Part shown: piece by piece, positions 1 through 64,000 of the stretch
How positions within the stretch are numbered: position 1 is the stretch's first letter
Layout of the letters: the number at the start of each line of letters is the position of its first letter
Source of the DNA: Clostridia bacterium
GTDB taxonomy: Bacteria > Bacillota > Clostridia > UMGS1883 > UMGS1540
NCBI GenBank assembly: GCA_045535515.1
Contig: JAZSLT010000016.1
Coordinates: forward strand, 11,598-75,597
Length of the DNA: 64,000 nucleotides
Direction of reading: 5' to 3'
Made by a program: the position numbers and the translations under genes
Notes under the pieces: generated by a model
What the model was told of the DNA's origin: nothing
The model's input: the letters and a program-made list of their open reading frames with translations, nothing else
The model's database searches: none

Positions 1-673
1 CATCATACGGACTGTTATTCCAATCATTCGTGCCGTACGCGGCAAAAACAATGTCGGGCGTATGTGGCACGGCACCGCCTAGTAGCTCCGGAAAAAACAC
101 CTCTCCGCCGACTGCTTTATTGATGCTGTCCATATGGAGAAGCCTTGCGATTTTGTTTGCGTAGGAGAGAGAAGGAAATTTTGCGTCATACCCTTGCGTG
201 ATGGAATCGCCATAAAAAATGATTTGTCCTCTTCGGCTTCGAGGCGTTATCTCGGCATTATCGTCTACCGTAAGGCCGGCAATTTTAACCTGCACAGACC
301 AGGGGAAATACAGCTCCACATGCTTTCGGCCGGGGGAGAGCGAAAAGGAGAAAGTCATCTCCTCGCTTTCAAAGGCCTCGGTGCCAAGATGCGCACGCAT
401 CACGCCCCCCTCGTATAAATCAAAATATGCGTAGGTGCGGCTGGAGCCGCTTGCCATTTTACAGGTTAAGGCAAGAAAACGCGAATCCGTCACAAACGAA
501 AAACGGATATGGGAGGAACCGCGGGCCTTTCTGTTCAAATCCGCATCCTTATACGCCTCGTAAAGCGAAAGCTCCTCCGCGGTAAAGCGGGAGGGGATTA
601 AAAACCCGTCTTCTTCCGTTATACTTTCCGCGCCGAAGGTTATTGCCTTTATGGTTTTAGTATCTACCTGCAT
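1..673 (-). CDS. SGNH/GDSL-family hydrolase, C-terminally truncated by window edge
   Basis: Reverse-strand ATG at 671-673 with upstream GGAAGTGA SD-like element. Manual translation is open to position 1 (MQVDTKTIKAITFGAE...FYGDSITQGYD...GTNDW) and shows GDS(I) and GxND blocks of SGNH hydrolases. Absent from ORF track because it runs off the edge. Confidence 0.6.
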   Translation of the reverse strand, partial: MQVDTKTIKAITFGAESITEEDGFLIPSRFTAEELSLYEAYKDADLNRKARGSSHIRFSFVTDSRFLALTCKMASGSSRTYAYFDLYEGGVMRAHLGTEAFESEEMTFSFSLSPGRKHVELYFPWSVQVKIAGLTVDDNAEITPRSRRGQIIFYGDSITQGYDAKFPSLSYANKIARLLHMDSINKAVGGEVFFPELLGGAVPHTPDIVFAAYGTNDWNNSPYD

Positions 674-700
674 TATGCTTCACTTCCGTTTCGTACCGGA

Positions 701-1150
701 TTATTCTTCGCTTTCGCCGTGCGTATGTGCATGGCAGCTGCCGCAGCAGCCGTCACACTTTTTCTGGTTTTCAAAGGTAAGACCGGTGCGGTCGCAGTAA
801 TCCTGTATCGCCGCCCCGATAGCCTCCTCCGCCAGCACCGAGCAATGCAGCTTTGCCGGCGGCAGACCATCGAGCGCCTCTACAACGGCCTTGTTTGTAA
901 GGCGAAGCGCCTCCTCCACCGTCTTGCCCTTTACGAGCTCCGTGGCCATACTGCTCGTGGCAATCGCCGCGCCACAGCCGAAGGTTTTGAACTTAATATC
1001 GGTAATTACCTGGTTTTCGTCAATCTTCATATAGATTTTCATAATATCGCCGCATTTGGCGTTTCCGACAGTACCAACGGCGTTGGCATCGGGGATTTCG
1101 CCTACATTACGCGGGTTTTGAAAATGGTCCATTACTTTTTCAGAATACAT
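701..1150 (-). CDS. iscU: Fe-S cluster assembly scaffold protein IscU/NifU
   Basis: 149 aa; three scaffold cysteines in the motifs GNAKCGD, TFGCGAAIATSS and KLHCSVLAEEAI. Sits directly downstream of a cysteine desulfurase. Confidence 0.9.
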   Translation of the reverse strand: MYSEKVMDHFQNPRNVGEIPDANAVGTVGNAKCGDIMKIYMKIDENQVITDIKFKTFGCGAAIATSSMATELVKGKTVEEALRLTNKAVVEALDGLPPAKLHCSVLAEEAIGAAIQDYCDRTGLTFENQKKCDGCCGSCHAHTHGESEE

Positions 1151-1154
1151 TTTT

Positions 1155-2324
1155 TTATTCCTTTCCGTTTTGTATTTCTTCGTATAAGGGGGACATCTGT
1201 CTTAGCTTTTCCACCACGGCGGGAAGTGTTTCCAAAAACGCGTCCACCTCTTCCTCGGTATTCTCCGCCGAAAGGCTCACGCGCAGAGACCCGTGCGCCA
1301 CTTCATGCGGCAGACCAATAGCAAGCAGAACATGCGAGGGGTCCAGAGATGCCGAGGCACAGGCAGAGCCGCTGGAAACGGCAAAGCCGGCGAGTGCCAG
1401 ATGTAAAAGCAGGCCTTCTCCTTCAATAAAACGGAAGGAGAAATTTGCGTTGCCGGGGAGGCGGAGTGTTTCGTGCCCGTTTAAAAGCGTAAAGGGAATT
1501 TTATCTAAAACGCCGCGTATAAGCTTATCGCGAAGATGCGTTACCTTTTCTGTTTTGGCGCGAAGATTAGCCGTAGCATCCGAAAGCGCTTTGGCAAGAC
1601 CGACAATATAGGCGGTGTTTTCCGTACCGGCACGCATGCCGCGTTCCTGACCGCCGCCATGGATAAGACGGCCGATTTTTGTACCCTTTTTGATATATAA
1701 TGCGCCGATGCCTTTGGGGCCGTGGAACTTATGCGCAGAAAGGCTCAGCATATCTACGCCCAGTGTGGACAGGTCAATCGGCAAAGCGCCGACAGCCTGC
1801 ACCGAATCGGTATGAAACAAAACGCCCTTCTCATGCGCCACGGCGGCAAGCTCCGGTATAGGCTGAATGGTGCCGATTTCGTTATTGGCATACATGATGG
1901 AAACGAGCGCCGTATCCTCGCAAATCGCAGCGCGAAGCGCCTCGGGCGAAACTAATCCCTTTTCATCTACCGGCAGATAGGTCACGCGATATCCCTGCTT
2001 TTCCATAAATCCGCAGGTGTGCAAAACGGCATGATGCTCAATGGCCGAGGTGATAATGTGCTTTTTTCCGCTTTTTAAAGCGGCACCCCAGATGGCCCAG
2101 TTATCGGCCTCGCTGCCGGAGGCGGTGAAATAAATTTCACCGGCGGCGCAGCCAAGACAGTCTGCCACCGTCTGCCTCGCCTCTTCCACCGCACGACGGG
2201 CCGAGGAGCCTATCTCGTAGAAAATGGAGGAGGGATTGCCGAATTTTTCGGTGAAGTATGGAAGCATCGCGTCACGGACAGCCGGACTTACAGCTGTGGT
2301 GGCCGCGTTGTCAAAATATATCAT
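1155..2324 (-). CDS. nifS: cysteine desulfurase (NifS/IscS class V aminotransferase)
   Basis: 389 aa; N-term [13 protein letters not shown]-lysine region [12 protein letters not shown] and active-site SSGSACAS loop. Forms an operon with iscU. Confidence 0.85.
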
Positions 2325-2350
2325 GGTATATCATTCCTTTCCAATAGTAC

Positions 2351-2379
2351 ATTATACACCGAAGAGGAAAAGGTTTCAA
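2351..2379 (-). promoter_or_regulatory. sigma-A type promoter for nifS-iscU
   Basis: On the minus strand TTGAAA, 17 nt, TATAAT lies immediately upstream of the nifS start. Confidence 0.5.
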
Positions 2380-2497
2380 GCCTTTTTTATAAAGAAACAG
2401 AAATTTTGCAAAGTGACTTGTTTTGCCTTCTTTTTTGTGATATAATGTACGCATGCATGTTATATCCATAAAAGGAATAAAAAGGGAGGAAAAAAGT

Positions 2498-3298
2498 ATG
2501 GGATTTTTACAGGGAAAAACAGCGATTATTACGGGTGCAGGCTTTGCCGCGCTCTCTGACGGCCGATGCGGCTCTATTGGTTACGGCATCGCCGTAGCAT
2601 ACGCCAAGGAAGGGGCCAATCTCGTTATCACCGGCCGTAATGTTGCCAAGCTCGAAAAGGCGAAGGAGGAGCTGGAAAAGCTTTACGGCATCCGTGTACT
2701 GATAATTGCCGCCGATATTTGTGACGGGGCGGATAACGAAAGCGTTGTCAAAAATGTGGTGGACAAAACGATAGCGGAATTCGGCAGAATTGATGTTCTT
2801 ATTAACAACGCACAAGCCTCTGCGTCCGGTGTGCCGATACAGGAGCACACAACAGAGCAGTTTAATCTGGCACTTTATTCCGGTCTGTATGCGACCTTCT
2901 ATTATATGAAGGCCTGCTATCCGTACCTCAAGGAAACAAAGGGAAGTGTGATTAACTTCGCATCCGGTGCCGGCCTTTTCGGCAACTACGGCCAATGCTC
3001 GTATGCTGCCGCAAAGGAAGCTATCCGCGGTCTTTCCCGCGTAGCCGCTACCGAATGGGCAAAGGATGGCATTAACACCAATATTATCTGTCCGCTTGCG
3101 TGGACAGCACAGCTGGAAAACTTCCAGAAGGCGTATCCCGATGCCTTCCAGGCCAATGTAAAGATGCCGCCTGCCGGTCATTTTGGCGACTCGGAGCTGG
3201 AAATCGGCAGAGTATGCGTACAGCTGGCCTCGCCTGACTTTAAGTACATGAACGGCGAAACACTCACACTAGAAGGCGGAATGGGACTCCGTCCGTAA
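2498..3298 (+). CDS. SDR family NAD(P)-dependent oxidoreductase
   Basis: ATG at 2498 preceded by AAGGGAGG. TGAGFAA glycine-rich Rossmann motif, NNAQ and YxxxK (YAAAK) catalytic motifs. Hairpin at 3311-3334 follows. Confidence 0.8.
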   Translation: MGFLQGKTAIITGAGFAALSDGRCGSIGYGIAVAYAKEGANLVITGRNVAKLEKAKEELEKLYGIRVLIIAADICDGADNESVVKNVVDKTIAEFGRIDVLINNAQASASGVPIQEHTTEQFNLALYSGLYATFYYMKACYPYLKETKGSVINFASGAGLFGNYGQCSYAAAKEAIRGLSRVAATEWAKDGINTNIICPLAWTAQLENFQKAYPDAFQANVKMPPAGHFGDSELEIGRVCVQLASPDFKYMNGETLTLEGGMGLRP

Positions 3299-3357
3299 GA
3301 GAACATAGTTGTAGGGCAGAGATTTCTGCCCTACAAATTCTATACAGGGAGAAGTGT

Positions 3358-4242
3358 ATGCAGTACTACGCACCGGATTATTATACGGCATTTTCCTGCC
3401 TTGGAAGTGCGTGCCGGCACACCTGCTGTCGCGGCTGGGAAATTGACATAGATGCCGAAACCTACGCGCGCTACCAAAAGGAAGAGGGCGCGTTTGGTGC
3501 ACGCCTTCGCGCCGCCATAATGAAAGATGAGAGCGGCGCACATTTTCGCCTGGGAGAGGACGAGCGGTGTCCCTTTTTAAGTCGTGATAATCTGTGCGAC
3601 ATTATCATAGAGCTTGGCGAGGAGGCGCTTTGCGCTATTTGTACCGACCATCCGCGCTACCGCAATTTCTTTGAAAACCGCACGGAAATTGGCCTCGGCC
3701 TTGCCTGTGAGGCGGCGTGCGGGCTGATTTTGTCGGGCAAAACAAAACCTGAAATGCGTTCACTTGGCGGAGAGGGGAACGGTACCTGTACGCCGGAGGA
3801 ACAGCTTTTTTTCGCGCTCAGGGCGGAAATTCTCGAGGTCATTTTTGCGGCTGATACGGCGGAGGAGGCTATGGAAACCTTGGCGGCGCGCTTTTCGCTT
3901 TGCGAGCCGGAGCTGGATTGGGCGGCCTTTTACGGCGGTTTAGAAATCCTCCATGCTTCTTGGGCGGATAAGGTGAAGACTCTTTCCGAAAAAAGGGAAC
4001 AGGCGCCGATTTCAGACCTTCCGAAAAAACAGCTTATGGCCTATTTCGTTTATCGCCATCTGGCAGACGGACGGGAGGATGGCCGCTATGTGCCCCGCAT
4101 TTCGTTTGCCCTGCATGCCACGAAAATCATAAGCCGCCTTTCTTCATCCGATGCGGAATTTTTGGATACGGCGCGCCGGTATTCGGAGGAAGTGGAATAT
4201 GCGGCCGAAAATATGGAGCGGGTGCTTTCCGTTTTGGAATAA
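3358..4242 (+). CDS. YkgJ/FliB-like cysteine-cluster protein (flagellin lysine-N-methylase family)
   Basis: N-terminal FSCLGSACRHTCCRGWEIDIDAETYARY matches the Cx4Cx3CC-GW-I signature I recall for FliB/YkgJ proteins; 294 aa. Confidence 0.55.
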   Translation: MQYYAPDYYTAFSCLGSACRHTCCRGWEIDIDAETYARYQKEEGAFGARLRAAIMKDESGAHFRLGEDERCPFLSRDNLCDIIIELGEEALCAICTDHPRYRNFFENRTEIGLGLACEAACGLILSGKTKPEMRSLGGEGNGTCTPEEQLFFALRAEILEVIFAADTAEEAMETLAARFSLCEPELDWAAFYGGLEILHASWADKVKTLSEKREQAPISDLPKKQLMAYFVYRHLADGREDGRYVPRISFALHATKIISRLSSSDAEFLDTARRYSEEVEYAAENMERVLSVLE

Positions 4243-4339
4243 AAATAAAAAAAGAGGGAACTTTCTGCGCACCCGGGCCGTCTTACATAGTGAACATAGA
4301 GAAAAGCTAAAAAATACTTAATGCAAAAGGAGAATGAAA

Positions 4340-5203
4340 ATGCAGAAAAAGAGAATACTGGCCCTGCTTTTGGCTGCCATGATGATATGCACCATGGCCG
4401 GTTGCCAAAGCGAGAACGGTGGGGAGGAGCCCCCGAAGGTAGAAACGGGGGAATCCGTGGCAACACCTGTGCCGGAAAGCACAGAGACGCCTTCCTCGGA
4501 AGTAGTGGCAGACCCGACAGCACCGGTACAATCGGAAAAACCGGCAGACAAGCCCGCGGCGAAACCGGCTGCAAAGCCGGCAGATACACCCGAGGGGAAG
4601 CCTGTTCAGAAACCGGCCGAGGCGCCTGAGGCAGCGCCCGCCCCGAAACCAGCGGAGAAGCCTGTGGTAGTACCCACCCCGAAACCGGCTGAGAAACCTG
4701 ATGCAGCACCCACCCAGAAACCGACGGAGAAGCCTACGGCGGCACCTACCCAGAAGCCGACCGCGGCTCCCTCCGAGGCACCAACGGCAAAACCGCAGGA
4801 AGCCAAAACCGTGGGACAAATTCTTTTGGCAGATTTTAAGGCCAAGGCCGGCTCGGCAGAGGGCGCGGAAGAATTAGCCAACGCCCTGTCTTCTAATTCT
4901 ATCCTGCCTTTCTTTGGCGCCACTATGCCGGTAGAGCCGGGACTTCTGTCCGGCTTTGGCAATACGGAGATAAAAGGTTTTCGTGAAGGGGCCATGTTCG
5001 CGCCTATGATTGGGGCCATTCCCTTTGTAGGCTATGTGTTCGTGCTGGAGGATGGTGTGAGCGCGGGTGACTTTGTTGCCACCTTAAAAAAGAGCGCAGA
5101 CCTTCGCTGGAATATCTGTGTGGAGGCGGAAGAAATGGTTACCGGCACGGTAGGGAATAAGGTATTCTTCGTGATGTGCCCCAAGGATTTTTCTGAGGAA
5201 TAA
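4340..5203 (+). CDS. lipoprotein with long Lys/Pro/Ala/Thr-rich low-complexity linker and C-terminal globular domain
   Basis: Signal peptide with lipobox (LLLAAMMICTMAGC). About 110 aa of KPAAKPA/EKPT-type repeats, then a roughly 130 aa C-terminal domain. ATG at 4340 has better SD spacing than 4334. Confidence 0.65.
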   Translation: MQKKRILALLLAAMMICTMAGCQSENGGEEPPKVETGESVATPVPESTETPSSEVVADPTAPVQSEKPADKPAAKPAAKPADTPEGKPVQKPAEAPEAAPAPKPAEKPVVVPTPKPAEKPDAAPTQKPTEKPTAAPTQKPTAAPSEAPTAKPQEAKTVGQILLADFKAKAGSAEGAEELANALSSNSILPFFGATMPVEPGLLSGFGNTEIKGFREGAMFAPMIGAIPFVGYVFVLEDGVSAGDFVATLKKSADLRWNICVEAEEMVTGTVGNKVFFVMCPKDFSEE

Positions 5204-5264
5204 GATACCAAAAACAAAGACGAGCGCCTCTTTTTGCGTTCGTTTTTGTGTATAGAGGTGCAGT

Positions 5265-6665
5265 ATGGTTTTTTCAAGTATTCCGTTTTTATATTATTTT
5301 CTGCCGCTATGTATCCTCGTTTATACGGCGGCACCCAGAAAGTGCAAAAACATCGTATTGCTCGCGTTTAGTCTGTCATTTTACGCGTGGGGCGAACCGA
5401 AATATGTTTTTTTGATGGTAGCGACCATCGTGGTAAACTACGGACTCGCGTTAGGCGTGGGGAAGTATAGAGGAAAAACCCTCGCGAAGTGCTTTTTGTG
5501 GACGGCTGTTTTATTTGACATAGGGTGTCTCGGTTATTTCAAGTATGCCGATTTCTTCATCCAAAACTTTAACATGGCCACAGGGCAATCTGCAAAGCTT
5601 TTGCAGGTGGCGCTGCCCATCGGCATCAGCTTTTATACATTTCAGACGCTCAGCTATGTCATCGATGTATACCGCGGCGATGCAGAGGCGCAAAGAAATC
5701 CGATTACCCTTGCGACTTATATAACACTTTTCCCACAGCTGATTGCCGGTCCCATTGTGCGCTATGTGGATGTAGAGCGCGAGCTTTGCACGCGCGTGCA
5801 CACCACCGAAAAGACGGCAGAGGGCATCCGCCGCTTTATTATCGGGCTTTCCAAAAAGGTACTGCTTGCCAATACCTTGGGCGAGCTTTGCGCGGCTTTT
5901 TCCCAAAGCGGCGAAAAATCCGTCCTCTTTTATTGGCTGATGGTGGTGGCGTATATGCTGCAGGTCTACTTCGATTTTTCCGGCTATAGCGATATGGCGA
6001 TTGGCCTTGGAAAAATCTTTGGGTTTCATTTTCTGGAAAACTTCCGCTATCCGTTTATCTCCCGCAGCATTACAGAATTCTGGCGGCGATGGCACATATC
6101 TTTGGGCAGCTGGTTTCGCGACTATGTGTATATACCCTTAGGCGGCAACCGCGTCAGGGCGGGAAGACTTCTCGGTAACATCTTTGTCGTCTGGTTTCTG
6201 ACAGGCTTCTGGCACGGCGCTGAATGGAATTTTATCGTGTGGGGCGTATATTTTGGTGTGCTGCTCACGCTGGAAAAGCTATTTTACCGGAATTTTGTGG
6301 AGAGAAGTAAAGTTTTCGGGAACCTGTATGTTTTATTCTTTGTAGCTATCAGCTTTGCCATTTTCAGCGCAGGCTCTCTCTCCGGCGCACTGGAGATGGT
6401 AGGCGGTATGTTTGGCAAAGGCAATTTGCCGCTATCGTCCGGTGCCTTTTTGTATAACCTTCGCAGCTACGGCATAATTTTGGCCGTGGGTATGCTGGCG
6501 GCCACACCCATCCCGAAGCGCATCCATGCGTGGATTATGACGAAAAAAGGGCCGGCGACCGTGTGGGGCATACTGGAAATACCGCTATTGGCCCTGCTGC
6601 TGCTTTTGGCAACGGCTTTTCTGGCGGACGGTGCCTTCAATCCATTTTTGTACTTCAGATTTTAA
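5265..6665 (+). CDS. MBOAT family membrane-bound O-acyltransferase (DltB/AlgI-like)
   Basis: 466 aa polytopic protein with N-term MVFSSIPFLYYFLP and the conserved FWRRWHISLGSWFRDYVYIPLGGNR His motif of MBOAT enzymes. Confidence 0.85.
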   Translation: MVFSSIPFLYYFLPLCILVYTAAPRKCKNIVLLAFSLSFYAWGEPKYVFLMVATIVVNYGLALGVGKYRGKTLAKCFLWTAVLFDIGCLGYFKYADFFIQNFNMATGQSAKLLQVALPIGISFYTFQTLSYVIDVYRGDAEAQRNPITLATYITLFPQLIAGPIVRYVDVERELCTRVHTTEKTAEGIRRFIIGLSKKVLLANTLGELCAAFSQSGEKSVLFYWLMVVAYMLQVYFDFSGYSDMAIGLGKIFGFHFLENFRYPFISRSITEFWRRWHISLGSWFRDYVYIPLGGNRVRAGRLLGNIFVVWFLTGFWHGAEWNFIVWGVYFGVLLTLEKLFYRNFVERSKVFGNLYVLFFVAISFAIFSAGSLSGALEMVGGMFGKGNLPLSSGAFLYNLRSYGIILAVGMLAATPIPKRIHAWIMTKKGPATVWGILEIPLLALLLLLATAFLADGAFNPFLYFRF

Positions 6666-6677
6666 GGAGGGATTTGC

Positions 6678-7784
6678 GTGAGAGGAAAACGAAAAAATAT
6701 ATGCTTTATCCTTTTCTTTTGCCTTTTGCTTTTTGGTACGAGCATCCTTTGCATGGTAAGCCCCGCGGAGGTATTTTCCCAGAGCGAGCGGCGGGAGCTG
6801 GCGACCTTTCCGGCCTTAACTGCCGCCTCCTTCCAAAGCGGAGAGTTTGCGGAAGGGTTTGAAACCTACGCGACAGAGCGGTTCCCCTATCGCGATACCT
6901 TTCGTGCGATTAAGGCGTGGTTTTCCGCAAATGCGATGGGAAAACTCGATAACAACGGCCTTTTTGTAGCGGATGGGCATATCTCCAAAATAGACAGCAC
7001 AGAAAACCCCGCCATGATGGAGCATGCGGCCGAGCGGTTTTCGTATTTATACCGGTCGTTTATCGAGAATAAAAACGCCCATGTATATCTGGCCATCATA
7101 CCTGACAAAAACTTTATTCTCGCACCGCAAAACGGCTATCCTTCTCTGGATTATGCCGGCTTTACGGAAAGGATGCGCCAAAAGCTTCCGTTCATGACAT
7201 ATATTGATGTGACGGACATGCTGTCGCTTTCCGATTATTATACCACCGACACGCATTGGCGGCAGGAAAAAATACAGGATGTGGCGGTGAAAATAGGCGA
7301 TGCCATGGGCACAGATGTTCGGGCGGACTACGAGGAGCTTACGCTCGAAAACAAATTTTACGGGGTGTATAAGGGACAGCTGGCACTTCCCTTTACGCCG
7401 GATACACTTGTTTACTTGCAAAATGAGGAACTTCGCGGCTCCCGGGTGACCTATTATGATACCGGAAAACCCAAAAAGGGCGAGATGTACAACATGGAAA
7501 AGGCGGCAGGGAAGGACCCGTATGAGATGTTCTTATCCGGCACCACGCCGCTTGTTACCATCGAAAACCCAAGCGCGAAAAGCGACAGGGAGCTCGTCAT
7601 GTTCCGCGACTCCTTCGGCAGCAGCATAGCGCCGCTTCTTTCTGCCGGCTACCGCAAAATAACGCTCGTGGATATCCGCTATATGCAAAGCAGCTTCGTG
7701 GGGAATTTTGTAGATTTTGAAAATGCGGATGTGCTCTTTTTATACAGCACCACGCTTTTAAATAACAGCTTGGCACTCAGATAA
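6678..7784 (+). CDS. DHHW-family extracytoplasmic partner of MBOAT (AlgJ/AlgX-like)
   Basis: GTG start 6 nt after AAGGAGGG. N-terminal signal/anchor, then TTDTHWRQ (D-x-H-W) motif. Adjacent to MBOAT as in known MBOAT-DHHW pairs. Terminator hairpin at 7784-7820. Confidence 0.6.
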   Translation: MRGKRKNICFILFFCLLLFGTSILCMVSPAEVFSQSERRELATFPALTAASFQSGEFAEGFETYATERFPYRDTFRAIKAWFSANAMGKLDNNGLFVADGHISKIDSTENPAMMEHAAERFSYLYRSFIENKNAHVYLAIIPDKNFILAPQNGYPSLDYAGFTERMRQKLPFMTYIDVTDMLSLSDYYTTDTHWRQEKIQDVAVKIGDAMGTDVRADYEELTLENKFYGVYKGQLALPFTPDTLVYLQNEELRGSRVTYYDTGKPKKGEMYNMEKAAGKDPYEMFLSGTTPLVTIENPSAKSDRELVMFRDSFGSSIAPLLSAGYRKITLVDIRYMQSSFVGNFVDFENADVLFLYSTTLLNNSLALR

Positions 7785-7889
7785 AAAAGAAGGCATGCAA
7801 AACATGCCTTCTTTTTTATCTGGCATAGAATTTTTATCCGTATAAAAAGATTTTTTCTGTTTATACTACAAGAGGAAGGAGTGAAACCC

Positions 7890-8516
7890 ATGAAAAGCAT
7901 AACATGTATTATTTTGCTTATGGCGTTATGTTTGCTTGGCGGCTGCAACATGGCGGAAGACCGGTTGCCCATGCCCTCATCCATGCCGACCATAAAGCCT
8001 TCTATGCTTCCATCTATTATCCCCTCTGACATGCCGATAGAGATGGCGACGGAAAGCCCCGTCGCCCTCGGCGCCTTTACGACAGAAATTTTGGACACTA
8101 CGCCGGCGCGCGTCCATAACATAGAGCTTTGCGCGCAAGCCTTAAATGGTCTGGTGGTAGAGGGCGGTGCCGAGTTTTCCTTTAACGGTGCCGTGGGTGA
8201 GCGTACAAGCGAAAAAGGATATGGGGAGGCGCTTATGCTGGTGGGCGGAGAAAGAAAGATGGCCATAGGCGGGGGCGTGTGTCAAATCAGCAGTACCTTG
8301 TACAAGGCGGCAGAAGCGGCCGGCATGGAAATTCTGGAGCGGCACAACCACACCGGAGAAGTACATTATATCGAAATCGGGCAGGATGCGGCCGTATCCT
8401 TCGGGGAACAGGATTTTCGGTTTCGTAATCCGTATGCCGAACCGGTAAAAATTGCCATCACGATAGAAAATACAAAAGTGGGAGCGGTTTTATACAAAGT
8501 TGTAACAAACATGTAA
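7890..8516 (+). CDS. VanW family lipoprotein
   Basis: Lipobox LLGGC; GGGVCQISSTLYKAA matches the VanW domain core motif. Confidence 0.65.
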   Translation: MKSITCIILLMALCLLGGCNMAEDRLPMPSSMPTIKPSMLPSIIPSDMPIEMATESPVALGAFTTEILDTTPARVHNIELCAQALNGLVVEGGAEFSFNGAVGERTSEKGYGEALMLVGGERKMAIGGGVCQISSTLYKAAEAAGMEILERHNHTGEVHYIEIGQDAAVSFGEQDFRFRNPYAEPVKIAITIENTKVGAVLYKVVTNM

Positions 8517-8545
8517 CAAAAAAGTTTACATTTTTTAAAAAAGAG

Positions 8546-8574
8546 ATTGACATAAAGGCTTATTTGTGGTATAC
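8546..8574 (+). promoter_or_regulatory. strong sigma-A promoter of veg
   Basis: TTGACA, 17 nt, then TGgTATACT, an extended -10. Lies about 75 nt upstream of the veg ATG. Confidence 0.7.
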
Positions 8575-8649
8575 TGTAAACAAGGATACCGCTATATATT
8601 GCGTTTGCAAGACGGCGGAGGCCGGAAACAGAAGAAGGATGTGTTAGGA

Positions 8650-8910
8650 ATGATTGTACGCAGTGATTTGACGAAAATGAAAGAAAATTTAGACAGCATT
8701 GTGGGACAGGAAATTCAGTTGACAGCACGAAGGGGACATAAACGGGCGGTAACGAGAAGGGGTGTAATTGAAAAGACATACCCCAGCATTTTTATCGTTC
8801 GTCTTGAAAATACGCGGGATAGTGCACAGGACGGCCGTCGCATTTCCTATAGCTACGCCGATGTTCTCACAAAGGTAATTGAGGTAACGCCCTTTGTGGC
8901 AGCACAATAG
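8650..8910 (+). CDS. veg: Veg family protein (biofilm stimulator Veg, DUF1021)
   Basis: 86 aa; TARRGHKRAVTRRGVIEKTYPSIFIVRL...RISYSYADVLTKVIEV closely parallels B. subtilis Veg (RVSYSYADILTK). Terminator at 8923-8966. Confidence 0.8.
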   Translation: MIVRSDLTKMKENLDSIVGQEIQLTARRGHKRAVTRRGVIEKTYPSIFIVRLENTRDSAQDGRRISYSYADVLTKVIEVTPFVAAQ

Positions 8911-9015
8911 ATATTTTGGCTTAAAGGAGGCTGTTTAAAACGAAGAGTTTTAAGCAGCCTTTATTTTAGAAACCATACAAAAAACCTCCTCATAGTATAT
9001 AGAGGAGGTGATTTT

Positions 9016-9498
9016 ATGCCCGGAATAAAGGAATATAACAGACGGCGTGCCGCAGAGTATGCGAAAAAATGGGCCTATGAAAGAAACCCGGCTTATTTTG
9101 ATTTTACGGATATTGGCGGAGATTGCACAAATTTTATCTCTCAATGCCTGTATGCCGGAAGCGGCGTGATGAACTACACGCCGGAGGTGGGGTGGTATTA
9201 CCGGAATATAAACGACCGCTCCCCTTCGTGGACGGGTGTGGAATTTCTGTATGATTTTCTGGTTACTAACACCGAGCGTGCCCCGTTTGCAAGAGAATCG
9301 GTGCCGGAAGAAATGGAGATAGGCGATGTCATTCAGCTGGGGAACGGAGAAAAATTCTACCATTCCCTGCTGGTAACGGGGATACGCGGTGGGGAGATTT
9401 ATGTAGCCGCCCATAGCTTCAATGCGTATATGCGTGCCCTTTCAAGCTACACCTTTTCCGAAGTCCGGTTTTTGCATATAGAAGGCGTGTATATTTGA
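9016..9498 (+). CDS. putative amidase-domain protein (Cys-peptidase-like)
   Basis: 160 aa; WAYERNPAYFDFTDIGGDCTNFISQCLYAG resembles the putative amidase domain family of Firmicutes. SD is sequestered in a hairpin (see findings). Confidence 0.5.
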   Translation: MPGIKEYNRRRAAEYAKKWAYERNPAYFDFTDIGGDCTNFISQCLYAGSGVMNYTPEVGWYYRNINDRSPSWTGVEFLYDFLVTNTERAPFARESVPEEMEIGDVIQLGNGEKFYHSLLVTGIRGGEIYVAAHSFNAYMRALSSYTFSEVRFLHIEGVYI

Positions 9499-9643
9499 AG
9501 ACACAAAAGGCGCCCCGGGGGGGTGCCCCTTTTGTGAGAAAAATGAAAAAGAATTGGTTTTTGGGGAGCATCGCTCCCGCATATATAAGGATACCACATA
9601 TTTGTTTCTGTATTATAAGAAGTTCTTGAATAATCTGTAAACA

Positions 9644-10780
9644 TTATGCCGCGCACCAGCGGAATAAAAGTGCACAAAGCACACTGCCGAAGGATTTTTT
9701 CGGCACATCCTCGGCTACCACGAGCGGCACCTCGCCAAGCACCTCCTCGCCCACATAAAAGAGAACGCGTCCCACTGCCTCGCCGGCAGGAAGCGGTGCC
9801 GTCAAGGCCTGGGAGGCCTCGATGCGGGTTTCCACCTTATCTCGCTTTGCCTTTTCCACAAGGGCCGAAAAGGGCGCGCCGCACCGAAGGGGGACCTCTC
9901 CTCGCACGCCTTTTTCCACGCGGGCCATGTGTACCGGCGTTTTTGTATCGGCCGCGGAGACGAGGGAGAAGTTAGCAAAGCCGTAGTCGAGAAGGGCGCG
10001 GGCGCTGTTGAACCTGTCCTTTGTGGTAGGTGCACCCATAATAACGGCAATAAGCTGCATATCCTGTCTTTTGGCTGTGGCGGAAAGACAGTAGAGCGCA
10101 TCGTCCGTCGAGCCTGTTTTGAGGCCATTGGCACCCTCGTAAAAGCGAATCAGCTTATTGGTGTTGGCCAGACCAAAAGCGCCGCCGCGAAGGCTGTCTA
10201 CCCATATCGTTGTAAAATCAAATATTTTTTCATGCCGCAGTAGTGCCTGGCTCATCAGCGCAATGTCATACGCGCTGGTAACATGCCCCTCCGTATCGAG
10301 TCCGTTGCAGTTTACAAAATGCGTATTTTGCATACCGAGGGCGGCTGCGCGTTCGTTCATCTGGCGGACAAACTCCGCCTCGCTGCCGGCCAGATGCTCC
10401 GCCATGGCCACACAGGCATCGTTGCCGGAGGCGACGGCGATCCCCTTCAAAAGGTCATGCACCGTCATCTGCTCGCCTGTGTCCAGAAAAATGGTGGAGC
10501 CACCCATGCGTTTTGCGTTTTCGCTGGCGGTGACAACGGTGTCGAGCGTGATGCGGCCATCTTCTATCGCCTCCATGATAAGGAGCATCGTCATTACCTT
10601 CGTTACGGATGCCGGCGGAAGCGGCTCGTGTATATTACTTTCATACAGAACACGGCCGGTAGATGCTTCCATCAAAAGGGCCGATTTGGCATGTATATCA
10701 AGTGCCGGTTCTTCCGCGGTGACCCGGGCACTCGGCAAAAGAAAAAGGGTAGAAAGAAAAAGGGCAAGAAATGTTTTCAA
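9644..10780 (-). CDS. D-alanyl-D-alanine carboxypeptidase (serine-type, PBP5/DacB/DacF class)
   Basis: Signal peptide; SVTK (SxxK), SGND (SxN) and KTG motifs in the canonical order. Confidence 0.8.
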   Translation of the reverse strand: MKTFLALFLSTLFLLPSARVTAEEPALDIHAKSALLMEASTGRVLYESNIHEPLPPASVTKVMTMLLIMEAIEDGRITLDTVVTASENAKRMGGSTIFLDTGEQMTVHDLLKGIAVASGNDACVAMAEHLAGSEAEFVRQMNERAAALGMQNTHFVNCNGLDTEGHVTSAYDIALMSQALLRHEKIFDFTTIWVDSLRGGAFGLANTNKLIRFYEGANGLKTGSTDDALYCLSATAKRQDMQLIAVIMGAPTTKDRFNSARALLDYGFANFSLVSAADTKTPVHMARVEKGVRGEVPLRCGAPFSALVEKAKRDKVETRIEASQALTAPLPAGEAVGRVLFYVGEEVLGEVPLVVAEDVPKKSFGSVLCALLFRWCAA

Positions 10781-10825
10781 AGGATAACCTCCCGGCTCGG
10801 CAAAAAATGCCGTTTTGGTAGTATC

Positions 10826-12085
10826 CTATTCTACCATGCCTACAATTATGCCCGGCACGGCAATATTTTCTTTTTCTATCTGCACGGCGGCACGGATTTT
10901 TTCCTCCGCCTCGGAAAGCGTTTCCTCGCGGTCTGTATATAGCTCGCAGAGAACGCCCCTGGCGCCATCGCCAAGGGATTTGTGCATCCGTATACCGGCA
11001 GAGGGGTCAATTTCGTCTTCCTTACGGACACGCCCGGCGCCTAAAAGGCATGCCGCCCGGCCGAGGGCGGCGGCGTCCATTTTCGTAATAAACCCTTCTT
11101 CCCGAAGGGTAATCCGGCGCGTAAATCGGGCAGGTTTAAAGTGCGAGAAATCCGATAAAATGTTTGGCTCTCCACCTTGCGCCTCGATAAACCGCCGGGC
11201 ACAGGAGAGGGCGGCGCCGCTGTCTAAAAGCGTTTCGAGCTTTTCCCGAGAGGCCCCTGTCAGCAAAGCAGCAAGGGCAACGGAAACCTCGCGAAGCGTA
11301 CCCTTTTTTCCCTGCAGGACGGCGATGGCCTCCATCACCTCAAGGGTATTGCCAATCGCATCCCCCAAAGGGGCGTCCATACGCGTCACGAGTGCGCGGG
11401 TATCGCGCGAGGCGCCTTTGCCTATATCCACCATAAGCCGCGCCAGCGCCAGCGCCTCTTCCTCCGTTTTCATAAAGGCACCGCTGCCTACCTTCACATC
11501 CAGAATGATTTTCCCGGCTCCAAGGGCCAGCTTTTTGCTCATAATACTCGCGGCAATCAGCGGCAGACTATCCACGGTGGCCGTAACATCGCGAAGGGCG
11601 TACAAAATTTTGTCTGCCGGGGCGATATTTGCGGTCTGCGCCGTGAGCACGCACCCGATTTTCTCAAGCTGTGCTTCAAATTCCGGGCCGGACAGGTTTG
11701 TCCGAAACCCGGGAATAGCCGAAAGCTTATCAATCGTGCCGCCCGTAAACCCGAGACCGCGACCGGAAAGCTTTGCCATTTTACCGCCGGCCGCCATCAC
11801 GAGCGGCAGCAGCACCAGCGTTGTGGTATCCCCTATGCCGCCGGTGCTGTGCTTGTCCGAAATATCCGGCCGAAGGGGAAAAACATCGCCGCTACCGGCC
11901 ATTTCCTGTGTAAGCGCCAGCGTCTCCGCGGCGTCCATTCCTCGTATAAACATGGCCATAAGAAGGGCGGCCGTCTGGTAATCGGCGATGGTGCCGCCTA
12001 CAAGACCGCGTACAAAAAAGGCGAGCTCCTCACGGGTTAAGGTGCCGCCATCTCGCTTTTTCTCTATAATGGAATAAATGTGCAT
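10826..12085 (-). CDS. pdp: pyrimidine-nucleoside (thymidine) phosphorylase
   Basis: MHIYSIIEKKRDGG N-term and DKHSTGGIGDTT phosphate-binding motif. Start moved to the internal ATG 6 nt after GGGGATGG rather than the track start. Confidence 0.85.
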   Translation of the reverse strand: MHIYSIIEKKRDGGTLTREELAFFVRGLVGGTIADYQTAALLMAMFIRGMDAAETLALTQEMAGSGDVFPLRPDISDKHSTGGIGDTTTLVLLPLVMAAGGKMAKLSGRGLGFTGGTIDKLSAIPGFRTNLSGPEFEAQLEKIGCVLTAQTANIAPADKILYALRDVTATVDSLPLIAASIMSKKLALGAGKIILDVKVGSGAFMKTEEEALALARLMVDIGKGASRDTRALVTRMDAPLGDAIGNTLEVMEAIAVLQGKKGTLREVSVALAALLTGASREKLETLLDSGAALSCARRFIEAQGGEPNILSDFSHFKPARFTRRITLREEGFITKMDAAALGRAACLLGAGRVRKEDEIDPSAGIRMHKSLGDGARGVLCELYTDREETLSEAEEKIRAAVQIEKENIAVPGIIVGMVE

Positions 12086-12101
12086 CGTTTCCATCCCCTT
12101 T

Positions 12102-12965
12102 TTAATTGGCGCGCGGGTGCGCCTTGTTATAAACATCCAGAATTTTATTTTCAATAATTTTAGTGTAGATAGCCGTAGAGGAAGGGTCAATAAAGCCCAT
12201 CATTTCCTGAATGGAAGAAAGGTCCGCTCCGTTTTCCAGAAGATGCGCCGCAAACGAATGGCGGAGCATGTGCGGTGTAATTTCCTTATCCAGGCCGGCG
12301 GCGCGGCTGTATTTTTTAAGTAACTTCCAAAAGCCCTGACGGGACATACGCGTACCGTTGCAGCTGACAAAAAGTGCCACCTCGCCGCTGCCCCGGAAAA
12401 GGTGCGGCCGGGCGTTTTTCAGGTAGTCATTCAGCGCCGTATAGCAGGGCCTTCCAAAGGGAATGGTGCGCTTTCGCTCGCCGCGGCGCAAAACGAGCGT
12501 ACGCCGTCTTATGTTCAGATTTTCAATATTAAGACCGACAAGCTCGGAAACCGTAATACCGGTAGCATATAAAAGCTCAAGCATGGCGCGGTCACGCATC
12601 GCTTTTGGCGTATCGCCTGCCGGTGCCGCCAGAAGGCGTACCGCTTCTTCATAGGTAAGAATAACCGGGAGCTTATGGTCCAGAGCCGGCCGCGTGATGT
12701 TTGCCGTGGGCAATGCGTGGCACCGGCCAATCGAAACCAGATAGTGATAATAGGTACTCAGCGAAGAAAGCATCCGCAAAATGGTGGCGCTGGACCGTCC
12801 GGCGCTTTGCAGATGCCGCATAAAGGCGAGGATATCCTCCTCACCGGCCTCGGCCGCATCCCGCCCTAAAAAGGCAGAAAATTGCCCGAGGCTCTCGAGG
12901 TATGCCCTGGCAGTTTGGGGAGAAACACATTTTTCTGTTTGTAAAAAGGTAAGATAGGCTTGCAA
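12102..12965 (-). CDS. xerD: site-specific tyrosine recombinase XerD
   Basis: 287 aa; C-terminal catalytic region HMLRHSFAAHLLENGADLSSIQEMMGF...Y (R..H-R-H..Y pattern). Confidence 0.8.
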   Translation of the reverse strand: MQAYLTFLQTEKCVSPQTARAYLESLGQFSAFLGRDAAEAGEEDILAFMRHLQSAGRSSATILRMLSSLSTYYHYLVSIGRCHALPTANITRPALDHKLPVILTYEEAVRLLAAPAGDTPKAMRDRAMLELLYATGITVSELVGLNIENLNIRRRTLVLRRGERKRTIPFGRPCYTALNDYLKNARPHLFRGSGEVALFVSCNGTRMSRQGFWKLLKKYSRAAGLDKEITPHMLRHSFAAHLLENGADLSSIQEMMGFIDPSSTAIYTKIIENKILDVYNKAHPRAN

Positions 12966-12978
12966 AAAGAAAACTCCT

Positions 12979-13536
12979 TTACAGATGTGTGCCTAAAACG
13001 GCCTTTAAAATCGGCGCGGAAATGTAGCCTTCTATCAGACACCCGAAAAAAAGCGGGATGGACAGAAAAAGCGAAGAAAGCAAATAGGAGGACAGGCGGT
13101 TTTTGCCCTCCCGCAGAAGGAGCCGGCGGGAAAAACGCGCCCCGTGTATGGCTAAAAGACATAAAAACGGTACATAAAAGAGGTTGTGCGGAAACACGCC
13201 GCCCACCGCCGCCCAGAAGCCGCGAAGGCCGAAGGAACCCACAAGCGCACCCACCGTTTTTCCGATGGTATAGCCGCGTCCGCCCAGAAGAACGCAAGCA
13301 GGCAGCGCACCCAGCACGGTCGTGCCGAAAACGCAAAGGAGAGAGGCGGCTATCGCAGTTTGTCCCAGCGCTTTTTGAAAGCTGTCCAGACAAAGCGAGG
13401 GGGAGGAAAGGCTTTCTGCCGCCGCCGCAAATAAGGGGGCCGTATCCAGACCTGCCGATGCCACCGCACCTAAAATAAGGCCGGCCACCAGCGCCGCCGG
13501 CATACAGATAAAACGAAGATTGCTCTTTTCTTTCAT
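12979..13536 (-). CDS. spoIIM: stage II sporulation protein M
   Basis: Polytopic 185 aa; FPHNLFYVPF and C-terminal IEGYISAPILK match B. subtilis SpoIIM (FPQNLFFIPA ... IEAYISPVLMK). Confidence 0.7.
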   Translation of the reverse strand: MKEKSNLRFICMPAALVAGLILGAVASAGLDTAPLFAAAAESLSSPSLCLDSFQKALGQTAIAASLLCVFGTTVLGALPACVLLGGRGYTIGKTVGALVGSFGLRGFWAAVGGVFPHNLFYVPFLCLLAIHGARFSRRLLLREGKNRLSSYLLSSLFLSIPLFFGCLIEGYISAPILKAVLGTHL

Positions 13537-13584
13537 GGTAAGCCTCCTTTTGGCACAGTTTATGCGCCGGGGAGGACAAGTATG

Positions 13585-14370
13585 TTATTTTTTCAGCGCG
13601 GCACTTTTTTCGGCACACTTTTTCTCGGCCTCCAGCACAGCGGCGCGAAAGCCCTTCTTTTCAAGTGCCTCTACCGCCGCGATGGTTGTGCCGCCGGGCG
13701 AGCAGACATTATCACAAAGAATGGCCGGATGTTCCCCGGTTTCCAGCACCATTTTGGCGGCGCCGAGGACGGTTTGTGCCGCAAGCAAAAGCGCGTCCTT
13801 TTTCGTAAGACCTTGTACCACACCGCCGGCGGCCATGGCATCTATCAGCATGTAGGCATAGGCGGGGCCGCTGCCGCTGACGGCCACAACGGCATCCATC
13901 AGGCTCTCCGGCACCTGTACACAAAGTCCCACTGCCGAGAAAACGGCCTCTACTTTGTCGGCATCCGCTTTTGTGGCCGGCGGCGCGAAGGAGATAGCCG
14001 TCATCCCTGCGCCGACGAGAGCCGGTGTATTCGGCATCAGGCGTACGATGCGGGCATCCGGTAAAAGAGAGGCAATAAAGCCGATAGTAATTCCGGCAGC
14101 AATAGAAACGACAAGCTTTCCGCGAAGAACGGCGGAAAGGGCCGGGAGTGCCTTTTCATAAATATTCGGCTTTATGGCCAAAATCACCATATCGCCAAAA
14201 GAAGCGGCAGCCTCATTGGTTCCTGTTTGTACCCCCAGTGCCGCGGCGGCATGGAGCTTTTCGGCCGAAATGTCGCTTACAAAAATGTCAGCCCGTGCCG
14301 TACCTGCGCCAAGGAGTCCTTTTGTGATGGCGGTGGACATATTCCCCGCTCCTATAATGCCTATTTTCAT
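13585..14370 (-). CDS. proC: pyrroline-5-carboxylate reductase
   Basis: MKIGIIGAGNMSTAI Rossmann N-term and typical P5CR length (261 aa). Confidence 0.85.
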   Translation of the reverse strand: MKIGIIGAGNMSTAITKGLLGAGTARADIFVSDISAEKLHAAAALGVQTGTNEAAASFGDMVILAIKPNIYEKALPALSAVLRGKLVVSIAAGITIGFIASLLPDARIVRLMPNTPALVGAGMTAISFAPPATKADADKVEAVFSAVGLCVQVPESLMDAVVAVSGSGPAYAYMLIDAMAAGGVVQGLTKKDALLLAAQTVLGAAKMVLETGEHPAILCDNVCSPGGTTIAAVEALEKKGFRAAVLEAEKKCAEKSAALKK

Positions 14371-14645
14371 TTTTTATCCTGCCTTTCTGTGGTCCCCGGG
14401 CGCGTTTCTTTTGCCGGATAGCCGGAAGGGCATCCGGCCCCCGAAAATAAAATTTGATTTTTTTTCCATGTTGTGATAAGATAAGAAAAACCGGGTTACA
14501 CATAAAATCGATATATTCCCAGTATACTACATATTTTTTAAAAAAGCAAGGGGCGAATACAAAATCAAAATATCCCCGTTGCCGTTGCCCCGCGGCGAAG
14601 GGAACCAAACAGCAAAACCGATATAGCAGGAAAGGATGATGCAGA

Positions 14646-15389
14646 ATGAAAGCCATTATTTTAGCAGCGGGGAAGGGAACGCGTCTACAATCGGAGGCCT
14701 TCCAGCTCCCGAAGGTGCTTCGCTCGCTTTGCGGCAAGCCCTTAATTGGCCATGTGCTGGAAAACACCGCCTTTATTGCACCGGAGGATACGGTGCTTGT
14801 GGTGGGGTATATGCACGAGAAAGTAAAAGCTGAGGTTGGTGACCGGTATCCGTACGCCTTGCAAACGGAGCAAAAGGGAACGGGACATGCGGTGCTGGCG
14901 GCCGAAGAATATTTTACGGACTATGACGGCGATGTGATTATCCTCTTTGGTGATATGCCCATGTTCACGCGTGAAATCTATGAAGGTGTGGTAGAGAAGC
15001 ATAAGGCGAGCGGCGCCGACCTTACCATTCTGACCGCTGAACTGGACGCGCCGCTACCCTACGGCAGAATTGTCCGCGATGCCGCCGGTAAGATTTCGGA
15101 TATCGTGGAGCAAAAGGATGCCACCGAGGAACAGAAGGCCATAAAGGAGCTGAATGTCGGCATTTTTGTCGCGAAGAGCCGTGAACTGTTTGCCGCCCTG
15201 CATAAAATAGGCAACAACAATGCCCAAGGCGAGTATTACCTTACCGATGTGCCGAAAATCCTGCTTCGTGAGGGCAAAAAGGTGGACACGCATACCATTT
15301 ACGATGAGGTGGCGATTGTCGGCGTAAACACGGTAGAGGATTTGGCGTTTTGCGAAAAGCACATGAAGGCAAGAGGACAAAAGGCGTAA
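14646..15389 (+). CDS. GlmU-like sugar-1-phosphate nucleotidyltransferase domain only (no acetyltransferase domain)
   Basis: 247 aa; AIILAAGKGTRL, LPKVL and GKPLI motifs, and IVEQKDATEEQKAIKELNVGIF...NNAQGEYYLTDV closely parallels the GlmU N-terminal domain. ORF stops before any left-handed beta-helix domain. Confidence 0.7.
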   Translation: MKAIILAAGKGTRLQSEAFQLPKVLRSLCGKPLIGHVLENTAFIAPEDTVLVVGYMHEKVKAEVGDRYPYALQTEQKGTGHAVLAAEEYFTDYDGDVIILFGDMPMFTREIYEGVVEKHKASGADLTILTAELDAPLPYGRIVRDAAGKISDIVEQKDATEEQKAIKELNVGIFVAKSRELFAALHKIGNNNAQGEYYLTDVPKILLREGKKVDTHTIYDEVAIVGVNTVEDLAFCEKHMKARGQKA

Positions 15390-15532
15390 AGTGTTTATGG
15401 CCGAGTTGTCCAAAAAAAGACGAATTATTTGAAAAAAAGAGGCAAAGCTATTGACATTTTTGGTAAAAAAATGTATGATAAAGGAAACGATGGAATCGTT
15501 CCAACATTTATTTTCTTTATAGGAGGAAAACA

Positions 15533-16702
15533 ATGAGCAGAGTGCAAATTCCCTTGGAGGAATACAAGCAGAGAGTTAAAAACGCAGCGGCAAAGGCTGC
15601 GGAATGGGGCCTGGATGTGCTGGTCGTAAACGGCAACGAGGCCGATTACGCAAACACCCGTTATTTCAGCAATTTCTGGCCTGTATTTGAAAGATGTGGC
15701 GTAGCCATTTCCGCTACCGGCAATGTAGCGCTGATGGTTGGCCCGGAAAGCGAAATTTTCGCTTCGGATTTCGGCGTGATTGATGATATTTTCGTACTGC
15801 TCGAGTATCGTGAATCGGCAAACCCCGCTTATCCGGAGCTCAAACCCCAGACCTATAATGATGTATTTAAAAAGCTGGGCGTTACCGGCGAAAACATCCG
15901 CATCGGTGTTGCCTCCTGGCTGGACACCAATGTAGTTATGATGGAGGGCCTCAAGGCCGCTTACCCGAAGGCAGAAATCGTTCGCGCGGATGACATTATG
16001 GTACAGCTTCGCTCGGTAAAGAGTGACAATGAAATTGCCTGCCTTAGAGAAGCGGCACGCATCACCCAGCTGGCTACAGATGCCGTTATTAAGGCTATCC
16101 GCCCGGGTATGACCGAGCTGCAGCTCGTAGGTGTTGCCCAGAAGACCATTTATGAAAACGGTGCCGAATACGAAGGCCTGCCGATGTACTGCTTCAGCCA
16201 GAAGAGCACAAAGCATGCTATTTCCCGTTCTTCCTATAAGGAAATCCAGATGGGCGATATTGTACAGCTGAACCTTTCCGCTAAAATCTGCGGTTATTCC
16301 CCCAGTATCGGCATGCCGATTAGCATGGGCAAGCTGACGGGTGAGAAGAAAGAGCTGGTTGAGTTTGGTCTCGAGGCGCATATGTGGACAGAAAAGCAGC
16401 TGCGCGCCGGCGTTCTTTCCGGCGATATTGCCAAGAACTTCATCAAGTTCTTTGAAGAACACGGCAAGCGCCAGAACTATTTTTACGGTCCTTGCCACGG
16501 CCTCGGTCTTATCGAGGTAGAGGCGCCGTGGATGGAAACTATTTCTGATTATGTTCTGAAGAAGAATATGACCTTCCAGATTGATACCTTTGCCATGGGA
16601 AGCGATTTCGGTCTGCGTTGGGAGAAGCCGATTGCCATTACGGAAACCGGTGTGGACCTTCTGAGCGACCAGATTGGTACGATTTACGAGCTGGAATTCT
16701 AA
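15533..16702 (+). CDS. M24 family metallopeptidase (Xaa-Pro aminopeptidase/creatinase-like)
   Basis: 389 aa with N-terminal creatinase-like domain and C-terminal pita-bread fold. Confidence 0.7.
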   Translation: MSRVQIPLEEYKQRVKNAAAKAAEWGLDVLVVNGNEADYANTRYFSNFWPVFERCGVAISATGNVALMVGPESEIFASDFGVIDDIFVLLEYRESANPAYPELKPQTYNDVFKKLGVTGENIRIGVASWLDTNVVMMEGLKAAYPKAEIVRADDIMVQLRSVKSDNEIACLREAARITQLATDAVIKAIRPGMTELQLVGVAQKTIYENGAEYEGLPMYCFSQKSTKHAISRSSYKEIQMGDIVQLNLSAKICGYSPSIGMPISMGKLTGEKKELVEFGLEAHMWTEKQLRAGVLSGDIAKNFIKFFEEHGKRQNYFYGPCHGLGLIEVEAPWMETISDYVLKKNMTFQIDTFAMGSDFGLRWEKPIAITETGVDLLSDQIGTIYELEF

Positions 16703-16765
16703 AAGTAATTTTTAGCGGCAGTACGGCAAGTGCCGTACTGCCGCTACGATTAAGGAGAAAAAATA

Positions 16766-17130
16766 TGGATAACGGAAAGAAATTATGGGTATTTCCGGAT
16801 TTGGAAATGCCGCAAAAGGGCAAATTTGAAAATATCGGACATGAGTCTATCATCATTCTGAATATGAACGATGCACCGGCCAATATTAAAATGACGCTGT
16901 ATTTTGCCGACCGTGAGCCGGTACGCGACATCCCGCTTGTGGTGGAGGGTAACCGCGTTCGTTGCCTGCGCACCTATAATCCTGATGATTTCGGCGGATT
17001 TGAAATCCCTGTAGAAACGCAGTACGCCATCCGTATTGACAGCGATGTGCCGGTGGTTGCCCAGTATGGCCGTCTTGACACCAGCGACCAGCCGATGGCA
17101 TTTTATACGGTAATGGGATACTCGAATTAA
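16766..17130 (+). CDS. sensory rhodopsin transducer (ASRT) family all-beta protein
   Basis: 121 aa; GHESIIILNMNDAPANIKMTLYFADREPV...VPVVAQYGRLDTSDQ resembles my recollection of Anabaena ASRT/TM1070. ATG at 16766 after AAGGAGA. Terminator at 17152-17195. Confidence 0.45.
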
Positions 17131-17473
17131 AGGGCACCAAAAGGAAAAAACAGACTGACTTCGTTTTGAAAGCGGAGTCAGTTTTATTTTTTCTGTTTTG
17201 CTAAAATGAGGTACATGGGCGCGCTCTTTTTTATCGCAAAACAAGGAGGGAAATGTTTTTTTGTAACATGCAGAAATAAGGACACAATTCAAAAGAATTT
17301 TTGCGTGTAATAAAAAATGGCAAAATATTTAAGAACTTTTCGTAATATCTTTACTTTTTTGTTCTTTTTTGCTATATTTTAAGTAGGTAATAGGTGGCGA
17401 GCGGATGCCTTTTTGGTGCAAGGCTCTGCGCACCTGAAAACGGAACAAAAATTTTAAAAAGGTGGTATGAAAG

Positions 17474-18631
17474 ATGGTTATTGGTATCCCGAAGGAGATT
17501 ATGCACGGCGAGGGCCGTGTATCCGCAATTCCCGAAACGGTTTCTCTGCTCCGCGCGGAAGGCTTTGATGTTCTTGTAGAGAACAAAGCAGGCGAAGGCG
17601 CACTTTTTTCTGATGCAGAATATGCAGCAGCCGGCGCTACCATGATTGCGGACGCGGAAGAGCTTTACGCAAAGAGCGACATTATCTTAAAGGTTAAAGA
17701 ACCGCAGTTCAACGAAGCGAAGGGCAAGCACGAGGTAGATATGATGCATGAGGGGCAGTACCTCATCACCTTTATTCATCCGGCCTCGCCCGTTAACCAC
17801 GAAATGGTGAAGAACATGGCGGCAAAGGGCGTAATCAGCCTTACTCTTGACGGTGTTCCGCGTATTTCCAGAGCGCAGAAGATGGACGCGCTCTCTTCCA
17901 TGAGCACCTGTGCAGGCTATAAGGGTATCCTTATGGCGGCCAATGATTTGAAGAAGTTTATTCCCCCGATTTTCTGTGCCGTCGGTCAGGTTAAGCCCTG
18001 TAATGTAATGGTTATCGGTACAGGCGTTGCAGGCCTCCGCGCACTCGCTACCGCAAAGGGTCTTGGTGCGATTACATACGCGGCCGACATTCGTCCGGCA
18101 GCAGCCGAGCAGGCCATGAGCCTTGGGGCCAAAATCGTGGACACCGGCGTTCCGGCTGAAATTGCAGTTGGTGAGGGCGGCTATGCCAATGCCCTTCCCG
18201 AGGAATGGCTCGTAAAGGAAAGAGCCGCGCTGGCAGATGCGATTAAGGAGATGGACATTATCTTCTGTTCTGCCCTCGTTCCCAGCAAGCTCGCCCCTGT
18301 TATTCTGACGGAAGAGCTTGTCAAGACCATGAAGCCCGGCTCCGTTATCGTAGACATTTCGATTGACCAGGGCGGTAACTGTGCGATTACAGACCCCGGC
18401 GAAACGGCTGTAAAGCATCAGGTTACGATTGAAGGCATCAAGAATATTCCCGGTATGCTGCCCACAAGCTCTACCTGGATGTTCTCGCATAATATCTACA
18501 ACCTCGTAAAGTATCTGGCTAAAGACGGCAAGATGAGCCTGGATATGAACGATGATATCGTAAAGGGAATCCTGACCACCATCGGTGGCGAGATTGTTCA
18601 TAAGGGCGCGCTGGAAGCCATGAACAAATAA
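17474..18631 (+). CDS. pntA: NAD(P) transhydrogenase subunit alpha part 1 (dI domain)
   Basis: 385 aa; alanine dehydrogenase/PNT fold, MVIGIPKEI N-term and GxGxxG (VIGTGVAG). Confidence 0.9.
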   Translation: MVIGIPKEIMHGEGRVSAIPETVSLLRAEGFDVLVENKAGEGALFSDAEYAAAGATMIADAEELYAKSDIILKVKEPQFNEAKGKHEVDMMHEGQYLITFIHPASPVNHEMVKNMAAKGVISLTLDGVPRISRAQKMDALSSMSTCAGYKGILMAANDLKKFIPPIFCAVGQVKPCNVMVIGTGVAGLRALATAKGLGAITYAADIRPAAAEQAMSLGAKIVDTGVPAEIAVGEGGYANALPEEWLVKERAALADAIKEMDIIFCSALVPSKLAPVILTEELVKTMKPGSVIVDISIDQGGNCAITDPGETAVKHQVTIEGIKNIPGMLPTSSTWMFSHNIYNLVKYLAKDGKMSLDMNDDIVKGILTTIGGEIVHKGALEAMNK

Positions 18632-18703
18632 TTTTTAAAAAGCAATCCCATCAACCCGCACTCTTTCTGGGTGCGGATTGATGTGTATATGGGAGGAAAT
18701 ATT

Positions 18704-18997
18704 ATGGGAATTATTTTAATACTCATATTCGTGGTGGCCGCCATTGTCGGTTATTTTATCATCAATAAGGTGCCCACCCTTTTGCACACACCCCTCATGT
18801 CCGGCATGAACGCGCTTTCCGGCATAACGGTCTTAGGAGCGCTCACCACCATCGCCGTGGTGGTCCGGGAAAAAGGCTCCGTTTTAAGTGTAATTATCGG
18901 CATTTTGGCCATTATCTTTGCCATGGTCAATGTAGTGGGCGGATTTGCCGTAACCGGCAGAATGCTTAGAATGTTTAAGACAAAGGAGGACAAATAA
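18704..18997 (+). CDS. pntA: NAD(P) transhydrogenase subunit alpha part 2 (membrane)
   Basis: About 97 aa with 3 TM helices; ATG at 18704 lies 7 nt after GGGAGG. Stop overlaps the pntB start. Confidence 0.8.
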   Translation: MGIILILIFVVAAIVGYFIINKVPTLLHTPLMSGMNALSGITVLGALTTIAVVVREKGSVLSVIIGILAIIFAMVNVVGGFAVTGRMLRMFKTKEDK

Positions 18998-20893
18998 ATG
19001 ATAACAAGCACAGCGTATTACATCATAAGCGCCGTCCTCGTTTTAGGTGTTCTTCTGGGCATCAGCCGGATGAGCAAGGTAAAAAGCGCCAACAGCGGTA
19101 ACACCCTTTCGGCCGTTTGTACCCTCGTTGCCATTTTGGTTATCATGTATAACTGCGAAATCCTGACGGCGTGGCAGGCCTGGCTTGGGCTTGCAATCGG
19201 TGCGGTTCTCGGCATTATCGGCGCGGTCAAGGTTAAAATGATAGAGATGCCGCAGGCGGTGGCCCTTTTAAATGGTCTGGGCGGTCTTGCCAGCGCACTC
19301 GTGGCGATTTTAACCGTCCAGCAAACAGAAAACCGCTTTGAAATTTATGTAGGTGCGGTCGCTCTCGTTGTCGGCTTTGTTACCTTTACGGGAAGCGTTG
19401 TGGCAGCCGGAAAGCTGCATAAGCTTCTGCCGCAAAAGCCGGTTGTATGGAAGGCACATTCCCTGATTGTAGCCGTTACCATTGTGGCAACCGCTTTGGC
19501 CGTTATTTTCTGCCCCGAATGTATGTGGCTGATTTCCATTTTGTCCGCCTTCTTCGGCGTAGCCTTTGCCATTCGCGTCGGTGGTGCGGATATGCCCATC
19601 ACCATTTCTCTCTTAAATTCCCTAAGCGGTGTTGCCGGCGGTATTGCCGGTATTGCGGTGGGTGATGTTTTGCTTGTGGCGATTGGCGGCATAGTAGGCG
19701 CTTCGGGCCTTTTGCTTACGCAAATTATGTGCCGGGCCATGAACAGAAGCCTTATCAGTATTCTCGTTGGCGGCAAGGCCAAAAAGGCGGCGGCAAAAAT
19801 AGAGAAGGCCGCGGCGCCGGATAAAAAGGAAGAGCCGAAAAAGGAAGAAAAACTAAACGCGGGCGATATTTTAAATGCCGCGAAAAAGGTTATTATCGTA
19901 CCCGGTTATGGCATGGCACTCGGGCAGGCGCAGAGCATTGTTAAGACCTTTGCGGATAAGCTCGAGGCAAACGGCGCCGAGGTAAAATATGCCATCCATC
20001 CTGTCGCCGGCAGAATGCCCGGCCACATGAATGTACTTCTTTGTGAAGTGGATGTGCCGTACGATAAGCTTTACGAAATGGAAACGATTGACGGCGAGTT
20101 TAAGGAATGTGATGTAGCCGTTATCATCGGCGCAAACGATGTAGTAAACCCTGCGGCCAACACTGCAGAGGGCACACCGATTTATGGTATGCCGGTACTC
20201 TCTGCCGCCGATGCGAGACATGTCATTGTATGTAATTTTGACGCAAGTCCCGGCTACGCCGGCGTGCCGAACCCCTTGTATGAGGCGGAAAATACGATTA
20301 TGATGCTCGGTGATGCGAAGGAAACGGTCTCCGGTCTTATCGCAACCATCGGCAAAAGTGCGCCGAATGGCGAGGCGGCACCTGCAAAGAGCGTAAACGC
20401 AGGCGACATCCTGAAAAATGCCAAAAAGGTTATTATCGTACCCGGTTATGGTATGGCACTCGGGCAGGCGCAGAGCATTGTCAAGACCTTTGCGGATAAG
20501 CTGGAGGCAAATGGCGCCGAGGTAAAATATGCCATCCATCCTGTCGCCGGCAGAATGCCCGGCCACATGAATGTACTTCTTTGTGAGGTGGATGTGCCGT
20601 ACGATAAGCTTTACGAAATGGAAGCGATTGACGATGAGTTTAAGGAATGTGATGTAGCCGTTATCATCGGCGCAAACGATGTAGTAAACCCTGCGGCCAA
20701 CACCGCAGAGGGCACACCGATTTATGGTATGCCGGTGCTCTCTGCCGCCGATGCGAGACATGTCATTGTATGTAATTTTGACGCAAGTCCCGGCTACGCC
20801 GGCGTGCCGAACCCCTTGTATGAGGCGGAAAATACAATTATGATGCTCGGTGATGCGAAGGAAACGATAGCAGAGCTAATGTCCGCATTTTAG
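18998..20893 (+). CDS. pntB: NAD(P) transhydrogenase subunit beta with tandemly duplicated dIII (NADP-binding) domain
   Basis: 631 aa versus about 460 expected. TM domain followed by two near-identical copies of the roughly 180 aa dIII domain (VIIVPGYGMALGQAQ...GANDVVNPAA...). Confidence 0.9.
   Translation: MITSTAYYIISAVLVLGVLLGISRMSKVKSANSGNTLSAVCTLVAILVIMYNCEILTAWQAWLGLAIGAVLGIIGAVKVKMIEMPQAVALLNGLGGLASALVAILTVQQTENRFEIYVGAVALVVGFVTFTGSVVAAGKLHKLLPQKPVVWKAHSLIVAVTIVATALAVIFCPECMWLISILSAFFGVAFAIRVGGADMPITISLLNSLSGVAGGIAGIAVGDVLLVAIGGIVGASGLLLTQIMCRAMNRSLISILVGGKAKKAAAKIEKAAAPDKKEEPKKEEKLNAGDILNAAKKVIIVPGYGMALGQAQSIVKTFADKLEANGAEVKYAIHPVAGRMPGHMNVLLCEVDVPYDKLYEMETIDGEFKECDVAVIIGANDVVNPAANTAEGTPIYGMPVLSAADARHVIVCNFDASPGYAGVPNPLYEAENTIMMLGDAKETVSGLIATIGKSAPNGEAAPAKSVNAGDILKNAKKVIIVPGYGMALGQAQSIVKTFADKLEANGAEVKYAIHPVAGRMPGHMNVLLCEVDVPYDKLYEMEAIDDEFKECDVAVIIGANDVVNPAANTAEGTPIYGMPVLSAADARHVIVCNFDASPGYAGVPNPLYEAENTIMMLGDAKETIAELMSAF
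19884..20866 (+). repeat. 540-bp-period in-frame tandem duplication inside pntB (units 19884-20326 and 20424-20866, about 98% identical)
   Basis: Direct nucleotide comparison: about 9 substitutions over 443 bp, most of them synonymous; only 2 amino-acid differences (T to A, G to D). Confidence 0.85.
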
Positions 20894-20907
20894 TCGCAGA
20901 ATAAAAC

Positions 20908-20946
20908 AAAGAGCCGCGTGTTCACCCGAACATACGGCTCTTTTCC
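20908..20946 (+). terminator. intrinsic terminator after pntB
   Basis: Hairpin AGAGCCG...CGGCTCT followed by a T-run. Confidence 0.6.
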
Positions 20947-20964
20947 TTGCTTTGTAAAATACAC

Positions 20965-20993
20965 TTGAAAAAATACACATATTGCGGTATAAT
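20965..20993 (+). promoter_or_regulatory. sigma-A promoter reading into hairpin-array element A
   Basis: TTGAAA (20965-70), 17 nt, TATAAT (20988-93). Confidence 0.55.
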
Positions 20994-21010
20994 GATTACA
21001 AGCACTGCCC

Positions 21011-21160
21011 AAAATCGTCGATATGAATCCTTGCCAGAATTCTCGATATGTCGCTAATGCGACGAGAATTCATATCATATCGAGTTCGACCAAAGGAAAA
21101 ACATATCGATTTTGCGACAGCAAAAATATTGAGCAAACGAAGGGTGCATATCGACATAGT
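21011..21160 (+). repeat. hairpin-array element copy A (TCGATATG/CATATCGA motifs interleaved with short hairpins); candidate structured RNA or 5' leader
   Basis: Two forward TCGATATG units (21018, 21043), each followed by a short stem-loop, then three reverse CATATCGA-type units. Same architecture as the elements at 33.4-33.8 kb and 36.5 kb. Confidence 0.6.
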
Positions 21161-21227
21161 TTTTATTCCGGTCTTGACACGAGCTTTGTTGATAAATAAC
21201 AAGATATTTTGAATGTGAGGAAGGAAA

Positions 21228-23594
21228 ATGAAAAAAAGAGTTTTAGGCTTGTTTTTAGGCATCGTTATAATCATGTCGATTTCAACCATTTTTCCGGTTT
21301 GCGCGTTGGAAGAAGCAAGCGGAACTTGTGGTGATAATGTTACATGGACTCTAAATGACGCCGGAAGACTTGTTATACGAGGGGAAGGTGATATGACCAG
21401 CGCGCCATGGCTAACGGAATACAAGAGTGATATTACGGAAATCAAAATAAGAGATGGCGTGACATCCATTTCTCAGAATGCGTTTAATGGATGTATCAAT
21501 CTGGTGGATGTTGATATTGCTGATACTGTTACAACAATTGGAGGAAATGCATTTTATAAATGTGAAAGCCTGACATCTGTGTATTTACCCGAAAGCGTTT
21601 CGACTGTAGGAGGATGTGCGTTTGGATATTGCACAAACTTAGAGGAAATAAACTTTCCGGATGGTGTAACTGTTATTAGGGACAGCATGTTTTTCCGATG
21701 TGTTAATCTAAAAGAAGTGACGCTTCCGGATACAATTATAGACATCGAACGACTTGCCTTTTATGCCTGTGAGAGTCTGGAGGAACTTCAATTACCAGAA
21801 GGGCTGGAAACAATCGGGAGGGAGGCTTTTGCTTTTACCACACTTGGCGATTTGGTTATTCCTGAAAGTGTTAAAAGCATTACCTACCCAGCCTTTGATT
21901 ATAATAGTTATATCTGCCTGAATGTATATGCCGGAAGTTACGCCTTAGAATATGCGCAACAATATAACAAACCGTATGTGATTATAGAGAGGGAAAAAAC
22001 GCCTGCTGAAAAACTTTGCGACATAATCAATGCACAGACCGCAAATTCTTGCGAAGTTAATGCCAAATCACAAACAGTAACCCTTTTATCCGATGTGCAA
22101 CTGTCAGAAACGATTGCAATACCAACCGGCGGGAGCATCATATTGCAAATTGGCGACTTCAGCATTTTAGGGGCAAACGACCTCGATGCTATCCATGTCC
22201 CGACGGATGCCCTCATAAATATTTATGGTTCGGGAATAATTAAGGGCGGAAATGTTACGGAAAGTGGTTATTATGGCGGTAACGGAATTTCCAGTTCGGG
22301 GGAGCTACTTATAAGCGGTCCAACCCTTATTGGCGGCGATGCCCTTGCGGAATATGGATATGCAGGAGCCGGCGTTGAAACATGTGGCGCGGCGCCAACT
22401 TATTTTACAGAAGGTATAATTCAAGCAGGCGAAGGTTGTTATCAAAAAAGGGTGATGTTTGAAAGACTGAATCTTACGGTTGTTAAAGAAAGTGATGATG
22501 GCATAAATTACACGGTTGCTGCAAATTCGTTTTCTAACAATAAAAAATACTTAAAAGCAATTAAAATTTCAAACAATTTATCAGCAGCATCCAAACTTTC
22601 TGCTTTATTAAATGAAATACAAGCGGACACTTGTAGCATTGTCGGGGATGTAATAACATTAAACAAGGATTTTTCTTGCCCTTACGAAATCTATATACCA
22701 ATAGGCGATGCAATCATACTTGATTTTAATGGACATACTGTTACAACATATGATTTCTTTATTCCGTTCATAATACCTGCGCAGGCAGAGATTACTCTTA
22801 AAGGAACAGGTGTGCTTACCAATAAAGAACAAGAGTCCGGGGCGACATCCGGGATGGGCGGAAATGCCGCAGTACTTCCTAACGAAGGACAACTTACCAT
22901 CGATGGAATTACTGTCCGGGGGGCTGGACTATGCGGAATCAATAATTCCGGAGAATTGACAGTAAGTAGCGGAAAAATAATCGGAAGCGATAGTGCGAGC
23001 GGGAGAGAGGCTATATTTAATAGCGGAACGATATGGATATCCGGCGGGGAGATTATAGGTGGTAATGCTACCCGCGACGGCGGAGATGGCGGAGACGGGA
23101 TAGTCGGGCGTGCGTCAGTATCGCCGGACGGCATATATCCTATTAAACTGCATGGTGGTATATTGTGCGGCGGTAAAGGCTTGGGCGATGGTGAAAACGG
23201 AAGCGCAATCAGCACAAGATTTAATGTGGGTGAGGATTGCATCGCATACGAAAGTGATGATGGCGTAAATTATTCTGTATTAGAGGGTACAAGTTGTAGT
23301 GCGCGTTATCTCCAAATTGCAAACAAAAGCGGCAATGCTATATTTACAAGTAATATAGCATATGATGGCACAAATTGGTCATGTAACCTGCATTTGCATA
23401 GTGACGATGCCATAAGCGGTATTGTCTATGCGGCAGTTTATGAAGATAAACAGTTAAAAAAATTAACCCCATTTTCTGCGACAACACAAATTCCCGTCAG
23501 CCTTGCATGCGAAGAAGAACAAACGATTAGAATCTTCTGGTGGGATTCAAATTTAGAACCCAAAAGTCGAACGGTAGAGATAGAAGTGCAATAA
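21228..23594 (+). CDS. secreted cell-surface protein with BspA-type leucine-rich repeats and Gly-rich beta-helix-like repeats
   Basis: Signal peptide. Repeated units such as IPESVKSIGxxAF and VTSISQNAFNGC are typical of the LRR_5/BspA class. Downstream GG(N/D)G-rich repeats. Gene is AT-richer than its flanks. Confidence 0.65.
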   Translation: MKKRVLGLFLGIVIIMSISTIFPVCALEEASGTCGDNVTWTLNDAGRLVIRGEGDMTSAPWLTEYKSDITEIKIRDGVTSISQNAFNGCINLVDVDIADTVTTIGGNAFYKCESLTSVYLPESVSTVGGCAFGYCTNLEEINFPDGVTVIRDSMFFRCVNLKEVTLPDTIIDIERLAFYACESLEELQLPEGLETIGREAFAFTTLGDLVIPESVKSITYPAFDYNSYICLNVYAGSYALEYAQQYNKPYVIIEREKTPAEKLCDIINAQTANSCEVNAKSQTVTLLSDVQLSETIAIPTGGSIILQIGDFSILGANDLDAIHVPTDALINIYGSGIIKGGNVTESGYYGGNGISSSGELLISGPTLIGGDALAEYGYAGAGVETCGAAPTYFTEGIIQAGEGCYQKRVMFERLNLTVVKESDDGINYTVAANSFSNNKKYLKAIKISNNLSAASKLSALLNEIQADTCSIVGDVITLNKDFSCPYEIYIPIGDAIILDFNGHTVTTYDFFIPFIIPAQAEITLKGTGVLTNKEQESGATSGMGGNAAVLPNEGQLTIDGITVRGAGLCGINNSGELTVSSGKIIGSDSASGREAIFNSGTIWISGGEIIGGNATRDGGDGGDGIVGRASVSPDGIYPIKLHGGILCGGKGLGDGENGSAISTRFNVGEDCIAYESDDGVNYSVLEGTSCSARYLQIANKSGNAIFTSNIAYDGTNWSCNLHLHSDDAISGIVYAAVYEDKQLKKLTPFSATTQIPVSLACEEEQTIRIFWWDSNLEPKSRTVEIEVQ

Positions 23595-23718
23595 TCTTTT
23601 GTGTGACAAAACGCGAGAGATTTTACGCATGTCAAGTCTATAAATTTAAAGGAACAGCCTACCAATTTTAAATTTTTACATACACTGGCAAAACAGAAAC
23701 CAGCTGGGAGGACGAAAA

Positions 23719-24276
23719 ATGCGCGTAATTGCAGGAACGGCCCGAAGCGTCCGGCTTTCGAGCCTTCAAGGGGAGGACACGAGGCCGACGACGGACAGGG
23801 TGAAGGAATCGGTTTTTAATATGGTTATGCCTTATATTGCAGATGGCGAGGTGCTGGACCTGTTTGCCGGAAGCGGCGCGCTGGGAATAGAGGCGTTATC
23901 CCGCGGGGCAAAGAGCTGTACCTTTGTGGAAAATAACAGGCCGGCGGCCGAAGTAATCCGGCAGAATCTCGCGCATACAAAGCTTGCGGATGCAGCGAAG
24001 CTTTCCGAAAGAGATGCCCTCTCATTCTTAGAAGAAACAGAGGAGGATTACTCGCTTATTTTTCTCGACCCGCCGTATGACGGCGGCTGGTATACGCCTG
24101 TTTTATCGCTTATCAGGCGGCGGGGGCTTTTGCGACCGGACGGTGTTCTCGTTTTAGAAAAGCGTGCCGGCGCCCCCCTTTCGCTGCCGGAAGGCTGGGC
24201 GCTTATAAAAGAAAGAAAATACGGCAATATAGAAGTGTGGATTTTGACGACAAAAGGAGAGGAAGAGCATGATTAA
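23719..24276 (+). CDS. rsmD: 16S rRNA (guanine966-N2)-methyltransferase
   Basis: 185 aa; LDLFAGSGALGIEALSRGA SAM-binding motif and DPPY motif. Confidence 0.85.
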   Translation: MRVIAGTARSVRLSSLQGEDTRPTTDRVKESVFNMVMPYIADGEVLDLFAGSGALGIEALSRGAKSCTFVENNRPAAEVIRQNLAHTKLADAAKLSERDALSFLEETEEDYSLIFLDPPYDGGWYTPVLSLIRRRGLLRPDGVLVLEKRAGAPLSLPEGWALIKERKYGNIEVWILTTKGEEEHD

Positions 24277-25234
24277 AACAATCGGGGTACTGACAAGCGG
24301 TGGTGACGCACCGGGTATGAATGCGGCCATTCGTGCCGTTGTTCGTACAGGCTGTGCAAACGGCCTTCGCGTCATGGGTATTCAAAGGGGATATCAGGGA
24401 CTGATTGACGGGGAAATTCAGGAGCTTCATCCGAGAAGCGTGTCCGACATTCTGCAAAGAGGCGGAACCTTTTTGCAAACGGCGCGCTGTGCGGCCTTTA
24501 AAGAAGAGGCAGGCATTGTCCGCGCGATTGAGGTCGCCAAGGTGTTCGGCATAGATGCCGTCGTGGTCATCGGCGGTGACGGCTCTTTCCGCGGTGCGCG
24601 GGATTTAAGCCGCCATGGACTTACGGCGGTTGGTATTCCCGGCACCATTGACAACGATATTGACTGTACGGAATACACCATCGGCTATGATACGGCGATG
24701 AATACGGCCATGGAGGCTATCGACAAAATCCGCGACACCATTTCCAGCCATCAGCGGTGCAGTATCGTAGAGGTTATGGGCCGCGGCGCGGGGCATATCG
24801 CGCTCAGCCTTTCTATTGCAAACGGCGCGGAGGCGGTCATCGTGCCGGAAAAGAATTTTTCTGTAGACGAGGACATCATAAAACCGATTTTCGCCTGCCG
24901 CAACCGCGGTAAAAAGCATTATATCATCATTTTAGCCGAGGGCGTGGGGAAGGCCGAGGAGATTAAGGCCGAAATACACCAGAAAACCGGCATTGACGCG
25001 CGTATCAGCGTTTTGGGATACATCCAGCGCGGCGGCAGCCCCACCGCGCGGGACAGAATAGAGGCCAGCCGCATGGGGGCGCACGCGGTAGATGTTCTTT
25101 TGAAAGGGTGCGACAGCCGCATTGTCGTTATGAAAAACGGTCTTGTTACCGATATTCCCATAGAAGAGGCGCTGGACATGAAAAAGACTATCAGCAGCAC
25201 GGATTTGGCGCTCACCAGAATTCTCTCTACCTGA
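24269..25234 (+). CDS. pfkA: ATP-dependent 6-phosphofructokinase
   Basis: IGVLTSGGDAPGMNAAIRAVVR N-term, GGDGS and MGR motifs. Confidence 0.9.
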   Translation: MIKTIGVLTSGGDAPGMNAAIRAVVRTGCANGLRVMGIQRGYQGLIDGEIQELHPRSVSDILQRGGTFLQTARCAAFKEEAGIVRAIEVAKVFGIDAVVVIGGDGSFRGARDLSRHGLTAVGIPGTIDNDIDCTEYTIGYDTAMNTAMEAIDKIRDTISSHQRCSIVEVMGRGAGHIALSLSIANGAEAVIVPEKNFSVDEDIIKPIFACRNRGKKHYIIILAEGVGKAEEIKAEIHQKTGIDARISVLGYIQRGGSPTARDRIEASRMGAHAVDVLLKGCDSRIVVMKNGLVTDIPIEEALDMKKTISSTDLALTRILST

Positions 25235-25355
25235 TTTGACAAAGAAAGTCAGAAAACTTATCGTTAAAGTGACATATTTTGCACCTCTTTTCCTGTATAC
25301 TGGTAAGGACAGGGAAAGAGGTGCCTTTCTTTTTCCCCGAAAAGGAGGTGCGTGC

Positions 25356-26258
25356 ATGACCATTTACGCCGATGTTCTCCTGGGAACAAACTTCCTCATA
25401 AACCTTCTGGTTTTATACCTGACCGCGAAAATCGGGCGCGTATCGCCGCCTCCCTGGCGTCTTGTCCTTGGGGCGGCCTGTGGAGCCTTGTATGCGGTTT
25501 TGCTCTTTTTTCCGCGCCTTTCCTTCGGATACTCGGCCCTGGCAAAATTTCTGTTTTCGCTCTTTTTGGTGGCGCTCACTTTTCATATCCGCGGCGTGCG
25601 GCTGTACCTGAAAATCGTGGGGGCCTTTTATCTCGTAACCTTTTGCCTTGGCGGAACGGTGATGGCGCTCTTTTATTTTACGGGCGTGGGGCAGGGACTT
25701 GGCGCCGTCGTAAAAAACGGGATTTTATATTTCAATCTGCCGTGGCGCGTTTTGTTTTTGACGGTGCTGGCCGCCTACTGTATTCTCCACATTGTCTGGG
25801 GTGTTTTGCGGCACCGTCTTTCCAAAACTGCCATGCAGCGGAAAATCGGTATTGTGTGGAACGGCCGCGAGGTCTGGATAGATGCCTTGCTTGACACAGG
25901 CAACTCGCTTTGTGAGCCGTTTTCGGGCGCGCCTGTAATTGTGGCGGAATACGAGCGGCTGCTGCCGATTTTGCCGCCCCAGCTGCAAAAGGCCTATCAG
26001 AATGGGGGAGAGCCGCGTGTGGCCGATATCACCGATGAAAGCACGAGAGGGCGCATCCGCATTATTCCCTTTTCCTCTTTGGGGAAGGAGCACGGCATTT
26101 TAGTAGGCTTTCTGCCGGACCGCGCGCATCTATTGGAGAACGAGAAGATACGCGATGCCGGAGCGGTTGTGGTGGCCATTTACACACGAAGGCTTGCGCG
26201 TGACCATAGCTACGGCGCGCTTTTGCCGCCACAGCTTGCCACAAACGAATTTATATAA
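25356..26258 (+). CDS. spoIIGA: sigma-E processing peptidase SpoIIGA
   Basis: Polytopic N-term and aspartic protease motif IDALLDTGNSLCEPFSGAPVIV (compare B. subtilis LIDSGNQLYDPLTKTPVMII). ATG at 25356 follows AAAGGAGG. Directly upstream of sigE. Confidence 0.8.
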   Translation: MTIYADVLLGTNFLINLLVLYLTAKIGRVSPPPWRLVLGAACGALYAVLLFFPRLSFGYSALAKFLFSLFLVALTFHIRGVRLYLKIVGAFYLVTFCLGGTVMALFYFTGVGQGLGAVVKNGILYFNLPWRVLFLTVLAAYCILHIVWGVLRHRLSKTAMQRKIGIVWNGREVWIDALLDTGNSLCEPFSGAPVIVAEYERLLPILPPQLQKAYQNGGEPRVADITDESTRGRIRIIPFSSLGKEHGILVGFLPDRAHLLENEKIRDAGAVVVAIYTRRLARDHSYGALLPPQLATNEFI

Positions 26259-26273
26259 AGAAAGGGAAAAGTT

Positions 26274-26972
26274 ATGAAATGGCAGGAGCTTTTGCGCGCG
26301 ATTTTCTCGCGCCTTTGCGCAAGAGAAGTGCACTACATAGGCGGAACCGAAATACTCCCGAAGGCCCTTTCGCACGAGGAGGAAGCCGAGCTTATCGCGC
26401 TTTTGCCCATGGAGGGGGAGGAGGCAAGGAGGAAGCTAATAGAGCATAATCTCCGGCTGGTGGTATATATCGCGCGGAAGTTTGAAAATACGGCGGTGGG
26501 GGCCGAGGATTTAATTTCTATCGGCACGATAGGGCTTATCAAAGCCATCAACACCTTTCAGCCGGAAAAGAATATAAAGCTTGCCACCTATGCCTCGCGC
26601 TGTATTGAAAATGAAATCCTGATGCAGCTCCGAAAAAACGCCTCCCGCCGCACCGAGGTTTCGATTGATGAGCCGCTGAATGTGGACTGGGACGGCAACG
26701 AGCTTTTGCTCTCGGATATTTTAGGTACCGACAGCGATTTGGTGCATCGGCATCTGGAGGACGAAACGGAGCGGGAAATGCTGACAAAAGCGCTTTCCCA
26801 CCTTTCCGAACGGGAACGGACGATTATGCACCTTCGTTTCGGCCTTGGCGGCTGTCAGGAGAAAACGCAAAAAGAGGTGGCCGATATGCTGGGGATTAGT
26901 CAGTCTTATATTTCGCGCCCCGAAAAGCGCATTATTGCGAGACTACGCAAGGAGTTTTCCGCTATGGGGTAA
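26274..26972 (+). CDS. sigE: RNA polymerase sporulation sigma factor SigE (pro-sigma-E)
   Basis: 232 aa; pro-sequence followed by YIGGTEILP, sigma-70 regions 2 and 4. Confidence 0.9.
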
Positions 26973-26978
26973 GAAAAA

Positions 26979-27015
26979 AGCCTTTGTCCGACCGGACAAA
27001 GGCCTTTATATTTTC
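26979..27015. terminator. bidirectional intrinsic terminator between sigE and cdd
   Basis: GCCTTTGTCCG...CGGACAAAGGC perfect stem flanked by an A-run and a T-run. Confidence 0.7.
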
Positions 27016-27018
27016 GTT

Positions 27019-27360
27019 TTACAGCCGGAAGGCATCCGGCAAAAGAGCGGACAGGCGCGTCACCCCTCGGGGCGTGACGACATCCATATCCCCGAACTCC
27101 GAAAGCACCTGCCGGCAAGTACCGCAAGGGGTATGCGTGACGGCGATGGCGCGAAAGACGCGTGCGCCCGCGGCTACTGCCGAAAAAAGTGCAACGCGCT
27201 CGGCACAAACGGTAGCGCCATAGGCGGCATTTTCAATATTACAGCCGGTGAAAATGCGGCCGTCCTCCGCCAAAAGGGCGGCACCCACAGGGAAGTGGGA
27301 GTAGGGCGCATACGCATTTTGGGCGGCTTTTTCGGCCATTTCCATAAGGCTTTTATACAT
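27019..27360 (-). CDS. cdd: cytidine deaminase
   Basis: CAERVAL and PCGTCRQ zinc-binding motifs. ATG at 27358-27360 lies 6 nt after GGAGGG. Confidence 0.9.
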   Translation of the reverse strand: MYKSLMEMAEKAAQNAYAPYSHFPVGAALLAEDGRIFTGCNIENAAYGATVCAERVALFSAVAAGARVFRAIAVTHTPCGTCRQVLSEFGDMDVVTPRGVTRLSALLPDAFRL

Positions 27361-27802
27361 CTGTTTCCCTCCAAAGGCCAAGTGCTGACAAAATTTTCTC
27401 CTCCATCGCGCGCATTTTCAGGCGGTCTTCCTCTTCTATATGGTCGTAGCCGTACAGGTGCAGCATAGAGTGAACGGTTAAAAAGCCGATTTCGCGCGCA
27501 GGACTATGCCCGTATTCTTCGGCCTGCTCGTACGCTTTTTCAAGGGAAAGCACAATATCGCCGAGAATACGCTCCTCGTCCTCCATGGGGAAGGACAAAA
27601 CATCCGTTGCCTTGTCAATCCCGCGCCACGCGGCGTTTAATTCCCTTATGGCGGCGTTATCGCACACTAAAACGGAAACGGCTTTCCGACCGCCCTGCCC
27701 CAGCATACGAAAGGCCATGCGGATGCTCTTTTTTATGGTGCGGCGTACCCGAAAGGTCAGGGGATACGCCGTCTGTTCATTTTTCAGCCAGATGGTCAGC
27801 AT
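27353..27802 (-). CDS. ybeY: rRNA maturation RNase YbeY
   Basis: HSMLHLYGYDH zinc motif; start at MLTIWLKNE (149 aa). Confidence 0.85.
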   Translation of the reverse strand: MLTIWLKNEQTAYPLTFRVRRTIKKSIRMAFRMLGQGGRKAVSVLVCDNAAIRELNAAWRGIDKATDVLSFPMEDEERILGDIVLSLEKAYEQAEEYGHSPAREIGFLTVHSMLHLYGYDHIEEEDRLKMRAMEEKILSALGLWRETDV

Positions 27803-27803
27803 A

Positions 27804-29768
27804 TCAGTTCTCCTTTTTCTCAGTTTCCGGATAGGCGATGCGGCTGTGAAAATAGCCGCAGAATACATGGACAAATGCCGATTCTATCGTTTCTATATCG
27901 CGAAGCGCAAGGCCGCTTTCCCCGAGCTGGCCGTCCTCGAGCTTTCCCTTTACAATTTTCTGCACCATATCCCGTATGGCAGGCTCGTTTTTATCCTCCA
28001 GCGCGCGAACCGCCGCCTCGACAGAGTCCGCTAGCATGACGATAGCCTCCTCGCGCGTTTGGGGGCGCGGGCCTGCGTAGCGGAACTTTTCTTCCTCGGC
28101 CTCCCCTTCGTTTTCGATTTTCGCCTTGTGGTAGAAGAAGGAAACGAGAGAGGTGCCGTGGTGCGAGGCAATAATGCTGCGGATGGCACCGGGCAAACGA
28201 TGCTGCCTTGCCAGCTCCGAGCCTTCTTTTACATGCGAAAGAATAATGGAGGCGCTCAGAAGCGGGTTCATTTTATCATGCGGATTTTCGGCGTATTGAT
28301 TTTCTTTGAAATACTGGGGGCGGCGCAGCTTGCCGACATCGTGATAGTACGCACCGGTGCGACAGAGGAGCGCGTTGCCGCCAACGGCCTCACAAGCCAC
28401 CTCGGCGAGATTTCCTACCATAAGGCTATGATGGTAGGTGCCGGGCGCCTCCGTGAGAAGGCGCTTTAGGAGCGGCTGGTCGGGATTTGAAAGCTCTAAA
28501 AGCTTAAAAGGGGTAGTGACATCAAAGGCGTACTCCCAAAACGGCAGAGTGCCGATAATCAAAATGGAGCTGATACCGCCGGCGCCCAGACCATATACAC
28601 CGCGTAAAAGTGCACTGCGTATTTCGAGTCCCTCCAAAATGCCGATGGAAAAATATAAGGCAAGCTGGCAGAGCGACTGGATAACAGCCGACAGAACAAG
28701 CGTATGGCGAAGACCGGGGCGCGTAAACACAAAAGCAGAAAGCGTGCCGGAGAGAATAAGACAGGATAAACAGTAAATATCGCCCTCGAAAATCAAAACG
28801 GACAAAATGGAAATAACGAGATTATAGATAACGGCAAAGCGGATATCCACCAAAATCGCAAGGAGCGCCGCGCCGGCAATAACCGGCAGGAGATAGGGGC
28901 TGACCGTGCGTGCGATGCCTGCAGAGCTGAGCAAAACGGTAAGCGCAAAGATGATGGCAATCATAAGGAGAAGGCCGTCGTTTTTCAGGCATTCGTGCGC
29001 GTAGCGGCGCATGTAAAAATACAAAATAGCATAGCAGAAGGCAAGGAGCAAAAAGGCGCCGACAATGCTGACTACAGGAAGACCGCGCGCGTCCGACTCT
29101 ACCATGCCAAGGGCCGCGAGAACTTCAAATTGTGCCTCCGTGAGGATATCCCCTTTGCGCACAATTACCTGGTTTGCCTTATATGTAACTTCTTCTACGC
29201 TGCTGCGGAGCGCAAGCCGCGCCTCCTCCGTTTTTTCCGCATTGTATACCTTGTTTTCTACAAGCGTTGCCGAAAGAAGCGAAAGCGCCAGTTCCGTATG
29301 GCGCGTGCTTGCTGAAAGAGAGGCGCGCGCTTCCTCGAGTGCCGCGTCCTTATCGGTTATGCCGTTTTCCAAAAGGGTGGCTTGCGTTTGTGAAACAAGC
29401 GCGGAAAACGAAGAAAAGGCGGTATCCTCCATGGATAAAAGCGGTGCGATATCAACATCCGCCGGCCCGTTTTCCGTTATCCGGTCGCCTTCGGTGCGGC
29501 GCTTTTCGGCAAAGGCAAAAATATCGCGGAGTGCTTTTTCGGCATCGCGCGTGGCCTCCGGCAAAATATCATATTTGTCCTGCAAATCGGCCTCGGCTTC
29601 CGTACGCCGTTTTTCGGTGGTCAGCTCGTCCACAATTTCGCGCGGGGCATAAATATCCGCCGGCGCGGCGCGGCCGGCCGCAAGGTCATACTGTGTGGGG
29701 CGAAGCCCATTTACAACCAGCAGAAAGGTCACAACAAAGGAAAGAACGACAATGATTATTTTTTTCAT
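27804..29768 (-). CDS. pgpH: 7TM-receptor HD phosphohydrolase (PgpH/YqfF-type, c-di-AMP phosphodiesterase family)
   Basis: 654 aa with N-terminal extracellular domain, 7 TM helices and C-terminal HD domain (HHSLMVGNLAE...HDVGK). Confidence 0.75.
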   Translation of the reverse strand: MKKIIIVVLSFVVTFLLVVNGLRPTQYDLAAGRAAPADIYAPREIVDELTTEKRRTEAEADLQDKYDILPEATRDAEKALRDIFAFAEKRRTEGDRITENGPADVDIAPLLSMEDTAFSSFSALVSQTQATLLENGITDKDAALEEARASLSASTRHTELALSLLSATLVENKVYNAEKTEEARLALRSSVEEVTYKANQVIVRKGDILTEAQFEVLAALGMVESDARGLPVVSIVGAFLLLAFCYAILYFYMRRYAHECLKNDGLLLMIAIIFALTVLLSSAGIARTVSPYLLPVIAGAALLAILVDIRFAVIYNLVISILSVLIFEGDIYCLSCLILSGTLSAFVFTRPGLRHTLVLSAVIQSLCQLALYFSIGILEGLEIRSALLRGVYGLGAGGISSILIIGTLPFWEYAFDVTTPFKLLELSNPDQPLLKRLLTEAPGTYHHSLMVGNLAEVACEAVGGNALLCRTGAYYHDVGKLRRPQYFKENQYAENPHDKMNPLLSASIILSHVKEGSELARQHRLPGAIRSIIASHHGTSLVSFFYHKAKIENEGEAEEEKFRYAGPRPQTREEAIVMLADSVEAAVRALEDKNEPAIRDMVQKIVKGKLEDGQLGESGLALRDIETIESAFVHVFCGYFHSRIAYPETEKKEN

Positions 29769-29779
29769 ACTGTTTTCCC

Positions 29780-30739
29780 TTACTTTCGTTTATTCGCATT
29801 TCTTTCGTAGGCATCAATAATTTTCTGTACCAACGGATGACGGACAACATCCTTCGCCGTCAGCTGTACGAAGGAAATTCCTTCAATATTTTTAAGAATG
29901 GGAATAACATCCCGAAGGCCCGACCGTTTTCCGTCCGGCAGGTCAACCTGCGTGATGTCGCCGGTAATAATCGCCTTGGAACCAAACCCGATACGCGTTA
30001 AAAACATTTTCATCTGCTCGGGCGTTGTGTTTTGCGCCTCGTCTAAAATAATAAAGGCATCGTCGAGCGTGCGTCCGCGCATATAGGCAAGCGGCGCCAC
30101 CTCAATAAGGCCGCGCTCGAAGTATTTGAGGTAGCTTTCCGTCCCCAGCATATCACTCAGAGCGTCGTACAGGGGGCGGAGATACGGGTCCACCTTGTTT
30201 TGCAAATCGCCCGGCAAAAACCCGAGCTTTTCGCCGGCCTCCACCGCCGGCCGCGTGAGAATGATGCGGCTGGCCTGTTTTTTGCGGAAGGCATCTACCG
30301 CAAGGGCAACGGCCAGATATGTTTTGCCCGTTCCGGCCGGCCCTATGCCGAAGGTTACGGTGCTGTTTCGTATGCTGTCCACATAGGTTTTCTGGCCCAG
30401 CGTTTTGGCTTTTATCGGTTTCCCTTTTGCGGTAATGCAAACATAATTTTCCCCGAGGCTGGCCGCCGAGAAGGTAATGCCGTCCTCCGCCATGGTAATC
30501 GCATAGCGGACATCCTGCTCGGAAAGGCCGTCGCCTTTTTCTAAAATGCTGGCAAGATTTTCAAAAACATAGATGGCCTTCTGGGTGTTGGTATCCTCCC
30601 CGAGTGCTTTAATCACACCGTCACGCGTAATCAGCTGCACATCCAGCTCCTTCTCAATCAGCATCAGATTTTTATCAAAAGCGCCAAAAAGCTCCGATTG
30701 GTTTGTGATACCGCTTATGTCAAAATATCTTTCCGTCAT
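29780..30739 (-). CDS. phoH: PhoH family ATPase
   Basis: GPAGTGKT P-loop; 319 aa. Confidence 0.85.
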   Translation of the reverse strand: MTERYFDISGITNQSELFGAFDKNLMLIEKELDVQLITRDGVIKALGEDTNTQKAIYVFENLASILEKGDGLSEQDVRYAITMAEDGITFSAASLGENYVCITAKGKPIKAKTLGQKTYVDSIRNSTVTFGIGPAGTGKTYLAVALAVDAFRKKQASRIILTRPAVEAGEKLGFLPGDLQNKVDPYLRPLYDALSDMLGTESYLKYFERGLIEVAPLAYMRGRTLDDAFIILDEAQNTTPEQMKMFLTRIGFGSKAIITGDITQVDLPDGKRSGLRDVIPILKNIEGISFVQLTAKDVVRHPLVQKIIDAYERNANKRK

Positions 30740-31925
30740 CCTCTGTTTCCTCCAATATTTCGCGTATTTCTCCGATTTCTTCTATGCAGGTAACGGTGCA
30801 ACTCACCGTAACACTTCCATCCTCGTTTAGTATGTGCGTATATTCCGTGTTTAAAACCTCGGCATCCGCCGGAATTTGTATTTTTTCCCGAAGGCGTGGC
30901 CCATACAGCGCCGCCGCTTCCTCCGGTGAAAGCAGTACCTTGTGCGTATTCGTTTCGTAAAAGGTACTTTTTTCTATCGCCAGCGGCAGATATATGCGGC
31001 CGAACAGGCAAAGCTCCTTTTTTTCCGTCTCTGTACGAGAAGACGGGAAGGGGTCTCCTTTCCGATATAGCGGCAAAAGATGTTCCCCGACGCAAAGCGT
31101 ATAGCGTACGGCCTTCCCGCCTCTATCGGTTTCGACAAGGGACGAAAGGGGGAAGGTGCCGCTTTCCCTCCGAAAGGTCTGCGCGCGCACAGCGCCTTCC
31201 GCATGGACAAGGAGCGTGCCGCCGTGCTTGGTTTCCACGGTACCGCTTATAAGGAGCGTGCCCTTTTGTACCGCGTCACCTTCTTTTACACATGGCGTAC
31301 CGCGTGTGGCCGTACAATCCAGAATAACGCCGTCCGTTTCCGCAACCACATTAGAAGGCCGCTTTTGTGGGACAATCTCTGGCTTCGGCGTTTTTTCACG
31401 CACATGCACAAAAGCGCGCGTGCCTTTGATTTCCACCCACAGCCACGAAAGCTCCGGCATTTTCCGAAGCATTTCCTCTTTTATGTCGGAGGCCTTCAAG
31501 GTATATTTTATCACACCTTCCTCTAAACCGCAAGTCCCAAGCGCATTTCTTATTATATTTTCATCTGTTTTCTCGAAGCCGTCTATTTCAATGCGCCAAA
31601 TAAACGAGGACAGAAGTGTCAGAATAAGGATAAAAAGCAGAATGCCCACAATGAAAGCGCGCCTTTTTCGGTGCTTATGCAAAAAGAGGGGCATGCCGCG
31701 TTTTTGCAGGATATGCACCCGCGTTTTTGTCTTTCTTGCCGCCTCGCGCATCCGGAAAAAGCCGGGAATGCTTACATGGATACGCGCCTTTTCTCCGTCC
31801 ACCTTTTTGATGTGCCAGAGATAAATGCCGCGGCGCACACAGAGGTTAATAAACCGCTCGAGATAGGCGCCCTCGAGTTCTAAAACAAGAAAGCCGCGAA
31901 GATAATGTAAAACAGAAAAAATCAT
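30720..31925 (-). CDS. yqfD: sporulation protein YqfD
   Basis: 401 aa; N-term MIFSVLHYLRGFLVLELEG with a single TM helix. Position between yqfC and phoH matches the Bacillus arrangement. Confidence 0.7.
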   Translation of the reverse strand: MIFSVLHYLRGFLVLELEGAYLERFINLCVRRGIYLWHIKKVDGEKARIHVSIPGFFRMREAARKTKTRVHILQKRGMPLFLHKHRKRRAFIVGILLFILILTLLSSFIWRIEIDGFEKTDENIIRNALGTCGLEEGVIKYTLKASDIKEEMLRKMPELSWLWVEIKGTRAFVHVREKTPKPEIVPQKRPSNVVAETDGVILDCTATRGTPCVKEGDAVQKGTLLISGTVETKHGGTLLVHAEGAVRAQTFRRESGTFPLSSLVETDRGGKAVRYTLCVGEHLLPLYRKGDPFPSSRTETEKKELCLFGRIYLPLAIEKSTFYETNTHKVLLSPEEAAALYGPRLREKIQIPADAEVLNTEYTHILNEDGSVTVSCTVTCIEEIGEIREILEETEDDGKIF

Positions 31926-31936
31926 GGCGCCCCCCT

Positions 31937-32215
31937 CTATTCCAGTTCGATTTTGCGGATGGAGCCTATGATGGAGATATCCTCATCGGTAATGGCCGAA
32001 ACATCCATATTTTCCCCATAAAGGCACACAATACCGGCCGCCGTATACAGGCGGATTTCCTCGCGCCCCAGCGCAATAATGCCCTTATAATTTTCGATAT
32101 TGGCCTCCTTTTCGGCAAGCACCGTAATCTTAGGCATGGAGAGAGCCACTTCCTTCGGAAGCTCTATCGCTTCGGTCACTTTTTCCCGCAAGGGGGTCCG
32201 GTTTCGTTTTCGCAT
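31937..32215 (-). CDS. yqfC: sporulation protein YqfC
   Basis: 92 aa from the internal ATG at 32213-32215 (MRKRNRTPLREKVTEAIELPKEV...). Confidence 0.7.
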   Translation of the reverse strand: MRKRNRTPLREKVTEAIELPKEVALSMPKITVLAEKEANIENYKGIIALGREEIRLYTAAGIVCLYGENMDVSAITDEDISIIGSIRKIELE

Positions 32216-32287
32216 GAAATCAGTCCTTTCGCCATATGTATATGAGAAAGAGACGAGAAAAAAACCTGATTTTAAGGAGGACACGCC

Positions 32288-33334
32288 ATGAAAAAGCTTT
32301 TGGGGGCAGGGGCGGCGATACTAGCGGTGCTCTATGCGATAGAGCCGGCATGTAGTATGGGGGCGGCGGCAGAAGCGCTGAAAATGTGCGGCGAAACGCT
32401 CCTTCCTTCTCTCTTTCCCTTTTTCGTTTGCGCCAATATGCTTATCGGCAGTGGTATGACCGCGGCCTTCGGGCGTGTTTTGCAAAGGCCCTGTCAGCAC
32501 CTGTTTGGTGTTGGCGGAGTGGGGGCATCTGCCGTTTTTCTGGGGTTTATCAGCGGATATCCGGCCGGTGCCGCGGTAACCTGCCGCCTTTTTTCCGGTG
32601 GGAGCATTACAAGGACGGAGGCACAGCGGCTTTTGGCCTTTACGAATAATGGCGGGCCGCTTTTTGTTATCGGCGTTATCGGGATGGGTGTATACGGCAG
32701 CACGCGCACTGGGTATCTCCTGCTCGCCGCCCAGGTCCTGGCGGCACTCACGACAGGCCTTTGTATGCGCTTTTACGGAAGGGGAGAGTCTATACGGAGA
32801 GCAGGAAAAAGGCAAGGCTTTGGTGACCCTGTGACAGATGCGGTACGAACGCTCCTTTCCCTTTGCGGCTTTGTCGTTTTCTGCGCCACCGTGGTAGCCT
32901 TCATGGAAAAACTGGGCATTCTCAGCCTTTTGCGCCGTCTTCTCATGGGCCTTGGCATGGGGGAAAATACGGCCATGCTCCTCTCGCGCGGCGTGTGGGA
33001 AATTACGGCGGCGGCGCGAGGAGGGGGAGCCGCTCTCCCTGCGATGGCGGCGCTTCTCTCTTTTGGTGGCTTTTCTGTTTTTCTGCAAACGCTTTCCCTT
33101 GTCCGAAAGGCCGGTCTTTCCATAAAAAGCTACGCATTCGGTAAGCTTTTATCCGGGGGTTTTGCCGCCTTTTATTGTCGCATTTTGCTTATTTTCTTTC
33201 CGCTTTCGCATTCCGTCAGCCTTTCCCGGGGAGGCGAAAAGGCCGTTTTGTTCGGCGGTTATCTCATAGCGGCGACTTTTCTGGCGGCTGCTGTATATGC
33301 CTTGTATGCGTGTATGGAAAAAATCCGGCGCTAG
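32288..33334 (+). CDS. ylbJ: sporulation integral membrane protein YlbJ (two nucleoside-recognition-like domains)
   Basis: LLPSLFPFFVCANMLIGSG, GFISGYPAGAAVT and RLLAFTNNGGPLFVIGVIGMG parallel B. subtilis YlbJ. Confidence 0.65.
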   Translation: MKKLLGAGAAILAVLYAIEPACSMGAAAEALKMCGETLLPSLFPFFVCANMLIGSGMTAAFGRVLQRPCQHLFGVGGVGASAVFLGFISGYPAGAAVTCRLFSGGSITRTEAQRLLAFTNNGGPLFVIGVIGMGVYGSTRTGYLLLAAQVLAALTTGLCMRFYGRGESIRRAGKRQGFGDPVTDAVRTLLSLCGFVVFCATVVAFMEKLGILSLLRRLLMGLGMGENTAMLLSRGVWEITAAARGGGAALPAMAALLSFGGFSVFLQTLSLVRKAGLSIKSYAFGKLLSGGFAAFYCRILLIFFPLSHSVSLSRGGEKAVLFGGYLIAATFLAAAVYALYACMEKIRR

Positions 33335-33346
33335 ACGCGCTTTCGT

Positions 33347-33375
33347 TTGACTATTTTTCGTATGTATGCTATAAT
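33347..33375 (+). promoter_or_regulatory. sigma-A promoter reading into hairpin-array element B
   Basis: TTGACT (33347-52), 17 nt, TATAAT (33370-75). An 11-bp perfect hairpin starts 1 nt later. Confidence 0.6.
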
Positions 33376-33840
33376 GAATTTAATTGCAAAGCAATTAAAT
33401 TCAGCGATATAAATTCCTTACGGAATTTGCGATATGTACTTCGTACGCGATATATCTTCGATGCGATATGTCCCTTCGGGACGAGAAATAGGAATTTATA
33501 TCATATCGCAACGGAATGAAATGGAGTTATATCGCATTTGAACGGAGAGAAAATATATCGCACGAGCGTGAGCGAGTATATCGCCAAAAAGTTGGCATCT
33601 AAATTGTGCACGAATTCTATAATGATTTCATCTTTGATGAAATCAGCGATATAAATCTCTTGCGAGATTTTCGATATGTCACAAGTGACCCGATATGTGC
33701 TAACGCACTCGATATGTTGCCCACAGGCAACGAGATTTATATCATATCGAGTTTTGAGCGAAGCGAAAAACATATCGATTTTACGAAAGTAAAAATATCG
33801 AGCAATCGTAGATTGCATATCGACAAAACAGGCTGCATCT
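33376..33840 (+). repeat. hairpin-array element copies B1 and B2 (tandem, about 242-bp period); candidate structured RNA or long 5' leader of czcD
   Basis: B1 (about 33376-33600) uses GCGATAT(G)/ATATCGC motifs. B2 (about 33640-33840) uses TCGATATG/CATATCGA. Both open with (a)TCAGCGATATAAA plus a hairpin and contain ATATCATATCG at mid-element. Confidence 0.6.
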
Positions 33841-33891
33841 TTTCTATCACCTAATTCTATACCGGAACAAATGACCGGGAGGAGGGTTTTT

Positions 33892-34785
33892 ATGCAATCC
33901 GATAAAAAAATACGCGCGGCGTTCTTTTTAAATCTCATGTTTTCTATTATAGAATGTGTGGGTGGCCTTTGGACAGGAAGTGTGGCCATTCTTTCCGATG
34001 CCCTGCATGATTTTGGGGACAGTATCAGCATTGGCATTTCCTACTTTCTGGAAAAGACGAGCCAAAAGGAGCCGGATAATCAGCACACCTACGGATACAG
34101 GCGGTACAGCGTGTTGGGCAGCGTGATTACCACGGTAATTTTACTCTTTGGCTCGCTGGCGGTATTGTATCATGCCGTACCGAGAATTTTTCGTCCTGTG
34201 CCGGTAAACTACGACGGTGTCCTGGCGTTGGCGGTAATGGGCGTGCTTATCAATTTTTTGGCCGCCTATTTTACTAAAGAGAAGGACTCCTTAAACCAAA
34301 GAGCCGTCAATCTCCACATGCTGGAGGATGTTCTGGGCTGGCTGGCCGTTTTGGTCGGGGCCGTTTGTATGAAAATCTGGGATGCGCCCTGGATAGACCC
34401 GCTTTTATCGGCGGGTGTGGCCGTCTTTATTTTCGTGCATGCCGCGAAAACCTTAAAAAGTGCCATAGATATCTTCCTCGAAAAAACGCCGGCCAATATA
34501 AGCGCGGCCAAAATCCGGGAAATTGCTCTCGGGGTAGACGGCGTTTTGGATGCGCACCATATCCACATCCGCACGCTGGACGGGTATCTGCATTATGCCA
34601 CTCTGCATGTGGTGACGGATGCGGCGCCGAAAGAAATAAAGCACAGAATCAAGGAGGCGCTCTCTGCATGCGGCATCTCCCACACGACCATCGAGATAGA
34701 AACGAGCGAGGAAGGGTGCGACGATGTTTTCTGTAAAACCGACACTTCCCGACCGCATCACGAACACCACCACCATCATCACTAA
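33892..34785 (+). CDS. czcD: cation diffusion facilitator family transporter (CzcD-like) with His-rich C-terminus
   Basis: 6-TM CDF fold, HDxxD-type motifs (LHDFGDS) and C-terminal HHEHHHHHH. ATG at 33892 lies 8 nt after GGAGG. Confidence 0.8.
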   Translation: MQSDKKIRAAFFLNLMFSIIECVGGLWTGSVAILSDALHDFGDSISIGISYFLEKTSQKEPDNQHTYGYRRYSVLGSVITTVILLFGSLAVLYHAVPRIFRPVPVNYDGVLALAVMGVLINFLAAYFTKEKDSLNQRAVNLHMLEDVLGWLAVLVGAVCMKIWDAPWIDPLLSAGVAVFIFVHAAKTLKSAIDIFLEKTPANISAAKIREIALGVDGVLDAHHIHIRTLDGYLHYATLHVVTDAAPKEIKHRIKEALSACGISHTTIEIETSEEGCDDVFCKTDTSRPHHEHHHHHH

Positions 34786-34800
34786 GGAGCAGGGAAGAGC

Positions 34801-36384
34801 ATGCTGACTTTGTATAGCGGAAGTTATGACAAAATGACGGTTTTCCCGGAAATGGAGCCGGATGAGAGGGCGATTTTGACGCTGACCTGCGGCAAAAAAG
34901 AAGAACGCGTGCCGGCCACAAACCGGCAAAGAGTAGAGTTTGTCCTTCAGAAAAACACCCTGTATTCTCTTTCGCTCGGCATAGCGAGAGCGGGACTTAT
35001 TTATCTGTATGACGAGGCAGATGTTCTGGAAAAGGGCGTTTATTTTTGGGAAAGGGACGGCGCGAAAAGAAAGGGCGGCGGCCATCATTTTCGGCCGTAT
35101 CAGGGGTACATGGGCGCACCGTGCGGTCTTTGCCATTATCAGGGGCTTTATCATCTGTTTTACGAATGGAACCCCTTTGGAGAGGAAGGGGATACGCTTT
35201 ACTGGGGACACGCGGTAAGCGAGGATATGCTATCATGGCGGCATTTGCCGCTCCTTTTTGAGCCGCAGGCGGAGCTTCGCCTTATCCGCCATCGCACGGG
35301 CGGTGCACGCGCAGGAAGTGCCGAGGTGTGCCCCGGTCTTGTGCGGCTTTATTTTACCCGCAGCATAGCCGCACGCAGTACAGGTGCGGTGCAAAGAGAA
35401 TATCCCGTATGGGCAGGCAGCCGCGATATGGTTCATTTTTCGGAGGAAATGCCGCTTCCCATAGAGCTGCCGGAAAGCCATGCTGGTCCGGCGTTTGGCG
35501 GGCCGCACCTTTTCGGGAAAGACGGCACGCGCTATATGGTTTTAGGGAGTACATGGCAGAGCACGGCGGCCCTGCTCCTTTACAGAGAAAAGGGGAACGG
35601 CTGGGAGTTTGTGCGTCCGCTCGTGAAGGAAAAAGGGGCGACCGTGTGGGAAAATCCCGACTTTTTCCGGCTCGGCCGGAGCTATGTCGCCATCGGCACC
35701 TTTGGGGAAGAAGGAAACCCGTATTGGTACCTAGGTGGATTTGCAGACGGCACCTTCCGCAAAAGGAGCCGCGCCAGGCTTGATTTCGGCGGTGATTTTT
35801 TCGCACCACAGACCTTCCTGCAGGACGGACGCAGGCTGATGATAGGGTGCATAGACCGAAAAGAATACGGAAACTGCATGTCGCTTCCCAAAGAGGTGTT
35901 CTCCCGCGGTGGTCGCCTTTTTCTGCGGCCGGCGAAAGAGGTATACAGCCTTCGGGCCCAGCCGCTATATAGGGGGCATGGCGAAAACAAAACCATAGAG
36001 ACAGAAAGCGATGCCTTTATGGCGGAGCTGCAGTTTTCGGGAGAAACTGACCTTTCTCTTCGGCTTGGTGAGGCGGAAAACGCCGTTTGTCTGCGCTATC
36101 GGGGCGGACGGTGCTTTTGGGAAACGAAGGACGGGGAAAGCGAGGCGGCGGAAATAGAAAAATTGCACCGCATGGAGCTTTTTGCAGACGCGTTCGCCGC
36201 GGAAGTGTTTTTAAACGACGGCGAGGCCGCAGGCACCGTGGCATTCTTCGGGTCTGCCGGGAGAATACAGGCCGACTTTTCGGCACCGGATAAGGTAAAA
36301 GCCTATTCTGTGTGGCGGCTGAACGCGCCGGCGGCACGCGAGCCGGAGATGGAAATACCGGAAGACGAAACCTTTGAATTTTAA
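34801..36384 (+). CDS. glycoside hydrolase family 32-like protein with degenerate catalytic residues
   Basis: HHFRPYQGYMGAPCG...YHLFYEWNP...WGHAVSEDMLSW aligns to the GH32 WMNDPNG...YHLFYQ.NP...WGHA.S.DL.HW blocks, with the NDP Asp replaced by Ala. FGGPHLF replaces RDP, WENPDFF keeps the EC(P) acid/base Glu, and FAPQTF is present. Confidence 0.65.
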   Translation: MLTLYSGSYDKMTVFPEMEPDERAILTLTCGKKEERVPATNRQRVEFVLQKNTLYSLSLGIARAGLIYLYDEADVLEKGVYFWERDGAKRKGGGHHFRPYQGYMGAPCGLCHYQGLYHLFYEWNPFGEEGDTLYWGHAVSEDMLSWRHLPLLFEPQAELRLIRHRTGGARAGSAEVCPGLVRLYFTRSIAARSTGAVQREYPVWAGSRDMVHFSEEMPLPIELPESHAGPAFGGPHLFGKDGTRYMVLGSTWQSTAALLLYREKGNGWEFVRPLVKEKGATVWENPDFFRLGRSYVAIGTFGEEGNPYWYLGGFADGTFRKRSRARLDFGGDFFAPQTFLQDGRRLMIGCIDRKEYGNCMSLPKEVFSRGGRLFLRPAKEVYSLRAQPLYRGHGENKTIETESDAFMAELQFSGETDLSLRLGEAENAVCLRYRGGRCFWETKDGESEAAEIEKLHRMELFADAFAAEVFLNDGEAAGTVAFFGSAGRIQADFSAPDKVKAYSVWRLNAPAAREPEMEIPEDETFEF

Positions 36385-36420
36385 AAAATGATGCAAATAT
36401 TTCATAAGGAACAAATATAA

Positions 36421-36463
36421 CGGAAAAGAGACATTTTTCTTTGACGAAAAATGTCTCTTTTCT
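36421..36463 (+). terminator. intrinsic terminator after the GH32-like gene
   Basis: AAAGAGACATTTTT...AAAAATGTCTCTTT stem followed by a T-run. Confidence 0.7.
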
Positions 36464-36489
36464 GGCTTTCGGCTACATAATAGATGCAA

Positions 36490-36675
36490 GTTATTTTTTC
36501 GATATGCAATCTTCGATTGCTCGATATTTTTGTTATCACAAAATCGATATAATCTCACTTCGTTCGATTGAGATATGATATAAATCTCGTTGCCGTAAGG
36601 CAACATATCGTGTGCACCAGCACATATCGAGTTAATTTTAACATATCGAAAATCTCGACAGAGATTTATATCGAT
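36490..36675 (+). repeat. hairpin-array element copy C (stand-alone, between two terminators)
   Basis: TCGATATG at 36498, then TCGATAT x2 with hairpins, then ATATCG(A) x4 in the opposite orientation. Confidence 0.55.
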
Positions 36676-36712
36676 GAAAAAACGACTTGTCGGAAAACAA
36701 GTCGTTTTTTCT
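36676..36712. terminator. bidirectional terminator downstream of tRNA-Leu
   Basis: ACGACTTGT...ACAAGTCGT stem flanked by an A-run and a T-run. Confidence 0.7.
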
Positions 36713-36798
36713 GGTGCTCGAGACCGGAATCGAACCGGTACGGGATTGCTCCCACGGGATTTTAAGTCCCGGGCGTCTGCCAGTTCCGCCACTCGAGC
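36712..36798 (-). tRNA. tRNA-Leu (anticodon UAA), type II with long variable arm
   Basis: Reverse complement folds as GCTCGAG acceptor, anticodon stem CGGGA/TCCCG with loop CTTAAAA, long variable arm, T-loop TTCGATT and 3' CCA. Confidence 0.85.
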
Positions 36799-36981
36799 TT
36801 TTCAAAACACATATATTTTAGCACATTATTTTCCGCTTGTCAATGCTTTTTTCGCAAAAAGGAAACTCTTTCGGGAGAGACTATTGCTTTTTGGAGAAAA
36901 ATATGGTACAATGACAAAAGGTAGCAGGAAAGTACCCTGTGCGTATGGGGACAGAAAAATTATGCAAAAGAGGAATGAGAC

Positions 36982-38358
36982 TTGAAAACATTTGAGAAGG
37001 ACTTATCAAAAGGGAGCGTAGGCAAGCAGCTTTTTGCGTTTGCCCTGCCTTTTCTTATTTCTAATTTAATACAGTCGCTTTACAGTATGGCCGACATGGT
37101 CATTGTAGGGCGGTACAGCGGCGCGGCGAGCATGTCGGGCGTTAATATCGGCGGGCAGATTACCCTGCTGCTTACCAATTTGGTAATCGGCCTTTGCGCC
37201 GGCGCTACGGCGCTGATAGCGCAGTATATGGGCAGCGGCAAAAGGAAAGCCATGAAAGAAACGGTTGGCACACTTCTCACCACACTCCTTCTTTTGAGCG
37301 TGGTGCTGACGGTGTTTATGGTCCTTGCCAAGGGGGCGCTTTTGCGACTTGTGCAGACGCCGCCGGAGGCTTTTGGGGAGGCGGAAAGCTATCTCCTCAT
37401 TACCGCGTGCGGAACGATTTTCATTTTCGGTTATAATGCGCTGAGCGCCATTATGCGCGGTATGGGCGACAGCCGGAATCCCTTGATTTTCGTGGGGATT
37501 GCCTGTGTCATCAACATTATTCTGGATTACATTCTGGTCGCCGGCTGTGGCATGGCGGCTACAGGCGCGGCCATCGCCACCGTTTTTTCGCAGGCGGTGA
37601 GCATGGTGCTTTGCATCTTATATTTAAAACGCAACAACTTTATTTTCGATTTCAGCCTGCATTCCTTCGGCTTTCACAAAGAGCGGCTGAAAATGCTTCT
37701 GAAGGTGGGCATTCCCACTTCTGTACAGAATGTGGTGGTCGGTATGTCCTTCCTGTTTTTAACAAGCCTTGTAAACACCATGGGCGTTACCGAATCGGCG
37801 GCGCTCGGAGCCGTCGCGAAGTTCAACACCTTTGCCATTTTGCCGGCCTTTGCCATGAACGCCTCGATTGCCGCCATGAGCGGGCAGAATTTAGGAGCAG
37901 GCGAAATGGAGCGCGCGGTAAAGACAATGAAGATTGGCGTGGTTATTGGCTTTTGCATCAGTCTTGTCATCTTCCTGATAGCGCGGATTTGGCCGGAGTG
38001 GATTCTTAGCCTGTTTGCCGATGATGCGGCCATGATTTTGGCCGGTAAGGAATATATGCGCTCCTTTAATTACGAGTACCTTTTAGTGGCACCCCTGTTT
38101 GGCCTGGGAGGCTTGTTTGTCGGAAGCGGACATACAACCTTTACGCTTTTCAACAGCATTCTTTCCTCGGTGCTTATCCGCGTGCCCATGGCGTACATTG
38201 GAGGGGTAGTACTGCATTGGGGCATGTTCGGCGTGGGACTTGCCGGCCCCGTCTCCTCGCTTGTCTCCCTTCTTCTGGCCGTGATTTTCTATAAGACGGG
38301 GAAGTGGAAGAAGATGGTCATTTTAAGAGAGGATACAAAAGGCGCGGAAACGGTGTAA
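36982..38358 (+). CDS. MATE family efflux transporter
   Basis: 458 aa, 12 TM; N-term LPFLISNLIQSLYSMADMVIVGR typical of MATE. TTG start 8 nt after AAGAGGAA; start codon is uncertain. Confidence 0.8.
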   Translation: MKTFEKDLSKGSVGKQLFAFALPFLISNLIQSLYSMADMVIVGRYSGAASMSGVNIGGQITLLLTNLVIGLCAGATALIAQYMGSGKRKAMKETVGTLLTTLLLLSVVLTVFMVLAKGALLRLVQTPPEAFGEAESYLLITACGTIFIFGYNALSAIMRGMGDSRNPLIFVGIACVINIILDYILVAGCGMAATGAAIATVFSQAVSMVLCILYLKRNNFIFDFSLHSFGFHKERLKMLLKVGIPTSVQNVVVGMSFLFLTSLVNTMGVTESAALGAVAKFNTFAILPAFAMNASIAAMSGQNLGAGEMERAVKTMKIGVVIGFCISLVIFLIARIWPEWILSLFADDAAMILAGKEYMRSFNYEYLLVAPLFGLGGLFVGSGHTTFTLFNSILSSVLIRVPMAYIGGVVLHWGMFGVGLAGPVSSLVSLLLAVIFYKTGKWKKMVILREDTKGAETV

Positions 38359-38407
38359 ATTTTCGCATCCTCGCGCGCCTGTGGACGGCGGTAAGTTATA
38401 AAAGCCC

Positions 38408-38436
38408 TTGACAAAAAGAGGGAATTTTTATATAAT
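38408..38436 (+). promoter_or_regulatory. sigma-A promoter of asnA
   Basis: TTGACA, 17 nt, TATAAT. Confidence 0.55.
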
Positions 38437-38502
38437 AATGGGCATAGTTTCTATACAGCGAGGGTGCAAAAGGCGCCTTAGGCGTTAGAAGGGAATGGTT
38501 AT

Positions 38503-39510
38503 ATGAGTAAGATGATGCTCCCGGAAGGCTATCGGGATACGCTCAGCCTGTTTGATACACAGATTGCTATTGGCATGATAAAAAGAAGCTTTGAGGATAA
38601 GCTGTCGGCGGCGCTCAATCTCCGCCGCGTGTCGGCACCGCTGTTTGTAGAGCCGGCAACGGGACTTAACGATGATTTGAGCGGAAAGGAACGCGCCGTC
38701 CGCTTTGATGTTCTGGAAACGGGGCGCGATGCAGTTGTGGTACATTCTTTGGCCAAGTGGAAGCGCATGGCGCTTTATACATACGGCTTTGCGCCGGGCA
38801 TGGGACTTTATACGGATATGAACGCCATCCGCCGCGATGAGGAAATGGACAATCTGCACTCTATATATGTGGACCAATGGGATTGGGAAAAGGTGATTAC
38901 ACCCGAGGAGAGAACCGGGGAGTACCTTTGCCGTACTGTAGAGGCGATTGTAGGCGCCCTTTTTGAAACATGGGAAGAAATTAAGACGGTATATCCGGCT
39001 TTGACGACAGAGCTTCCCCGCACCGTTTCGTTTGTGACGACGGAGGAGCTTCTCGGGATGTACCCGGATAAAACCCCGAAGGAAAGAGAAAACGCGTATC
39101 TGAAAGAACATAAGTGCGCCTTTATCATGCAAATCGGCGATGTATTGTCAAACGGCGAAAAGCATGACGGCCGCGCACCGGACTATGACGATTGGACGCT
39201 CAACGGCGATATTTTGTACTGGAACGATGTTTTAGGATGTGCCTTTGAAATTTCGTCCATGGGTATTCGCGTCGATAAGGCGGCGCTGGAGGCGCAGCTT
39301 AAAAAGGCAGGGTGTGAGGACAGAAAGGGCCTTTTGTTCCACAAGCTCCTTTTAGAGGATAAGCTGCCCCTGACCATCGGCGGCGGCATCGGCCAATCGA
39401 GAGTTTGCATGCTGCTTTTAGGTAAGGTGCATGTGGGGCAGGTGCAGGTTTCCGTGTGGGATGATGCCACCGTGAAAACTTGCCGCGATGCAGGGATTAC
39501 ACTTTTATAA
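38503..39510 (+). CDS. asnA: aspartate--ammonia ligase (asparagine synthetase A)
   Basis: 335 aa; class II aaRS-like fold, N-term MSKMMLPEGY..., and typical AsnA length. Bidirectional terminator at 39519-39555. Confidence 0.85.
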   Translation: MSKMMLPEGYRDTLSLFDTQIAIGMIKRSFEDKLSAALNLRRVSAPLFVEPATGLNDDLSGKERAVRFDVLETGRDAVVVHSLAKWKRMALYTYGFAPGMGLYTDMNAIRRDEEMDNLHSIYVDQWDWEKVITPEERTGEYLCRTVEAIVGALFETWEEIKTVYPALTTELPRTVSFVTTEELLGMYPDKTPKERENAYLKEHKCAFIMQIGDVLSNGEKHDGRAPDYDDWTLNGDILYWNDVLGCAFEISSMGIRVDKAALEAQLKKAGCEDRKGLLFHKLLLEDKLPLTIGGGIGQSRVCMLLLGKVHVGQVQVSVWDDATVKTCRDAGITLL

Positions 39511-39567
39511 GAAAAAGCAAAAGGCAGAACGAAGTATTCGTTCTGCCTTTTGAAATGGCTGTCCGTA

Positions 39568-40233
39568 TTACACGATAGAGGTGATAATACCGTCCTCTAC
39601 CGTTATGGTCTTGTTGTCTGCCACAAAGGTACCGCTTGCGCCGCACCCGATGGATACAGAGCCGCTTTGCGAGCCGATTACAATTCTGTGCCCGAAAATT
39701 TCCATGCCGCCGGCATCCAGCATACGGATACCGCCGATGCGCGTGCCGCTGTAATAAAGGCTTAAGGTATCCTCTCTTCCGTCATTTTCGAGGGCAATAT
39801 AGTCTTTGAAAACATTGGGCGCGATGCGGACATTGGTACCTTCAATTTCCGCACCGGAAATCTTGGCGCCGGAAATGGAGGCCCCTTCAATGTGGCCGGA
39901 AAATACGGCGTTGCCGTCCTCGTCGAGATGGATAGCCTCGCCGCCGCGCGCATCATAAATTTCAAAAACGAAATCGCCTTCGCGGCTTTTGCCGAATACG
40001 GCGCGAAGGCGGCCACTGGCGTCCAGCATCCGGATTTGCGCGCCGTCGAGCGTGGTTGCACCGTCTTCACTTTCTATCTTGGTAAGACTTGTGTTTAGGG
40101 CGGTTACATTCCGGCTGTCCAGATGCGAAAGTAGCCACGAAAGGTTTTTCTGCATCTTCACAATGGCTTCGCTAAGTGCCTCGTTGTCCTCCGAAAAGCC
40201 GGCTAAATTCTGTTCCAGTACAATTTCTGCCAT
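39568..40233 (-). CDS. phage-related structural protein (tail-fiber-like, Gly-rich beta repeats)
   Basis: 221 aa; repeated GxI(E/S)G segments (FSGHIEGASISGAKISGAEIEGTNVRI). Immediately downstream of a terminase large subunit and shares a 10-nt gap with it. Confidence 0.35.
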   Translation of the reverse strand: MAEIVLEQNLAGFSEDNEALSEAIVKMQKNLSWLLSHLDSRNVTALNTSLTKIESEDGATTLDGAQIRMLDASGRLRAVFGKSREGDFVFEIYDARGGEAIHLDEDGNAVFSGHIEGASISGAKISGAEIEGTNVRIAPNVFKDYIALENDGREDTLSLYYSGTRIGGIRMLDAGGMEIFGHRIVIGSQSGSVSIGCGASGTFVADNKTITVEDGIITSIV

Positions 40234-40242
40234 ATAGATTCC

Positions 40243-41568
40243 TCACTTTCTTTTTTTAATATCAATGCTGTTTTCGTCCCGATTATCTAAAAGCTCACCC
40301 GGCGTAAAACGCCCCTGCCGGATTTTAGGCGGAGTGGACAGCGCAGGGCGCGACATCACGGCATAGCGGACCGATTCGGGCGCGTGCGTAATTTCATGGG
40401 GACTGTCGGACGCGTCCTCGGGCGAGTGGGGGTCATACAAAAGCGCAGGAAGGGTTCGTATAATGTGAATACAGTTTTCAAAAAACGAGATTTTCTTTCC
40501 GCGCAAGTATTCCCGCAGTACGCGCCAGCCGGCCACGCGGCGGTTGTCGGCACGAATAAGGCCGCATAAGCCCTTTTCGGCCATAATTTCCACACCGCTT
40601 TTCCCCGTGTCCTGCCGCCGGTTCCATAAATCGGGGGAGGCCACCGTATAGGAAATTTTTTCCTCCGGCGGCGAGAGAGACAGAATTTCCTGCGCCGCCT
40701 CGGAAAGGGTAAGTCCGCTTTTGTAAAGCTCGCGGTAGCAGGTAAGATTGCCCTCGCCATCTACGGCCCACCAGTGACAGGCCGTCATATCCAGACCATA
40801 GTCAAGGCTCCGAAACCGCTTGTGATAGGCAGGGATAGCCTCGGGCGGCCGGACATGTGTCCGGCGGGAAAACTCGCCGAAGAACTGGCCCTCAAAGATG
40901 TCCCAATCCCCATAGAGGAGCGCCCTTTTTTCGTTTTCGGGGAGAAGCATAAGGCGGGAGAGGTAGTCGGCATCCTTTTCCATTAAAAACCGGTTTTCCT
41001 CCACGCGCGCAGGGATAAAAATGCGCGTTCGCTCCTCGCCGAATACCGTAAACGGCGGCGCAGGGGAAATAAATCGCGCCTTCACCCAGCCGTGTCCGCG
41101 GCTGCCGGGATTTGTGGTGCTTTTCATTTGTTTCGGGTATCCGCTCGTGCCGCGCAGGCGGCTGAGCATATATAGGTATTGGTATTCTGTAAAATGCGTC
41201 AGCTCGTCAAAACGAATGACATCATATTCGGCCGATTGATACATCATCACATCCGTATCCGCCGCCAGAAAACCAAATTCAATCAGGGAACCGTTGGAAA
41301 GCGTTAATTTGTGCTTGGTGCTCTGGTACTTATAAAGGGGCCTTGGAATAAGCTCCAGCGCCGTCAGAATGAGAGAACGCTCCAGCGCAGGGAATGAGGA
41401 GCGGAGCAGGAGCTGGCGGCTTTTGGGGTAGCGCATGGCATAGAGAAAGGCATCCACCACCTGCCCGTACGATTTGCCGCCTCCGGCTGCACCGCCGTAC
41501 AAAACCTCGTCGGCCGCGGCCTCGACAAAGGCCGCCTGCTTTCGGGTAATGGAAAGGGTATATTCCAT
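40243..41568 (-). CDS. phage terminase large subunit
   Basis: Walker A GGAAGGGKS near the N-terminus and a C-terminal nuclease-like half; start at MEYTLSITRKQ. No other phage genes adjacent. Confidence 0.8.
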   Translation of the reverse strand: MEYTLSITRKQAAFVEAAADEVLYGGAAGGGKSYGQVVDAFLYAMRYPKSRQLLLRSSFPALERSLILTALELIPRPLYKYQSTKHKLTLSNGSLIEFGFLAADTDVMMYQSAEYDVIRFDELTHFTEYQYLYMLSRLRGTSGYPKQMKSTTNPGSRGHGWVKARFISPAPPFTVFGEERTRIFIPARVEENRFLMEKDADYLSRLMLLPENEKRALLYGDWDIFEGQFFGEFSRRTHVRPPEAIPAYHKRFRSLDYGLDMTACHWWAVDGEGNLTCYRELYKSGLTLSEAAQEILSLSPPEEKISYTVASPDLWNRRQDTGKSGVEIMAEKGLCGLIRADNRRVAGWRVLREYLRGKKISFFENCIHIIRTLPALLYDPHSPEDASDSPHEITHAPESVRYAVMSRPALSTPPKIRQGRFTPGELLDNRDENSIDIKKRK

Positions 41569-41569
41569 T

Positions 41570-41746
41570 TCATTCGACCACGCGGATTTTGACCTCCACA
41601 TTCTGGGCGTGCGGAGTCTCCTCGTCTGCAAGCTTTAAAAGACATTCCGAAACCTTGAGCCGGTCCTTCACATCCGCCGCCTCATCGCGGAGAACAGAGG
41701 TCAGAAAGGCTTGCACTTCCTTTTTGTCGGCTACTTTTTTTCGCAT
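41570..41746 (-). CDS. small phage-associated protein upstream of terminase (possible small-subunit remnant)
   Basis: About 58 aa from MRKKVADKKEVQAFL..., GGAGG 7 nt upstream. Stop is separated from the terminase ATG by 1 nt. Start coordinate is +/-1 nt. Confidence 0.3.
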   Translation of the reverse strand: MRKKVADKKEVQAFLTSVLRDEAADVKDRLKVSECLLKLADEETPHAQNVEVKIRVVE

Positions 41747-41957
41747 GGATTTCACCTCCTTTCTCCCATTAGTATACAGGAGAAAGCATGAAGGGAACAG
41801 GGCAGGAAACAGGCGCAGGAAAAAGGCGGAAAACAGGCACGGCGTCGATAAAGGGCGGATTTTCAAAAATTTCCGCGTTTTGTGAAAATAAGGCTTGATT
41901 TATCCGGTGGAAAATGGTAAAATATTGGTAAATTCATTTGGAAGGATGGTTACAACT

Positions 41958-42650
41958 ATGAAATTTTCCCACGAAGTGCAACAGATGCAATGCGTGGCAA
42001 AGGGTGTTTGTCACGGACCCGCTCCCATTCCGGAAGAGGGAAAATGGGTTAAAGTGAAGGAAATCAGCGATATTTCCGGCCTGACACATGGTGTGGGCTG
42101 GTGCGCACCCCAGCAGGGTATGTGCAAGCTTACGCTGAATGTGAAAAACGGTATTATTGAAGAGGCCCTGATTGAAACCTGCGGCTGCTCGGGCATGACA
42201 CATTCTGCCGCTATGGCCGGCGAAATTCTGACCGGGAAGACGCTTTTGGAAGCACTCAACAGCGACCTTGTATGTGATGCTATCAATACGGCTATGCGCG
42301 AGCTGTTCTTGCAGATTGTATACGGCAGAAGCCAGACGGCTTTCTCTGAGGACGGTCTGCCCATCGGTGCCGGTCTTGAGGACCTTGGCAAAGGTCTCAG
42401 AAGCCAGATTGGTACGGTTTTCTCCACAAAGGAAAAAGGCCCCCGCTATCTGGAACTTGCGGAAGGCTATATTACTAAGATTGCGCTCGATGACGAAGGC
42501 CATATTATTGGCTACAAGTTTGTGCATCTCGGCAAAATGATGGATATGATTGCCAAGGGCGTAGATGCAAACGAAGCTTTGGAAAAGGCTTCCGGTCAGT
42601 ATGGCAGATTTGATGACGCAGCAAAGGTCATCAATCCGCGCGAGCAGTAG
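41958..42650 (+). CDS. IscU/NifU-like Fe-S scaffold-domain protein (extended, 230 aa)
   Basis: IETCGCSGMTHSAAMAGEILTGKTLLEAL parallels iscU KFKTFGCGAAIATSSMATELVKGKTVEEAL. LVCDAIN and VCHGP supply the other two Cys positions. Confidence 0.5.
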   Translation: MKFSHEVQQMQCVAKGVCHGPAPIPEEGKWVKVKEISDISGLTHGVGWCAPQQGMCKLTLNVKNGIIEEALIETCGCSGMTHSAAMAGEILTGKTLLEALNSDLVCDAINTAMRELFLQIVYGRSQTAFSEDGLPIGAGLEDLGKGLRSQIGTVFSTKEKGPRYLELAEGYITKIALDDEGHIIGYKFVHLGKMMDMIAKGVDANEALEKASGQYGRFDDAAKVINPREQ

Positions 42651-42664
42651 AAAGGAGAATGGAC

Positions 42665-43660
42665 ATGCCTTTATTTGAAAGCTATGAAAGAAGAATTGAC
42701 CAGATAAATGCCACCTTGGCAAAATACGGTATTGGCTCTATTGAAGAAGCTAAGAAAATTTGTGACGATAAGGGTCTGGATATTTACAACCTCGTAAAAT
42801 CCATTCAGCCCATTTGCTTTGAGAATGCTTGCTGGGCGTACATAGTCGGCGCGGCGATTGCCATTAAGAAGGGCTACAAGAATGCAAGCGAAGCTGCCGA
42901 AATTTTGGGCGAAGGTCTCCAGTCCTTCTGCATCCCCGGCTCTGTTGCGGATGACAGAAAGGTTGGTCTTGGCCACGGAAACTTGGGCGCCATGCTTCTC
43001 CGCGATGAAACGAAGTGCTTTGCCTTCCTGGCCGGTCACGAATCCTTTGCCGCCGCAGAAGGCGCCATCGGTATTGCCCGTTCTGCCAACAAGGTAAGAA
43101 AAGAACCGCTGCAGGTAATCCTCAATGGTCTCGGCAAGGATGCAGCACAGATTATTTCCAGAATTAACGGCTTTACCTATGTAGAAACGGAATTTGATTA
43201 CTACACAGGCGAGCTGAAGATTGTATATGAAAAGGCATATTCGAATGGCGAACGCGCAAAGGTACGCTGCTTCGGTGCGGACGATGTTCGCGAGGGTGTT
43301 GCCATTATGCACCATGAAAAGGTTGATGTTTCCATTACCGGTAACTCCACCAACCCCACCCGTTTCCAGCACCCTGCTGCCGGCACCTACAAGAAGGAAT
43401 GTATCGAACAGGGCAAAAAGTACTTCTCCGTGGCTTCGGGCGGCGGTACAGGCAGAACGCTCCATCCCGATAACATGGCCGCAGGTCCTGCTTCCTACGG
43501 CATGACCGATACGATGGGCCGTATGCACTCGGACGCCCAGTTTGCAGGCTCCTCTTCCGTTCCTGCACATGTAGAGATGATGGGCCTTATCGGCGCCGGT
43601 AACAACCCGATGGTTGGTATGACCGTTGCGGTGGCGGTTGCCCTTTCTGAGCTTCTGTAA
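42665..43660 (+). CDS. GGGtGRT family protein (function unknown)
   Basis: Contains the eponymous SGGGTGRT motif near the C-terminus. About 330 aa as expected for the family; start at the ATG 7 nt after AAAGGAGA. Terminator at 43672-43706. Confidence 0.55.
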   Translation: MPLFESYERRIDQINATLAKYGIGSIEEAKKICDDKGLDIYNLVKSIQPICFENACWAYIVGAAIAIKKGYKNASEAAEILGEGLQSFCIPGSVADDRKVGLGHGNLGAMLLRDETKCFAFLAGHESFAAAEGAIGIARSANKVRKEPLQVILNGLGKDAAQIISRINGFTYVETEFDYYTGELKIVYEKAYSNGERAKVRCFGADDVREGVAIMHHEKVDVSITGNSTNPTRFQHPAAGTYKKECIEQGKKYFSVASGGGTGRTLHPDNMAAGPASYGMTDTMGRMHSDAQFAGSSSVPAHVEMMGLIGAGNNPMVGMTVAVAVALSELL

Positions 43661-43713
43661 GAATAAAACACAAAAAAGCGCATCCAAAATTCGGATGCGC
43701 TTTTTGCGTGGCA

Positions 43714-44730
43714 TTACGACATCGTAACATGCTTATACATTTTTTCTACCGCTTCGTTCATATTCACGGGGGAGAGTTTAATGTACGGATGTTCGCTTTG
43801 GAACACAACAAAAATCTGATGTGCAAAGCCTTGTCCCATCCAGTCCACTTTGTCAAAATCCAATACAACCTCTTCAAATTTCGAAAGCTGATTACAAACG
43901 CGCCGCGCCTGTGAGCGGGAGACGGGTGAAGTCTCAAAAATATTTTTAAGCGGAATTTGCGTTTTGACAAAGCGCGAGTCCGCATCGGAATATTCGTCAA
44001 AAATTTCTTTGGCCTGTTTTTTGGAATGATTGGAAAGGGACATAATAACAATGGTTCCCTTGTGGTTTGAAAATTCGGGAAAATCAAGCGTCCGGCTATC
44101 GTCATATTTATTTACCGCGAACAACTTTCCGGAGGAATAGATTAAAAAACCATCCATTATCTTGGAGCTGAAAAAGATGCCTTCTCCCGAATGTCTTGTT
44201 TCATCGGTGGTAAGCTTGCCTTTGAACAGTTCGCAAACGGCATCATCATAGCTGTCAAGGTTAAAATGCGTTTTAATCTTTTCAAATATACCTACGCCGT
44301 CATCGATGATAGTAACCACAGTTTCGAGGAAATTGCGCGAAACCGTAATAACTGCGCGCTCTGCCTGCGAATGGTCAATGACATTATTTATCATTTCGCT
44401 GAAGGTGTATTCCCATATACCCTTCACATTCTCGTCTAAATCCGAAATGATGTCTTTCAGATATTTAGAATACGCATAACTGTCATCATCTAAATCTCCG
44501 GCATTTCTATATAAAACAAAGGTGGTTTTCTGATTGATAAGCGCATATTCGCCTCTTTTTAGTTTTTCAATAGTTCCTTGTTGTAAAAGTTTTTTGATGT
44601 ACGAATGAACGGTGGATTCGTTGATGCCAAATGCTTTTTGTACGCTGGGCACAATGCTGTCGCTCTTTTTGCTAATCTTTTCCAGGATATATTGTATAAT
44701 GGCGTTTTTCTTTTCCGCATCAAATTTCAT
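43714..44730 (-). CDS. single-chain winged-HTH / GHKL-ATPase / STAS-like (DUF4325-type) protein
   Basis: N-term wHTH (VHSYIKKLLQQGTIEKLKRGEY). Central GHKL-like region (INNVIDHS...DDGVGIF). C-terminal VLDFDKVDWMGQGFAHQIF resembles STAS domains of the anti-anti-sigma type. About 40% GC against a roughly 58% background. Confidence 0.45.
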   Translation of the reverse strand: MKFDAEKKNAIIQYILEKISKKSDSIVPSVQKAFGINESTVHSYIKKLLQQGTIEKLKRGEYALINQKTTFVLYRNAGDLDDDSYAYSKYLKDIISDLDENVKGIWEYTFSEMINNVIDHSQAERAVITVSRNFLETVVTIIDDGVGIFEKIKTHFNLDSYDDAVCELFKGKLTTDETRHSGEGIFFSSKIMDGFLIYSSGKLFAVNKYDDSRTLDFPEFSNHKGTIVIMSLSNHSKKQAKEIFDEYSDADSRFVKTQIPLKNIFETSPVSRSQARRVCNQLSKFEEVVLDFDKVDWMGQGFAHQIFVVFQSEHPYIKLSPVNMNEAVEKMYKHVTMS

Positions 44731-44790
44731 ATGCACACCTCTTTTATGCTCTATTATATGCTTATTATACAGGCTTATTCAAATAAAGTC

Positions 44791-44874
44791 AAGAGAAACT
44801 TGTTATAAATTGCAAAAAACTATTTAAAAATAAAAACAAACTGGTTTTTATAAAAATTAAAACAAGTTTCTCTT
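44791..44874. repeat. perfect 14-bp inverted repeat (AAGAGAAACTTGTT / AACAAGTTTCTCTT) separated by 56 bp of AT-rich DNA
   Basis: Read directly in the sequence, in the divergent intergenic region between the HTH-GHKL-STAS gene and the L,D-transpeptidase gene. Confidence 0.7.
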
Positions 44875-45023
44875 TTTCAAGGCATGATTTAGGTGAAAAC
44901 CGCGAAGAAAGATGAAACAGGGAAAAACCTTATAAAATGGGAGGTTCTGCCATATTTTTCTTGACTTTTCAAAGGCTTTGTGGTATTATCGAACAAGACA
45001 TAAAATGAGGAGTGAAAAAGAAT

Positions 45024-46262
45024 ATGAAATTCCTACGGCAGGGCCTTTCTATAATCCTTTTCTGCGTGCTTTTTGTTGTACCCGCAGCGGCAGAGGGAAT
45101 GGAAGAGGCATTTGTGACGGCAGAGATGCTGCCGACCTTTGACAAGGTGCATGTACATATCGAACTGACAAACGCACCCGATGGGGAAGGGGAGCTTACC
45201 TTCGGTCTATACCCCGAAGGGGCAGGCGAGGCGGTCGATACGGAAACGGTTATGGTAAAACCGAACGATACAAGCTTTAACATGGAGTTTTCCGTGCCGG
45301 AATATGAAATCGGCGCTACCTTCCTTTTGAAATTGGAAAGCGGCGAGGCGGCGATGGGATTTATAGAGCCTGCGTACAGGGAGCTTTGGTTGCAGACCTA
45401 TATCTGGGCAGAGGACGAAAAGCCGATGTACCAAACCGGTTTCTATTTAAGCATGGAGCCGAAATGGAGAAGGAATGTCCGCGTACAGATGGGTACAATG
45501 CCGGTTCCGGCCCCCTACTACCCGATAAATGGGGATGTATATGTAAGCGATAGTGTATTTTCGGCTCTGGGGATTACGGTTACCAAAACGGCGAGTGATA
45601 TTTTCCTCCGGTCCCAGACCGGTAGCTACTCTATGCAGTTTTTCAGAGATAACATTTTTGCCTGCCGCGGTGGCGTGGGATACAATTTGTCCGCACCCGT
45701 GTTTTGCCAAGGGGAAAACTGGTATCTGCCGCTTTCGGAGGTAGGGACATATTTTGCCTGTTCCTATGCCAGAATAGATTTAAACCGGGAGGCCTTACAT
45801 ACTGTACAGCGCTCTGCATACGCACCCTTGCCGGAAGAAAACAATTCGGACAGCGAAAGCTATGTAAATAGTCGAGATATCGAAAGCCAGACGGATTATC
45901 TTATCTGGGTTTCCAAAAAGGATTATACCGTAAATGTCTACCTTGGCTCGAACCGAAACTGGAGAATGGTGAAAAGCTTTCCTTGCACTATAGGCGCACC
46001 GAATACGCCCACCATTGAAGGCGAATTTGAATATATTGAGTACCTTAATAGGTGGCCATATCCCGATTACTATTGCGGGCCGGTTATGCGTTTTCATGGT
46101 GGGTATGCCTTGCACTCCACTTTAATCCGCTATGACGGAACACCCTACGATGACCGCGTCGGCATGCAGCTTTCACTCGGTTGCATACGCCTGCATCCGG
46201 AGGATATTAACTGGCTGGTTGCCTATGCGCCCATGTATACGAAAATTGTGATTACGCCGTAA
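45024..46262 (+). CDS. secreted L,D-transpeptidase (YkuD domain) with N-terminal accessory domain
   Basis: Signal peptide. C-terminal HSTL...SLGCIRL matches the (S/T)HGC(I/V)R catalytic motif. Extended -10 promoter TTGACT-17-TGgTATTAT upstream. Terminator at 46261-46293. Confidence 0.7.
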   Translation: MKFLRQGLSIILFCVLFVVPAAAEGMEEAFVTAEMLPTFDKVHVHIELTNAPDGEGELTFGLYPEGAGEAVDTETVMVKPNDTSFNMEFSVPEYEIGATFLLKLESGEAAMGFIEPAYRELWLQTYIWAEDEKPMYQTGFYLSMEPKWRRNVRVQMGTMPVPAPYYPINGDVYVSDSVFSALGITVTKTASDIFLRSQTGSYSMQFFRDNIFACRGGVGYNLSAPVFCQGENWYLPLSEVGTYFACSYARIDLNREALHTVQRSAYAPLPEENNSDSESYVNSRDIESQTDYLIWVSKKDYTVNVYLGSNRNWRMVKSFPCTIGAPNTPTIEGEFEYIEYLNRWPYPDYYCGPVMRFHGGYALHSTLIRYDGTPYDDRVGMQLSLGCIRLHPEDINWLVAYAPMYTKIVITP

Positions 46263-46303
46263 AAAAAGGGACCTCTAAGCGAGGTCCCTTTTCGCATAAG
46301 CAT

Positions 46304-47473
46304 CTATCGCACAATATTTTGGCTGTATTCTATATCAAAAAGCCTGTCACATAAATTAAAGGCCGTGCCGTAAAAAATATTTTCCTCCGTTTCATTCGTT
46401 CGTTTTATGAGCAGCTTTTTGGTAAGGGTGGGGTACGCGCGCCGTTGCATTTCCAGCTCCGCCTCTTTTATCAGCGAAGGGCAGCACTCAAAATCGCCTG
46501 CATTAATCACCATAACGGAGGGATTGAACAGATTTACGAGATTAGCAAGGCCTATCCCCAAATACCGTCCACATTCGAGGATGGCATGCACGGCGGCCTC
46601 CTCACCTTTTTCGTAAAGCTTATCCATTTCCGCTAAAGAGGGCGCCTTTTTGCCGGTTGCCTGTTCGTAAAGGGACATAAGCCTTTGCGCGGAGCACATA
46701 GCCTCCAGACAGCCGCGGTTTCCGCAAAAACAGGCTTCGCCGTGAATGTCTACGGTCGTGTGTCCTATTTCGCCCAAAGTAGAGCGGGAGATGGCGCCGC
46801 CAAAAAACTGTACGGCCCCGATGCCGTTATCCATATCCACAAAAAGCATGTTATCCCGAAGGCTCTTGCTATGCTTATGAAAGTACCAGACCGCCCTTAC
46901 AAGCGAAACATTATCAACAAAAACAGGCAGGGCGGTGGCCGCTTGTAAGCTCTTTTTTATATCAAAGGACTTCCATTTAAGACGCGAGGAAAAAACGAAA
47001 TTACTGTCATCGAGTATAAGGCCGGAAATCGCAAGACCGATGCCGAGGATTTTATCCGCTCGGTGCCTTTTGATAAGCGTGAGCGTGTTTTTGCAAAGCG
47101 CATCCATCGTATCGGAGGCCGTCAGGGTGTCCATTTTCATTTTAATTCTGTCTTTCGTATGCCCGGCAAGGTCTGTATACGCAATATTTATATAGTTTTC
47201 ATGGAGATAAATACAAATCAGACTATAGTTTTGCACGCAAAACCGCAGAAGAACACTCTTCCTTCCCACGCGCCCCACCTTTTCCACACCGCTTTCATAG
47301 AGCACACCAAGCTCCAGAAGATAAGAAGTGATATTGGTAATGGAAGCGAGGGAGAGGCCTGTTTTTTCCGCAATAAAGGGCCTAGTCACATCCGGATTAT
47401 GGCGGATGAAATCCAGAACCTTCAGCCTGTTCATCTGCTGCATGAGCTGCACATTTCCAACTTGCGTATTCAT
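46304..47473 (-). CDS. ROK family transcriptional regulator (NagC/XylR type)
   Basis: N-terminal HTH, ROK sugar-kinase fold and zinc motif GEACFCGNRGCLE. Divergent from the amino-sugar operon. Confidence 0.8.
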   Translation of the reverse strand: MNTQVGNVQLMQQMNRLKVLDFIRHNPDVTRPFIAEKTGLSLASITNITSYLLELGVLYESGVEKVGRVGRKSVLLRFCVQNYSLICIYLHENYINIAYTDLAGHTKDRIKMKMDTLTASDTMDALCKNTLTLIKRHRADKILGIGLAISGLILDDSNFVFSSRLKWKSFDIKKSLQAATALPVFVDNVSLVRAVWYFHKHSKSLRDNMLFVDMDNGIGAVQFFGGAISRSTLGEIGHTTVDIHGEACFCGNRGCLEAMCSAQRLMSLYEQATGKKAPSLAEMDKLYEKGEEAAVHAILECGRYLGIGLANLVNLFNPSVMVINAGDFECCPSLIKEAELEMQRRAYPTLTKKLLIKRTNETEENIFYGTAFNLCDRLFDIEYSQNIVR

Positions 47474-47646
47474 TCTTTCTCACCTGCCGATTGATAAATT
47501 TCCTCTGTCAGTATATCACCGCACGAAAAAAATGTCAATAATATATATTTTCTATTGACAAGCGGCGCGTATAATGATACAATTAATTTAGACGGTAAAA
47601 GAATTAGTTTAACCCCAAAATACGGGACGAAAAGGAGCAAGGGCAT

Positions 47647-48271
47647 GAAGGATATACATTTGCTGGGAAAGAAAATAATAGTCGATAAATCCCCCGTTTT
47701 GTTTTCGTACCAGCCGGACGAAAACTGGCAGGAATACTGGTTTGCCGGAACGGGAACCTGGAAGCATGAAAACGGCTACCTCATCGGAGAAGAAAGACAA
47801 AACCGCGGCGGTATATTGATGTCCAAGGAAAGATTTGACAAGGACATTATGTTCAGCTTTACCATCGGTGCTGTTTTGCCGGCTACAAGAGATGTAAACG
47901 CTGTTTTTTGCGCCGATTGGGATAAAGAAACCGATTATCTCGCGGATTCTTACATCTGCGGTTTAAACGGCTGGTATGAAGGAAAGAGCGGCATCGAGAG
48001 AAACGCAAGATACGGCTCGCCGCTGTATGCTACCACCGCCTCGTACACTTATGTACCCGGCAGCGAGGTACGCATGACGGCGGGCGCCATAAAGGGCCAT
48101 ACCTTTATGGTAGTGGACGATGAACTGGTGACAGAGCTGATTGACCCGGACCCGCTTTTGGGCGGACGCGTCGGCTTTTCTGCATATTGCACCAAGCTCA
48201 AAATCAAGGATATCGAGGTTCGTGAAATATTTTGGGAGGAATTCCCACAAAAATATATTCCAGAATTTTAA
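47647..48271 (+). CDS. concanavalin/LamG-like small protein (possibly DUF1961/YesU-like)
   Basis: 208 aa from the ATG 8 nt after AAAGGAG. Beta-rich, no signal peptide. Family assignment is from weak recollection only. Confidence 0.25.
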
Positions 48272-48283
48272 GGAGAGAGTAAA

Positions 48284-49594
48284 ATGGGAAAACAAACAAC
48301 TGATTTTCGGTACAACACAGGAGCGACCAGAGTGCCCTGGGCGGCAGTAGGTGAAAACTATAATGTACAGGACCTTATGGAAATTATCCGTTTTCTGATG
48401 CAGGGTGAAGGCAAGGAATATACGGATGCGCTGGAGGCTGTTTGGGAGCAGGTGAAAAAGCTGGATGCGCTGGCAACACCGCCCGGAAAGCTTTCCCTCG
48501 GCCGCAAGGTGGAAGAGGCAGAAAATCTCTGTAACGAATACCTCGGCACAGACACCTCTACCTTCGTAACCAATGCCACCGCCGGTTTTGAAATTGCTTA
48601 TAAGTATGCCAATCTCAAAGCAGGGGACGAGGTTATCGTTCCGGCCATCACCTTTGTAGCGACTATGGCTTATCCGCTTTCCATCGGCTGCAAGCTGGTG
48701 TTTGCGGATGTAGACCCGAAGACTATCAACATGGACCCCGCCGATGTAGCCAGAAAGATTACCGACAAAACGAAGATGATTGTGCCGGTACATATTGGCG
48801 GCTATCCGGTGGATATGGACCCGATTATGGAGCTTGCCAGAAAGCACAACATTCTGGTTTTAGAGGATGCGGCACACGCCTTTGGCGCTATGTATAAGGG
48901 CAAGAAAATCGGCACCATCGGTGATTTTGCAGCCTTCTCCATGCACGAGGTTAAGAATATCACTTCCTTCGGCGAAGGCGGTATTTTAACAACAACCGTT
49001 CCCGGCTTTGGCCCGGACATGAAGAGAGCGCGTTTCCTCGGTCTGGACTTCTCCTGCCCGATAAAGGATTGGCTCTACAACATTACACCGATTCCCGGCA
49101 AAGAAGGCCCGTTTGTAGCCGGCAACTCCTCTACAACGGAAATTCAGGGTCTTGGTCTTTCGCTGCAGATTGCGCGTAACGAAGAGATTATCGCCAAGAG
49201 AACGGCGGCCGCTAAATATCTGACAGAGAGATTTGCCGAAAACGATGCGATTATCCCGCAGGACCTCGGCAATGCCGACATTAAACCGAGCTACCATCTG
49301 TATCTTCTGCAGATTGACCCGGCCAAGGCGGGCGGCGATATTCAGGTGCTGAAGAAGAAGCTGGAGGAGAAGGGCGTAACACAGATTGCCCACTTTGGTC
49401 CGCTTTACAGATTTAAGGTTGTGCAGGATATGGGTTACGATTCTGACGAAATTGCAAAGACATGCCCCAGTTGCGAAGAAGTATTCTACAAGAGATTTAC
49501 CCATTTGCCGCTGTATGGTCTGAGCGATGAGCAGCTCTCCTATATGGCAGATGCCGTACTGGAATCTGTTGCGGAGATGCAGGCCGGAAAATAA
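48284..49594 (+). CDS. DegT/DnrJ/EryC1/StrS family PLP-dependent sugar aminotransferase (long, NtdA-like)
   Basis: 436 aa; about 60 aa N-terminal extension before the fold-type I aminotransferase core. The Schiff-base lysine is probably in the SMHEVKNITSFGEGG region. Confidence 0.75.
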   Translation: MGKQTTDFRYNTGATRVPWAAVGENYNVQDLMEIIRFLMQGEGKEYTDALEAVWEQVKKLDALATPPGKLSLGRKVEEAENLCNEYLGTDTSTFVTNATAGFEIAYKYANLKAGDEVIVPAITFVATMAYPLSIGCKLVFADVDPKTINMDPADVARKITDKTKMIVPVHIGGYPVDMDPIMELARKHNILVLEDAAHAFGAMYKGKKIGTIGDFAAFSMHEVKNITSFGEGGILTTTVPGFGPDMKRARFLGLDFSCPIKDWLYNITPIPGKEGPFVAGNSSTTEIQGLGLSLQIARNEEIIAKRTAAAKYLTERFAENDAIIPQDLGNADIKPSYHLYLLQIDPAKAGGDIQVLKKKLEEKGVTQIAHFGPLYRFKVVQDMGYDSDEIAKTCPSCEEVFYKRFTHLPLYGLSDEQLSYMADAVLESVAEMQAGK

Positions 49595-49637
49595 ATTTTC
49601 CCGAAGTCTTAGATAGTACAGAAATGGAGTGGGTTAG

Positions 49638-50681
49638 ATGAAAATTAAATGGGGCGTAATCGGCTGTGGCGGTATTGCCGACAGAAGAACTCTGCCGGGC
49701 ATGATGCTGGCCGATAATGCGGAGCTGATTGCCGTTATGGATGCAAACCAGGCGGCGGCCGAGGGCTGCAAGGAAAAGTATCAGGCAAAGTATGCGTTTG
49801 ATAATATACAGGACCTTCTGGCACTTGACGAAATCGAGGCGGTATACATTGCATCCCCCGTATTTTGCCACAAGGAGCAGGCCATGGCGGCCGCTGATGC
49901 CGGCAAGGATATCTTAATCGAAAAGCCGGTGGGGCTGACCTCCGAGGAAGCTGAAGAAATTGCGGCTTACTGCGAGAAAAAGGGGGTAAAGCTGGGTGTT
50001 GGTTTTATGATGCGCTTTCATGCCTACCACCAGAAAATGCGTGAAATCGTACAGGGCGGCAAAATAGGTGACATCGTTTCGGCGCGCGCACAGCTGACTT
50101 GCTGGTACCCGAAAATGGAGAATTGCTGGCGGCAGGACATAAAGCTTTCCGGCGGCGGTGCGATGATGGATATGGGCGTGCATTGTGTGGACCTTATCCG
50201 CTATATTACGGGCATGGAGGTTACGGAGGCGGCAGGCCTTGTCGGCAACCAGGTCTTTGATTACAGTGTAGAGGATGCCGGCGCCGTCATCATGCGCCTT
50301 TCCAACGGTGCCGTAGCGTATGTGGACGCTAATTTCAATATTCCGGATGCGGCGGCAAAGTGCAAGATTGAGTTTTACGGCACAAAGGGCAGCATCTTTG
50401 CCGAGGGCACCATTTCACAGGTAGAAGGCGGCGAAATTGAGGTGCTTTGCGCCGACTCTTCTCTGGGATACGATGCAAACCAGAACCGCGAGAGCGTAGT
50501 TCCCATGGAAATTGCCGTTACCTTCGGCAATATGTACACGAAGGAAATCGAAGGCTTTGGCCGCGCGGTGGCAGGCGAGGGCGAGGTTCCCGTAACGGCC
50601 GCCGATGCCATTGCATCGCAGAAGGTTATCGAGGCCGCTTATACAAGCTGCGCTTCCAAGAAATACGAAAAACTGGTATAA
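49638..50681 (+). CDS. Gfo/Idh/MocA family sugar oxidoreductase (NtdC-like)
   Basis: N-terminal Rossmann KIKWGVIGCGGIA and EKP motif. Terminator at 50691-50720. Confidence 0.8.
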   Translation: MKIKWGVIGCGGIADRRTLPGMMLADNAELIAVMDANQAAAEGCKEKYQAKYAFDNIQDLLALDEIEAVYIASPVFCHKEQAMAAADAGKDILIEKPVGLTSEEAEEIAAYCEKKGVKLGVGFMMRFHAYHQKMREIVQGGKIGDIVSARAQLTCWYPKMENCWRQDIKLSGGGAMMDMGVHCVDLIRYITGMEVTEAAGLVGNQVFDYSVEDAGAVIMRLSNGAVAYVDANFNIPDAAAKCKIEFYGTKGSIFAEGTISQVEGGEIEVLCADSSLGYDANQNRESVVPMEIAVTFGNMYTKEIEGFGRAVAGEGEVPVTAADAIASQKVIEAAYTSCASKKYEKLV

Positions 50682-50790
50682 AAAAACGAGAAAACGGGAT
50701 GTGAGAACATCCCGTTTTTTATATGTGGTATTGCTTTTTTGTGTTTTATATGGTATTCTAATGGTATAAAGGGGAAGGAGAGGAAATAAA

Positions 50791-51513
50791 ATGAAAATTT
50801 TGTCCATTGGCAACAGCTTTTCGGAAGATGCCCAGCGGTATCTGCACCGTTTGGCAAAAAGCGGCGGTGTGGATATGAAATGCGTAAATTTATATATTGG
50901 CGGTTGTTCTTTAAAAACCCATTATTATAATATGCTGGAGGACAGTAAGGCGTATGCCTTCCAGTTTGACGGGGAAGATACGAAAATCAAGGTGACCATC
51001 AAGGAAGCGCTTATGAGCGATGAATGGGATTACATCACGCTGCAACAGGTAAGCGCCCAGTCTCCGGATTACAAAACCTATCAGCCGTACTTAAATGCAC
51101 TTACAGACTATGTACGGAAATACTGTCCGCACAGTAAAATACTGCTGCACCAGACATGGGCGTATGAGGACGGCTGCTCGCGCCTTGTAGAAACGCTCCG
51201 GTACCCGGGGGCAAAAGATATGTTTGCCGATATCGAAAAGGCGTATATGGTGGCCAAAGAGGAAATCGGGGCCGATGGCATCATCCCGTGCGGAGAAGTG
51301 TTTATAAAAGCCTTGGAGGGCGGCATCGGCAAAATACATAGGGATTGCTACCATGCCGACCTCGGTATAGGCCGCTATGCTCTCGCGCTGACATGGTACA
51401 CATATTTGACCAAAAACAACCCTGTCGGGCTACCTTTTGATGCGTTCGATGTGCCGGTAGAGGCAAAGGAAAAAGAAATTATCGAAAAAATTGTAGCAGG
51501 CGTTTGCCTGTAG
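50791..51513 (+). CDS. SGNH-like hydrolase-fold protein (DUF4886-like)
   Basis: N-terminal ILSIGNSFSED resembles the GNSFS block I associate with DUF4886/SGNH-like proteins. 240 aa, no signal peptide. Confidence 0.35.
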   Translation: MKILSIGNSFSEDAQRYLHRLAKSGGVDMKCVNLYIGGCSLKTHYYNMLEDSKAYAFQFDGEDTKIKVTIKEALMSDEWDYITLQQVSAQSPDYKTYQPYLNALTDYVRKYCPHSKILLHQTWAYEDGCSRLVETLRYPGAKDMFADIEKAYMVAKEEIGADGIIPCGEVFIKALEGGIGKIHRDCYHADLGIGRYALALTWYTYLTKNNPVGLPFDAFDVPVEAKEKEIIEKIVAGVCL

Positions 51514-51521
51514 GAGGAAAA

Positions 51522-52664
51522 ATGCAAGCAATCGTGGGCGGCAAAATCATTTTGGAGGATACTATAGTCGAAGGGAAGGCTCTTTTATTCTCGGAGAAGA
51601 TAGAAGGAGTTTGTGATGGGAGCGAAATCCCTTCGGACGCTGCGGTGATAGAGGCAGAGGGCGGATATGTAGCCCCCGGCCTTATCGACCTGCATATACA
51701 CGGGTTTCTCGGCCGCGATGTTTGTGATGCCAGCGAGGAGAGCCTCCGCCTGATATCGGGCGGTCTTTTGGAAAATGGTGTTACCGGCTACCTGCCGACA
51801 ACGATGACCGTAGACATGGACAATATAAAAGCGTCGGTAGAAATGATTGGCCGTCTTATGGAGGAAAGCCGCTCCTGGAATGGGAGCCGGATACTCGGAT
51901 GCCATGCGGAAGGCCCCTTTATAAACGAGGGAAAAAAGGGCGCACAAGTTGCAAGGCATATAAAAAAGCCCGATGCAGATTTTGTGAAAGCATACAAGGA
52001 TATTCTGAAAATTATATCCCTTGCGCCGGAGAAGGATACAGAGGATTTCCGCGTTATAGGGGAAATCAAAAGAAAAACAGATGTAGTTGTCTCCATGGGC
52101 CATACGGCGGCGGACTACGAAACCGCAAAAGCGAGCATGCAGGCGGGGGTGGCGCATGTTACGCATCTTTTTAATGCCATGACGCCCATTTCCCATCGTG
52201 CGCCTGGTGCGGCGGTGGCGGCACTCGGGGAAGATGTAAGCTGTGAGCTGATTGCCGACACCTTCCATGTATCGCCTGCCTTTTATGATATACTTTGGAA
52301 AGTAAAGGGAAGAAAGCTCTGCCTTATCACCGATTGTCTGCCGGCAGGCGGACTTGATGAGGGGGCGTATGCCCTCGGCGGACAGAAGATACTGTATCAT
52401 GATGGAATTTGCCGTCTGGAGGACGGCACGGTGGCCGGCAGTGTGCTCCGTCTTAATCGCGGCGTGTGGAATGTATATCAAAATTCCTCCATTCCGCTTT
52501 GGGAATGTGTCAATGCGGCCTCCTTAAACCCGGCGGCCGTTTTAGGCCTTGCAAGCGAAATCGGCTCTCTGGAAAAGGGGAAGAGGGCGGATATTATTAT
52601 TACGGATAATACCTTCGGCGTGCGGAAAACGATTATGGACGGTCAAATTAAATATGGGGCGTAA
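51522..52664 (+). CDS. nagA: N-acetylglucosamine-6-phosphate deacetylase
   Basis: Amidohydrolase fold with HIHG metal-binding motif; ATG at 51522 lies 4 nt after AGGAGG. Confidence 0.85.
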   Translation: MQAIVGGKIILEDTIVEGKALLFSEKIEGVCDGSEIPSDAAVIEAEGGYVAPGLIDLHIHGFLGRDVCDASEESLRLISGGLLENGVTGYLPTTMTVDMDNIKASVEMIGRLMEESRSWNGSRILGCHAEGPFINEGKKGAQVARHIKKPDADFVKAYKDILKIISLAPEKDTEDFRVIGEIKRKTDVVVSMGHTAADYETAKASMQAGVAHVTHLFNAMTPISHRAPGAAVAALGEDVSCELIADTFHVSPAFYDILWKVKGRKLCLITDCLPAGGLDEGAYALGGQKILYHDGICRLEDGTVAGSVLRLNRGVWNVYQNSSIPLWECVNAASLNPAAVLGLASEIGSLEKGKRADIIITDNTFGVRKTIMDGQIKYGA

Positions 52665-52668
52665 TCTT

Positions 52669-53697
52669 TTACGCCGATAGCGAGGAAATCGTTTTCGACA
52701 GGGCGTGGCCTACAAGCTCTGCACAGTAAAGCGCCTCCTCCATCGTGTTGCCGCAAGAGCCGATTTCAATGAGAAGCGCGCCCTCTGCGGCATGGCCGTT
52801 AAAGCGTTCGGTACGAAGATGAAGTGGACGCGCCAGCCCCGGATACATCTCACAAAGCGTTTTTTGCAGTTTCAATCCCAGAGAAAGATTTTTTTCCCAG
52901 CTTGGGTGGGTAAGACCGCCTGCGTCGGTGCCAACTACCACGAGGGCCTGTGCAGACGGTTTTCCGTTTATCTCGGCAAGCGTTTTCAAATACGAGCCGT
53001 CGCCTGCGGAAATTGCATCCCTATGCAGGTCAATCACAATTTCAATGGACGGATAGAGCGCCAGATTTTTTTCGATAGTTTCCAGAGAACGACCATAACA
53101 GCCGCTATAGGAAGGATAATCGTGGCTGGTCGTATCGTGGATGGCTGTGATGCCGCCCGCTTCGAGCGTTTGTGCGAGAACGCGGCCGATACGGCAGATG
53201 TTGAAGTCCGTATCCTCGGTCCGATAGGCGTCGGAAGGTGTGTAGCCATATCCTTCGCTCGGGGTGTAGGCTTCCGAGGTGTGCGTATGTAAAATGAGAA
53301 CCTTTGGCTGCATGGCGGTCAGAGGGAAGGGACTTTCTAAAAGCGCCGCTATATCTACCGGATATGCGGTGCTGTTTTTAATTTGCAATACACCGTTTTT
53401 CATAGCCGGCTCGGCCTCGTAGGTGGGATATTCCTCCTGCGGGGGTGTTTCCACCTTCTTTGGCTGGGAAGATGGTAGGGGAACCGTTCTTTTGTCACCG
53501 GGGGCGCGCAACGAAAGCGGAAGTGCCGTAAGGAGTGAAGAGGGAGGTGGCGAAAAATCCGCGCTCGCAAAAACAACTTCTTCCCCCATGAGCGACGGCA
53601 GGGAGGGAAAGACGGATAAAAGCGCCGTGCCAATACCATAAAAAATCGCTGAAAAAAGCAAGAAAAAAAGAACGGGCGTCCGTTTTATTCGCCGCAT
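52669..53697 (-). CDS. spoIIP: stage II sporulation protein P
   Basis: Hallmark LILHTHTSEAY motif and N-terminal signal anchor. Confidence 0.8.
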   Translation of the reverse strand: MRRIKRTPVLFFLLFSAIFYGIGTALLSVFPSLPSLMGEEVVFASADFSPPPSSLLTALPLSLRAPGDKRTVPLPSSQPKKVETPPQEEYPTYEAEPAMKNGVLQIKNSTAYPVDIAALLESPFPLTAMQPKVLILHTHTSEAYTPSEGYGYTPSDAYRTEDTDFNICRIGRVLAQTLEAGGITAIHDTTSHDYPSYSGCYGRSLETIEKNLALYPSIEIVIDLHRDAISAGDGSYLKTLAEINGKPSAQALVVVGTDAGGLTHPSWEKNLSLGLKLQKTLCEMYPGLARPLHLRTERFNGHAAEGALLIEIGSCGNTMEEALYCAELVGHALSKTISSLSA

Positions 53698-53795
53698 ACT
53701 GTTATCACCTCACAGTATGTATTTTATGGACATCCCTTTTATTTTATGTCTGCAAAAAGCGGAGCTGTAAAGAAGTTTACAGCTCCGCTTTTTGG

Positions 53796-53963
53796 TTATT
53801 TCTGTATACCGCGCTCAGCCATTTCAATCGCTCTTGTCACCATGTTGCCGCAATCGCGGGAGCTGACGGCGCCCCAACCCTGCTTTTTCACAATGTCGTA
53901 CACACCAAGCTCCTTGGCAATTTCCTGTTTTAAATTTTCACTCATCATACCGCGTCCGCGCAT
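53796..53963 (-). CDS. small acid-soluble spore protein, alpha/beta type (not in ORF track)
   Basis: Manual reverse-strand translation gives MRGRGMMSENLKQEIAKELGVYDIVKKQGWGAVSSRDCGNMVTRAIEMAERGIQK. GGGAGGG lies 7 nt upstream of the ATG at 53961-53963. Carries SASP germination-protease and DNA-binding signature elements. Confidence 0.65.
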   Translation of the reverse strand: MRGRGMMSENLKQEIAKELGVYDIVKKQGWGAVSSRDCGNMVTRAIEMAERGIQK

Positions 53964-54037
53964 CACTTTGCCCTCCCTTATTCAAAATCGACTTTCCGCT
54001 CTTAGTATTACCGAAGGGCGGGAGATTATCGGCGGTG

Positions 54038-55405
54038 CTATATGGTAAGCATGCCAGCTTCCGTTTCCAGAAGCATTAAAACATCTTCCTCAGCGCCTGT
54101 TTCGGCATTCAGATAAATTAAAAAGGTATGATTTTCCATTTTGCATTTAAATTCCCAGCAAAGTGCCTCATCCTGCGTATCCCGCGGAATAACGGCCAGC
54201 TGCGCGCCTTCCACAAAAAGGGAGGGAGAAAGGCGCTTTTGTGCCTCCTCGCGGCTAAGACGGGGCGCGGGGAAATGGCGGACCGTATGATTGGCCGCGT
54301 ATCCTCCGGCCTCCATCCCTAAAATTTCGCCGTTGTCCATGGCTACAAGCACCTTGACAAGGTCGGGATAATACAGGATATCGGCTTCATAAAAGGCAAA
54401 ATTTATGGTGGCAATATTTTCGCGCAATTCAAAATAACTGTCGCGCATGGACGAAATACCGATGCTCTGCAAAAATTGATTTGCCCGTCCTTTGGCTTCC
54501 TCTATATCTATATTTTTCGAAGGGACGGAGCGATTGTCCAGCATCTCCAAAAGCATGCCGCCCTTTTTTGTAATTTGCAGCGTGAGCGTGCGGTCCTTAT
54601 TTTCTTTATCGGGCCGCACCGTGAACATATAGGTAGGCAGATGACCGCCTACCTCGCCGTCATAGGAAACATCAGAAAGGAGAGAGGGAGCTATAAAGGT
54701 AGAAAGGCGCGCACGCGCATCCTCAGGGGTAATATCCGTTGTGTTTTGGAGAAACAAGGTCTCCTTGTCCTGCACATGGTCGGAAAACGGCCCATCGTAA
54801 ATCAGCGAAGGATAGTCCTGAAACTGCGATTCCAGCTGCTGCATATCCGAGGCGAGCACATCGCCGGCACCGCCCCCGGGGTTATCAAAGTGAACAGCAC
54901 CGCTGTATAATTTTTGCTGTGTATCGTAAAGCCCGGACTCCAGCGCATTGGCATACCGGCAAAGAGAGAGCATCGTTTCGCGCTGCTCGGGGGTTATTAC
55001 GGGATTATCCATATAGCCGAGCGCCAGCATATAGGTAAAGTCGCCAACCTGCGAAAGGAATTTAGCCGTATTTTCAAGATTTGCATCGGAGAGGGGAAGC
55101 TGGCCAAGACAGGAGGAGGCGGCGGCCGTTTTGGCATATATGTCATTGGCAAGACGAACTACACTTTTGGGGCTGGATACGGCCGCGCATTTTAAAAGGG
55201 AGGTTTCTATCGTAGAAACATACTCCGCCAAATCATCAAACGCTCTTGTGTACTGGGAATCCAGCCTTGTTTTGTAGTCGGCGCTTACCTTCGCCTGATA
55301 CGAAAAGACGGCTACTACCGCCACCAGCAGTCCTACAATGACGGAATACATCTTCCGGTCGATAAGTCGTGTTTTAAAGCTTCTGAATTTCCGCAGAAAA
55401 GACAT
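54038..55405 (-). CDS. ypeB: germination protein YpeB
   Basis: QLPLSDANLENTAKFLSQVGDFTY parallels B. subtilis YpeB QLPLTLMPFNKTEEFLSNIGDFSY; C-terminal ITKKGGMLLEMLDNRSV parallels ITKKGGHPVYMIENREV. True start may be the internal MYSVIV. Confidence 0.75.
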   Translation of the reverse strand: MSFLRKFRSFKTRLIDRKMYSVIVGLLVAVVAVFSYQAKVSADYKTRLDSQYTRAFDDLAEYVSTIETSLLKCAAVSSPKSVVRLANDIYAKTAAASSCLGQLPLSDANLENTAKFLSQVGDFTYMLALGYMDNPVITPEQRETMLSLCRYANALESGLYDTQQKLYSGAVHFDNPGGGAGDVLASDMQQLESQFQDYPSLIYDGPFSDHVQDKETLFLQNTTDITPEDARARLSTFIAPSLLSDVSYDGEVGGHLPTYMFTVRPDKENKDRTLTLQITKKGGMLLEMLDNRSVPSKNIDIEEAKGRANQFLQSIGISSMRDSYFELRENIATINFAFYEADILYYPDLVKVLVAMDNGEILGMEAGGYAANHTVRHFPAPRLSREEAQKRLSPSLFVEGAQLAVIPRDTQDEALCWEFKCKMENHTFLIYLNAETGAEEDVLMLLETEAGMLTI

Positions 55406-55519
55406 AGTATCTTCCTTCCTTTTTAGCTATAGTCTTTCCGTTTGCGGAAGAAAATATGCCGCATTTAAAATAAAAAGTGCAAGGCCCGAAGGACTTGCAC
55501 TTTTTTCTGCAAAATAATA

Positions 55520-56386
55520 CTATGCGCGCTTTTTCTTCCAGTTTTCCTGCAGCACGACCCAAAGCGGGGTGGAAATGCAGATGGAAGAATAGGTGCCTAC
55601 CAGAACGCCGATGATAATGGGGAGAGAGAACTCACGGATGGAATCGATACCTAAAATGAACAATAACAAAATGGTAATGAGCGTTGTGATGGAGGCGTTA
55701 ATGGTTCTTGTCATAACCTGTCCGAGTGCTGAACCGGCAACCTCTGCAAACGGCAGACGGCGGTTATGCTTTCTGTTTTCGCGGACTCTGTCAAAAATAA
55801 CAATCGTGTTGTTGATAGAATAACCAACGATGGTTAAGATAGCCGCAACGAAGGTGGAATTAATCTGCATCCGGAATATGGCATATACAGCGATGAGCAC
55901 AAGAACATTATGCAAAAGGCCTAAAACAGCAGCCAGACCGGACTTAAAGTCGAAACGGAAGGTGATGTATACAAGCATGCACAAAACAGAATACAGGAGT
56001 GCTTTTAAAGCGTCTGTCAAAAGCTTTGTGCTGGCGGAAGCCGAAACATTGGTGGCTTCCTGCAGAGCCGTTTCGTCCAGTGCGTATTTTCCCTTGATGG
56101 CCTCTACAACCGCGTCGCGCTTTTCGGTTTCTATTTCTTCTGTTTTAATGGAAACCTCAGCCTCGCCAACCTTTTGTATCTGCGCGCTGACGCCGGCTTT
56201 TTCCTGAACAATGGCCGAAATATCATCATTGTTAAATTCCTTGCCGATGTTCATGCGGATTTCCGTACCACCCGTAAAGTCTAGACCGAAATTCAGGCCG
56301 CCGAAAGCAATATAAGCTACAATGCCCGCGAGAATTATAATGGCGGAAATTGCGAAGTAAATCTTTTTACCCTTTAAAATGTTCAT
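55520..56386 (-). CDS. secF: protein translocase subunit SecF
   Basis: 288 aa, 6 TM; N-term FGGLNFGLDFTGGTEI. Confidence 0.9.
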   Translation of the reverse strand: MNILKGKKIYFAISAIIILAGIVAYIAFGGLNFGLDFTGGTEIRMNIGKEFNNDDISAIVQEKAGVSAQIQKVGEAEVSIKTEEIETEKRDAVVEAIKGKYALDETALQEATNVSASASTKLLTDALKALLYSVLCMLVYITFRFDFKSGLAAVLGLLHNVLVLIAVYAIFRMQINSTFVAAILTIVGYSINNTIVIFDRVRENRKHNRRLPFAEVAGSALGQVMTRTINASITTLITILLLFILGIDSIREFSLPIIIGVLVGTYSSICISTPLWVVLQENWKKKRA

Positions 56387-57711
56387 TATGCCTGCACCTC
56401 CTTCTTAACCTTTACGCCAAAGGCGCTGCTCTTCTTCAGCCCCAGATTGAGGAAAATCTTGAGGAGCATGCGGGTAACAAATACAGCCGTGAGCATGCTG
56501 ACCACAACACCAATAGACAGCGTCCAGGCAAAGCCCTTGATAGAGCCTGTGCCAAATATGCCTAAAACAATAGCGGCGATAATGGTGGTGATATTCGAGT
56601 CGATAATCGCGGAGAGTGCGCGATGGAAGCCGGAATCTACGGCAGCGCGTGCCGTTTTGCCTGTGCGGAGCTCTTCCTTGATTCTTTCAAAAATAACAAC
56701 ATTTGCGTCAACCGCCATACCGACACCAAGCACGATACCGGCAATACCGGGCAGCGTAAGCGTACCGTTTACGCCAAGGAACGAGAAGTATCCCGAAATA
56801 ACCAGTACAACAACGCCAATGTAGCCGGTGAGCGCGATATCCGCAATCAGACCGGGAATACGGTATACAAGCAGCATAAACAGCATAACGAGCAAGATGC
56901 CGATGCCGGCCGCCATAAGGCTCGTTTCCAGTGCCTTATCACCTAAAGTAGGCCCAATGCTGCGAAGCTCTGCTTCTTTAAGTGCAAAGGGGAGCTGACC
57001 GCTCTGAATCTGGTTTGCCAGCGCCGAAGCCGTAGCCTCGGTAAAGTTGCCGCTGATAACACAATTATCCGTGGTAATCGGCTTGTCCACAGAAGGTCTT
57101 GAAATTTCTTCTTCATCCAGATAAATGGCAATAAAGTTCGTGCCATCGGTCTTTGCCGAAATCGTGGTGGTAGCGTCGGAGAACTTCTTCGTACCGTCGC
57201 TTGTAAACTCCAGCTCTACAAAATGCTGCATGGAGCCGTTTTCAGTGATTTGACCATAGCGGTAGGTGGCGCGTTTGACATCCGTTCCGCCTTCCATAAT
57301 CACATTACCGCTCGAGTCGCGGAATGTAAGCTTGGCGGTTGCGCCCAACATCTGAACGGCATCCTCCGGGTTTGAAATGTTCGGGATTTCAATCGAGATT
57401 GTTTTATTTCCGCGCTGTGCCACGGTAGCATCGTAGTACCCCTGGTTATCCAGACGGTTACGAACGACCGAGATAGCCGCATCCATATCCGTCTGCGAGG
57501 GGTCATCAGCATCCGCTTCGAAGGATATAATGGAACCACCTACAAGGTCCAGACCGCGTTTGATACCATATTCATCATCCAGTGCTTTCGGGAAATAGTA
57601 CTTGTCCCCCGTGAAAGGATTTTCAATGGTTACGCCACATACTGCCGTGAAAATCAGGGCGGCAATGACTAAAAGTGTCAAAACCAGCCCTATTATGCTT
57701 TTCGCTTTCAT
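56386..57711 (-). CDS. secD: protein translocase subunit SecD
   Basis: Start at MKAKSIIGLVLTLLVIA, 8 nt after GGAGGAG; 441 aa. Stop overlaps the secF start. Confidence 0.9.
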   Translation of the reverse strand: MKAKSIIGLVLTLLVIAALIFTAVCGVTIENPFTGDKYYFPKALDDEYGIKRGLDLVGGSIISFEADADDPSQTDMDAAISVVRNRLDNQGYYDATVAQRGNKTISIEIPNISNPEDAVQMLGATAKLTFRDSSGNVIMEGGTDVKRATYRYGQITENGSMQHFVELEFTSDGTKKFSDATTTISAKTDGTNFIAIYLDEEEISRPSVDKPITTDNCVISGNFTEATASALANQIQSGQLPFALKEAELRSIGPTLGDKALETSLMAAGIGILLVMLFMLLVYRIPGLIADIALTGYIGVVVLVISGYFSFLGVNGTLTLPGIAGIVLGVGMAVDANVVIFERIKEELRTGKTARAAVDSGFHRALSAIIDSNITTIIAAIVLGIFGTGSIKGFAWTLSIGVVVSMLTAVFVTRMLLKIFLNLGLKKSSAFGVKVKKEVQA

Positions 57712-57917
57712 TTGGGCAACTCCTCCTGTAAAAATAAAAAGTATTTGCATCTTTCCCCTTGTGCTGCACGAGGAAAAGATTTTTACTATTTTGCCGGTGA
57801 GAAGCTTGTCCCACCCATACAAACACGCGTCCCGGCTGTACCGGCCGGCAAACGGCAGATACATCCGCCGTGTCTTTTCGCAAAATGAGCATGGCCTTGC
57901 GGCCCGTCCGTTTTATC

Positions 57918-58325
57918 TTATCGTCTTTTTCGGCCGATATTTACGCCGATAATGCCACCCAGCGCGCCAAAGATAAGGCCGAGGGCAAAAAGCCTCATCG
58001 TACCCGCACCAATCGAAAAACTGCCGAAAACCAGCGCGGCAATCGTGTACGCCACCGCCACATAAAGCAAACCGCCAAGGCCGCCCAGCATAAAACCGCG
58101 TCCCGCTTTCTGCCGCGCAGAAAGAAAACCGGTTAAAAGGATGCAGAAAATGGTGGCGAGAAGGATAGAGGTGTCAGCCGCTCCCTCCGTCACAGGCCCC
58201 CAGGTGATGGCGGCCGCTAAAAAGCAAAGCGCCAGAAAGGTTACGACAAGAGAGATAAAAATTGGTTTTAAAACGGAAACAAAAAAACCGGGTGCCGCCA
58301 CAGGGGCGGCAGAATGTCTTGCCAT
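57918..58325 (-). CDS. small polytopic membrane protein (4 TM), function unknown
   Basis: 135 aa hydrophobic ORF between yajC and secD. Confidence 0.4.
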   Translation of the reverse strand: MARHSAAPVAAPGFFVSVLKPIFISLVVTFLALCFLAAAITWGPVTEGAADTSILLATIFCILLTGFLSARQKAGRGFMLGGLGGLLYVAVAYTIAALVFGSFSIGAGTMRLFALGLIFGALGGIIGVNIGRKRR

Positions 58326-58380
58326 ACTATATTCCCCTTTTCATAGAAATTACTGTATGTCTATGCAAGGGGATAGGGGA

Positions 58381-58662
58381 TTATTCCTTAATGGTCAAGC
58401 AACTTGCAATGGAAGTTTTGGAAAGGGTAATCACGGATTTTTCTGTGCCGCTTCCCGATTCTATAACAACCGTATCGTCTTTCAGTTTGACCACCTTACC
58501 GTGGATGCCGCCGATTGTGACAATCTTGTCACCAACCGCGAGGTTATCCAGCATAGTCTTCATGGCCTTCTGCTGCTTTTTCTGCGGACGGATAAGCATG
58601 AAATAGAAAAGGACAATCATCAGGACAATCCAGACAATACCGCCGATACTGCTTTCTTGCAT
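58381..58662 (-). CDS. yajC: preprotein translocase subunit YajC
   Basis: 93 aa; single TM followed by MLIRPQKKQQK, characteristic of YajC. Confidence 0.85.
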   Translation of the reverse strand: MQESSIGGIVWIVLMIVLFYFMLIRPQKKQQKAMKTMLDNLAVGDKIVTIGGIHGKVVKLKDDTVVIESGSGTEKSVITLSKTSIASCLTIKE

Positions 58663-58732
58663 AGTAGTACCTCCTTTATATATATGAATATATCTATTAT
58701 ACTGTTTTTTTTATCATTTGGCAAGGGATTTT

Positions 58733-59161
58733 TCAAAAAATTCCAAATTTCATAAGAAGGGCATCATCCGACGGGTTCTGGTAGTATTTTTTGCGCATAC
58801 CGATAACGGAAAAGCCGATTGTCGTGTAAAAGGAAATGGCCGTTTCGTTTTTGGCGCGTACCTCCAGAAAAACGGAAACATCCCGGCCAAGCTCGCGAAG
58901 GGCATACGAAAAGAGAGCGCGCGCGATGCCGCGCCGCCTTGCCGCGGGCGCGGTGGCAATAGACAGGATTTCCGCCTCATCCATGCACACCTGCAGAATA
59001 AGTGCACCCAAAATTGCCTCGCCCTCTTCCCATACCCAAACGACCATGGTGGGAGAGGACAACGCATCTTCCACATCTGATTTTTTCCAAGGGGAGGGCA
59101 TGCTTTCGTAAAACAAGGCGGCAATAGCCCCGGCGTCCTCTCGCCTCGCCGCGCGAATCAA
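58733..59161 (-). CDS. rimI: ribosomal-protein-alanine N-acetyltransferase (GNAT)
   Basis: GNAT acetyl-CoA motif RRRGIARALF. Probable TTG start at 59159-59161, 6 nt after GGGGAGG; overlaps the upstream phosphatase gene by 4 nt. Confidence 0.65.
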   Translation of the reverse strand: MIRAARREDAGAIAALFYESMPSPWKKSDVEDALSSPTMVVWVWEEGEAILGALILQVCMDEAEILSIATAPAARRRGIARALFSYALRELGRDVSVFLEVRAKNETAISFYTTIGFSVIGMRKKYYQNPSDDALLMKFGIF

Positions 59162-59577
59162 AGGGAAACCTCCCCGGAAAGGCGGGCAAGCTTTTCGGCA
59201 CATTCGCGATAAACCTCTATATCGCCGCCAAACGGGTCCTCCAAATCGCCCTTTCCGCCGGCATAGGAACTAAACAGGAAGATTTTATCCCGCGCTGCCG
59301 GAAAAAGCGTATGCAATATAGCCAGGTGTCCGCTTGTCATCGTCAAAATAACATCGGCCGCCTCCACCAGCTTATCGGTAAGCTGGCGGCTCTGGTGCGA
59401 AGAAATATCAAGACCGTATTCCTGCATGACGGTTATGGCATTTTCGGCCGCCGGCGCTGGATATAAAACGGAAAGGCCGGCAGAGCTTACCTGATGCGCC
59501 GCATGGTCCTTGCGGAAAAGTGCCTCCGCCATCGGACTGCGGCAGGTATTCCCTGTGCAAACAAAAATAATGTTCAT
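59158..59577 (-). CDS. low-molecular-weight protein arginine/tyrosine phosphatase (YwlE-like)
   Basis: N-terminal CTGNTCRS (CX5R) P-loop and DP motif. Confidence 0.8.
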   Translation of the reverse strand: MNIIFVCTGNTCRSPMAEALFRKDHAAHQVSSAGLSVLYPAPAAENAITVMQEYGLDISSHQSRQLTDKLVEAADVILTMTSGHLAILHTLFPAARDKIFLFSSYAGGKGDLEDPFGGDIEVYRECAEKLARLSGEVSL

Positions 59578-59589
59578 GCTTTCATCCTC

Positions 59590-60573
59590 TTATATCGTTT
59601 TACCGCCTGCCGCTTTGAAAAGGCGGTTTCGTACAGCATCGCCCATGCCGCCTTCCTTTGGCGGTATGGCAAAAATTACATCCGCACCGGCCTCGTCAAA
59701 CGCCCGAAGGGCATAGAAAAGGCGGGCGGCATATTCGGCGGCGGTATGGCCGGCCGAAATGGTAACGGGAAGGGAAAGCTCCCCTTCTCCGTAGCGCAAA
59801 AGTCCGGGGCGCTTATAGGCAGAGGCTACCTGCACAATCCGCTCCGCCGCATTTTCACCCTCCGCAATAAAAACAGGCGCTTTCGGTGCGTAATGCGTAT
59901 ACTTCATACCGGGACTCTTCGGTGCGCTTTCTCCCGTTCCGAAAACCACCGCTCCGATTTCCTCCTCCAGCTCCTCGCGCGTGACGGCGCCGGGGCGGAG
60001 GATGGCAGGCGGTGTTACCGTTACATCCAAAACAGTCGATTCCACACCCCAAAGACAATCGCCACCGTCAATAATGCAATCGGCGCGCCCCTCCATATCC
60101 GCCAAAACATGGGCGGCCCTTGTGGGGCTGGGCTTGCCGGAAAGATTGGCGCTGGGCGCGGCAATCGGAAGGCCCGCAAGACGGATTAAGGCATTGGCGA
60201 CAGGGTGGGACGGCATGCGGACGGCCACAGTAGGAAGTCCGGCCGTAACGGAAAGTGGAATTTTATCCGATTTCGGTAAAATTAAGGTCAGAGGACCACC
60301 CCAAAAACGCGTCATCAGCTTCTTGGCAAGCGGGGTGACAGTACAGATGTCCTGCAGCTGCGCCATATCCGCCACATGCACAATGAGGGGGTTATCCTGC
60401 GGCCGCCCTTTCGCTTTGAATATTTTGGCTACCGCCGCCTCGTCAAAGGCACTCGCGCCAAGACCATATACCGTTTCCGTCGGGAAAGCGCAAATGCCGC
60501 CGCTTTTTAATATAGCGGCGGCAGGTACGAGCAGTTCCTCTTTAAACGAATGGGGACACACCCGAATTTGCAT
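59590..60573 (-). CDS. tsaC: L-threonylcarbamoyladenylate synthase (Sua5/YwlC)
   Basis: YrdC domain (AFPTETVYGLGA) plus C-terminal Sua5 domain; 327 aa. Confidence 0.85.
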   Translation of the reverse strand: MQIRVCPHSFKEELLVPAAAILKSGGICAFPTETVYGLGASAFDEAAVAKIFKAKGRPQDNPLIVHVADMAQLQDICTVTPLAKKLMTRFWGGPLTLILPKSDKIPLSVTAGLPTVAVRMPSHPVANALIRLAGLPIAAPSANLSGKPSPTRAAHVLADMEGRADCIIDGGDCLWGVESTVLDVTVTPPAILRPGAVTREELEEEIGAVVFGTGESAPKSPGMKYTHYAPKAPVFIAEGENAAERIVQVASAYKRPGLLRYGEGELSLPVTISAGHTAAEYAARLFYALRAFDEAGADVIFAIPPKEGGMGDAVRNRLFKAAGGKTI

Positions 60574-60578
60574 TTGTA

Positions 60579-62513
60579 TTACCTCGCTTTGGAAGAAATC
60601 TCTTCCGTAATCTGGTCCATGAAGTCGGCAAGCGACATAGAACCCTTGTCCCCGTCACGACGGCTGCGGACGGAAACGGAGCCGGTTTCCTTTTCGGATT
60701 CGCCTACAATCAGCATATACGGCGTTTTTTCCAGCTGGGCAGAGCGGATTTTATAGCCGATTTTCTCGTCACGATTATCCGCCTCTGCGCGAACGCCCGA
60801 TTTGCGGAGCGCGTCGCACACTTCGTTGGCATAGTCGAGATACTTCTCGCTTATCGGGAGAACCTTAACCTGCAGGGGCGCCATCCAGGTAGGCAGAGCG
60901 CCTGCGTATTTCTCCAGAAGAAGCGCAATCGTGCGCTCGTAGCAACCGATAGAGGTTCTGTGAATGATGTAGGGGTTCTTCTTCGTGCCGTCTACATCCG
61001 TATATTCCATGCCAAATTGTTTGGCCAGCATCTGGTCAACCTGCAGGGTGATGAGGGTGTCCTCCTTGCCGTGTACATTCTTAATCTGAATGTCAAGCTT
61101 CGGCCCGTAGAAGGCGGCCTCGCCGATACCGATTTTATAGTCAATACCCAGGCGGTCTAAAATGTTTTTCATAACGCCCTGTGCCTCGTCCCATTGTGCA
61201 TCGGTACCGATATACTTTTCGCGGTTATCCGGGTCCCACTGGGAGAAACGATAGCTTACATCCTCGGCAAGACCAATCGTTTCGAGCATATAGTTTGCAA
61301 GCTCCAGACAGCGGCCGAATTCGCCCTCCAGCTGTTCGGGCGTACACATTAAATGCCCTTCGGAAATGGTAAACTGACGAACGCGGATAAGGCCGTGCAT
61401 TTCGCCCGAAGCCTCATTCCGGAAGAGGGTAGAGGTTTCGGCAAGGCGCATCGGCAGGTCACGGTAAGAGCGGCCGCGGTTTAAATAGGCCTGATACTGG
61501 AAGGGACAGGTCATCAAACGAAGGGCAAACACCTCATCGTCACTCTCCGGGTCGCCTAAAACAAACATACCATCGCGATAATGGTCCCAATGTCCCGAAA
61601 TCTTATAAAGGTCACTTTTGGCCATGAGCGGCGTTTTCGTGCGTTGCCAGCCCCAGGCCTCCTCGGTGTCCTCCACAAAGCGCTGCAGGGTCTGCATCAG
61701 CATCGCCCCTTTTGGGAGCATAATGGGAAGGCCTTGACCGATAACATCCGAGGTTGTGAAATATTCCAAATCGCGGCCGATTTTATTATGGTCGCGCTTT
61801 TTCGCTTCTTCGAGTGCTTCCAGATAAGCCGTAAGGTCGGCATTTTTCGGGAAAGCCGTACCGTAAATGCGCTGGAGCATTTTATTTTTTTCGTTGCCGC
61901 GCCAGTACGCACCCGTAACGCTGAGAAGGCGAAAAGCCTTCAGCTTGCCGGTGGAGGGCAGATGGGGGCCGGCGCAAAGGTCGGTAAATTCGCCCTGCTC
62001 ATAGAAGGAAAGCTCCGCATCCTCCGGTAAATCCTCAATCAGCTCTACCTTATAAGGCTCGTTCTTCTCCTGCATAAGCGCAAGCGCCTCTTTCCGGGGC
62101 AGAACAAAGCGACGGATAGGCAAATCTTCTTTGATAATTTTTTTCATTTCCGCAGAAATGCTTTCCAAATCCTCCATGGAAAGATTGGTTTCCATGTCAA
62201 TATCATAGTAGAAACCATTTTCAATGGCCGGACCGATAGCGAGCTTTGCCGCGGGGTACAGACGCTTTATGGCCTGCGCCAGCACATGGGAGGCCGTGTG
62301 ACGGTAGACAAGCTTGCCCTCTTCGCTGTCAAAGGTGAGGATTTCTACCACAGCATCCTTGGTAATAGGCATATCCAGCGCGCAAACTGCGCCGTCTACC
62401 TTTACGGCCAGCGCCGCGCGGTATAAGCCTTCGCTGATGCTTTTAGCAATGTCGCCGCCGCAAACGCCGCTTTCAAAGGAATGCACTTCATCGCGCAAAG
62501 TAATTTTCAACAT
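60579..62513 (-). CDS. thrS: threonine--tRNA ligase
   Basis: TGS, second additional domain, class II core and anticodon-binding domains. Start at MLKITLRD (ATG 62511-62513), preceded by a GGTGA SD. Confidence 0.9.
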   Translation of the reverse strand: MLKITLRDEVHSFESGVCGGDIAKSISEGLYRAALAVKVDGAVCALDMPITKDAVVEILTFDSEEGKLVYRHTASHVLAQAIKRLYPAAKLAIGPAIENGFYYDIDMETNLSMEDLESISAEMKKIIKEDLPIRRFVLPRKEALALMQEKNEPYKVELIEDLPEDAELSFYEQGEFTDLCAGPHLPSTGKLKAFRLLSVTGAYWRGNEKNKMLQRIYGTAFPKNADLTAYLEALEEAKKRDHNKIGRDLEYFTTSDVIGQGLPIMLPKGAMLMQTLQRFVEDTEEAWGWQRTKTPLMAKSDLYKISGHWDHYRDGMFVLGDPESDDEVFALRLMTCPFQYQAYLNRGRSYRDLPMRLAETSTLFRNEASGEMHGLIRVRQFTISEGHLMCTPEQLEGEFGRCLELANYMLETIGLAEDVSYRFSQWDPDNREKYIGTDAQWDEAQGVMKNILDRLGIDYKIGIGEAAFYGPKLDIQIKNVHGKEDTLITLQVDQMLAKQFGMEYTDVDGTKKNPYIIHRTSIGCYERTIALLLEKYAGALPTWMAPLQVKVLPISEKYLDYANEVCDALRKSGVRAEADNRDEKIGYKIRSAQLEKTPYMLIVGESEKETGSVSVRSRRDGDKGSMSLADFMDQITEEISSKAR

Positions 62514-62548
62514 AAGAATCACCGCTTCTCTCAAGTTATATACAAAAT

Positions 62549-62578
62549 ATTATACGCTTTTTGCCCGTTATTGTCAAT
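62549..62578 (-). promoter_or_regulatory. sigma-A promoter of thrS with short leader
   Basis: Minus strand TTGACA, 18 nt, TATAAT, about 35 nt upstream of the thrS ATG. Confidence 0.5.
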
Positions 62579-62626
62579 GATAAATCCTCAAAAAACTCTT
62601 TTTTTAATGGAAAAGAAAAAAATTCA

Positions 62627-62655
62627 AAGTTTTTCTTGACATATAATTCCGACTA
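62627..62655 (+). promoter_or_regulatory. sigma-A promoter of rpsU
   Basis: TTGACA, 17 nt, TATAAT; about 135 nt leader. Confidence 0.55.
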
Positions 62656-62790
62656 TTGTATAATATGTATGTTTATGGTAGTTATTGAGATGCTTTTTTA
62701 CATGTGGAAACGGGATGCCGCAAGGCTGTGTACTTAGCATATTACCGTAAAATATTCCCGAATTTGTAGTACTCGGAGGGAGGGATTTAG

Positions 62791-62967
62791 ATGTCGGAAA
62801 TCAGAATTAAAGATAATGAATCTTTAGATAGCGCATTGCGCAGATTTAAGCGCCAGTGTGCAAAGTCCGGTGTTCTGTCTGAAATCAGAAAGAGAGAACA
62901 TTATGAAAAGCCAAGCGTAAAGCGTAAGAAAAAGTCGGAAGCGGCAAGAAAGCGCAAGTTTAAGTAA
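62791..62967 (+). CDS. rpsU: 30S ribosomal protein S21 (not in ORF track)
   Basis: Manual translation gives [58 protein letters not shown] after GGAGGGAGGG. Terminator at 62971-62998. Confidence 0.85.
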
Positions 62968-63105
62968 GAGAAAAGCGGCCAGCATGGGCCGCTTTTTTAA
63001 TGGTCTATACCGCGGAAACGGAAAATAGGAGGCATGGAAAAAATTTTTTAAAAAAGTATTGACAAATGTTTTTGTCTGTGGTATTATAACAAAGTCGCAA
63101 GAAAC

Positions 63106-63181
63106 GCGCCATTAGCTCAGCTGGTAGAGCAACTGACTCTTAATCAGTGGGTCCCGGGTTCGAGTCCCTGATGGCGCACCA
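63106..63181 (+). tRNA. tRNA-Lys (anticodon CUU)
   Basis: GCGCCAT/ATGGCGC acceptor, D-arm GCTC-AGCTGGTA-GAGC, anticodon stem ACTGA/TCAGT with loop CTCTTAA, T-loop TTCGAGT, 3' CCA. One T-stem mismatch. Confidence 0.75.
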
Positions 63182-63183
63182 AA

Positions 63184-63227
63184 GAAACAGAACGATTTAG
63201 ATGATATTCTTGATCGTTCTGTTTTTT
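63184..63227 (+). terminator. intrinsic terminator after tRNA-Lys
   Basis: AACAGAACGAT...ATCGTTCTGTT 11-bp stem followed by a T-run. Confidence 0.7.
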
Positions 63228-63251
63228 ATATAAAGTATGTTTTTAAAACGC

Positions 63252-63385
63252 TTGAAATGTTTATAAAATTATGATATAATTATTATGCTACATACTATAC
63301 TTATAATGGTGTAGGTATATTTTTTTATCGCAAAGTGTACGCTATATAGGTAAAAGCGTACACTCTGACACAAACTTTGCGATAA
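63252..63385 (+). promoter_or_regulatory. extended -10 promoter followed by nested palindrome (candidate operator)
   Basis: TTGAAA, 17 nt, then TGaTATAAT (63252-63280). After that TTATCGCAAAGT (63325-36) and its complement ACTTTGCGATAA (63374-85) enclose GTGTACGC (63336-43) and GCGTACAC (63356-63). Confidence 0.5.
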
Positions 63386-63587
63386 AGTATATGTAAGTAT
63401 AAGTGTGTAGCAACCTTATCGTCAGAGCTTGTATGTTTTTCGTGCGTAGCTCTGAAATATGGGCTGCGCATTTTTTTGAAATAATAATGATATAATGCTT
63501 TTAGGACGTAATGAATAATTAACTTTAATTTTAAAACTTACAGTGTTATAATGGAGTTGCTCATATATAAAATATGGAGATATGTAA

Positions 63588-64000
63588 ATGAAAACTTGTG
63601 ATAAAACTAATAAAAATGGTGAGATGAACGTGTCGGGAGATGCTTTTTTTCAACGACTGTCCACAATTTATATTTCAAGCATAGTAAGTTTTTTTATTTT
63701 ATTTGTAATTGATGGCTACGAGACAATTACATTTTATAAGGCAGTATGTTTTTTTGTGTTGACAGGATGTTATGTACTGATTTCAATATTAGGCAGATTG
63801 GAACTTGTTTTAATTGGAACTCGGCGAATAGTACCTTTGCGTACTTTGTGGTTGAAATCACATATTTCTCAAAAAATGATTTTTATTTATTGGATGCTTA
63901 CGGCAATTTCTACATTATTATCAGTCGACATTAAAACTTCATTAATAGGAACTCTACGGTTTGATGGATTTTTAACTATTACATTATATTGTTGGATGTT
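63588..64000 (+). CDS. hydrophobic membrane protein, 5' part only (runs off window), in AT-rich DNA
   Basis: ATG at 63588 lies 8 nt after GGAG. Manual translation MKTCDKTNKNGEMNVSGDAFFQRLSTIYISSIVSFFILFVIDGYETITFYKAVCFFVLTGCYVLISILG... is open to the window end. Roughly 25-30% GC. Confidence 0.4.
   Translation, partial: MKTCDKTNKNGEMNVSGDAFFQRLSTIYISSIVSFFILFVIDGYETITFYKAVCFFVLTGCYVLISILGRLELVLIGTRRIVPLRTLWLKSHISQKMIFIYWMLTAISTLLSVDIKTSLIGTLRFDGFLTITLYCWM

What the first reader, a model, noticed from the sequence alone, without database searches (positions are those of the whole stretch)
33347..33840. Promoter-driven tandem pair of hairpin-array elements (B1/B2) upstream of czcD: candidate novel structured RNA or leader family
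Between ylbJ and czcD lie about 490 bp with no plausible ORF and a striking grammar.
- A consensus sigma-A promoter (TTGACT-17-TATAAT) is followed within 1 nt by an 11-bp perfect hairpin.
- Two roughly 240-bp units then follow in tandem. Each consists of 4-5 copies of a 7-8 nt motif (GCGATAT(G) in B1, TCGATATG in B2), each followed by a short perfect stem-loop of variable sequence.
- A central ATATCATATCG(A/C) follows, and then 3-4 copies of the reverse-complement motif (ATATCGC / CATATCGA), again separated by small hairpins.
- Many hairpin loops are canonical stable RNA tetraloops: C(UUCG)G in tcccttcgggac, tacttcgta and caatcttcgattg; GNRA in acgaaagt and ccgtaagg.

This bias toward tetraloops argues that the structure matters at the RNA level. 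The forward motifs in the 5' half can pair with the reverse motifs in the 3' half, so an elaborate multi-branch fold, or a cruciform in DNA, is possible. The same architecture recurs at 21.0 kb and 36.5 kb, and the heptamer is essentially absent from the other 62 kb. I cannot match it to any element family I know; it is not CRISPR, a T-box, or a known riboswitch or REP element. Candidate functions are:
- a long cis-regulatory 5' leader for czcD;
- an independent protein-sponge ncRNA, with the single-stranded AUAUCGA repeats between hairpins as a binding code;
- an operator or centromere-like array of DNA sites.
Basis: seen in the sequence. Interest (0 to 1): 0.85.

Follow-up and report, generated by a model that had tools for sequence, protein, structure and literature searches.

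The report
Hairpin-ladder RNA element, Avd-like partner
The two tandem units upstream of czcD are inserted copies of a widespread, highly structured repeat element of gut and rumen Clostridia, a relative of the orphan "Gut-1" RNA motif; their short repeated linker motif matches, class by class, a small Avd-like four-helix-bundle protein encoded directly behind other copies elsewhere, which points to an undescribed RNA-protein recognition system rather than a czcD-specific leader.

Summary
The window carries four copies: B1 and B2 at 33.4-33.8 kb, A at 21.0 kb, and C at 36.5 kb on the minus strand.

**Architecture.** Each copy is a 5' hairpin, then about 4 CGAUAU linkers separated by variable hairpins, a centre X'-AUAUC-AUAUCG, and 4 AUAUCG linkers separated by hairpins.

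**Family.**
- It is not unknown. It is a sister of Rfam Gut-1 (RF01706), whose model covers only the 5' half and uses UGAAAU or UGAUAU linkers.
- At least 114 copies occur in Oscillospirales-type MAGs, with heavy stem covariation and G·U strand asymmetry.
- Most sit just after a co-directional gene or tRNA.

**Folds.** Two mutually exclusive, equally conserved folds exist: a ladder of four-way junctions with linkers paired, and a two-domain form with linkers exposed.

**New result.** 65 of 71 loci chosen only for a PF05635/TIGR02436 (Avd-like, pentameric) protein carry such an array directly upstream, and the linker motif tracks the protein clade.

**Window copies.** They are orphan insertions. 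A relative with 82%-identical YlbJ has an empty ylbJ-czcD site. No IVP gene lies in the window.

**Best reading.** This is a structured RNA recognised through its linkers by the Avd-like protein. It is probably mobile, and its effect on czcD is unknown.

The parts
33347..33375 (+). Sigma-70-type promoter TTGACT-17-TATAAT. This is the native czcD promoter; B1 starts directly after its -10 hexamer.
   Evidence: The scan gives 11 of 12 consensus positions. The orthologous promoter TTGACT-17-TATACT directly precedes czcD in L216, which lacks the elements.
33376..33402 (+). B1 5' hairpin: 12 bp, closing G-C pair, followed by A and then K-CGAUAU.
   Evidence: RNAfold predicts it. A 5' hairpin is present in all 61 canonical family members, with 61 different sequences and a mean of 10.8 bp. 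The C-A that follows is conserved in 96 and 90 of 114 copies.
33404..33584 (+). B1 core. F linkers (G)CGAUAU lie at 33405, 33430, 33448 and 33464 with hairpins between them. The centre GGAAUUUAUAUC-AUAUCG lies at 33491-33508. R linkers AUAUCG(C) lie at 33503, 33529, 33555 and 33578 with hairpins between them.
   Evidence: The ladder fold equals the MFE at -60.0 kcal/mol.
33585..33623 (+). B1 3' tail: CAAAAAG..GGCAUCUAAAU..AAUUC, then a TATAAT copy at 33618-33623.
   Evidence: A tail motif GCATCTAAA(T/C) recurs after a subfamily of elements in other genomes. TATAAT, TATAAT and TATACC flank B1 and B2.
33624..33644 (+). B2 5' hairpin: GAUUUCAUC-UUU-GAUGAAAUC.
   Evidence: RNAfold predicts it. Nearly the same hairpin, preceded by TATAAT, occurs in L018, L067, L104 and L105.
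33646..33823 (+). B2 core. F linkers lie at 33647, 33672, 33691 and 33710. The centre GAGAUUUAUAUC-AUAUCG lies at 33732-33749. R linkers AUAUCG(A) lie at 33744, 33772, 33795 and 33817.
   Evidence: The ladder of consecutive four-way junctions equals the MFE at -58.3 kcal/mol.
33824..33863 (+). B2 3' tail with GCAUCU, then TATACC at 33858-33863. TATACC is the third copy of the duplicated -10-like hexamer. Beyond it the sequence is again collinear with the empty site of L216, running into the czcD SD and ATG at 33892.
   Evidence: Alignment of the three junctions with the L216 empty site. czcD is a Cation_efflux protein (E = 1.7e-44).
20965..20993 (+). Promoter-like TTGAAA-17-TATAAT upstream of copy A.
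   Evidence: Read directly from the sequence.
21017..21155 (+). Copy A: shortened and partly degenerate. It has 2 F linkers (21019, 21044), the centre GAGAAUUCAUAUC-AUAUCG (21064-21082) and 4 R linkers, one of them AUAUUG. It has no clear 5' hairpin.
36500..36711 (-). Copy C: a canonical 4+4 element on the minus strand. Its 5' hairpin is 36711-36676, F0 is 36673-36668, and the last R ends at 36500.
   Evidence: It closely resembles B2 and the L025, L028 and L103 type copies.
36424..36465 (-). Second copy of the 8-nt direct repeat CCAGAAAA (36465-36458), followed by an intrinsic-terminator hairpin. The first copy (36714-36707) overlaps the 3' end of the tRNA gene at 36715-36798.
   Evidence: The direct repeat was found by a longest-common-substring test. 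L025 shows the same logic: CTCACCA is duplicated and the native terminator follows the second copy.

Best explanation
**What the units are.** B1, B2, A and C are copies of a dispersed, roughly 180-215-nt structured RNA element.
- The family spans Oscillospirales-type Clostridia of gut and rumen. It is the CGAUAU-linker branch of the superfamily whose 5' half Rfam calls Gut-1.
- Each copy has a 5' hairpin, about four forward linkers (K-CGAUAU-R) and four to five reverse linkers (Y-AUAUCG-M). Short hairpins of free sequence separate the linkers.

**Two exclusive folds (shown).**
- In the 'ladder', each forward linker pairs with a reverse linker. This gives a rod of 6-8-bp helices interrupted by perfect four-way junctions.
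- In the 'two-domain' form, F0 plus the X box pairs with the central X'-AUAUC over 12 bp. The other linkers are left single-stranded between hairpins.

**Partner protein.**
- Shown: master copies lie directly upstream of a roughly 115-aa PF05635/TIGR02436 four-helix-bundle protein. This protein is a homologue of the pentameric, RNA-binding DGR protein Avd. The linker sequence changes with the protein clade.
- Inferred: the protein, probably as a pentamer, reads the 4-5 repeated linkers displayed between hairpins. The complementary forward linkers act as a built-in competitor or switch. Binding next to the SD autoregulates the protein's own gene.
- Inferred: orphan copies such as those in the window are further binding or processing sites on other transcripts.

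**Insertion.**
- Shown: the window copies arrived by insertion. B1 and B2 sit exactly behind the -10 box of the czcD promoter. Copy C sits between a tRNA and its terminator.
- Inferred: czcD now carries a roughly 490-nt structured 5' UTR. Its consequence (stability, processing or translation) is not known.
For: **Family and relation to Gut-1**
About 114 are true elements, all in Clostridia MAGs, against about 5 chance hits.
- B1 hits Gut-1 at E = 5e-5.
- A bona fide Gut-1 hit has the same full architecture with GUGAUAU and AUAUCAC linkers. So do the flanks of the published seed alignment.

**Structure**
- RNAalifold on 54 copies recovers the ladder and hairpins. 24 of 44 pairs show compensatory changes.
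- Every hairpin module is present in nearly all copies, with 50-61 distinct sequences among 61.
- Both X:X'a and F0X:X'b-AUAUC are 99% paired with covariation. None of 500 shuffles reach the observed value, and slid controls give 29-75% paired.
- The ladder averages -61.2 kcal/mol and the two-domain form -55.2 kcal/mol over 62 copies.

**RNA and strand**
- G·U pairs in 3'-half stems number 62 on the plus strand versus 15 on the minus strand. In 5' hairpins the counts are 47 versus 24. In the AUUUCA class they are 13 versus 3.
- The upstream gene is co-directional in 86 cases versus 20.
- A -10 box sits 0-1 nt before the 5' hairpin in B1, B2, L018 and L136.
- The SD of the protein gene lies 13-19 nt after the last linker.
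- Linker spacing varies from 20 to 28 nt.

**Protein link**
- 15 of 16 IVP genes in the element-selected loci lie directly behind an element.
- 65 of 71 protein-selected loci have an array directly upstream.
- Protein clusters match linker classes: AUAUCG in 24 of 25, AUUUCA in 32, plus AUAUCA, UUUAGC, ACUUCA and AAAUCAU.
- The protein scores 78 bits on PF05635 and 86.7 bits on TIGR02436. It matches PDB 2RLD, which has 5 chains.
- Avd is a pentamer that binds an RNA stem-loop with all five protomers (PMC10053308).
- R-only arrays of 4-5 linkers precede some IVP genes.
- Bacteroidaceae IVP genes are bracketed by subfamily-specific repeat arrays and their complements.

**Insertion**
- An empty ylbJ-czcD site exists in L216.
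- Flanking direct repeats occur at copy C and in L025, L074 and L124. Repeats of 10 nt or more occur in 4 of 106 copies versus 0.6% of controls.
Against: - No expression data exist for any copy.
- No IVP gene lies in the 64-kb window. Whether this genome has a CGAUAU-class IVP could not be checked.
- Protein binding rests on co-variation and on homology to Avd. It was not tested.
- Linker pairing is not obligatory.
  - Minimal copies lack F1-F3 (L043, L054, L075, L080, L088, L120).
  - R-only arrays exist.
  - L104 combines U-type forward with C-type reverse flanks.
  - The position-specific covariation of linker flanks is no better than subfamily-level correlation.
- The six core linker bases never vary within the family. 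They therefore give no covariation evidence.
- Many 5' hairpins look like intrinsic terminators. In part of the AUUUCA class a promoter-like TTGAAA-17-TATAAT lies between the element and the IVP gene. Transcription of those elements would therefore need read-through.
- 5'-half stems show no G·U asymmetry.
- The reverse complement of an element has a similar grammar.
Confidence: 0.55

Rival explanations
1. The element is a selfish, MITE-like repeat. The unit [array + PF05635 gene] is the autonomous element, the orphan arrays are non-autonomous copies, and the protein serves mobility. For example, it could act as an Avd-like cofactor of a host reverse transcriptase, or as a nucleic-acid chaperone. 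On this reading the structure reflects the transposition intermediate (RNA or single-stranded DNA) rather than any host function. This overlaps with the best explanation: both have the same partner and differ in purpose.
For: - There is a presence/absence difference between close relatives at ylbJ-czcD.
- Flanking direct repeats of variable length (6-18 nt) occur at several copies.
- Tandem duplications exist: B1/B2, L030, L115, and Gut-1 seeds spaced 240 nt apart.
- There are 4 copies in 64 kb.
- IVP modules sit in unrelated neighbourhoods with no conserved neighbour gene.
- Copies lie in 'safe' sites directly after stop codons or tRNAs.
- Avd is an obligatory RT cofactor.
- The arrangement parallels REPIN-RAYT, with a single-copy protein gene and cognate dispersed structured repeats.
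Against: - No reverse transcriptase, transposase or integrase is linked to the modules.
- A general target-site duplication at a fixed boundary was not detectable.
- Copies within a genome are old and divergent rather than near-identical (B1 versus B2).
- Subfamily-specific hairpins are conserved across many genomes, and a copy follows tRNA-Leu in both the window and L028. This looks like purifying selection on resident copies.
- Only 3 true copies occur among 2.9 million viral contigs.
Confidence: 0.3
2. The element acts on single-stranded or double-stranded DNA. The arrays would be binding sites for the four-helix-bundle protein or another factor. They would act as operators overlapping promoters, or as single-strand DNA structures used in replication or transposition, as with REP/RAYT or IS200/IS605 ends.
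For: - Forward and reverse motifs are the same duplex site in opposite orientation. This explains their concerted change without RNA pairing.
- In some AUUUCA-class loci the last linker abuts a -35 box.
- Many elements follow terminator-like hairpins, so transcription is not assured.
- GAA triloops closed by C-G are also very stable in DNA (own knowledge).
- The reverse complement has a similar grammar.
Against: - Spacers between sites are always self-complementary, with compensatory changes. Duplex binding does not require this.
- Spacing is not phase-locked.
- G·U is strand-asymmetric in 3'-half stems.
- Tandem G·A plus GNRA motifs are present.
- The -10 box sits immediately before the 5' hairpin, and the SD immediately after the last linker, in the CGAUAU class.
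- The homologue Avd binds structured RNA.
Confidence: 0.1
3. B1 and B2 form a dedicated cis-regulatory leader of czcD, a riboswitch or attenuator responding to metal or another signal.
For: - The two units lie between the czcD promoter and its SD, so they must be part of the czcD 5' UTR if transcription proceeds.
- The element has two exclusive conserved folds, as switches do.
- One other copy (L023) also precedes a cation-efflux-like gene.
Against: - The family is found next to unrelated genes and mostly downstream of genes or tRNAs.
- The orthologous czcD of a close relative has the same promoter and SD without the element.
- No terminator or SD-sequestering helix is linked to either fold at czcD.
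- No Rfam riboswitch matches.
Confidence: 0.03

Closest known systems
Gut-1 RNA motif (Rfam RF01706; Weinberg et al. 2010, PMC2864571)
   Same: - The grammar is the same: a 5' hairpin, an F0 box plus hairpin, then linker-hairpin-linker-hairpin, with UNCG-like loops.
- The habitat is the same (gut metagenomes), as is the tendency to form tandem copies at a spacing of about 240 nt.
- True Gut-1 hits and the published seed flanks also carry the unannotated 3' half with the complementary linkers.
- AUUUCA-class arrays, which are canonical Gut-1, precede PF05635 genes as well.
   Different: - The linker is CGAUAU rather than UGAAAU or UGAUAU.
- The window copies score 34.6 bits against a gathering score of 50.
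- The Rfam model and the paper describe only three hairpins (77 nt), give no function, and classify it as not cis-regulatory.
- In the papers and the supplementary files I could search (one search covered the first 200 of 438 supplementary files), I found no mention of the reverse-linker half, the ladder and two-domain alternative, the protein association or the genomic placement.
DGR accessory protein Avd with its Sp RNA stem-loop
   Same: - The protein partner is homologous. PF05635 resembles Avd, and Avd is a pentameric four-helix-bundle barrel.
- Avd binds a structured RNA with all five protomers through repeated contacts with flipped-out bases.
   Different: - No reverse transcriptase, template repeat or variable repeat lies next to these genes.
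- The RNA here is an array of repeated linkers, not a single 11-bp stem-loop.
- Binding here is inferred, not shown.
REP/REPIN elements with their RAYT gene
   Same: - A single-copy protein gene is flanked by its cognate repeat, and many orphan structured copies are dispersed in intergenic regions, typically at the 3' ends of genes.
- The repeat sequence co-varies with the protein clade (own knowledge of the REPIN-RAYT literature).
   Different: - REPs are single 20-40-nt imperfect palindromes with a conserved GTAG head, and they act as single-stranded DNA substrates of an HUH transposase.
- Here the unit is about 200 nt with 8 or so hairpins and 6-nt linkers.
- The protein has no known catalytic motif, and the evidence favours RNA.
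TRAP-(G/U)AG repeats and Csr/Rsm sponge RNAs
   Same: A homo-oligomeric protein reads a short motif repeated once per subunit along an RNA. Binding near an SD controls translation (own knowledge). This is a functional analogy for the proposed mechanism.
   Different: - The proteins are unrelated.
- The spacers here are hairpins.
- The complementary forward array has no counterpart.
- Binding is untested.
23S rRNA intervening sequences carrying a PF05635 ORF
   Same: - The protein family is the same.
- In Bacteroidaceae the gene is bracketed by an inverted pair of repeat arrays that would form a long stem around the ORF, as in an IVS.
   Different: - The window elements are not in rRNA.
- Both arrays lie upstream of the gene in Clostridia.
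- Orphan copies lack the ORF.

Membership tests
Gut-1 RNA (RF01706) | Covariance-model score at or above the curated gathering score (50 bits). | tested here: not met
   B1 scores 34.6 bits (E = 5e-5), and there is no hit at the gathering threshold anywhere in the window. A different element in L042 scores 57.2 bits.
Gut-1 RNA (RF01706) | Three short covarying hairpins separated by a conserved 6-7-nt linker, preceded by an F0 box plus hairpin. | tested here: met
   The order of parts is the same in the cmscan alignment and in the published consensus line. The linker is CGAUAU instead of UGAAAU or UGAUAU.
Gut-1 RNA (RF01706) | Same full-length context in true members, which would indicate homology of the whole element. 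| tested here: met
   The L042 Gut-1 hit and the seed sequences continue into X'-AAUAUCAC plus hairpin and AUAUCAC arrays.
CRISPR array | Direct repeats of about 23-50 nt, unique non-palindromic spacers, and adjacent cas genes or a leader. | tested here: not met
   The repeats are 6-8 nt and occur in both orientations, and the spacers are hairpins. Only chance-level CRISPR-DR hits appear (E of 1 or more).
Riboswitch, T-box or other known cis-regulatory leader | A match to a curated aptamer or leader model, and a constant association with one gene class. | tested here: not met
   No Rfam family reaches its threshold. Neighbouring genes are diverse, and the element is mostly 3' of genes.
REP/BIME (RAYT-associated) | A single imperfect palindrome with a conserved GTAG-type head, and a RAYT (HUH) gene flanked by REPs. 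| tested here: not met
   The architecture differs. The associated gene is PF05635, not a transposase.
MITE or other non-autonomous transposon | Terminal inverted repeats, a target-site duplication of fixed length, and near-identical copies within a genome. | tested here: inconclusive
   - An empty site exists in a relative.
- Direct repeats of 6-18 nt flank some copies.
- No general duplication appears at a fixed boundary.
- Copies within the window are divergent.
Diversity-generating retroelement | A reverse transcriptase gene with a template/variable repeat pair next to the Avd-like gene. | tested here: not met
   No RT-sized conserved neighbour lies in 16 long IVP loci. None lies next to the window copies.
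PF05635/TIGR02436-associated repeat array (proposed here, not a curated family) | An array of 4-5 copies of a clade-specific short motif directly upstream of, or bracketing, a PF05635 gene. | tested here: not met
   The window copies are orphans: tblastn with the IVP protein finds no homologue in the window. The association holds for the family: 15 of 16 and 65 of 71 loci.

The most novel reading that the evidence does not exclude
PF05635/TIGR02436 proteins ('23S rRNA intervening-sequence proteins', stand-alone Avd homologues) would be sequence-programmable pentameric RNA-binding proteins.
- Each clade would read its own 6-8-nt linker, displayed 4-5 times between hairpins (Clostridia) or as contiguous heptamers (Bacteroidaceae).
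- Together with its array, the protein would form a previously unrecognised kind of RNA-based mobile module that seeds transcripts with switchable four-way-junction 'ladder' RNAs.
- The window's four copies would be targets of such a system.
Probability: 0.3. Interest if true: 0.9.

Novelty: new variant of a known kind. Interest (0 to 1): 0.72.

Why it matters
- **A full anatomy for an orphan motif.** Gut-1 has been a 77-nt motif of unknown function since 2010. This work shows it is half of a roughly 200-nt element with two exclusive conserved folds. One fold is an unusual rod of consecutive perfect four-way junctions.
- **A testable ligand for a large uncharacterised protein family.**
  - PF05635/TIGR02436 is known only as an ORF inside 23S rRNA intervening sequences and as the DGR cofactor Avd.
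  - The proposed ligand is a clade-specific repeated RNA motif.
  - Thousands of close relatives were found for each of the two queries.
- **A possible programmable recognition code.** The motif-to-clade correspondence suggests a natural RNA-protein recognition code.
- **Relevance to annotation.** The elements are frequent in dominant gut and rumen Clostridia. They insert into 5' UTRs (czcD here), between tRNAs and their terminators, and after stop codons. They therefore probably affect transcript fate and should be annotated.

Tried and rejected
- **Rfam at gathering thresholds.** The window gave only two tRNAs. Eighteen related loci gave only one separate Gut-1 hit.
- **Viral contigs.** Three true copies among 15 hits, so the element is not phage-borne.
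- **Exact-protein look-ups.** YlbJ and CzcD of the window, and P0001, are not on record.
- **Register of forward:reverse pairing.** I tried to prove the nested register from the bases flanking each linker. The result is inconclusive. The G-C versus U-A correlation is mostly subfamily-wide, heterogeneous copies fit the nested register only 2-4 times out of 4, and L104 is chimeric.
- **General target-site duplication.** The test at the base of the 5' hairpin gave no excess over controls. Only a longest-common-substring test showed an excess of long flanking repeats. Two of the longest are tandem duplications of whole units.
- **Idea that the 5' hairpin is always target-derived.** Only L124 fits. 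L025 and copy C show that the hairpin belongs to the inserted unit.
- **Helical phasing of linkers.** None was found.
- **Other motif clusters in the window.** Those at 996-1049 and 63202-63277 are not elements.
- **Conserved neighbour genes of the IVP modules, especially a reverse transcriptase.** None was found.
- **3' tail GCAUCUAAAU as a -35 box.** The spacing to TATAAT is about 20 nt, so it is not convincing. The scanner reports only the native czcD promoter as strong.
- **Covariance model.** I did not build one.
- **The ~110-nt GC-rich insert of L003 and L030.** It has no Rfam match.
Full report
**1. What is in the window**

- A near-consensus promoter (TTGACT-17-TATAAT, 33347-33375, 11 of 12 positions) is followed at once by a 12-bp hairpin (33376-33402).
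- Two units follow with a 242-nt period.
- Each unit has four forward linkers (CGATAT) with a short hairpin after each.
- The centre repeats the 3' strand of the first hairpin and continues as ATATC-ATATCG.
- Three further ATATCG linkers then alternate with hairpins.

The 12-mer TATATCATATCG occurs four times in the window against 0.16 expected. CGATATG occurs 26 times against 8 expected, and the excess lies entirely in four elements. The elements are B1, B2, A at 21.0 kb (shortened and partly degenerate) and C at 36.5 kb. C lies on the minus strand, directly behind a tRNA gene.

Each copy folds far better than shuffled sequence, with z from -3.1 to -7.9. The flanking genes are a YlbJ-like membrane protein (weak Gate domain) and a CDF cation-efflux protein (czcD-like, E = 1.7e-44). 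Small corrections on strand and loop types are given in the observation check.

**2. It is a large family, and it has a known relative**

A scan of one genome per species (185,579 genomes) used the pattern ATATCATATC-N15-30-ATATCG-N12-24-ATATCG.
I expected about 14 chance matches.
- Inspection shows 4-5 chance hits in coding DNA and about 114 true elements.
- All are from Clostridia MAGs of gut and rumen: Oscillospiraceae, Acutalibacteraceae, Ruminococcus, Faecousia and others.
- The same pattern finds only three true copies in 2.9 million viral contigs.

Rfam gives no hit at curated thresholds. In E-value mode the 5' half of B1 matches Gut-1 (RF01706) at 34.6 bits against a gathering score of 50, with E = 5e-5. 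The aligned parts are F0 box, hairpin, linker, hairpin, linker, hairpin, linker.

One related locus (L042) holds a bona fide Gut-1 hit at 57 bits. Read in full, it has the same complete architecture with linkers GUGAUAU and AUAUCAC. The published seed alignment with flanks shows the same unannotated 3' half, and shows tandem copies 240 nt apart (Weinberg et al. 2010, PMC2864571, supplementary file). That paper says only that Gut-1 occurs in human-gut sequences and is probably a non-coding RNA.

The window elements are therefore a CGAUAU-linker sister family of Gut-1. The Rfam model covers only three hairpins of the 5' half.

**3. Anatomy and conservation**

Among the roughly 114 copies:
- The commonest form has 4 forward and 4 reverse linkers (57 copies).
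- The number of reverse linkers is almost constant at about 4.
- Forward linkers range from 1 to 6.
- The forward linker is K-CGAUAU-R, with 402 of 405 core matches. These were not part of the search pattern.
- The reverse linker is Y-AUAUCG-M, its exact reverse complement including the degenerate flanks.
- Every hairpin module is present in nearly all copies, with 50-61 different sequences among 61 copies.

RNAalifold on a MAFFT alignment of 54 copies independently predicts F0:R4, F1:R3 and F3:R1 plus the hairpins. 24 of 44 pairs have compensatory changes.

Loops differ between halves. The 5' half has UNRC or UUC loops. The 3' half has GAA or GNRA loops, often above tandem G·A pairs.

**4. 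Two exclusive, equally conserved folds**

The box X after F0 can pair in two ways:
- with the adjacent X'a, forming a local hairpin of 6 pairs. It is 99.7% paired, and 4 pairs show double changes.
- together with GAUAU of F0, with the central X'b-AUAUC, forming 12 pairs. It is 99.1% paired, and 6 pairs show double changes.

For both, no shuffle of 500 reaches the observed pairing or covariation score. Sliding the partner by one to three columns drops pairing to 9-75%.

The first choice allows the 'ladder'. Forward linkers pair with reverse linkers in nested order, giving consecutive perfect four-way junctions. This is the MFE of B1 and B2.

The second choice gives a closed 5' domain and leaves the reverse linkers single-stranded between hairpins. 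This is the MFE of copy C.

Over 62 canonical copies the ladder averages -61.2 kcal/mol and the two-domain form -55.2 kcal/mol. The ladder is better in 53 copies.

Linker pairing cannot be obligatory:
- Minimal copies have only F0, locked in the long hairpin, followed by the reverse array.
- Some arrays have reverse linkers only.
- One copy is chimeric (L104).
- Base-by-base covariation of the linker flanks does not go beyond subfamily correlation.

**5. RNA or DNA, and which strand**

Evidence for a single-stranded, plus-strand structure:
- G·U pairs in 3'-half stems number 62 on the plus strand versus 15 on the minus strand.
- In the 5' hairpin they number 47 versus 24.
- In the AUUUCA class they number 13 versus 3.
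- Linker spacing varies from 20 to 28 nt (reverse) and 14 to 25 nt (forward). This suits hairpin spacers, not phased duplex sites.
- The upstream gene is co-directional in 86 cases versus 20. The downstream gene shows little bias (58 versus 46). Gene-pair types are >> 44, >< 36, << 8 and <> 8.
- The distance from stop codon to F0 is usually 15-50 nt, which is just the 5' hairpin.
- Six or seven copies follow tRNA operons.
- In one subfamily a TATAAT box ends 0-1 nt before the 5' hairpin (B1, B2, L010, L018, L067, L104, L105, L119, L136).

Points against:
- 5'-half stems show no G·U asymmetry.
- Many 5' hairpins resemble terminators.
- No expression data exist.

I rate RNA as likely (about 0.8) but not shown.

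**6. The protein partner**

Thirteen or so elements are followed, 15-19 nt after the last linker, by a roughly 115-aa ORF. In the element-selected loci, 15 of 16 homologues of this ORF lie directly behind an element (with L063 re-read on its true strand).

The protein is PF05635 (78 bits; cut-off 33.8) and TIGR02436, 'four helix bundle protein' (86.7 bits; cut-off 24). Its closest solved relative is 2RLD, an entry with five chains.
- PF05635 is the family of the ORFs in 23S rRNA intervening sequences, and it resembles the DGR protein Avd (PMC10053308).
- Avd is a pentameric barrel. All five of its protomers contact an RNA stem-loop, with flipped-out bases held in the crevices between protomers (bioRxiv 10.1101/2023.10.23.563531).

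The reciprocal test used 80 metagenome loci chosen only by protein similarity.
- Of 71 loci with at least 200 nt upstream, 65 have a repeated-linker array directly upstream.
- 55 of them also have the complementary forward linkers.
- The linker class follows the protein clade:
  - the clade at 61% identity or more to the query has AUAUCG (24 of 25);
  - the clade at 50-60% has AUUUCA, the canonical Gut-1 linker (32), with an AUAUCA subcluster (3);
  - single UUUAGC and ACUUCA cases exist;
  - a 48%-identical gene in L079 has AAAUCAU.
- Mean identity is 0.70 within classes and 0.53 between classes.
- No other gene is conserved next to these modules, and in particular no reverse transcriptase.

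In Bacteroidaceae the 2RLD-type genes sit inside operons (araD-IVP-araA; aminotransferase-IVP-DAHP synthase).
- They are bracketed by inverted arrays of contiguous repeats: (TTGACAa) x4 upstream and (TGTCAAt) x4 downstream.
- A different 14-nt repeat and its complement bracket a 74%-identical paralogue.
- The theme 'clade-specific short repeat array plus its complement next to a PF05635 gene' therefore extends beyond Clostridia.

I found no paper linking Gut-1 or such arrays to this protein family in the searchable library.

**7. The window copies are insertions**

A metagenome contig with an 82%-identical YlbJ (L216) has ylbJ and czcD separated by about 70 nt: TTGACT-17-TATACT, then SD and ATG.
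- The window is collinear with it up to the -10 hexamer, and again from a TATACC copy at 33858.
- About 480 nt (B1 plus B2) lie in between, and a further TATAAT sits at the B1/B2 junction.
- A more distant relative (L217) has ylbJ followed directly by the GH32 gene. In the window that gene lies beyond czcD.

Copy C lies between the tRNA and what looks like its original terminator. It is flanked by the 8-nt direct repeat CCAGAAAA. L025 shows the same arrangement with CTCACCA. L074 (10 nt) and L124 (18 nt) also have flanking repeats.

Flanking repeats of 10 nt or more occur in 4 of 106 non-tandem copies, against 0.6% of mismatched controls. A test at a fixed boundary shows no general duplication.

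Gain by insertion is well supported for B1/B2 and C. The mechanism is unknown.

**8. Most likely mechanism**

Shown:
- the family;
- its structure with two exclusive folds;
- its placement;
- the tight, clade-matched association with PF05635 genes;
- insertion at the window sites.

Inferred:
- The protein, as a pentamer like Avd and 2RLD, recognises the 4-5 repeated reverse linkers (the centre AUAUC plus R1-R4). The hairpins bring these linkers close together.
- The forward linkers sequester them in the ladder, so protein binding and ladder formation compete.
- In the CGAUAU class, binding at the last linker next to the SD would autoregulate the protein.
- Orphan copies in 5' UTRs (czcD), behind stop codons and behind tRNAs would be further sites of binding, processing or protection.
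- Alternatively, orphan copies are simply non-autonomous offspring of the module, as in a REPIN-RAYT-like relationship.

I give the RNA-protein partner model 0.55, a primarily selfish or mobility function 0.3 (partly overlapping), a DNA-level function 0.1, and a czcD-specific leader 0.03.

**9. Novelty and verdict**

The element is a new variant of a known but uncharacterised kind (Gut-1). What appears to be new:
- the full architecture;
- the bistable pairing;
- the genomic behaviour;
- above all, the clade-matched link to the PF05635/TIGR02436 family, which turns two orphans (an RNA motif and a protein family) into one testable system.

Interest is 0.72.

Noticed in passing
L218-L226 (Bacteroidaceae metagenome contigs), about 60 nt before and 50-80 nt after the PF05635 gene at 1201-1578: PF05635 genes sit inside sugar and amino-acid operons and are bracketed by inverted arrays of contiguous heptamers: TTGACAa x4 upstream and TGTCAAt x4 downstream. 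A paralogue uses a different 14-nt repeat. These arrays would form a roughly 30-bp stem around the ORF, like a 23S rRNA intervening sequence but inside mRNAs.
   Followed up: partly
L003:4850-4960 and L030:1225-1335 (plus strand of the loci): Two elements carry a similar roughly 110-nt GC-rich insert (ggagcgatgggagcgc...ccgcaacagg) between the last 5'-half hairpin and the centre. It has no Rfam match and may be an extra structured domain.
   Followed up: partly
L079:6410-6520 (minus strand): A 48%-identical PF05635 gene is preceded by a reverse-only array with yet another linker (AAAUCAU x4). It lies in the same 8-kb stretch as an orphan CGAUAU-class element (3603-3805, plus strand). Several specificity classes can therefore coexist in one genome.
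   Followed up: partly
window 33585-33623 and 33824-33857; L013, L097, L103, L104, L105, L106 3' flanks: A subfamily of elements has a conserved 3' tail: CAAAA-N-(U)GCAUCUAAA(U/C)-N14-17, ending at a TATAAT-like hexamer. Its role is unclear. It could be the RNA 3' end, a weak outward promoter, or part of the inserted unit.
   Followed up: partly
L166, L179, L180, L183, L199, L204, L208 and others, the last ~55 nt before the PF05635 ATG: In many AUUUCA-class (canonical Gut-1) loci a promoter-like TTGAAA-17-TATAAT lies between the last linker and the protein gene, with the -35 box abutting the linker. The strict consensus is found in 4 of 30 loci, and more are visible by eye. This is hard to reconcile with a simple 5'-UTR model.
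   Followed up: partly
L217:3548-3608 versus window 33335-34800: In a relative with 62%-identical YlbJ, ylbJ is followed directly by the GH32 gene. czcD itself, with its promoter, is therefore absent there and may be a gained or lost cassette.
   Followed up: no
L104:2763-2973: This is a chimeric element. Its 5' half has U-type linkers (UCGAUAU) and B2-like hairpins. Its 3' half has C-type linkers (AUAUCGC) and B1-like hairpins. This suggests recombination between subfamilies.
   Followed up: no
L186 versus L194 (PF05635 gene at 2501-2848 in both): The same PF05635 gene and downstream GntR/ABC genes occur in both, but the upstream DNA differs. In L194 it is a tRNA with a terminator-like hairpin and an integrase-like ORF. 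This hints that the module lies at a recombination hotspot.
   Followed up: no
L002:2376-2458: A ZMP/ZTP riboswitch (61 bits) lies in one of the fetched loci. It is unrelated to the element.
   Followed up: no

What the first reader, a model, noticed from the sequence alone, without database searches (positions are those of the whole stretch)
36421..36712. Stand-alone hairpin-array element copy C bracketed by two intrinsic terminators next to tRNA-Leu
Between the GH32-like gene terminator (36421-36463) and the bidirectional terminator that also serves tRNA-Leu (36676-36712) lie about 190 bp with the same grammar as elements A and B. TCGATATG plus hairpin (caatcttcgattg, a UUCG loop) is followed by TCGATAT plus hairpin twice, then ATGATATAAATCTC plus the hairpin gttgccgtaaggcaac (GNRA loop), then four ATATCG(A) units in opposite orientation separated by the hairpins tgtgcaccagcaca and aaatctcgacagagattt. 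It has no downstream ORF, so a copy that can only be an independent RNA gene, or a non-coding DNA site, exists. Adjacency to a tRNA gene is typical of small structured RNA genes and of integration hotspots. The promoter here is weak or unclear; TACATAAT at 36474-36481 is the best -10 candidate.
Basis: seen in the sequence. Interest (0 to 1): 0.7.

Follow-up and report, generated by a model that had tools for sequence, protein, structure and literature searches.

The report
Gut-1-like hairpin-ladder RNA after tRNA-Leu
The stretch is an intact copy, on the opposite strand to the one proposed, of a roughly 185-base multi-hairpin element that uncultured gut Clostridia carry in several copies; it is a divergent relative of the orphan Gut-1 RNA family, whose function is still unknown.

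Summary
The hairpin array at 36495-36711 is real and far beyond chance. It is one of four copies in the window: A 21016-21158, B0 33402-33588, B 33644-33827 and C.

A covariance model built only from copies in other genomes scores C at 181 bits on the minus strand and 67 bits on the plus strand. C therefore reads in the same direction as tRNA-Leu and lies 35 nt downstream of it. The "bidirectional terminator" at 36676-36711 occupies the position of the family's conserved 5' hairpin, P0. The hairpin at 36423-36462 is C's likely 3' terminator.

The layout is fixed:
- P0, then four UCGAUAU units separated by hairpins.
- A centre piece.
- Four AUAUCGA units separated by hairpins.

The hairpins covary strongly, and a long-range helix competes with the first hairpin.

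True Gut-1 loci (Rfam RF01706) have the same full layout and are hit by my model. No window copy reaches Rfam's threshold, and the Rfam model covers only the 5' half.

My best reading is a stable structured small RNA, a new variant of Gut-1. It would fold as a four-rung ladder of four-way junctions that can open to expose its heptamers to an unidentified partner.

No expression data were available. Several statistics show no strand bias, so a DNA-level role is not excluded.

The parts
36815..36843 (-). Promoter of tRNA-Leu (TTGACA-17-TAAAAT with an upstream TG). It is the only strong promoter that could feed copy C.
   Evidence: 11 of 12 consensus matches, minus strand.
36712..36798 (-). tRNA-Leu(UAA), with the CCA end encoded.
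   Evidence: ARAGORN; Rfam tRNA 54.4 bits.
36676..36711 (-). P0, a 16-bp A-tract/stem/U-tract hairpin. It looks like the terminator of tRNA-Leu and occupies the position of the family's conserved 5' hairpin. It ends 2 nt before unit 1 (TCGATAT).
   Evidence: Fold. A P0 hairpin is present in 34 of 40 family members, mean dG -14.2 against -5.6 kcal/mol for control windows. The same tRNA-P0-element layout occurs in L061 and L053 and in Gut-1 seed BAAZ01025322.
36495..36676 (-). Copy C, a full-length element covering model positions 1-185.
   Evidence: 181.1 bits, E 4.5e-39 on the minus strand, from a model trained without window sequences. All 38 model base pairs are standard pairs in C.
36643..36674 (-). 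Unit 1 (36668-36674), then P1 hairpin AAAUCUC-UGUC-GAGAUUU (36650-36667), then unit 2 (36643-36649).
   Evidence: Sequence and alignment. P1 covaries: 6 of 7 pairs change on both sides across the family.
36589..36642 (-). hp2 (36631-36642), unit 3 (36624-36630), hp3 (36611-36623), unit 4 ACGAUAU (36605-36611), hp4 GUUGCC-UUAC-GGCAAC (36589-36604).
36577..36588 (-). Centre piece GAGAUUUAUAUC. It is complementary to GAUAU of unit 1 plus X (GAUAUAAAUCUC, 36661-36672) and forms a long-range helix that competes with P1.
   Evidence: RNAalifold chooses this helix. It is 91% paired, and 7 of 12 pairs change on both sides. Its predicted probability in C is 0.42.
36499..36576 (-). The 3' half: degenerate unit 5 AUAUCUC (36570-36576), hp5 (36551-36569), unit 6 (36544-36550), hp6 (36528-36543), unit 7 (36521-36527), hp7 (36506-36520), unit 8 (36499-36505).
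36423..36462 (-). A 17-bp hairpin followed by a U-rich tail. It is the likely 3' terminator of C on the minus strand and also the terminator of the convergent GH32 gene on the plus strand.
   Evidence: terminator-like, minus strand. GH32 is assigned by Pfam.
33644..33827 (+). Copy B, the closest in-window paralog of C (82% identity). It follows a TATAAT box at 33618-33623 and a P0 hairpin, and lies upstream of a CDF cation-efflux gene (33871-34785).
   Evidence: (186.9 bits).
33402..33588 (+). Copy B0, whose units are GCGAUAU / AUAUCGC. Its 5' half is the only window sequence that Rfam's Gut-1 model detects. Its promoter is TTGACT-17-TATAAT at 33347-33375.
   Evidence: 34.6 bits, E 4.5e-5; 123.6 bits.
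21016..21158 (+). Copy A, which lacks units 3-4 and hp3. Its promoter is TTGAAA-17-TATAAT at 20965-20993. It lies upstream of a BspA-type LRR protein gene.
   Evidence: (113.4 bits).

Best explanation
Copy C (36495-36711, minus strand) is an intact member of a multi-copy family of roughly 185-nt structured elements found in gut and rumen Clostridia (Oscillospiraceae, Acutalibacteraceae, Christensenellaceae). The family is a divergent sister of the Rfam Gut-1 RNA.

How it is probably made (inferred). Transcription from the tRNA-Leu promoter runs through, or is processed at, the terminator-like hairpin P0. It ends at the hairpin 36423-36462.

Layout (shown). The RNA has a fixed plan: P0, four UCGAUAU units separated by hairpins, a centre piece, then four AUAUCGA units separated by hairpins.

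Fold (partly shown). Two conserved and mutually exclusive folds exist.
- Closed ladder. P1 forms and each 5' unit pairs with a 3' unit. This gives four identical 7-bp rungs joined by three perfect four-way junctions.
- Open form. Unit 1 plus X pairs with the centre piece, which leaves the other heptamers single-stranded.

Function (inferred). I propose a stable small RNA that works in trans. It would be a compact scaffold that switches between hiding and displaying eight copies of one heptamer to a sequence-specific partner. That partner could be a protein or a nucleic acid and has not been identified. A 23S_rRNA_IVP four-helix-bundle protein is one lead.
For: Identity and strand:
- A model trained on 19 non-window copies gives 181.1 bits on the minus strand and 67.5 on the plus strand.
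- C and B align hairpin by hairpin in opposite orientation.
- The triple X / X' / X' rule also orients C on the minus strand.

Structure under selection:
- 90% of 1302 stem cells are paired.
- 35 of 38 pairs change on both sides.
- 369 cells show a double change against 115 +/- 9 in shuffles. Slid controls pair at 25-48%.
- C against L061, which has the same tRNA-Leu layout: 7 pairs changed on both sides and none broken.

Long-range helix:
- 7 of 12 pairs change on both sides.
- The unit-1 T->G variant is matched by A->C in the centre piece in all four cleanly aligned elements that carry it.

Ladder:
- Predicted probability of the nested rungs is 0.36-0.56, and 0.83-0.97 in B.
- The 5' and 3' units stay reverse complements in three lineages: UCGAUAU/AUAUCGA, GCGAUAU/AUAUCGC, GUGAUAU/AUAUCAC.
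- Permuted copies with the AUAUCGA block first keep the complementarity.

Transcription signals:
- Five promoters of 10-12 of 12 matches lie on the sense strand, with the -10 box ending 23-29 nt before unit 1. Only one lies on the antisense strand.
- By eye, terminators follow at least 15 copies on the sense strand.

Link to Gut-1:
- Loci above Rfam's threshold (75, 62 and 59 bits) are hit over their full length and on the same strand by my model (E 4e-8 to 7e-7).
- Gut-1 seed sequences with flanks show the same 3' half and the same tRNA-hairpin-element layout.
- Weinberg et al. 2010 (PMC2864571) rated Gut-1 as certainly an RNA and not cis-regulatory.
Against: - No expression data exist.
- C has no promoter of its own, and P0 looks like an efficient intrinsic terminator. 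About 30 of 40 family copies likewise lack a recognisable promoter.
- Stem statistics show no strand bias. G.U 18 against A.C 15 among about 1100 stem cells. Spacer folding energies are -774 against -750 kcal/mol on the two strands. Loops are GAA 23 and UUC 16. There is no GNRA or UUCG excess on the sense strand. This is unusual for an RNA.
- Deviations in single units are not compensated in the nested partner, and the unit-1 variant is not compensated in unit 8. The rungs therefore rest on lineage-level complementarity and thermodynamics only.
- Thermodynamics disfavours the long-range helix, with a mean probability of 0.04.
- My crude terminator counter found 19 sense against 15 antisense terminators, which does not discriminate.
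- The partner and the function are entirely inferred.
Confidence: 0.55

Rival explanations
1. A DNA-level element. The quasi-palindrome acts as single-stranded or cruciform DNA, or as an array of 7-bp protein-binding half-sites (halves of the palindrome TCGATATCGA). It could be a selfish or mobilisable repeat, of the REP/BIME or MITE kind, or the structured end of an element that carries an IVP gene. It would tend to sit just after hairpins and terminators.
For: - Stems and loops show no strand bias.
- The architecture is nearly the same on both strands, and Rfam Gut-1 hits the 3' halves on the opposite strand.
- All eight units change together rather than pair by pair.
- Most copies lie right after a gene end or terminator hairpin without their own promoter.
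- 23S_rRNA_IVP genes abut the element in several different genomic contexts, as if a module had moved.
- L031/L058 form a palindrome of several hundred nt with additional 12-nt rungs.
Against: - Double-stranded binding sites do not explain spacers kept as hairpins by hundreds of compensatory changes.
- The window copies are 63-82% identical to each other, and each is at least as close to copies in other species. This points to old paralogs, not a burst.
- The tRNA-Leu/P0/element block is conserved at 85% identity in another species.
- Consensus promoters sit at a fixed distance and in one orientation.
- There is no match in the phage or plasmid collections.
- No transposase or HUH gene was noticed next to any copy, though this was not searched systematically.
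Confidence: 0.2
2. A passive RNA trailer or stabiliser. The hairpin stack has no trans-acting role. It would protect upstream transcripts (tRNA-Leu, or mRNAs) from 3' exonucleases, reinforce termination, or insulate convergent genes.
For: - C lies between two convergent transcription units and between two terminators.
- Many copies follow gene ends.
- The structure is very stable (-75 kcal/mol, z = -8).
Against: - A stabiliser has no need for a fixed 4+4 unit count, identical heptamers, a conserved alternative helix, or position-specific hairpins kept across families.
- About a quarter of the copies have their own promoter and start a transcript.
Confidence: 0.12
3. A plus-strand small RNA starts near TACATAAT (36474-36481) and ends at the terminator 36676-36712.
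For: - On the plus strand the element is followed by a good terminator, and it folds equally well there (-75.7 kcal/mol).
- The GUAA loop is a GNRA loop on this strand.
Against: - The family model prefers the minus strand by 114 bits.
- The promoter-bearing homologs fix the orientation: P0, then P1, then the centre piece.
- The scan finds no promoter of 9 or more matches out of 12 on the plus strand.
Confidence: 0.06
4. A cis-regulatory leader (riboswitch or attenuator), as the positions of A and B upstream of genes might suggest. On this view C would be a relic.
For: - A, B and about 15 other copies lie 12-150 nt upstream of an ORF with a ribosome-binding site.
- Two of these ORFs are CDF transporters.
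- There are two alternative conserved helices.
Against: - The downstream genes are unrelated: LRR surface protein, CDF, IVP, GGDEF-like, C_GCAxxG.
- About half of the copies have no downstream ORF and often run into a terminator.
- C is fully intact, so it is not a relic.
- Weinberg et al. rated Gut-1 as not cis-regulatory.
Confidence: 0.05

Closest known systems
Gut-1 RNA motif (Rfam RF01706; Weinberg et al. 2010, PMC2864571)
   Same: - Same layout: unit, P1 hairpin, then units alternating with hairpins.
- Seed sequences with flanks, and new loci above threshold, also show the centre piece complementary to unit 1 plus X, four reverse-complement units in a 3' half, an upstream hairpin, and in some cases an upstream tRNA.
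- My model hits true Gut-1 loci over their full length.
- Both come from gut bacteria, and neither has a known function.
   Different: - The unit is (U/G)CGAUAU here, against GUGAAAU or GUGAUAU in Gut-1.
- No window copy reaches the gathering score of 50 bits. C and B get no hit at all, and B0 scores 34.6 bits.
- The 77-position Rfam model covers only the 5' half.
- The 2010 description knew no host organism. Here the carriers are Oscillospirales and Christensenellales MAGs.
Protein-sponge small RNAs with repeated motifs (CsrB/RsmZ type; from general knowledge)
   Same: Many copies of one short motif are displayed between or on hairpins in a stable, stand-alone small RNA, often present in several copies per genome.
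   Different: - The number of units is fixed at 4+4.
- Half of the units are the reverse complement of the other half, so the RNA can hide all of its motifs by pairing with itself.
- No binding protein is known.
REP/BIME and other intergenic palindromic repeats (from general knowledge)
   Same: Multi-copy, extragenic hairpin clusters in both orientations, often just after genes and terminators.
   Different: - The copies are diverged, and their hairpins are kept by compensatory change rather than by sequence identity.
- Some copies have dedicated promoters.
- No RAYT-type transposase was seen.
rRNA intervening sequences carrying an S23p/IVP ORF (e.g. Coxiella IVS, PMC4990558, abstract only)
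   Same: A strongly structured RNA element is physically linked to a 23S_rRNA_IVP four-helix-bundle ORF. This holds for 6 of about 33 element-bearing loci.
   Different: - The element is not inside rRNA.
- Most copies, including all four in the window, have no IVP gene nearby.
- No RNase III-type long stem is present.
Large orphan structured RNAs that often lie near tRNA genes (GOLLD, ROOL; from general knowledge)
   Same: An orphan, highly structured RNA of Firmicutes with recurrent adjacency to tRNA genes.
   Different: It is much smaller (185 nt against 500-800 nt), it is repetitive, and it has no Rfam match to those families.

Membership tests
Gut-1 RNA (RF01706) | Scores at or above the Rfam gathering threshold (50 bits) with the family covariance model | tested here: not met
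   C has no Gut-1 hit at E<=10 and B has none. Only the 5' half of B0 scores, at 34.6 bits and E 4.5e-5. Control loci L131 and L211 score 75, 62 and 59 bits.
Gut-1 RNA (RF01706) | Architecture: conserved heptamer, P1 hairpin, then heptamers alternating with short covarying hairpins | tested here: met
   Alignment of B0 to the Rfam consensus. All four window copies align end to end to the family model. The hairpins covary.
Gut-1 RNA (RF01706) | Heptamer sequence GUGAAAU (or GUGAUAU in part of the seed) | tested here: not met
   Units are UCGAUAU in A, B and C, and GCGAUAU in B0.
Gut-1 RNA (RF01706) | Detectable homology to bona fide members | tested here: met
   Model R1 was built from UCGAUAU-type copies. 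It hits L131, L211a and L211b over their full length and on the Gut-1 strand, at E 6.6e-7 to 3.7e-8. Seeds with flanks show the same 3' half.
Intrinsic (rho-independent) terminator pair only | A G+C-rich hairpin followed by a U tract, with nothing conserved in between | tested here: not met
   Both flanking hairpins are terminator-like. The 182 nt between them are a conserved family member.
MITE / REP-like mobile repeat | Near-identical copies within a genome; terminal inverted repeats with target-site duplications; presence/absence polymorphism | tested here: inconclusive
   Window copies are 63-82% identical to each other, and each is at least as close to copies in other species. The tRNA-Leu/P0/element block is conserved in L061. 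Target-site duplications and strain polymorphism were not tested.
Riboswitch / cis-regulatory leader | A constant position upstream of one functional class of genes | tested here: not met
   C has no downstream ORF. Across the family the downstream genes are unrelated, and about half the copies have none.
CRISPR array | Direct repeats of 23-50 nt with unique, non-palindromic spacers, usually with cas genes | tested here: not met
   The repeats are 7 nt and occur in two inverted blocks. The spacers are conserved hairpins.
Type III antitoxin RNA (ToxI-like) | Tandem direct repeats of about 36 nt immediately upstream of an endoribonuclease toxin gene | tested here: not met
   The units are not tandem direct repeats, and no conserved downstream gene exists.
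Csr/Rsm-type protein sponge | A known cognate RNA-binding protein and its motif (e.g. GGA) | not testable with these tools
   The motif is CGAUAU, not GGA. No partner protein can be identified from sequence. The IVP adjacency is only a lead.

The most novel reading that the evidence does not exclude
The family could be a natural RNA ladder. Four identical 7-bp rungs would be joined by three perfect four-way junctions. A conserved competing helix could unzip the ladder and expose eight copies of one heptamer. This would be a self-masking multivalent RNA that works with a dedicated partner, perhaps the 23S_rRNA_IVP four-helix-bundle protein found next to some copies. Alternatively it could move with that gene as a previously unrecognised kind of structured selfish element.
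Probability: 0.2. Interest if true: 0.8.

Novelty: new variant of a known kind. Interest (0 to 1): 0.5.

Why it matters
Gut-1 has been an orphan since 2010. It was known only from human-gut metagenome fragments, only as a 77-nt 5' half, and without a host or a function.

This window and its relatives add four things:
- The element is about twice as long as the Rfam model.
- It has a fixed two-block design with reverse-complement heptamers and a conserved alternative helix.
- It occurs several times per genome in uncultured Oscillospirales and Christensenellales, with four copies in this 64 kb window.
- It appears in three contexts: with its own consensus promoter, after gene ends, and as a trailer of tRNA genes.

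This yields concrete hypotheses that can be tested: which strand is expressed, closed ladder against open form, and IVP as a possible partner. It also yields a better model for annotating gut and rumen genomes.

For copy C specifically, the result corrects the strand and the roles of the two flanking hairpins.

Tried and rejected
1. Wobble test for an RNA strand. G.U 18 against A.C 15 in the stems. Loop types and spacer folding energies are nearly symmetric between strands. The result is inconclusive and is recorded as evidence against a purely RNA-level reading.
2. Pairwise compensation between nested units. Single-unit deviations (TTGATAT, TCAATAT, ATATTGA, ATATCAA) are not matched in their partners. 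The rungs therefore cannot be proven by covariation within this subfamily.
3. Simple terminator counts on the two strands gave 19 against 15, which is not discriminating. I relied on promoters instead.
4. The look-up of the GH32 protein, meant to find the source genome or other strains, found nothing on record.
5. The metagenome scan for the GUGAUAU type returned mostly unrelated tandem repeats. Only L131 and L211 were real.
6. The MAFFT alignment across unit types misaligned the Gut-1 units, so I did not use it for pair counts.
7. Literature searches for Gut-1, RF01706 and the heptamers returned only the 2010 paper.
8. Ideas considered from memory and not supported by any test here: T-loop mimicry (UUCGAUAU), the HUH Rep nick site (CTTGATA), a Spo0A box at the 3' end, parS/NBS half-sites, and an attP arm-site array.
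9. Protein coding was rejected. The ORFs across C (45-65 aa, and a 193-aa ORF that overlaps the tRNA) are incompatible with the hairpin-preserving substitutions and with the indels seen in homologs.

Full report
**Observation**

- a long hairpin at 36423-36462;
- a 16-bp hairpin at 36676-36711;
- between them, three TCGATAT units followed by four ATATCG(A) units, each pair of units separated by a short hairpin.

None of this is chance.
- TCGATAT occurs 24 times in the window against 7.1 +/- 2.7 expected.
- The CGATAT core falls into four clusters: A 21019-21153, B0 33405-33583, B 33647-33822 and C 36500-36673. Each cluster has a block of forward units followed by a block of reverse units.
- Three units with 10-26 nt gaps occur 4 times against 0 in 100 shuffles.
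- The region folds with z = -8.0 on the minus strand and -7.6 on the plus strand.

**Strand and identity**

One genome-collection scan with the triple-unit pattern returned 120 loci. About 45 of them carry the same element, and nearly all of those are gut or rumen Clostridia MAGs: Oscillospiraceae, Acutalibacteraceae, Christensenellaceae, Faecousia.

Once oriented by their asymmetric parts, the copies share a fixed plan:
- hairpin P0;
- unit 1 (CGAUAU);
- hairpin P1, made of X, a loop and X';
- unit 2, hp2, unit 3, hp3, unit 4, hp4;
- a centre piece, X' followed by AUAUC;
- unit 5 (AUAUCGA), hp5, unit 6, hp6, unit 7, hp7, unit 8.

I built a covariance model (R1, 185 positions, 38 pairs) from 19 copies, none from the window. 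On the window it scores:
- B: 186.9 bits on the plus strand.
- C: 181.1 bits on the minus strand, against 67.5 on the plus strand.
- B0: 123.6 bits on the plus strand.
- A: 113.4 bits on the plus strand.
- No other hit with a significant E-value; the only other listed match scores 6.6 bits (E 5.7).

B 33772-33823 and the reverse complement of C 36499-36550 match hairpin by hairpin, with compensatory changes. C therefore reads on the minus strand, the strand of tRNA-Leu (36712-36798), and begins 35 nt downstream of the tRNA.

All 38 model pairs are intact in C. Against L061, 7 pairs differ on both sides and none is broken.

**Flanking signals**

The hairpin at 36676-36711 occupies the position of P0.
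- 34 of 40 family members have a stable hairpin ending within 6 nt of unit 1. Mean dG is -14.2 kcal/mol against -5.6 for control windows.
- In C this hairpin has an A tract, a stem and a U tract. It looks like the terminator of tRNA-Leu, whose promoter (TTGACA-17-TAAAAT) lies at 36843-36815.

The same layout of tRNA, terminator-like P0 and element recurs elsewhere:
- L061: tRNA-Leu, gap 36 nt. The whole block is 85% identical to 36499-36799.
- L053: a five-tRNA operon, gap 31 nt.
- A Gut-1 seed sequence.
- L211: tRNA-Thr and tRNA-Tyr about 270 nt upstream.

Other copies carry a consensus promoter whose -10 box ends 23-29 nt before unit 1. These include window A and B0, and L023, L059 and L090, the last with 12 of 12 matches. 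There are five such promoters on the sense strand and one on the antisense strand. B and three further copies have a TATAAT or TACAAT box at the same place.

By eye, at least 15 copies, C among them (36462-36423), are followed by a terminator on the sense strand. My crude counter did not separate the strands.

About half of the copies have no ORF within 250 nt downstream. The remainder precede unrelated genes.

**Structure**

- Hairpins. On a model-fitted alignment of 36 copies, 90.2% of the 1302 hairpin cells are paired. 35 of 38 pairs change on both sides. 369 cells show a double change against 115 +/- 9 in shuffles. Slid controls pair at 25-48%.
- Long-range helix. A helix between unit 1 plus X and the centre piece is chosen by RNAalifold. 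It is 91% paired, and 7 of its 12 pairs change on both sides. Where unit 1 reads CGAGAU, the centre piece reads AUCUC, while unit 8 stays unchanged. This helix and P1 use the same X, so the two are alternatives.
- Rungs. The four nested unit pairs (1:8, 2:7, 3:6, 4:5) are 96% paired but almost invariant. Support for them comes from thermodynamics and from lineage-level complementarity. The mean predicted probability is 0.36-0.56, and 0.83-0.97 in B. Three lineages keep the two blocks as exact reverse complements: UCGAUAU/AUAUCGA, GCGAUAU/AUAUCGC (B0 and L267) and GUGAUAU/AUAUCAC (Gut-1). Searches show this. Permuted copies also keep it.
- Copy C. Unit 5 is degenerate (AUAUCUC), and the two states are predicted to be mixed: long-range helix 0.42, P1 0.27.
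- Geometry. With no unpaired linker nucleotides, the closed form is a stack of three perfect four-way junctions joined by 7-bp rungs.

**Relation to known families**

The Rfam gathering scan finds only the two tRNAs. In E-value mode the 5' half of B0 hits Gut-1 (RF01706) at 34.6 bits, below the threshold of 50. B and C get no hit.

The Gut-1 seed alignment with flanks (Weinberg et al. 2010, PMC2864571, supplementary file 95) shows that real Gut-1 members continue beyond the 77-nt model. They go on into the same centre piece and four reverse-complement units.

Two metagenome loci score above threshold: L131 at 75 bits and L211 at 62 and 59 bits. R1 hits both over their full length and on the same strand, at E 4e-8 to 7e-7.

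The window copies are therefore a divergent sister of Gut-1, not members by Rfam's own criterion. The 2010 paper rates Gut-1 as certainly an RNA and not cis-regulatory, and reports it from human gut only, with no function. I found no later literature.

**Caveats and rivals**

Three statistics show no strand bias, which is unusual for an RNA:
- G.U 18 against A.C 15 among about 1100 stem cells.
- Spacer folding energies of -774 against -750 kcal/mol on the two strands.
- Loops GAA 23 and UUC 16, with no GNRA or UUCG excess on the sense strand.

In addition, most copies, C included, lack a recognisable promoter, and the units evolve in concert rather than pair by pair. A DNA-level role therefore remains open. 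It could be single-stranded or cruciform DNA, an array of half-sites, or a selfish repeat.

Several results argue against a recent mobile repeat:
- The window copies are 63-82% identical to each other, and each is at least as close to copies in other species.
- There is no match in the phage or plasmid collections.
- Only 3 of 120 viral pattern loci carry a real element.

**Verdict**

The element is a new variant of a known but functionless RNA family. Its architecture is much richer than the current Rfam model shows.

Noticed in passing
window 33402-33588 (+): A fourth copy, B0, lies directly upstream of B in tandem and has its own consensus promoter at 33347-33375. All eight of its units are GCGAUAU/AUAUCGC instead of UCGAUAU/AUAUCGA. 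Its 3' spacers are poor hairpins. It is the only window sequence that Rfam's Gut-1 model detects.
   Followed up: yes
L069 6401-6748, L079 2020-2364, L086 2871-3218, L091 4144-4488, L059 4261-4401, L081 3013-3339: Genes for 23S_rRNA_IVP four-helix-bundle proteins (PF05635, E 1e-19 to 1e-22) start 12-20 nt after the last unit of the element in L069, L079, L086 and L091, which represent at least three different genomic contexts. L059 has a fragment just downstream, and L081 has one about 500 nt upstream. None occurs in the window or in the roughly 315 unrelated loci. This may point to a partner protein or to a co-travelling module.
   Followed up: partly
L105 7791-7933; L031 1134-1724 and L058 1-405; L010, L057, L098; L267 1358-1641: A permuted topology exists: four ATATCGA units with hairpins come first, then four CGATAT units. 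In L031/L058 this core sits inside an imperfect palindrome of several hundred nt that has extra 12-nt complementary motifs (AAATTGTTGTTT / AAACAACAATTT) separated by hairpins.
   Followed up: partly
window 36575-36603 (-) and 33717-33745 (+): hp4 plus the centre piece forms a promoter-like site (TTGCCY-17-TATCAT, 9 of 12 matches) at the same position in both B and C. The same stretch is also flagged as terminator-like. It could be an internal start or stop for a half-length RNA, or a coincidence of the conserved sequence.
   Followed up: no
window 33871-34785 and L049 (ORF 79 nt downstream of the element at 2218-2396): Two elements from different subtypes lie upstream of CDF cation-efflux genes. 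In the window that gene is followed by a GH32 gene with a 15-nt gap.
   Followed up: partly
window 33828-33870; L081 2262-2317: Just downstream of B there is a stretch (gcatcttttctatcacctaattctatacc) that is homologous to the promoter that drives the next tandem copy in L081 (…cacctgattatataatgatttcatc…). It looks like the remnant of a tandem array of promoter-P0-ladder units, possibly reused as the CDF promoter.
   Followed up: no
L069, L079 and L091 (6166-6372), upstream flank: By eye, the element follows the 3' end of an RlmD/TrmA-type RNA m5U methyltransferase gene (C-terminus ...DMFPRTGHVE..). P0 starts just after the stop codon.
   Followed up: no
family-wide (alignment A4): hp5 has a conserved internal motif (GUUU-GA-GC-GAA-GC-GA-AAAC). 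This gives a possible tandem G.A pair flanking a covarying 2-bp stem with a GAA loop. It is the only hairpin with conserved non-Watson-Crick content.
   Followed up: no

What the first reader, a model, noticed from the sequence alone, without database searches (positions are those of the whole stretch)
43714..44874. Low-GC single-chain wHTH-GHKL-STAS protein with a perfect 14-bp inverted repeat in its promoter region
A 339 aa protein in roughly 40% GC DNA fuses a winged HTH, a GHKL-type ATPase or kinase-like domain reminiscent of anti-sigma factor kinases (RsbW/SpoIIAB), and a C-terminal STAS-like domain reminiscent of anti-anti-sigma factors. Fusing the kinase and its STAS substrate in one polypeptide, plus a DNA-binding head, suggests a self-contained partner-switching transcription factor. 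Its upstream region contains a perfect 14-bp inverted repeat (44791-44804 and 44861-44874) spaced by 56 AT-rich bp, a candidate looped operator. The gene stands alone between two terminators, consistent with a small mobile or acquired module; similar HTH-ATPase singletons occur in defence and abortive-infection contexts.
Basis: partly seen in the sequence, partly recalled or inferred. Interest (0 to 1): 0.5.

Follow-up and report, generated by a model that had tools for sequence, protein, structure and literature searches.

The report
Self-regulated HTH-kinase-STAS orphan gene
This is a real, self-contained one-gene module: a DNA-binding head that very probably binds repeats in its own promoter, fused to an anti-sigma-type ATP-binding kinase domain and a STAS domain lacking the usual phosphorylation site; the family is large, uncharacterised and often phage-borne.

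Summary

The repeat is part of a family-wide operator array: direct copies of an 11-16 nt word at a 21-22 bp period abutting or overlapping the promoter, plus a distal inverted copy. The word changes with the HTH recognition helix, which argues for autoregulation.

The family is large (at least 6,900 clusters at 90% identity, many phyla) and has no conserved neighbour. It also occurs in uncultivated phage genomes, often between a sigma-like late regulator and terS.

The "kinase plus its own STAS substrate" reading fails at the canonical site. The Ser phosphorylated in the characterised DUF4325 protein VapS aligns with Gln300, which is never Ser or Thr in 335 members. ATP-binding residues and an S-R-S motif are invariant.

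Only one terminator was found, not two. The closest known systems are CapK/CapS and VapKSC (2026). I rate it a new variant of a known kind. The output is unknown.

The parts
43714..44730 (-). CDS, 338 aa (stop codon 43714-43716): wHTH - SpoIIAB-like GHKL - DUF4325/STAS protein
   Evidence: ORF list; Pfam; more than 6,900 homologues of the same length; AF2 pLDDT 95.4
44506..44730 (-). N-terminal winged helix-turn-helix (about aa 1-75; recognition helix about aa 38-50, NESTVHSYIKKL)
43981..44448 (-). GHKL (Bergerat-fold) ATP-binding, kinase-like domain (about aa 95-250). N box E112/N116/H120; G1 D143-G145-G147; lid/G2 G171-K172-T174...H180-G182-G184
43717..43968 (-). C-terminal STAS-like domain (DUF4325; about aa 255-338). 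Invariant S271-R272-S273 at the N-terminus of helix alpha1. G299-Q300-G301-F302 occupies the place of the canonical phospho-Ser
44736..44742 (-). Ribosome-binding site AGAGGTG, 5 nt before the ATG
   Evidence: Read directly from the sequence; conserved as AAAAGAGGTG in the L011, L014 and L034 orthologues
44764..44792 (-). Sigma-70-type promoter: -35 TTGACT (44787-44792), 17-nt spacer, -10 TATAAT (44764-44769)
   Evidence: Promoter scan, 11 of 12 consensus matches; conserved in orthologues
44791..44804 (-).
   Evidence: the same word abuts the -35 in L011, L014 and L034
44836..44849 (-). Degenerate internal direct copy (AAAAACCAGTTTGT), about 42 nt (two 21-nt periods) upstream of the proximal copy; weak
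   Evidence: Pattern search, 3 mismatches. The orthologue L034 has three good direct copies at 21-22 bp spacing in this interval
44861..44874 (+). Distal inverted operator copy (right arm of the IR); marks the upstream edge of the conserved module
   Evidence: DNA homology to L011, L013, L014 and L034 ends at window 44872-44877
43673..43705 (.). Bidirectional intrinsic terminator hairpin shared with the convergent GGGtGRT gene; not part of the conserved module
   Evidence: Terminator scan (15 pairs, followed by a T run); IR I3; homology with orthologues stops at the stop codon

Best explanation
This is a self-contained, horizontally mobile one-gene module of the phage-moron type, made of its own promoter, operator array and gene.

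Inferred with strong comparative support: the N-terminal wHTH binds an iteron-like operator at its own promoter. The operator consists of direct copies of an 11-16 nt word every 21-22 bp, that is, on one face of the helix, with the last copy touching or overlapping the -35/-10 elements, plus one distal inverted copy. The 14-bp IR in this window is the proximal and distal pair. Binding is probably cooperative and head-to-tail, and probably represses the gene's own transcription.

Shown by sequence and structure comparison: the rest of the protein is a SpoIIAB/RsbW-type ATP-binding GHKL domain packed against a VapS-type (DUF4325) STAS domain.

Inferred: because the canonical STAS phospho-Ser is a conserved Gln, the pair does not work as a classical kinase-substrate partner switch. 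Instead it acts as an intramolecular nucleotide- or ligand-sensing switch, analogous to the STAS+GHKL sensor unit of CapK and VapK. ATP binding or hydrolysis, or phosphorylation at the invariant S271-R272-S273 motif next to the canonical site, would change oligomerisation or DNA binding and so de-repress the gene.

The operator is found only at the gene itself and no partner gene is conserved. The biological output is therefore most likely carried by the kinase/anti-sigma-like domain acting in trans on a host or phage protein. That target is unknown.
For: Architecture:
- Pfam.
- AF2 pLDDT 95.4, pTM 0.91.

ATP site under selection: N116, H120, D143, G145, G147, T174, H180 and G182 are invariant in 335 of 335 non-identical members.

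Operator:
- The IR is beyond chance and unique in the window.
- Upstream regions of homologues from Bacillota to Chloroflexota and Planctomycetota carry repeat arrays.
- Mean autocorrelation of 37 non-redundant upstream regions peaks at lag 21 (z=9.1) and lag 22 (z=7.9).
- An independent set of 41 viral loci gives z=4.9 and 3.2; the downstream control shows no peak.
- The repeats overlap the -35/-10 elements or the leader in many members.

Specificity covariation between the recognition helix and the operator word:
- NEST with ACAAGT.
- NQ(T/S)T with ACAAAT.
- NQNT with ACGAAT.
- (V/P)ASVYKY with AAGTATATTTTC.
- SRxA(V/I)LxH with TGTTGACAATAA.

Module limits: homology with 75-81%-identical orthologous DNA runs from the stop codon to the distal IR arm only.

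Stand-alone character: among 126 neighbours of 36 loci, no family recurs in more than 2 loci. Operator words are absent from the +/-6 kb flanks, except for a duplicated array in L015.

Mobility:
- Gene GC is below locus GC in every locus checked.
- 62 IMG/VR loci carry the family. About 12-13 of them show the arrangement late sigma-like regulator, family gene, terS, terL, portal; about 17 related loci carry at least part of it. Others lie after tail genes or next to a serine recombinase.
- Phage copies keep their own terminator, promoter and repeats.

Precedent: in CapK, STAS and GHKL together form an ssDNA-activated sensor. CapS (STAS-wHTH) is an autoregulating repressor that binds cooperatively (PMC13373217).
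Against: - No experiment exists on any member. DNA binding is inferred from covariation and position only.
- In the window-type clade the good sites lie upstream of and abutting the -35, which would also fit activation.
- The internal direct copies in this window are degenerate.
- I could not read coordinates of the AF2 model. I therefore cannot say whether the STAS domain docks on the ATP lid as SpoIIAA does on SpoIIAB, or how far S273 lies from the gamma-phosphate.
- Sequence similarity to CapK is limited to the N and G1 boxes (52 columns, E=1.4e-4). Pfam does not call DUF4325 in CapK or CapS. The sensor analogy is therefore functional and is not a demonstrated orthology.
- A loop that only regulates itself needs an output, and I could not identify one.
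Confidence: 0.5

Rival explanations
1. One reading: a classical partner-switching unit in one chain. The GHKL kinase phosphorylates the canonical serine of its own STAS domain, as SpoIIAB does to SpoIIAA, RsbW to RsbV, and the Rv1364c kinase domain to its STAS domain. This toggles the transcription factor.
Against: The position of the phospho-acceptor (VapS Ser48, and CapS Ser54 one residue along) is Gln300-Gly301 here. Across 335 members, position 300 is Q326/P6/R3 and position 301 is G209/A121/S3/R1/P1. No phosphatase partner is conserved.
Confidence: 0.08
2. An anti-sigma factor. The SpoIIAB-like domain sequesters a sigma or sigma-like activator, for instance the phage late activator encoded just upstream in many phages, or a host sigma. 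The fused STAS domain acts as a built-in antagonist and the wHTH serves only for autoregulation. It would act as a checkpoint on phage late genes or as a superinfection-exclusion device.
For: The best structural matches are all anti-sigma factors. In 11 IMG/VR phage loci a phrog_36 regulator lies within three genes of the family gene, usually immediately upstream. Of the upstream neighbours scanned with Pfam, two (L075, L077) carry Sigma70_r4, and DUF1492 also hits. The family gene is then followed by terS-terL-portal. The window itself has an orphan terL 2 kb away in the same orientation.
Against: Most family members, including all 36 chromosomal loci and this window, have no adjacent sigma-like gene. 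The terS-proximal position is a common insertion site for morons of any function. No sigma-binding residues could be tested. Strictly conserved ATP-binding residues are not needed for simple sequestration.
Confidence: 0.12
3. A one-gene defence, abortive-infection or toxin-like kinase. The kinase domain is the effector and phosphorylates host or phage proteins when triggered. The wHTH keeps expression low through tight autorepression, as antitoxin HTHs and AbiEi do.
For: Rapid co-diversification of the HTH and operator and own-promoter insulation are typical of selfish or immunity modules. The gene is carried by prophages at moron positions. In L001/L034 the adjacent island holds HEPN/MNT and PBECR4 genes, and in L014 an IS sits at the same spot. 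The DUF4325/GHKL pair acts in the VapKSC anti-phage system. Weak AbiEi profile hits cover the N-terminus (E=1.8e-5).
Against: There is no match to any PADLOC system beyond the HTH. Neighbours show only scattered single hits to promiscuous models. Many copies sit among housekeeping genes such as rplM-rpsI, ribF-truB and EF-Tu. Longer variants carry no recognisable effector domain.
Confidence: 0.15
4. An ordinary one-component transcription factor with a distant regulon. The repeats at its own promoter are only the autoregulatory subset.
For: Only 64 kb of this genome and +/-6 kb of the other loci could be searched. In L015 a second copy of the array lies in front of the next gene, a DtxR-family regulator followed by an ABC transporter. 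L019 has a partial second copy.
Against: Operator words are otherwise confined to the gene's own upstream region. Operator specificity changes between close clades while genomic contexts are unrelated, which fits poorly with a conserved regulon. The family is present in phage genomes.
Confidence: 0.1
5. The iterons plus the wHTH protein are a replication-initiator or centromere-binding module, as with Rep/iterons or ParR/TubR-type centromeres.
For: Direct repeats at a 21-22 bp period, together with an inverted copy at the promoter of a wHTH gene, mimic iteron plasmids and type II/III partition sites. The comparison with those systems is from my own knowledge.
Against: tblastn finds no homologue in 72,556 plasmids. 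Copies are chromosomal or in integrated-type phage genomes. The repeats coincide with core promoter elements. No Rep, ParA, ParM or TubZ partner is present.
Confidence: 0.02

Closest known systems
CapK (HTH-STAS-GHKL kinase) + CapS (STAS-wHTH repressor), Chambers et al., EMBO J 2026 (PMC13373217)
   Same: The same three domain types are present. CapK has an anti-sigma-type GHKL kinase next to a STAS domain in one chain, and the two together form the signal (ssDNA) sensor. CapS is a wHTH repressor that binds its own promoter cooperatively and autoregulates. The N-box and G1 motifs align (FSELIGNVRDHSES...DSGLGI against FSEMINNVIDHSQA...DDGVGI).
   Different: CapK/CapS is two proteins; this is one. 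The domain order differs (HTH-STAS-GHKL and STAS-wHTH against wHTH-GHKL-STAS). CapS has an invariant phospho-Ser54, whereas the equivalent here is Gln/Gly. In 348 of 443 cases capKS is followed by a known or predicted immune operon; here there is no downstream operon or conserved neighbour. Sequence similarity is marginal.
VapK-VapS-VapC toxin-antitoxin system (same paper); VapS is a DUF4325 STAS antitoxin
   Same: VapS matches Pfam DUF4325 (E=2.7e-17), the same STAS subfamily as the C-terminal domain here (E=1.8e-14). It aligns over 59 columns including the LDF...F core and works together with a SpoIIAB-like GHKL kinase.
   Different: VapS is a free 116-aa protein phosphorylated on Ser48. Here the domain is fused and has Gln at that position. 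There is no PIN/VapC toxin nearby, and the wHTH is absent from VapK and VapS.
SpoIIAB-SpoIIAA and RsbW-RsbV partner-switching modules
   Different: There is no separate sigma factor or antagonist gene and no phosphorylatable Ser. The domains are fused to a DNA-binding domain. The module is mobile and phage-borne, not part of a sporulation or stress operon.
Rv1364c of Mycobacterium tuberculosis (multidomain RsbU-RsbW-RsbV-type fusion)
   Different: It contains sensor and PP2C phosphatase domains, has no wHTH, and its STAS domain is a real phospho-acceptor. These three points are from my own knowledge and were not tested here.
Iteron or tandem-repeat binding wHTH autoregulators (AbiEi antitoxin; plasmid RepA; ParR/TubR centromere binders)
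   Same: The layout is the same: a wHTH gene preceded by repeated sites at about two helical turns that overlap its own promoter. Specificity diverges rapidly between variants. Weak AbiEi profile hits are found.
   Different: There is no AbiEii, Rep or motor partner, no homologue on plasmids, and the C-terminal domains are unrelated.

Membership tests
Pfam PF14213 DUF4325 (STAS-like) | Match to the family HMM above the gathering score | tested here: met
   53.7 bits against a cut-off of 23, E=1.8e-14, residues 274-328
Pfam PF02518 HATPase_c (GHKL) | Match above the gathering score and intact N, G1 and G2 ATP-binding motifs | tested here: met
   28.8 bits against 26.4. N116, D143, G145, G147, H180 and G182 are invariant in 335 of 335 members
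Anti-sigma factor Ser kinases (SpoIIAB/RsbW) | Compact Bergerat fold closest to SpoIIAB/RsbW | tested here: met
Anti-sigma factor Ser kinases (SpoIIAB/RsbW) | Cognate STAS partner with a phosphorylatable Ser/Thr at the N-cap of helix alpha2 | tested here: not met
   The equivalent residues are G299-Q300-G301. There is no Ser or Thr at position 300 in 335 members, and Ser at position 301 in 3
Anti-sigma factor Ser kinases (SpoIIAB/RsbW) | Binds and inhibits a sigma factor; encoded with it | tested here: inconclusive
   There is no sigma gene next to the window copy or the 36 chromosomal loci. A sigma70_r4-like late regulator is adjacent in a subset of phage loci. Binding cannot be tested with these tools
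CapK | HTH-STAS-GHKL domain order and clear sequence homology to CapK | tested here: not met
   The order here is wHTH-GHKL-STAS. hhalign covers only 52 columns of the N/G1 boxes at probability 53%
CapK | Immediately followed by capS and usually an immune operon | tested here: not met
   There is no conserved downstream gene. The window neighbours are GGGtGRT and YkuD
CapS | STAS-wHTH order with an invariant phospho-Ser (S54) | tested here: not met
   The wHTH is N-terminal and separated from the STAS domain by the GHKL domain. Only the wHTH aligns. The Ser is absent
VapKSC | Three-gene operon of VapK, VapS (DUF4325, Ser48) and VapC (PIN) | tested here: not met
   DUF4325 is shared, but Ser48 aligns with Gln300, and there is no PIN gene among the neighbours I identified and no recurrent partner
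AbiE (AbiEi antitoxin + AbiEii NTase) | AbiEi wHTH with its C-terminal antitoxin domain and an adjacent AbiEii nucleotidyltransferase | tested here: not met
   Only weak PADLOC AbiEi hits over the N-terminus (best E=1.8e-5). There is no adjacent NTase in the window
Autoregulated operator-binding wHTH repressors (functional class) | Specific repeated sites overlapping the protein's own promoter, with specificity covarying with the recognition helix | tested here: met
   Physical binding is not testable with these tools

The most novel reading that the evidence does not exclude
This would be a previously unrecognised class of single-protein, phage-borne switch. A wHTH-tethered anti-sigma-type kinase senses a nucleotide or nucleic-acid signal through a catalytically 'blind' STAS domain. 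It then acts in trans, either by sequestering or phosphorylating the sigma-like late activator of phages (a late-gene checkpoint or superinfection exclusion) or by phosphorylating host targets (a one-gene abortive-infection kinase). Its iteron-like operators would define orthogonal 'immunity groups'.
Probability: 0.15. Interest if true: 0.75.

Novelty: new variant of a known kind. Interest (0 to 1): 0.55.

Why it matters
GHKL-kinase/STAS pairs are the core of bacterial partner-switching. In 2026 they were also shown to control anti-phage immune operons (CapK/CapS) and a toxin-antitoxin system (VapKSC).

This family packs the kinase-like domain, the STAS domain and the DNA-binding domain into one 338-aa chain, and it has replaced the phospho-acceptor with Gln. 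It is abundant: at least 6,900 clusters at 90% identity and 644 clusters at 50% identity with E<=1e-30. It occurs across at least seven phyla and in gut and rumen Clostridia phages. No member has been studied.

It is an easy experimental target. One gene and a 150-bp operator would show how a STAS-GHKL unit can signal without the canonical phosphorylation. The natural set of covarying HTH-operator pairs could also serve as orthogonal regulators. If the trans target proves to be a phage late activator or a host protein, this would add a new kind of phage-encoded regulatory or immunity device.

Tried and rejected
1. Sequence search of the PDB with the protein and with the 75-sequence profile. 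Only generic histidine-kinase, GyrB and wHTH hits appeared, with no STAS relative.
2. tblastn against INPHARED phages and PLSDB plasmids gave no match. BFVD fold search gave no full-length viral match. The phage link therefore rests on IMG/VR contigs whose terS, terL, portal, RusA and Rep genes I verified with PHROGs.
3. The afdb50 fold library was not available.
4. PADLOC on the protein gave only HTH-level AbiEi, CARF and Csa3 hits. PADLOC on 94 neighbours gave scattered single hits to promiscuous models. I treat this as inconclusive, not as evidence for a defence island.
5. All-against-all BLAST of 126 chromosomal neighbours found no recurrent partner.
6. Pfam on 10 longer family members found no extra effector domain, apart from one RHS-repeat N-terminus that may be a gene-call fusion.
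7. A search for further operator copies found none beyond chance in the 64-kb window and none in the +/-6 kb of 50 loci, except the L015 duplicate.
8. The one metagenome scan, with the 16-mer GAGAAACTTGTTTTAA, returned 120 hits. None was next to a family gene or paired with a second copy, so they are chance matches. The pattern was too short for that collection and the scan was wasted.
9. The idea that the repeats are a replication origin or centromere was rejected (see rival explanations).
10. The idea that the IR forms an RNA element was rejected. It lies upstream of the -35, and the divergent gene is transcribed away from it.
11. The count of repeated 11-mers against mononucleotide shuffles was not discriminating in this AT-rich DNA. 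The lag autocorrelation was.
Full report
**1. What is there**

Window 43714-44736 on the minus strand is an ORF of 340 aa from GTG. The ATG at 44730 gives 338 aa. It is preceded by AGAGGTG at a 5-nt spacing, and all homologues begin with the same MKF/MRF start.

The gene has 39.7% GC in a 49.9% GC window.

Pfam gives DUF4325 (STAS-like; residues 274-328, E=1.8e-14) and HATPase_c (109-211; 28.8 bits against a cut-off of 26.4). A series of weak winged-HTH models covers residues 8-64.

- For the C-terminal domain: RsbV, RsbS and SLC26 STAS domains.
- For the N-terminus: wHTH proteins.

**2. The inverted repeat and what it belongs to**

The perfect 14-bp arms are at 44791-44804 and 44861-44874. 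Only 3 of 1000 dinucleotide-preserving shuffles of the 275-bp intergenic region give a perfect IR that long. The 12-mer AACAAGTTTCTC occurs nowhere else in the 64-kb window.

A near-consensus promoter (TTGACT, 17 nt, TATAAT; 44792-44764) lies directly downstream of the proximal arm. The arm overlaps the -35 hexamer by 2 nt.

The IR is the visible part of a larger feature conserved across the family. In the orthologue L034/L001 (77% protein identity) the same word occurs as one distal inverted copy plus three direct copies spaced 22 and 21 bp apart. The last copy abuts the -35.

Other clades have the same layout with a different word:
- AACAAATAACT in L009.
- AA(A/G)CGAATTTC in L015.
- TAAAACGAATAA in L020.
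- TAAAACAAATAA in L026/L027.
- AAGTATATTTTCT in L033/L036.
- TGTT(G/T)ACAATAA in the Chloroflexota and Pseudomonadota members. There the repeats coincide with the -35 and -10 hexamers themselves.

Averaged over 37 non-redundant upstream regions, self-similarity peaks sharply at lags 21 (z=9.1) and 22 (z=7.9). An independent set of 41 non-redundant IMG/VR loci gives z=4.9 and 3.2. Regions downstream of the gene show no such peak.

The repeat word tracks the start of the predicted recognition helix:
- NEST goes with ACAAGT.
- NQ(T/S)T goes with ACAAAT.
- NQNT goes with ACGAAT.
- (V/P)ASVYKY goes with AAGTATATTTTC.
- SRxA(V/I)LxH goes with TGTTGACAATAA.

I take this covariation, together with the position on the core promoter, as strong indirect evidence that the protein binds these sites and regulates itself. 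Because sites overlap the -35/-10 elements or the leader in many members, the regulation is most probably repression. In this window the two internal direct copies are degenerate.

**3. Limits of the module and its surroundings**

DNA homology between the window and the orthologous loci L011, L013, L014 and L034 (75-81% identity) runs from the stop codon (43714-43724) to 44872-44877. That is exactly to the distal IR arm, and it stops there.

Only one terminator-like hairpin is found (43673-43705). It is shared with the convergent GGGtGRT gene and lies outside the conserved unit. The claim of two terminators is not confirmed for this copy.

The flanking genes are a NifU-like/GGGtGRT pair, an L,D-transpeptidase (divergent) and a ROK regulator.

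**4. The family**

The word-indexed search returned 6,938 clusters at 90% identity with E<=1e-3, nearly all 335-345 aa long. The scored set was capped at 8,000 candidates. The exhaustive search of 50%-identity representatives found 2,160 hits at E<=1e-3, of which 644 had E<=1e-30.

Full-length members occur in Bacillota (Oscillospiraceae, Lachnospiraceae), Chloroflexota, Planctomycetota, Bacteroidota, Fibrobacterota, Pseudomonadota and Actinomycetota. Source annotations say only 'DUF4325 domain-containing protein' or 'anti-sigma regulatory factor/predicted transcriptional regulator'.

Neighbourhoods differ from locus to locus. Among 126 neighbours of 36 non-redundant loci, no protein family recurs in more than two loci. 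Operator words are confined to the gene's own upstream region, with one exception: L015 has a duplicated array in front of the next gene. Gene GC is lower than locus GC in every locus checked.

The family is absent from INPHARED phages, PLSDB plasmids and BFVD. However, 62 IMG/VR viral contigs carry it.

- In about 17 related contigs the gene lies at or near the head of the packaging genes. The full arrangement, preceded by a small late regulator (phrog_36; Sigma70_r4/DUF1492 in two of the ten upstream neighbours I scanned with Pfam) and followed by terS, terL, portal and minor head protein, is seen in about 12-13 of them. RusA and replication-initiator genes lie further upstream.
- Another group lies after the tape-measure and tail genes.
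- Some copies are next to a serine recombinase.

Phage copies keep their own upstream terminator, promoter and repeats. This is the signature of a moron, an independently transcribed accessory gene.

The window itself has an orphan terminase large-subunit gene 2 kb away in the same orientation.

**5. Does the kinase-and-substrate idea hold?**

The nucleotide-binding residues are invariant in 335 non-identical members: E112 (332 of 335), N116, H120, D143, G145, G147, T174, H180 and G182. ATP binding is therefore under selection.

The STAS domain belongs to the same Pfam family as VapS, which I confirmed from the published sequence (E=2.7e-17). VapS is the antitoxin that the GHKL kinase VapK phosphorylates on Ser48 (PMC13373217). 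The profile alignment puts VapS Ser48 opposite Gln300 of the window protein. By inspection, CapS Ser54 falls on position 301.

Position 300 is Q326/P6/R3 and position 301 is G209/A121/S3/R1/P1. The canonical acceptor is therefore absent across the family, and the classical self-phosphorylating partner switch is contradicted at that site.

What is conserved instead is S271-R272-S273 (329, 335 and 335 of 335). In the model's secondary structure it sits at the N-terminus of STAS helix alpha1. In the STAS fold, alpha1 is adjacent to the N-terminus of alpha2 and lies on the kinase-binding face of SpoIIAA. This last point is from my knowledge of the SpoIIAA-SpoIIAB structures and was not tested here.

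The motif could be an alternative acceptor or a phosphate-binding site. I could not read the model's coordinates to measure it.

**6. Most likely mechanism**

*Shown:*
- A three-domain chain with a SpoIIAB-like ATP-binding domain and a VapS-type STAS domain lacking the acceptor Ser.
- An own promoter with a conserved, helix-phased repeat array that covaries with the HTH.
- No conserved partner.
- Carriage by phages.

*Inferred:*
- The wHTH binds the array cooperatively, head-to-tail at two helical turns per protomer, with the distal inverted copy closing the array. This represses the gene.
- The GHKL-STAS unit acts as an intramolecular sensor, as the STAS+GHKL unit of CapK and VapK does for ssDNA. 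It changes DNA binding or oligomerisation through ATP binding or hydrolysis, or through phosphorylation at the SRS motif.
- The biologically relevant output is exerted in trans by the kinase/anti-sigma-like domain.

I give the DNA-binding and autoregulation step about 0.85, the sensor-switch step about 0.5, and I regard the output as open. Overall confidence is 0.5.

Rival explanations and what would refute them are listed separately. They are:
- an anti-sigma factor against a phage late activator;
- a one-gene defence kinase;
- an ordinary regulator with a distant regulon;
- a replicon or centromere;

**7. Comparison with what is known**

The only literature that bears on this architecture is the 2026 CapK/CapS/VapKSC paper. 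'DUF4325' appears in three papers, each only as an annotation in a table.

The window protein works with the same parts, but it fails the membership tests for CapK (domain order, adjacent capS, homology limited to 52 columns), CapS and VapS (no acceptor Ser, no PIN partner), SpoIIAB/RsbW (no phosphorylatable antagonist, no sigma gene) and AbiEi (no AbiEii). It is a bona fide member of Pfam DUF4325 and HATPase_c.

I therefore file it as a new variant of a known kind: an uncharacterised, widespread, single-chain relative of GHKL-STAS signalling pairs.

**8. Verdict**

The interpretation needs three corrections:
- there is no canonical phospho-site;
- the operator is an iteron-like array, not a simple two-site loop;
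- there is one terminator, not two.

Interest is moderate to fairly high (0.55). The family is abundant, phage-linked, unstudied and directly testable. Its parts are familiar, however, and its biological output remains unknown.

Noticed in passing
window 40243-41631 (-), with 41570-41866 (-) and 39568-40233 (-): An orphan phage terminase large-subunit gene (Terminase_3; phrog_979, E=7e-48) sits among host genes (AsnA, MatE, GGGtGRT). It looks like a prophage remnant. It lies 2 kb downstream of the family gene in the same orientation. This echoes the order family gene, terS, terL seen in IMG/VR phages.
   Followed up: partly
window 43661-43713; L014:5952-7358; L001/L034:7015-9890: The short gap between the family gene and the convergent GGGtGRT gene is an insertion hotspot in related genomes. 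L014 has an IS3-family transposase there. L001/L034 have a tRNA_anti-like gene, an HTH_3 gene, a HepT/MNT toxin-antitoxin pair and a PBECR4 gene there.
   Followed up: partly
L009:5801-5839 and 7029-7067; L011:5677-5774 and 7050-7147 (also L013); L043:5640-5751 and 7075-7186: In some homologue loci the module is bracketed by direct repeats of flanking sequence. L009 has a 39-bp terminator hairpin at 100% identity. L011/L013 have about 98-150 bp. L043 has 112 bp at 87.5% identity. This may be an insertion scar or a duplicated insulating terminator. It is not seen in the window copy.
   Followed up: partly
L015:2806-2862 (downstream of the family gene, upstream of a DtxR-family gene); L019 about 7034-7065: A second copy of the operator array (55 bp, 96% identical) lies in front of the next gene. 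That gene is a Fe_dep_repress regulator, followed by a membrane protein and an ABC transporter. This is the only hint of a target other than the gene itself.
   Followed up: partly
window 44785-44798 and 44955-44968: The promoter of the family gene and the divergent promoter of the L,D-transpeptidase gene share TTT(C/T)TCTTGACTTT around their -35 hexamers, as a 14-nt inverted pair at 93% complementarity. This may be coincidence, or the half-word TTTCTCTT may be used at both promoters.
   Followed up: no
P0256 (684 aa, metagenomic): One family member carries an N-terminal extension of about 330 aa with an RHS repeat in front of the complete wHTH-GHKL-STAS unit. It is either a gene-call fusion or a polymorphic-toxin context.
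   Followed up: no
window protein residues 16-238: It matches PHROG family phrog_3364 (unknown function, E=9e-10). A related wHTH+GHKL phage protein family therefore already exists in PHROGs without annotation.
   Followed up: no
window 21001-23000 and 63001-64000: These are further low-GC stretches (0.40-0.42 and 0.32) in a window of about 50% GC. The first overlaps a 788-aa ORF (21228-23594, +). They may be other acquired segments.
   Followed up: no
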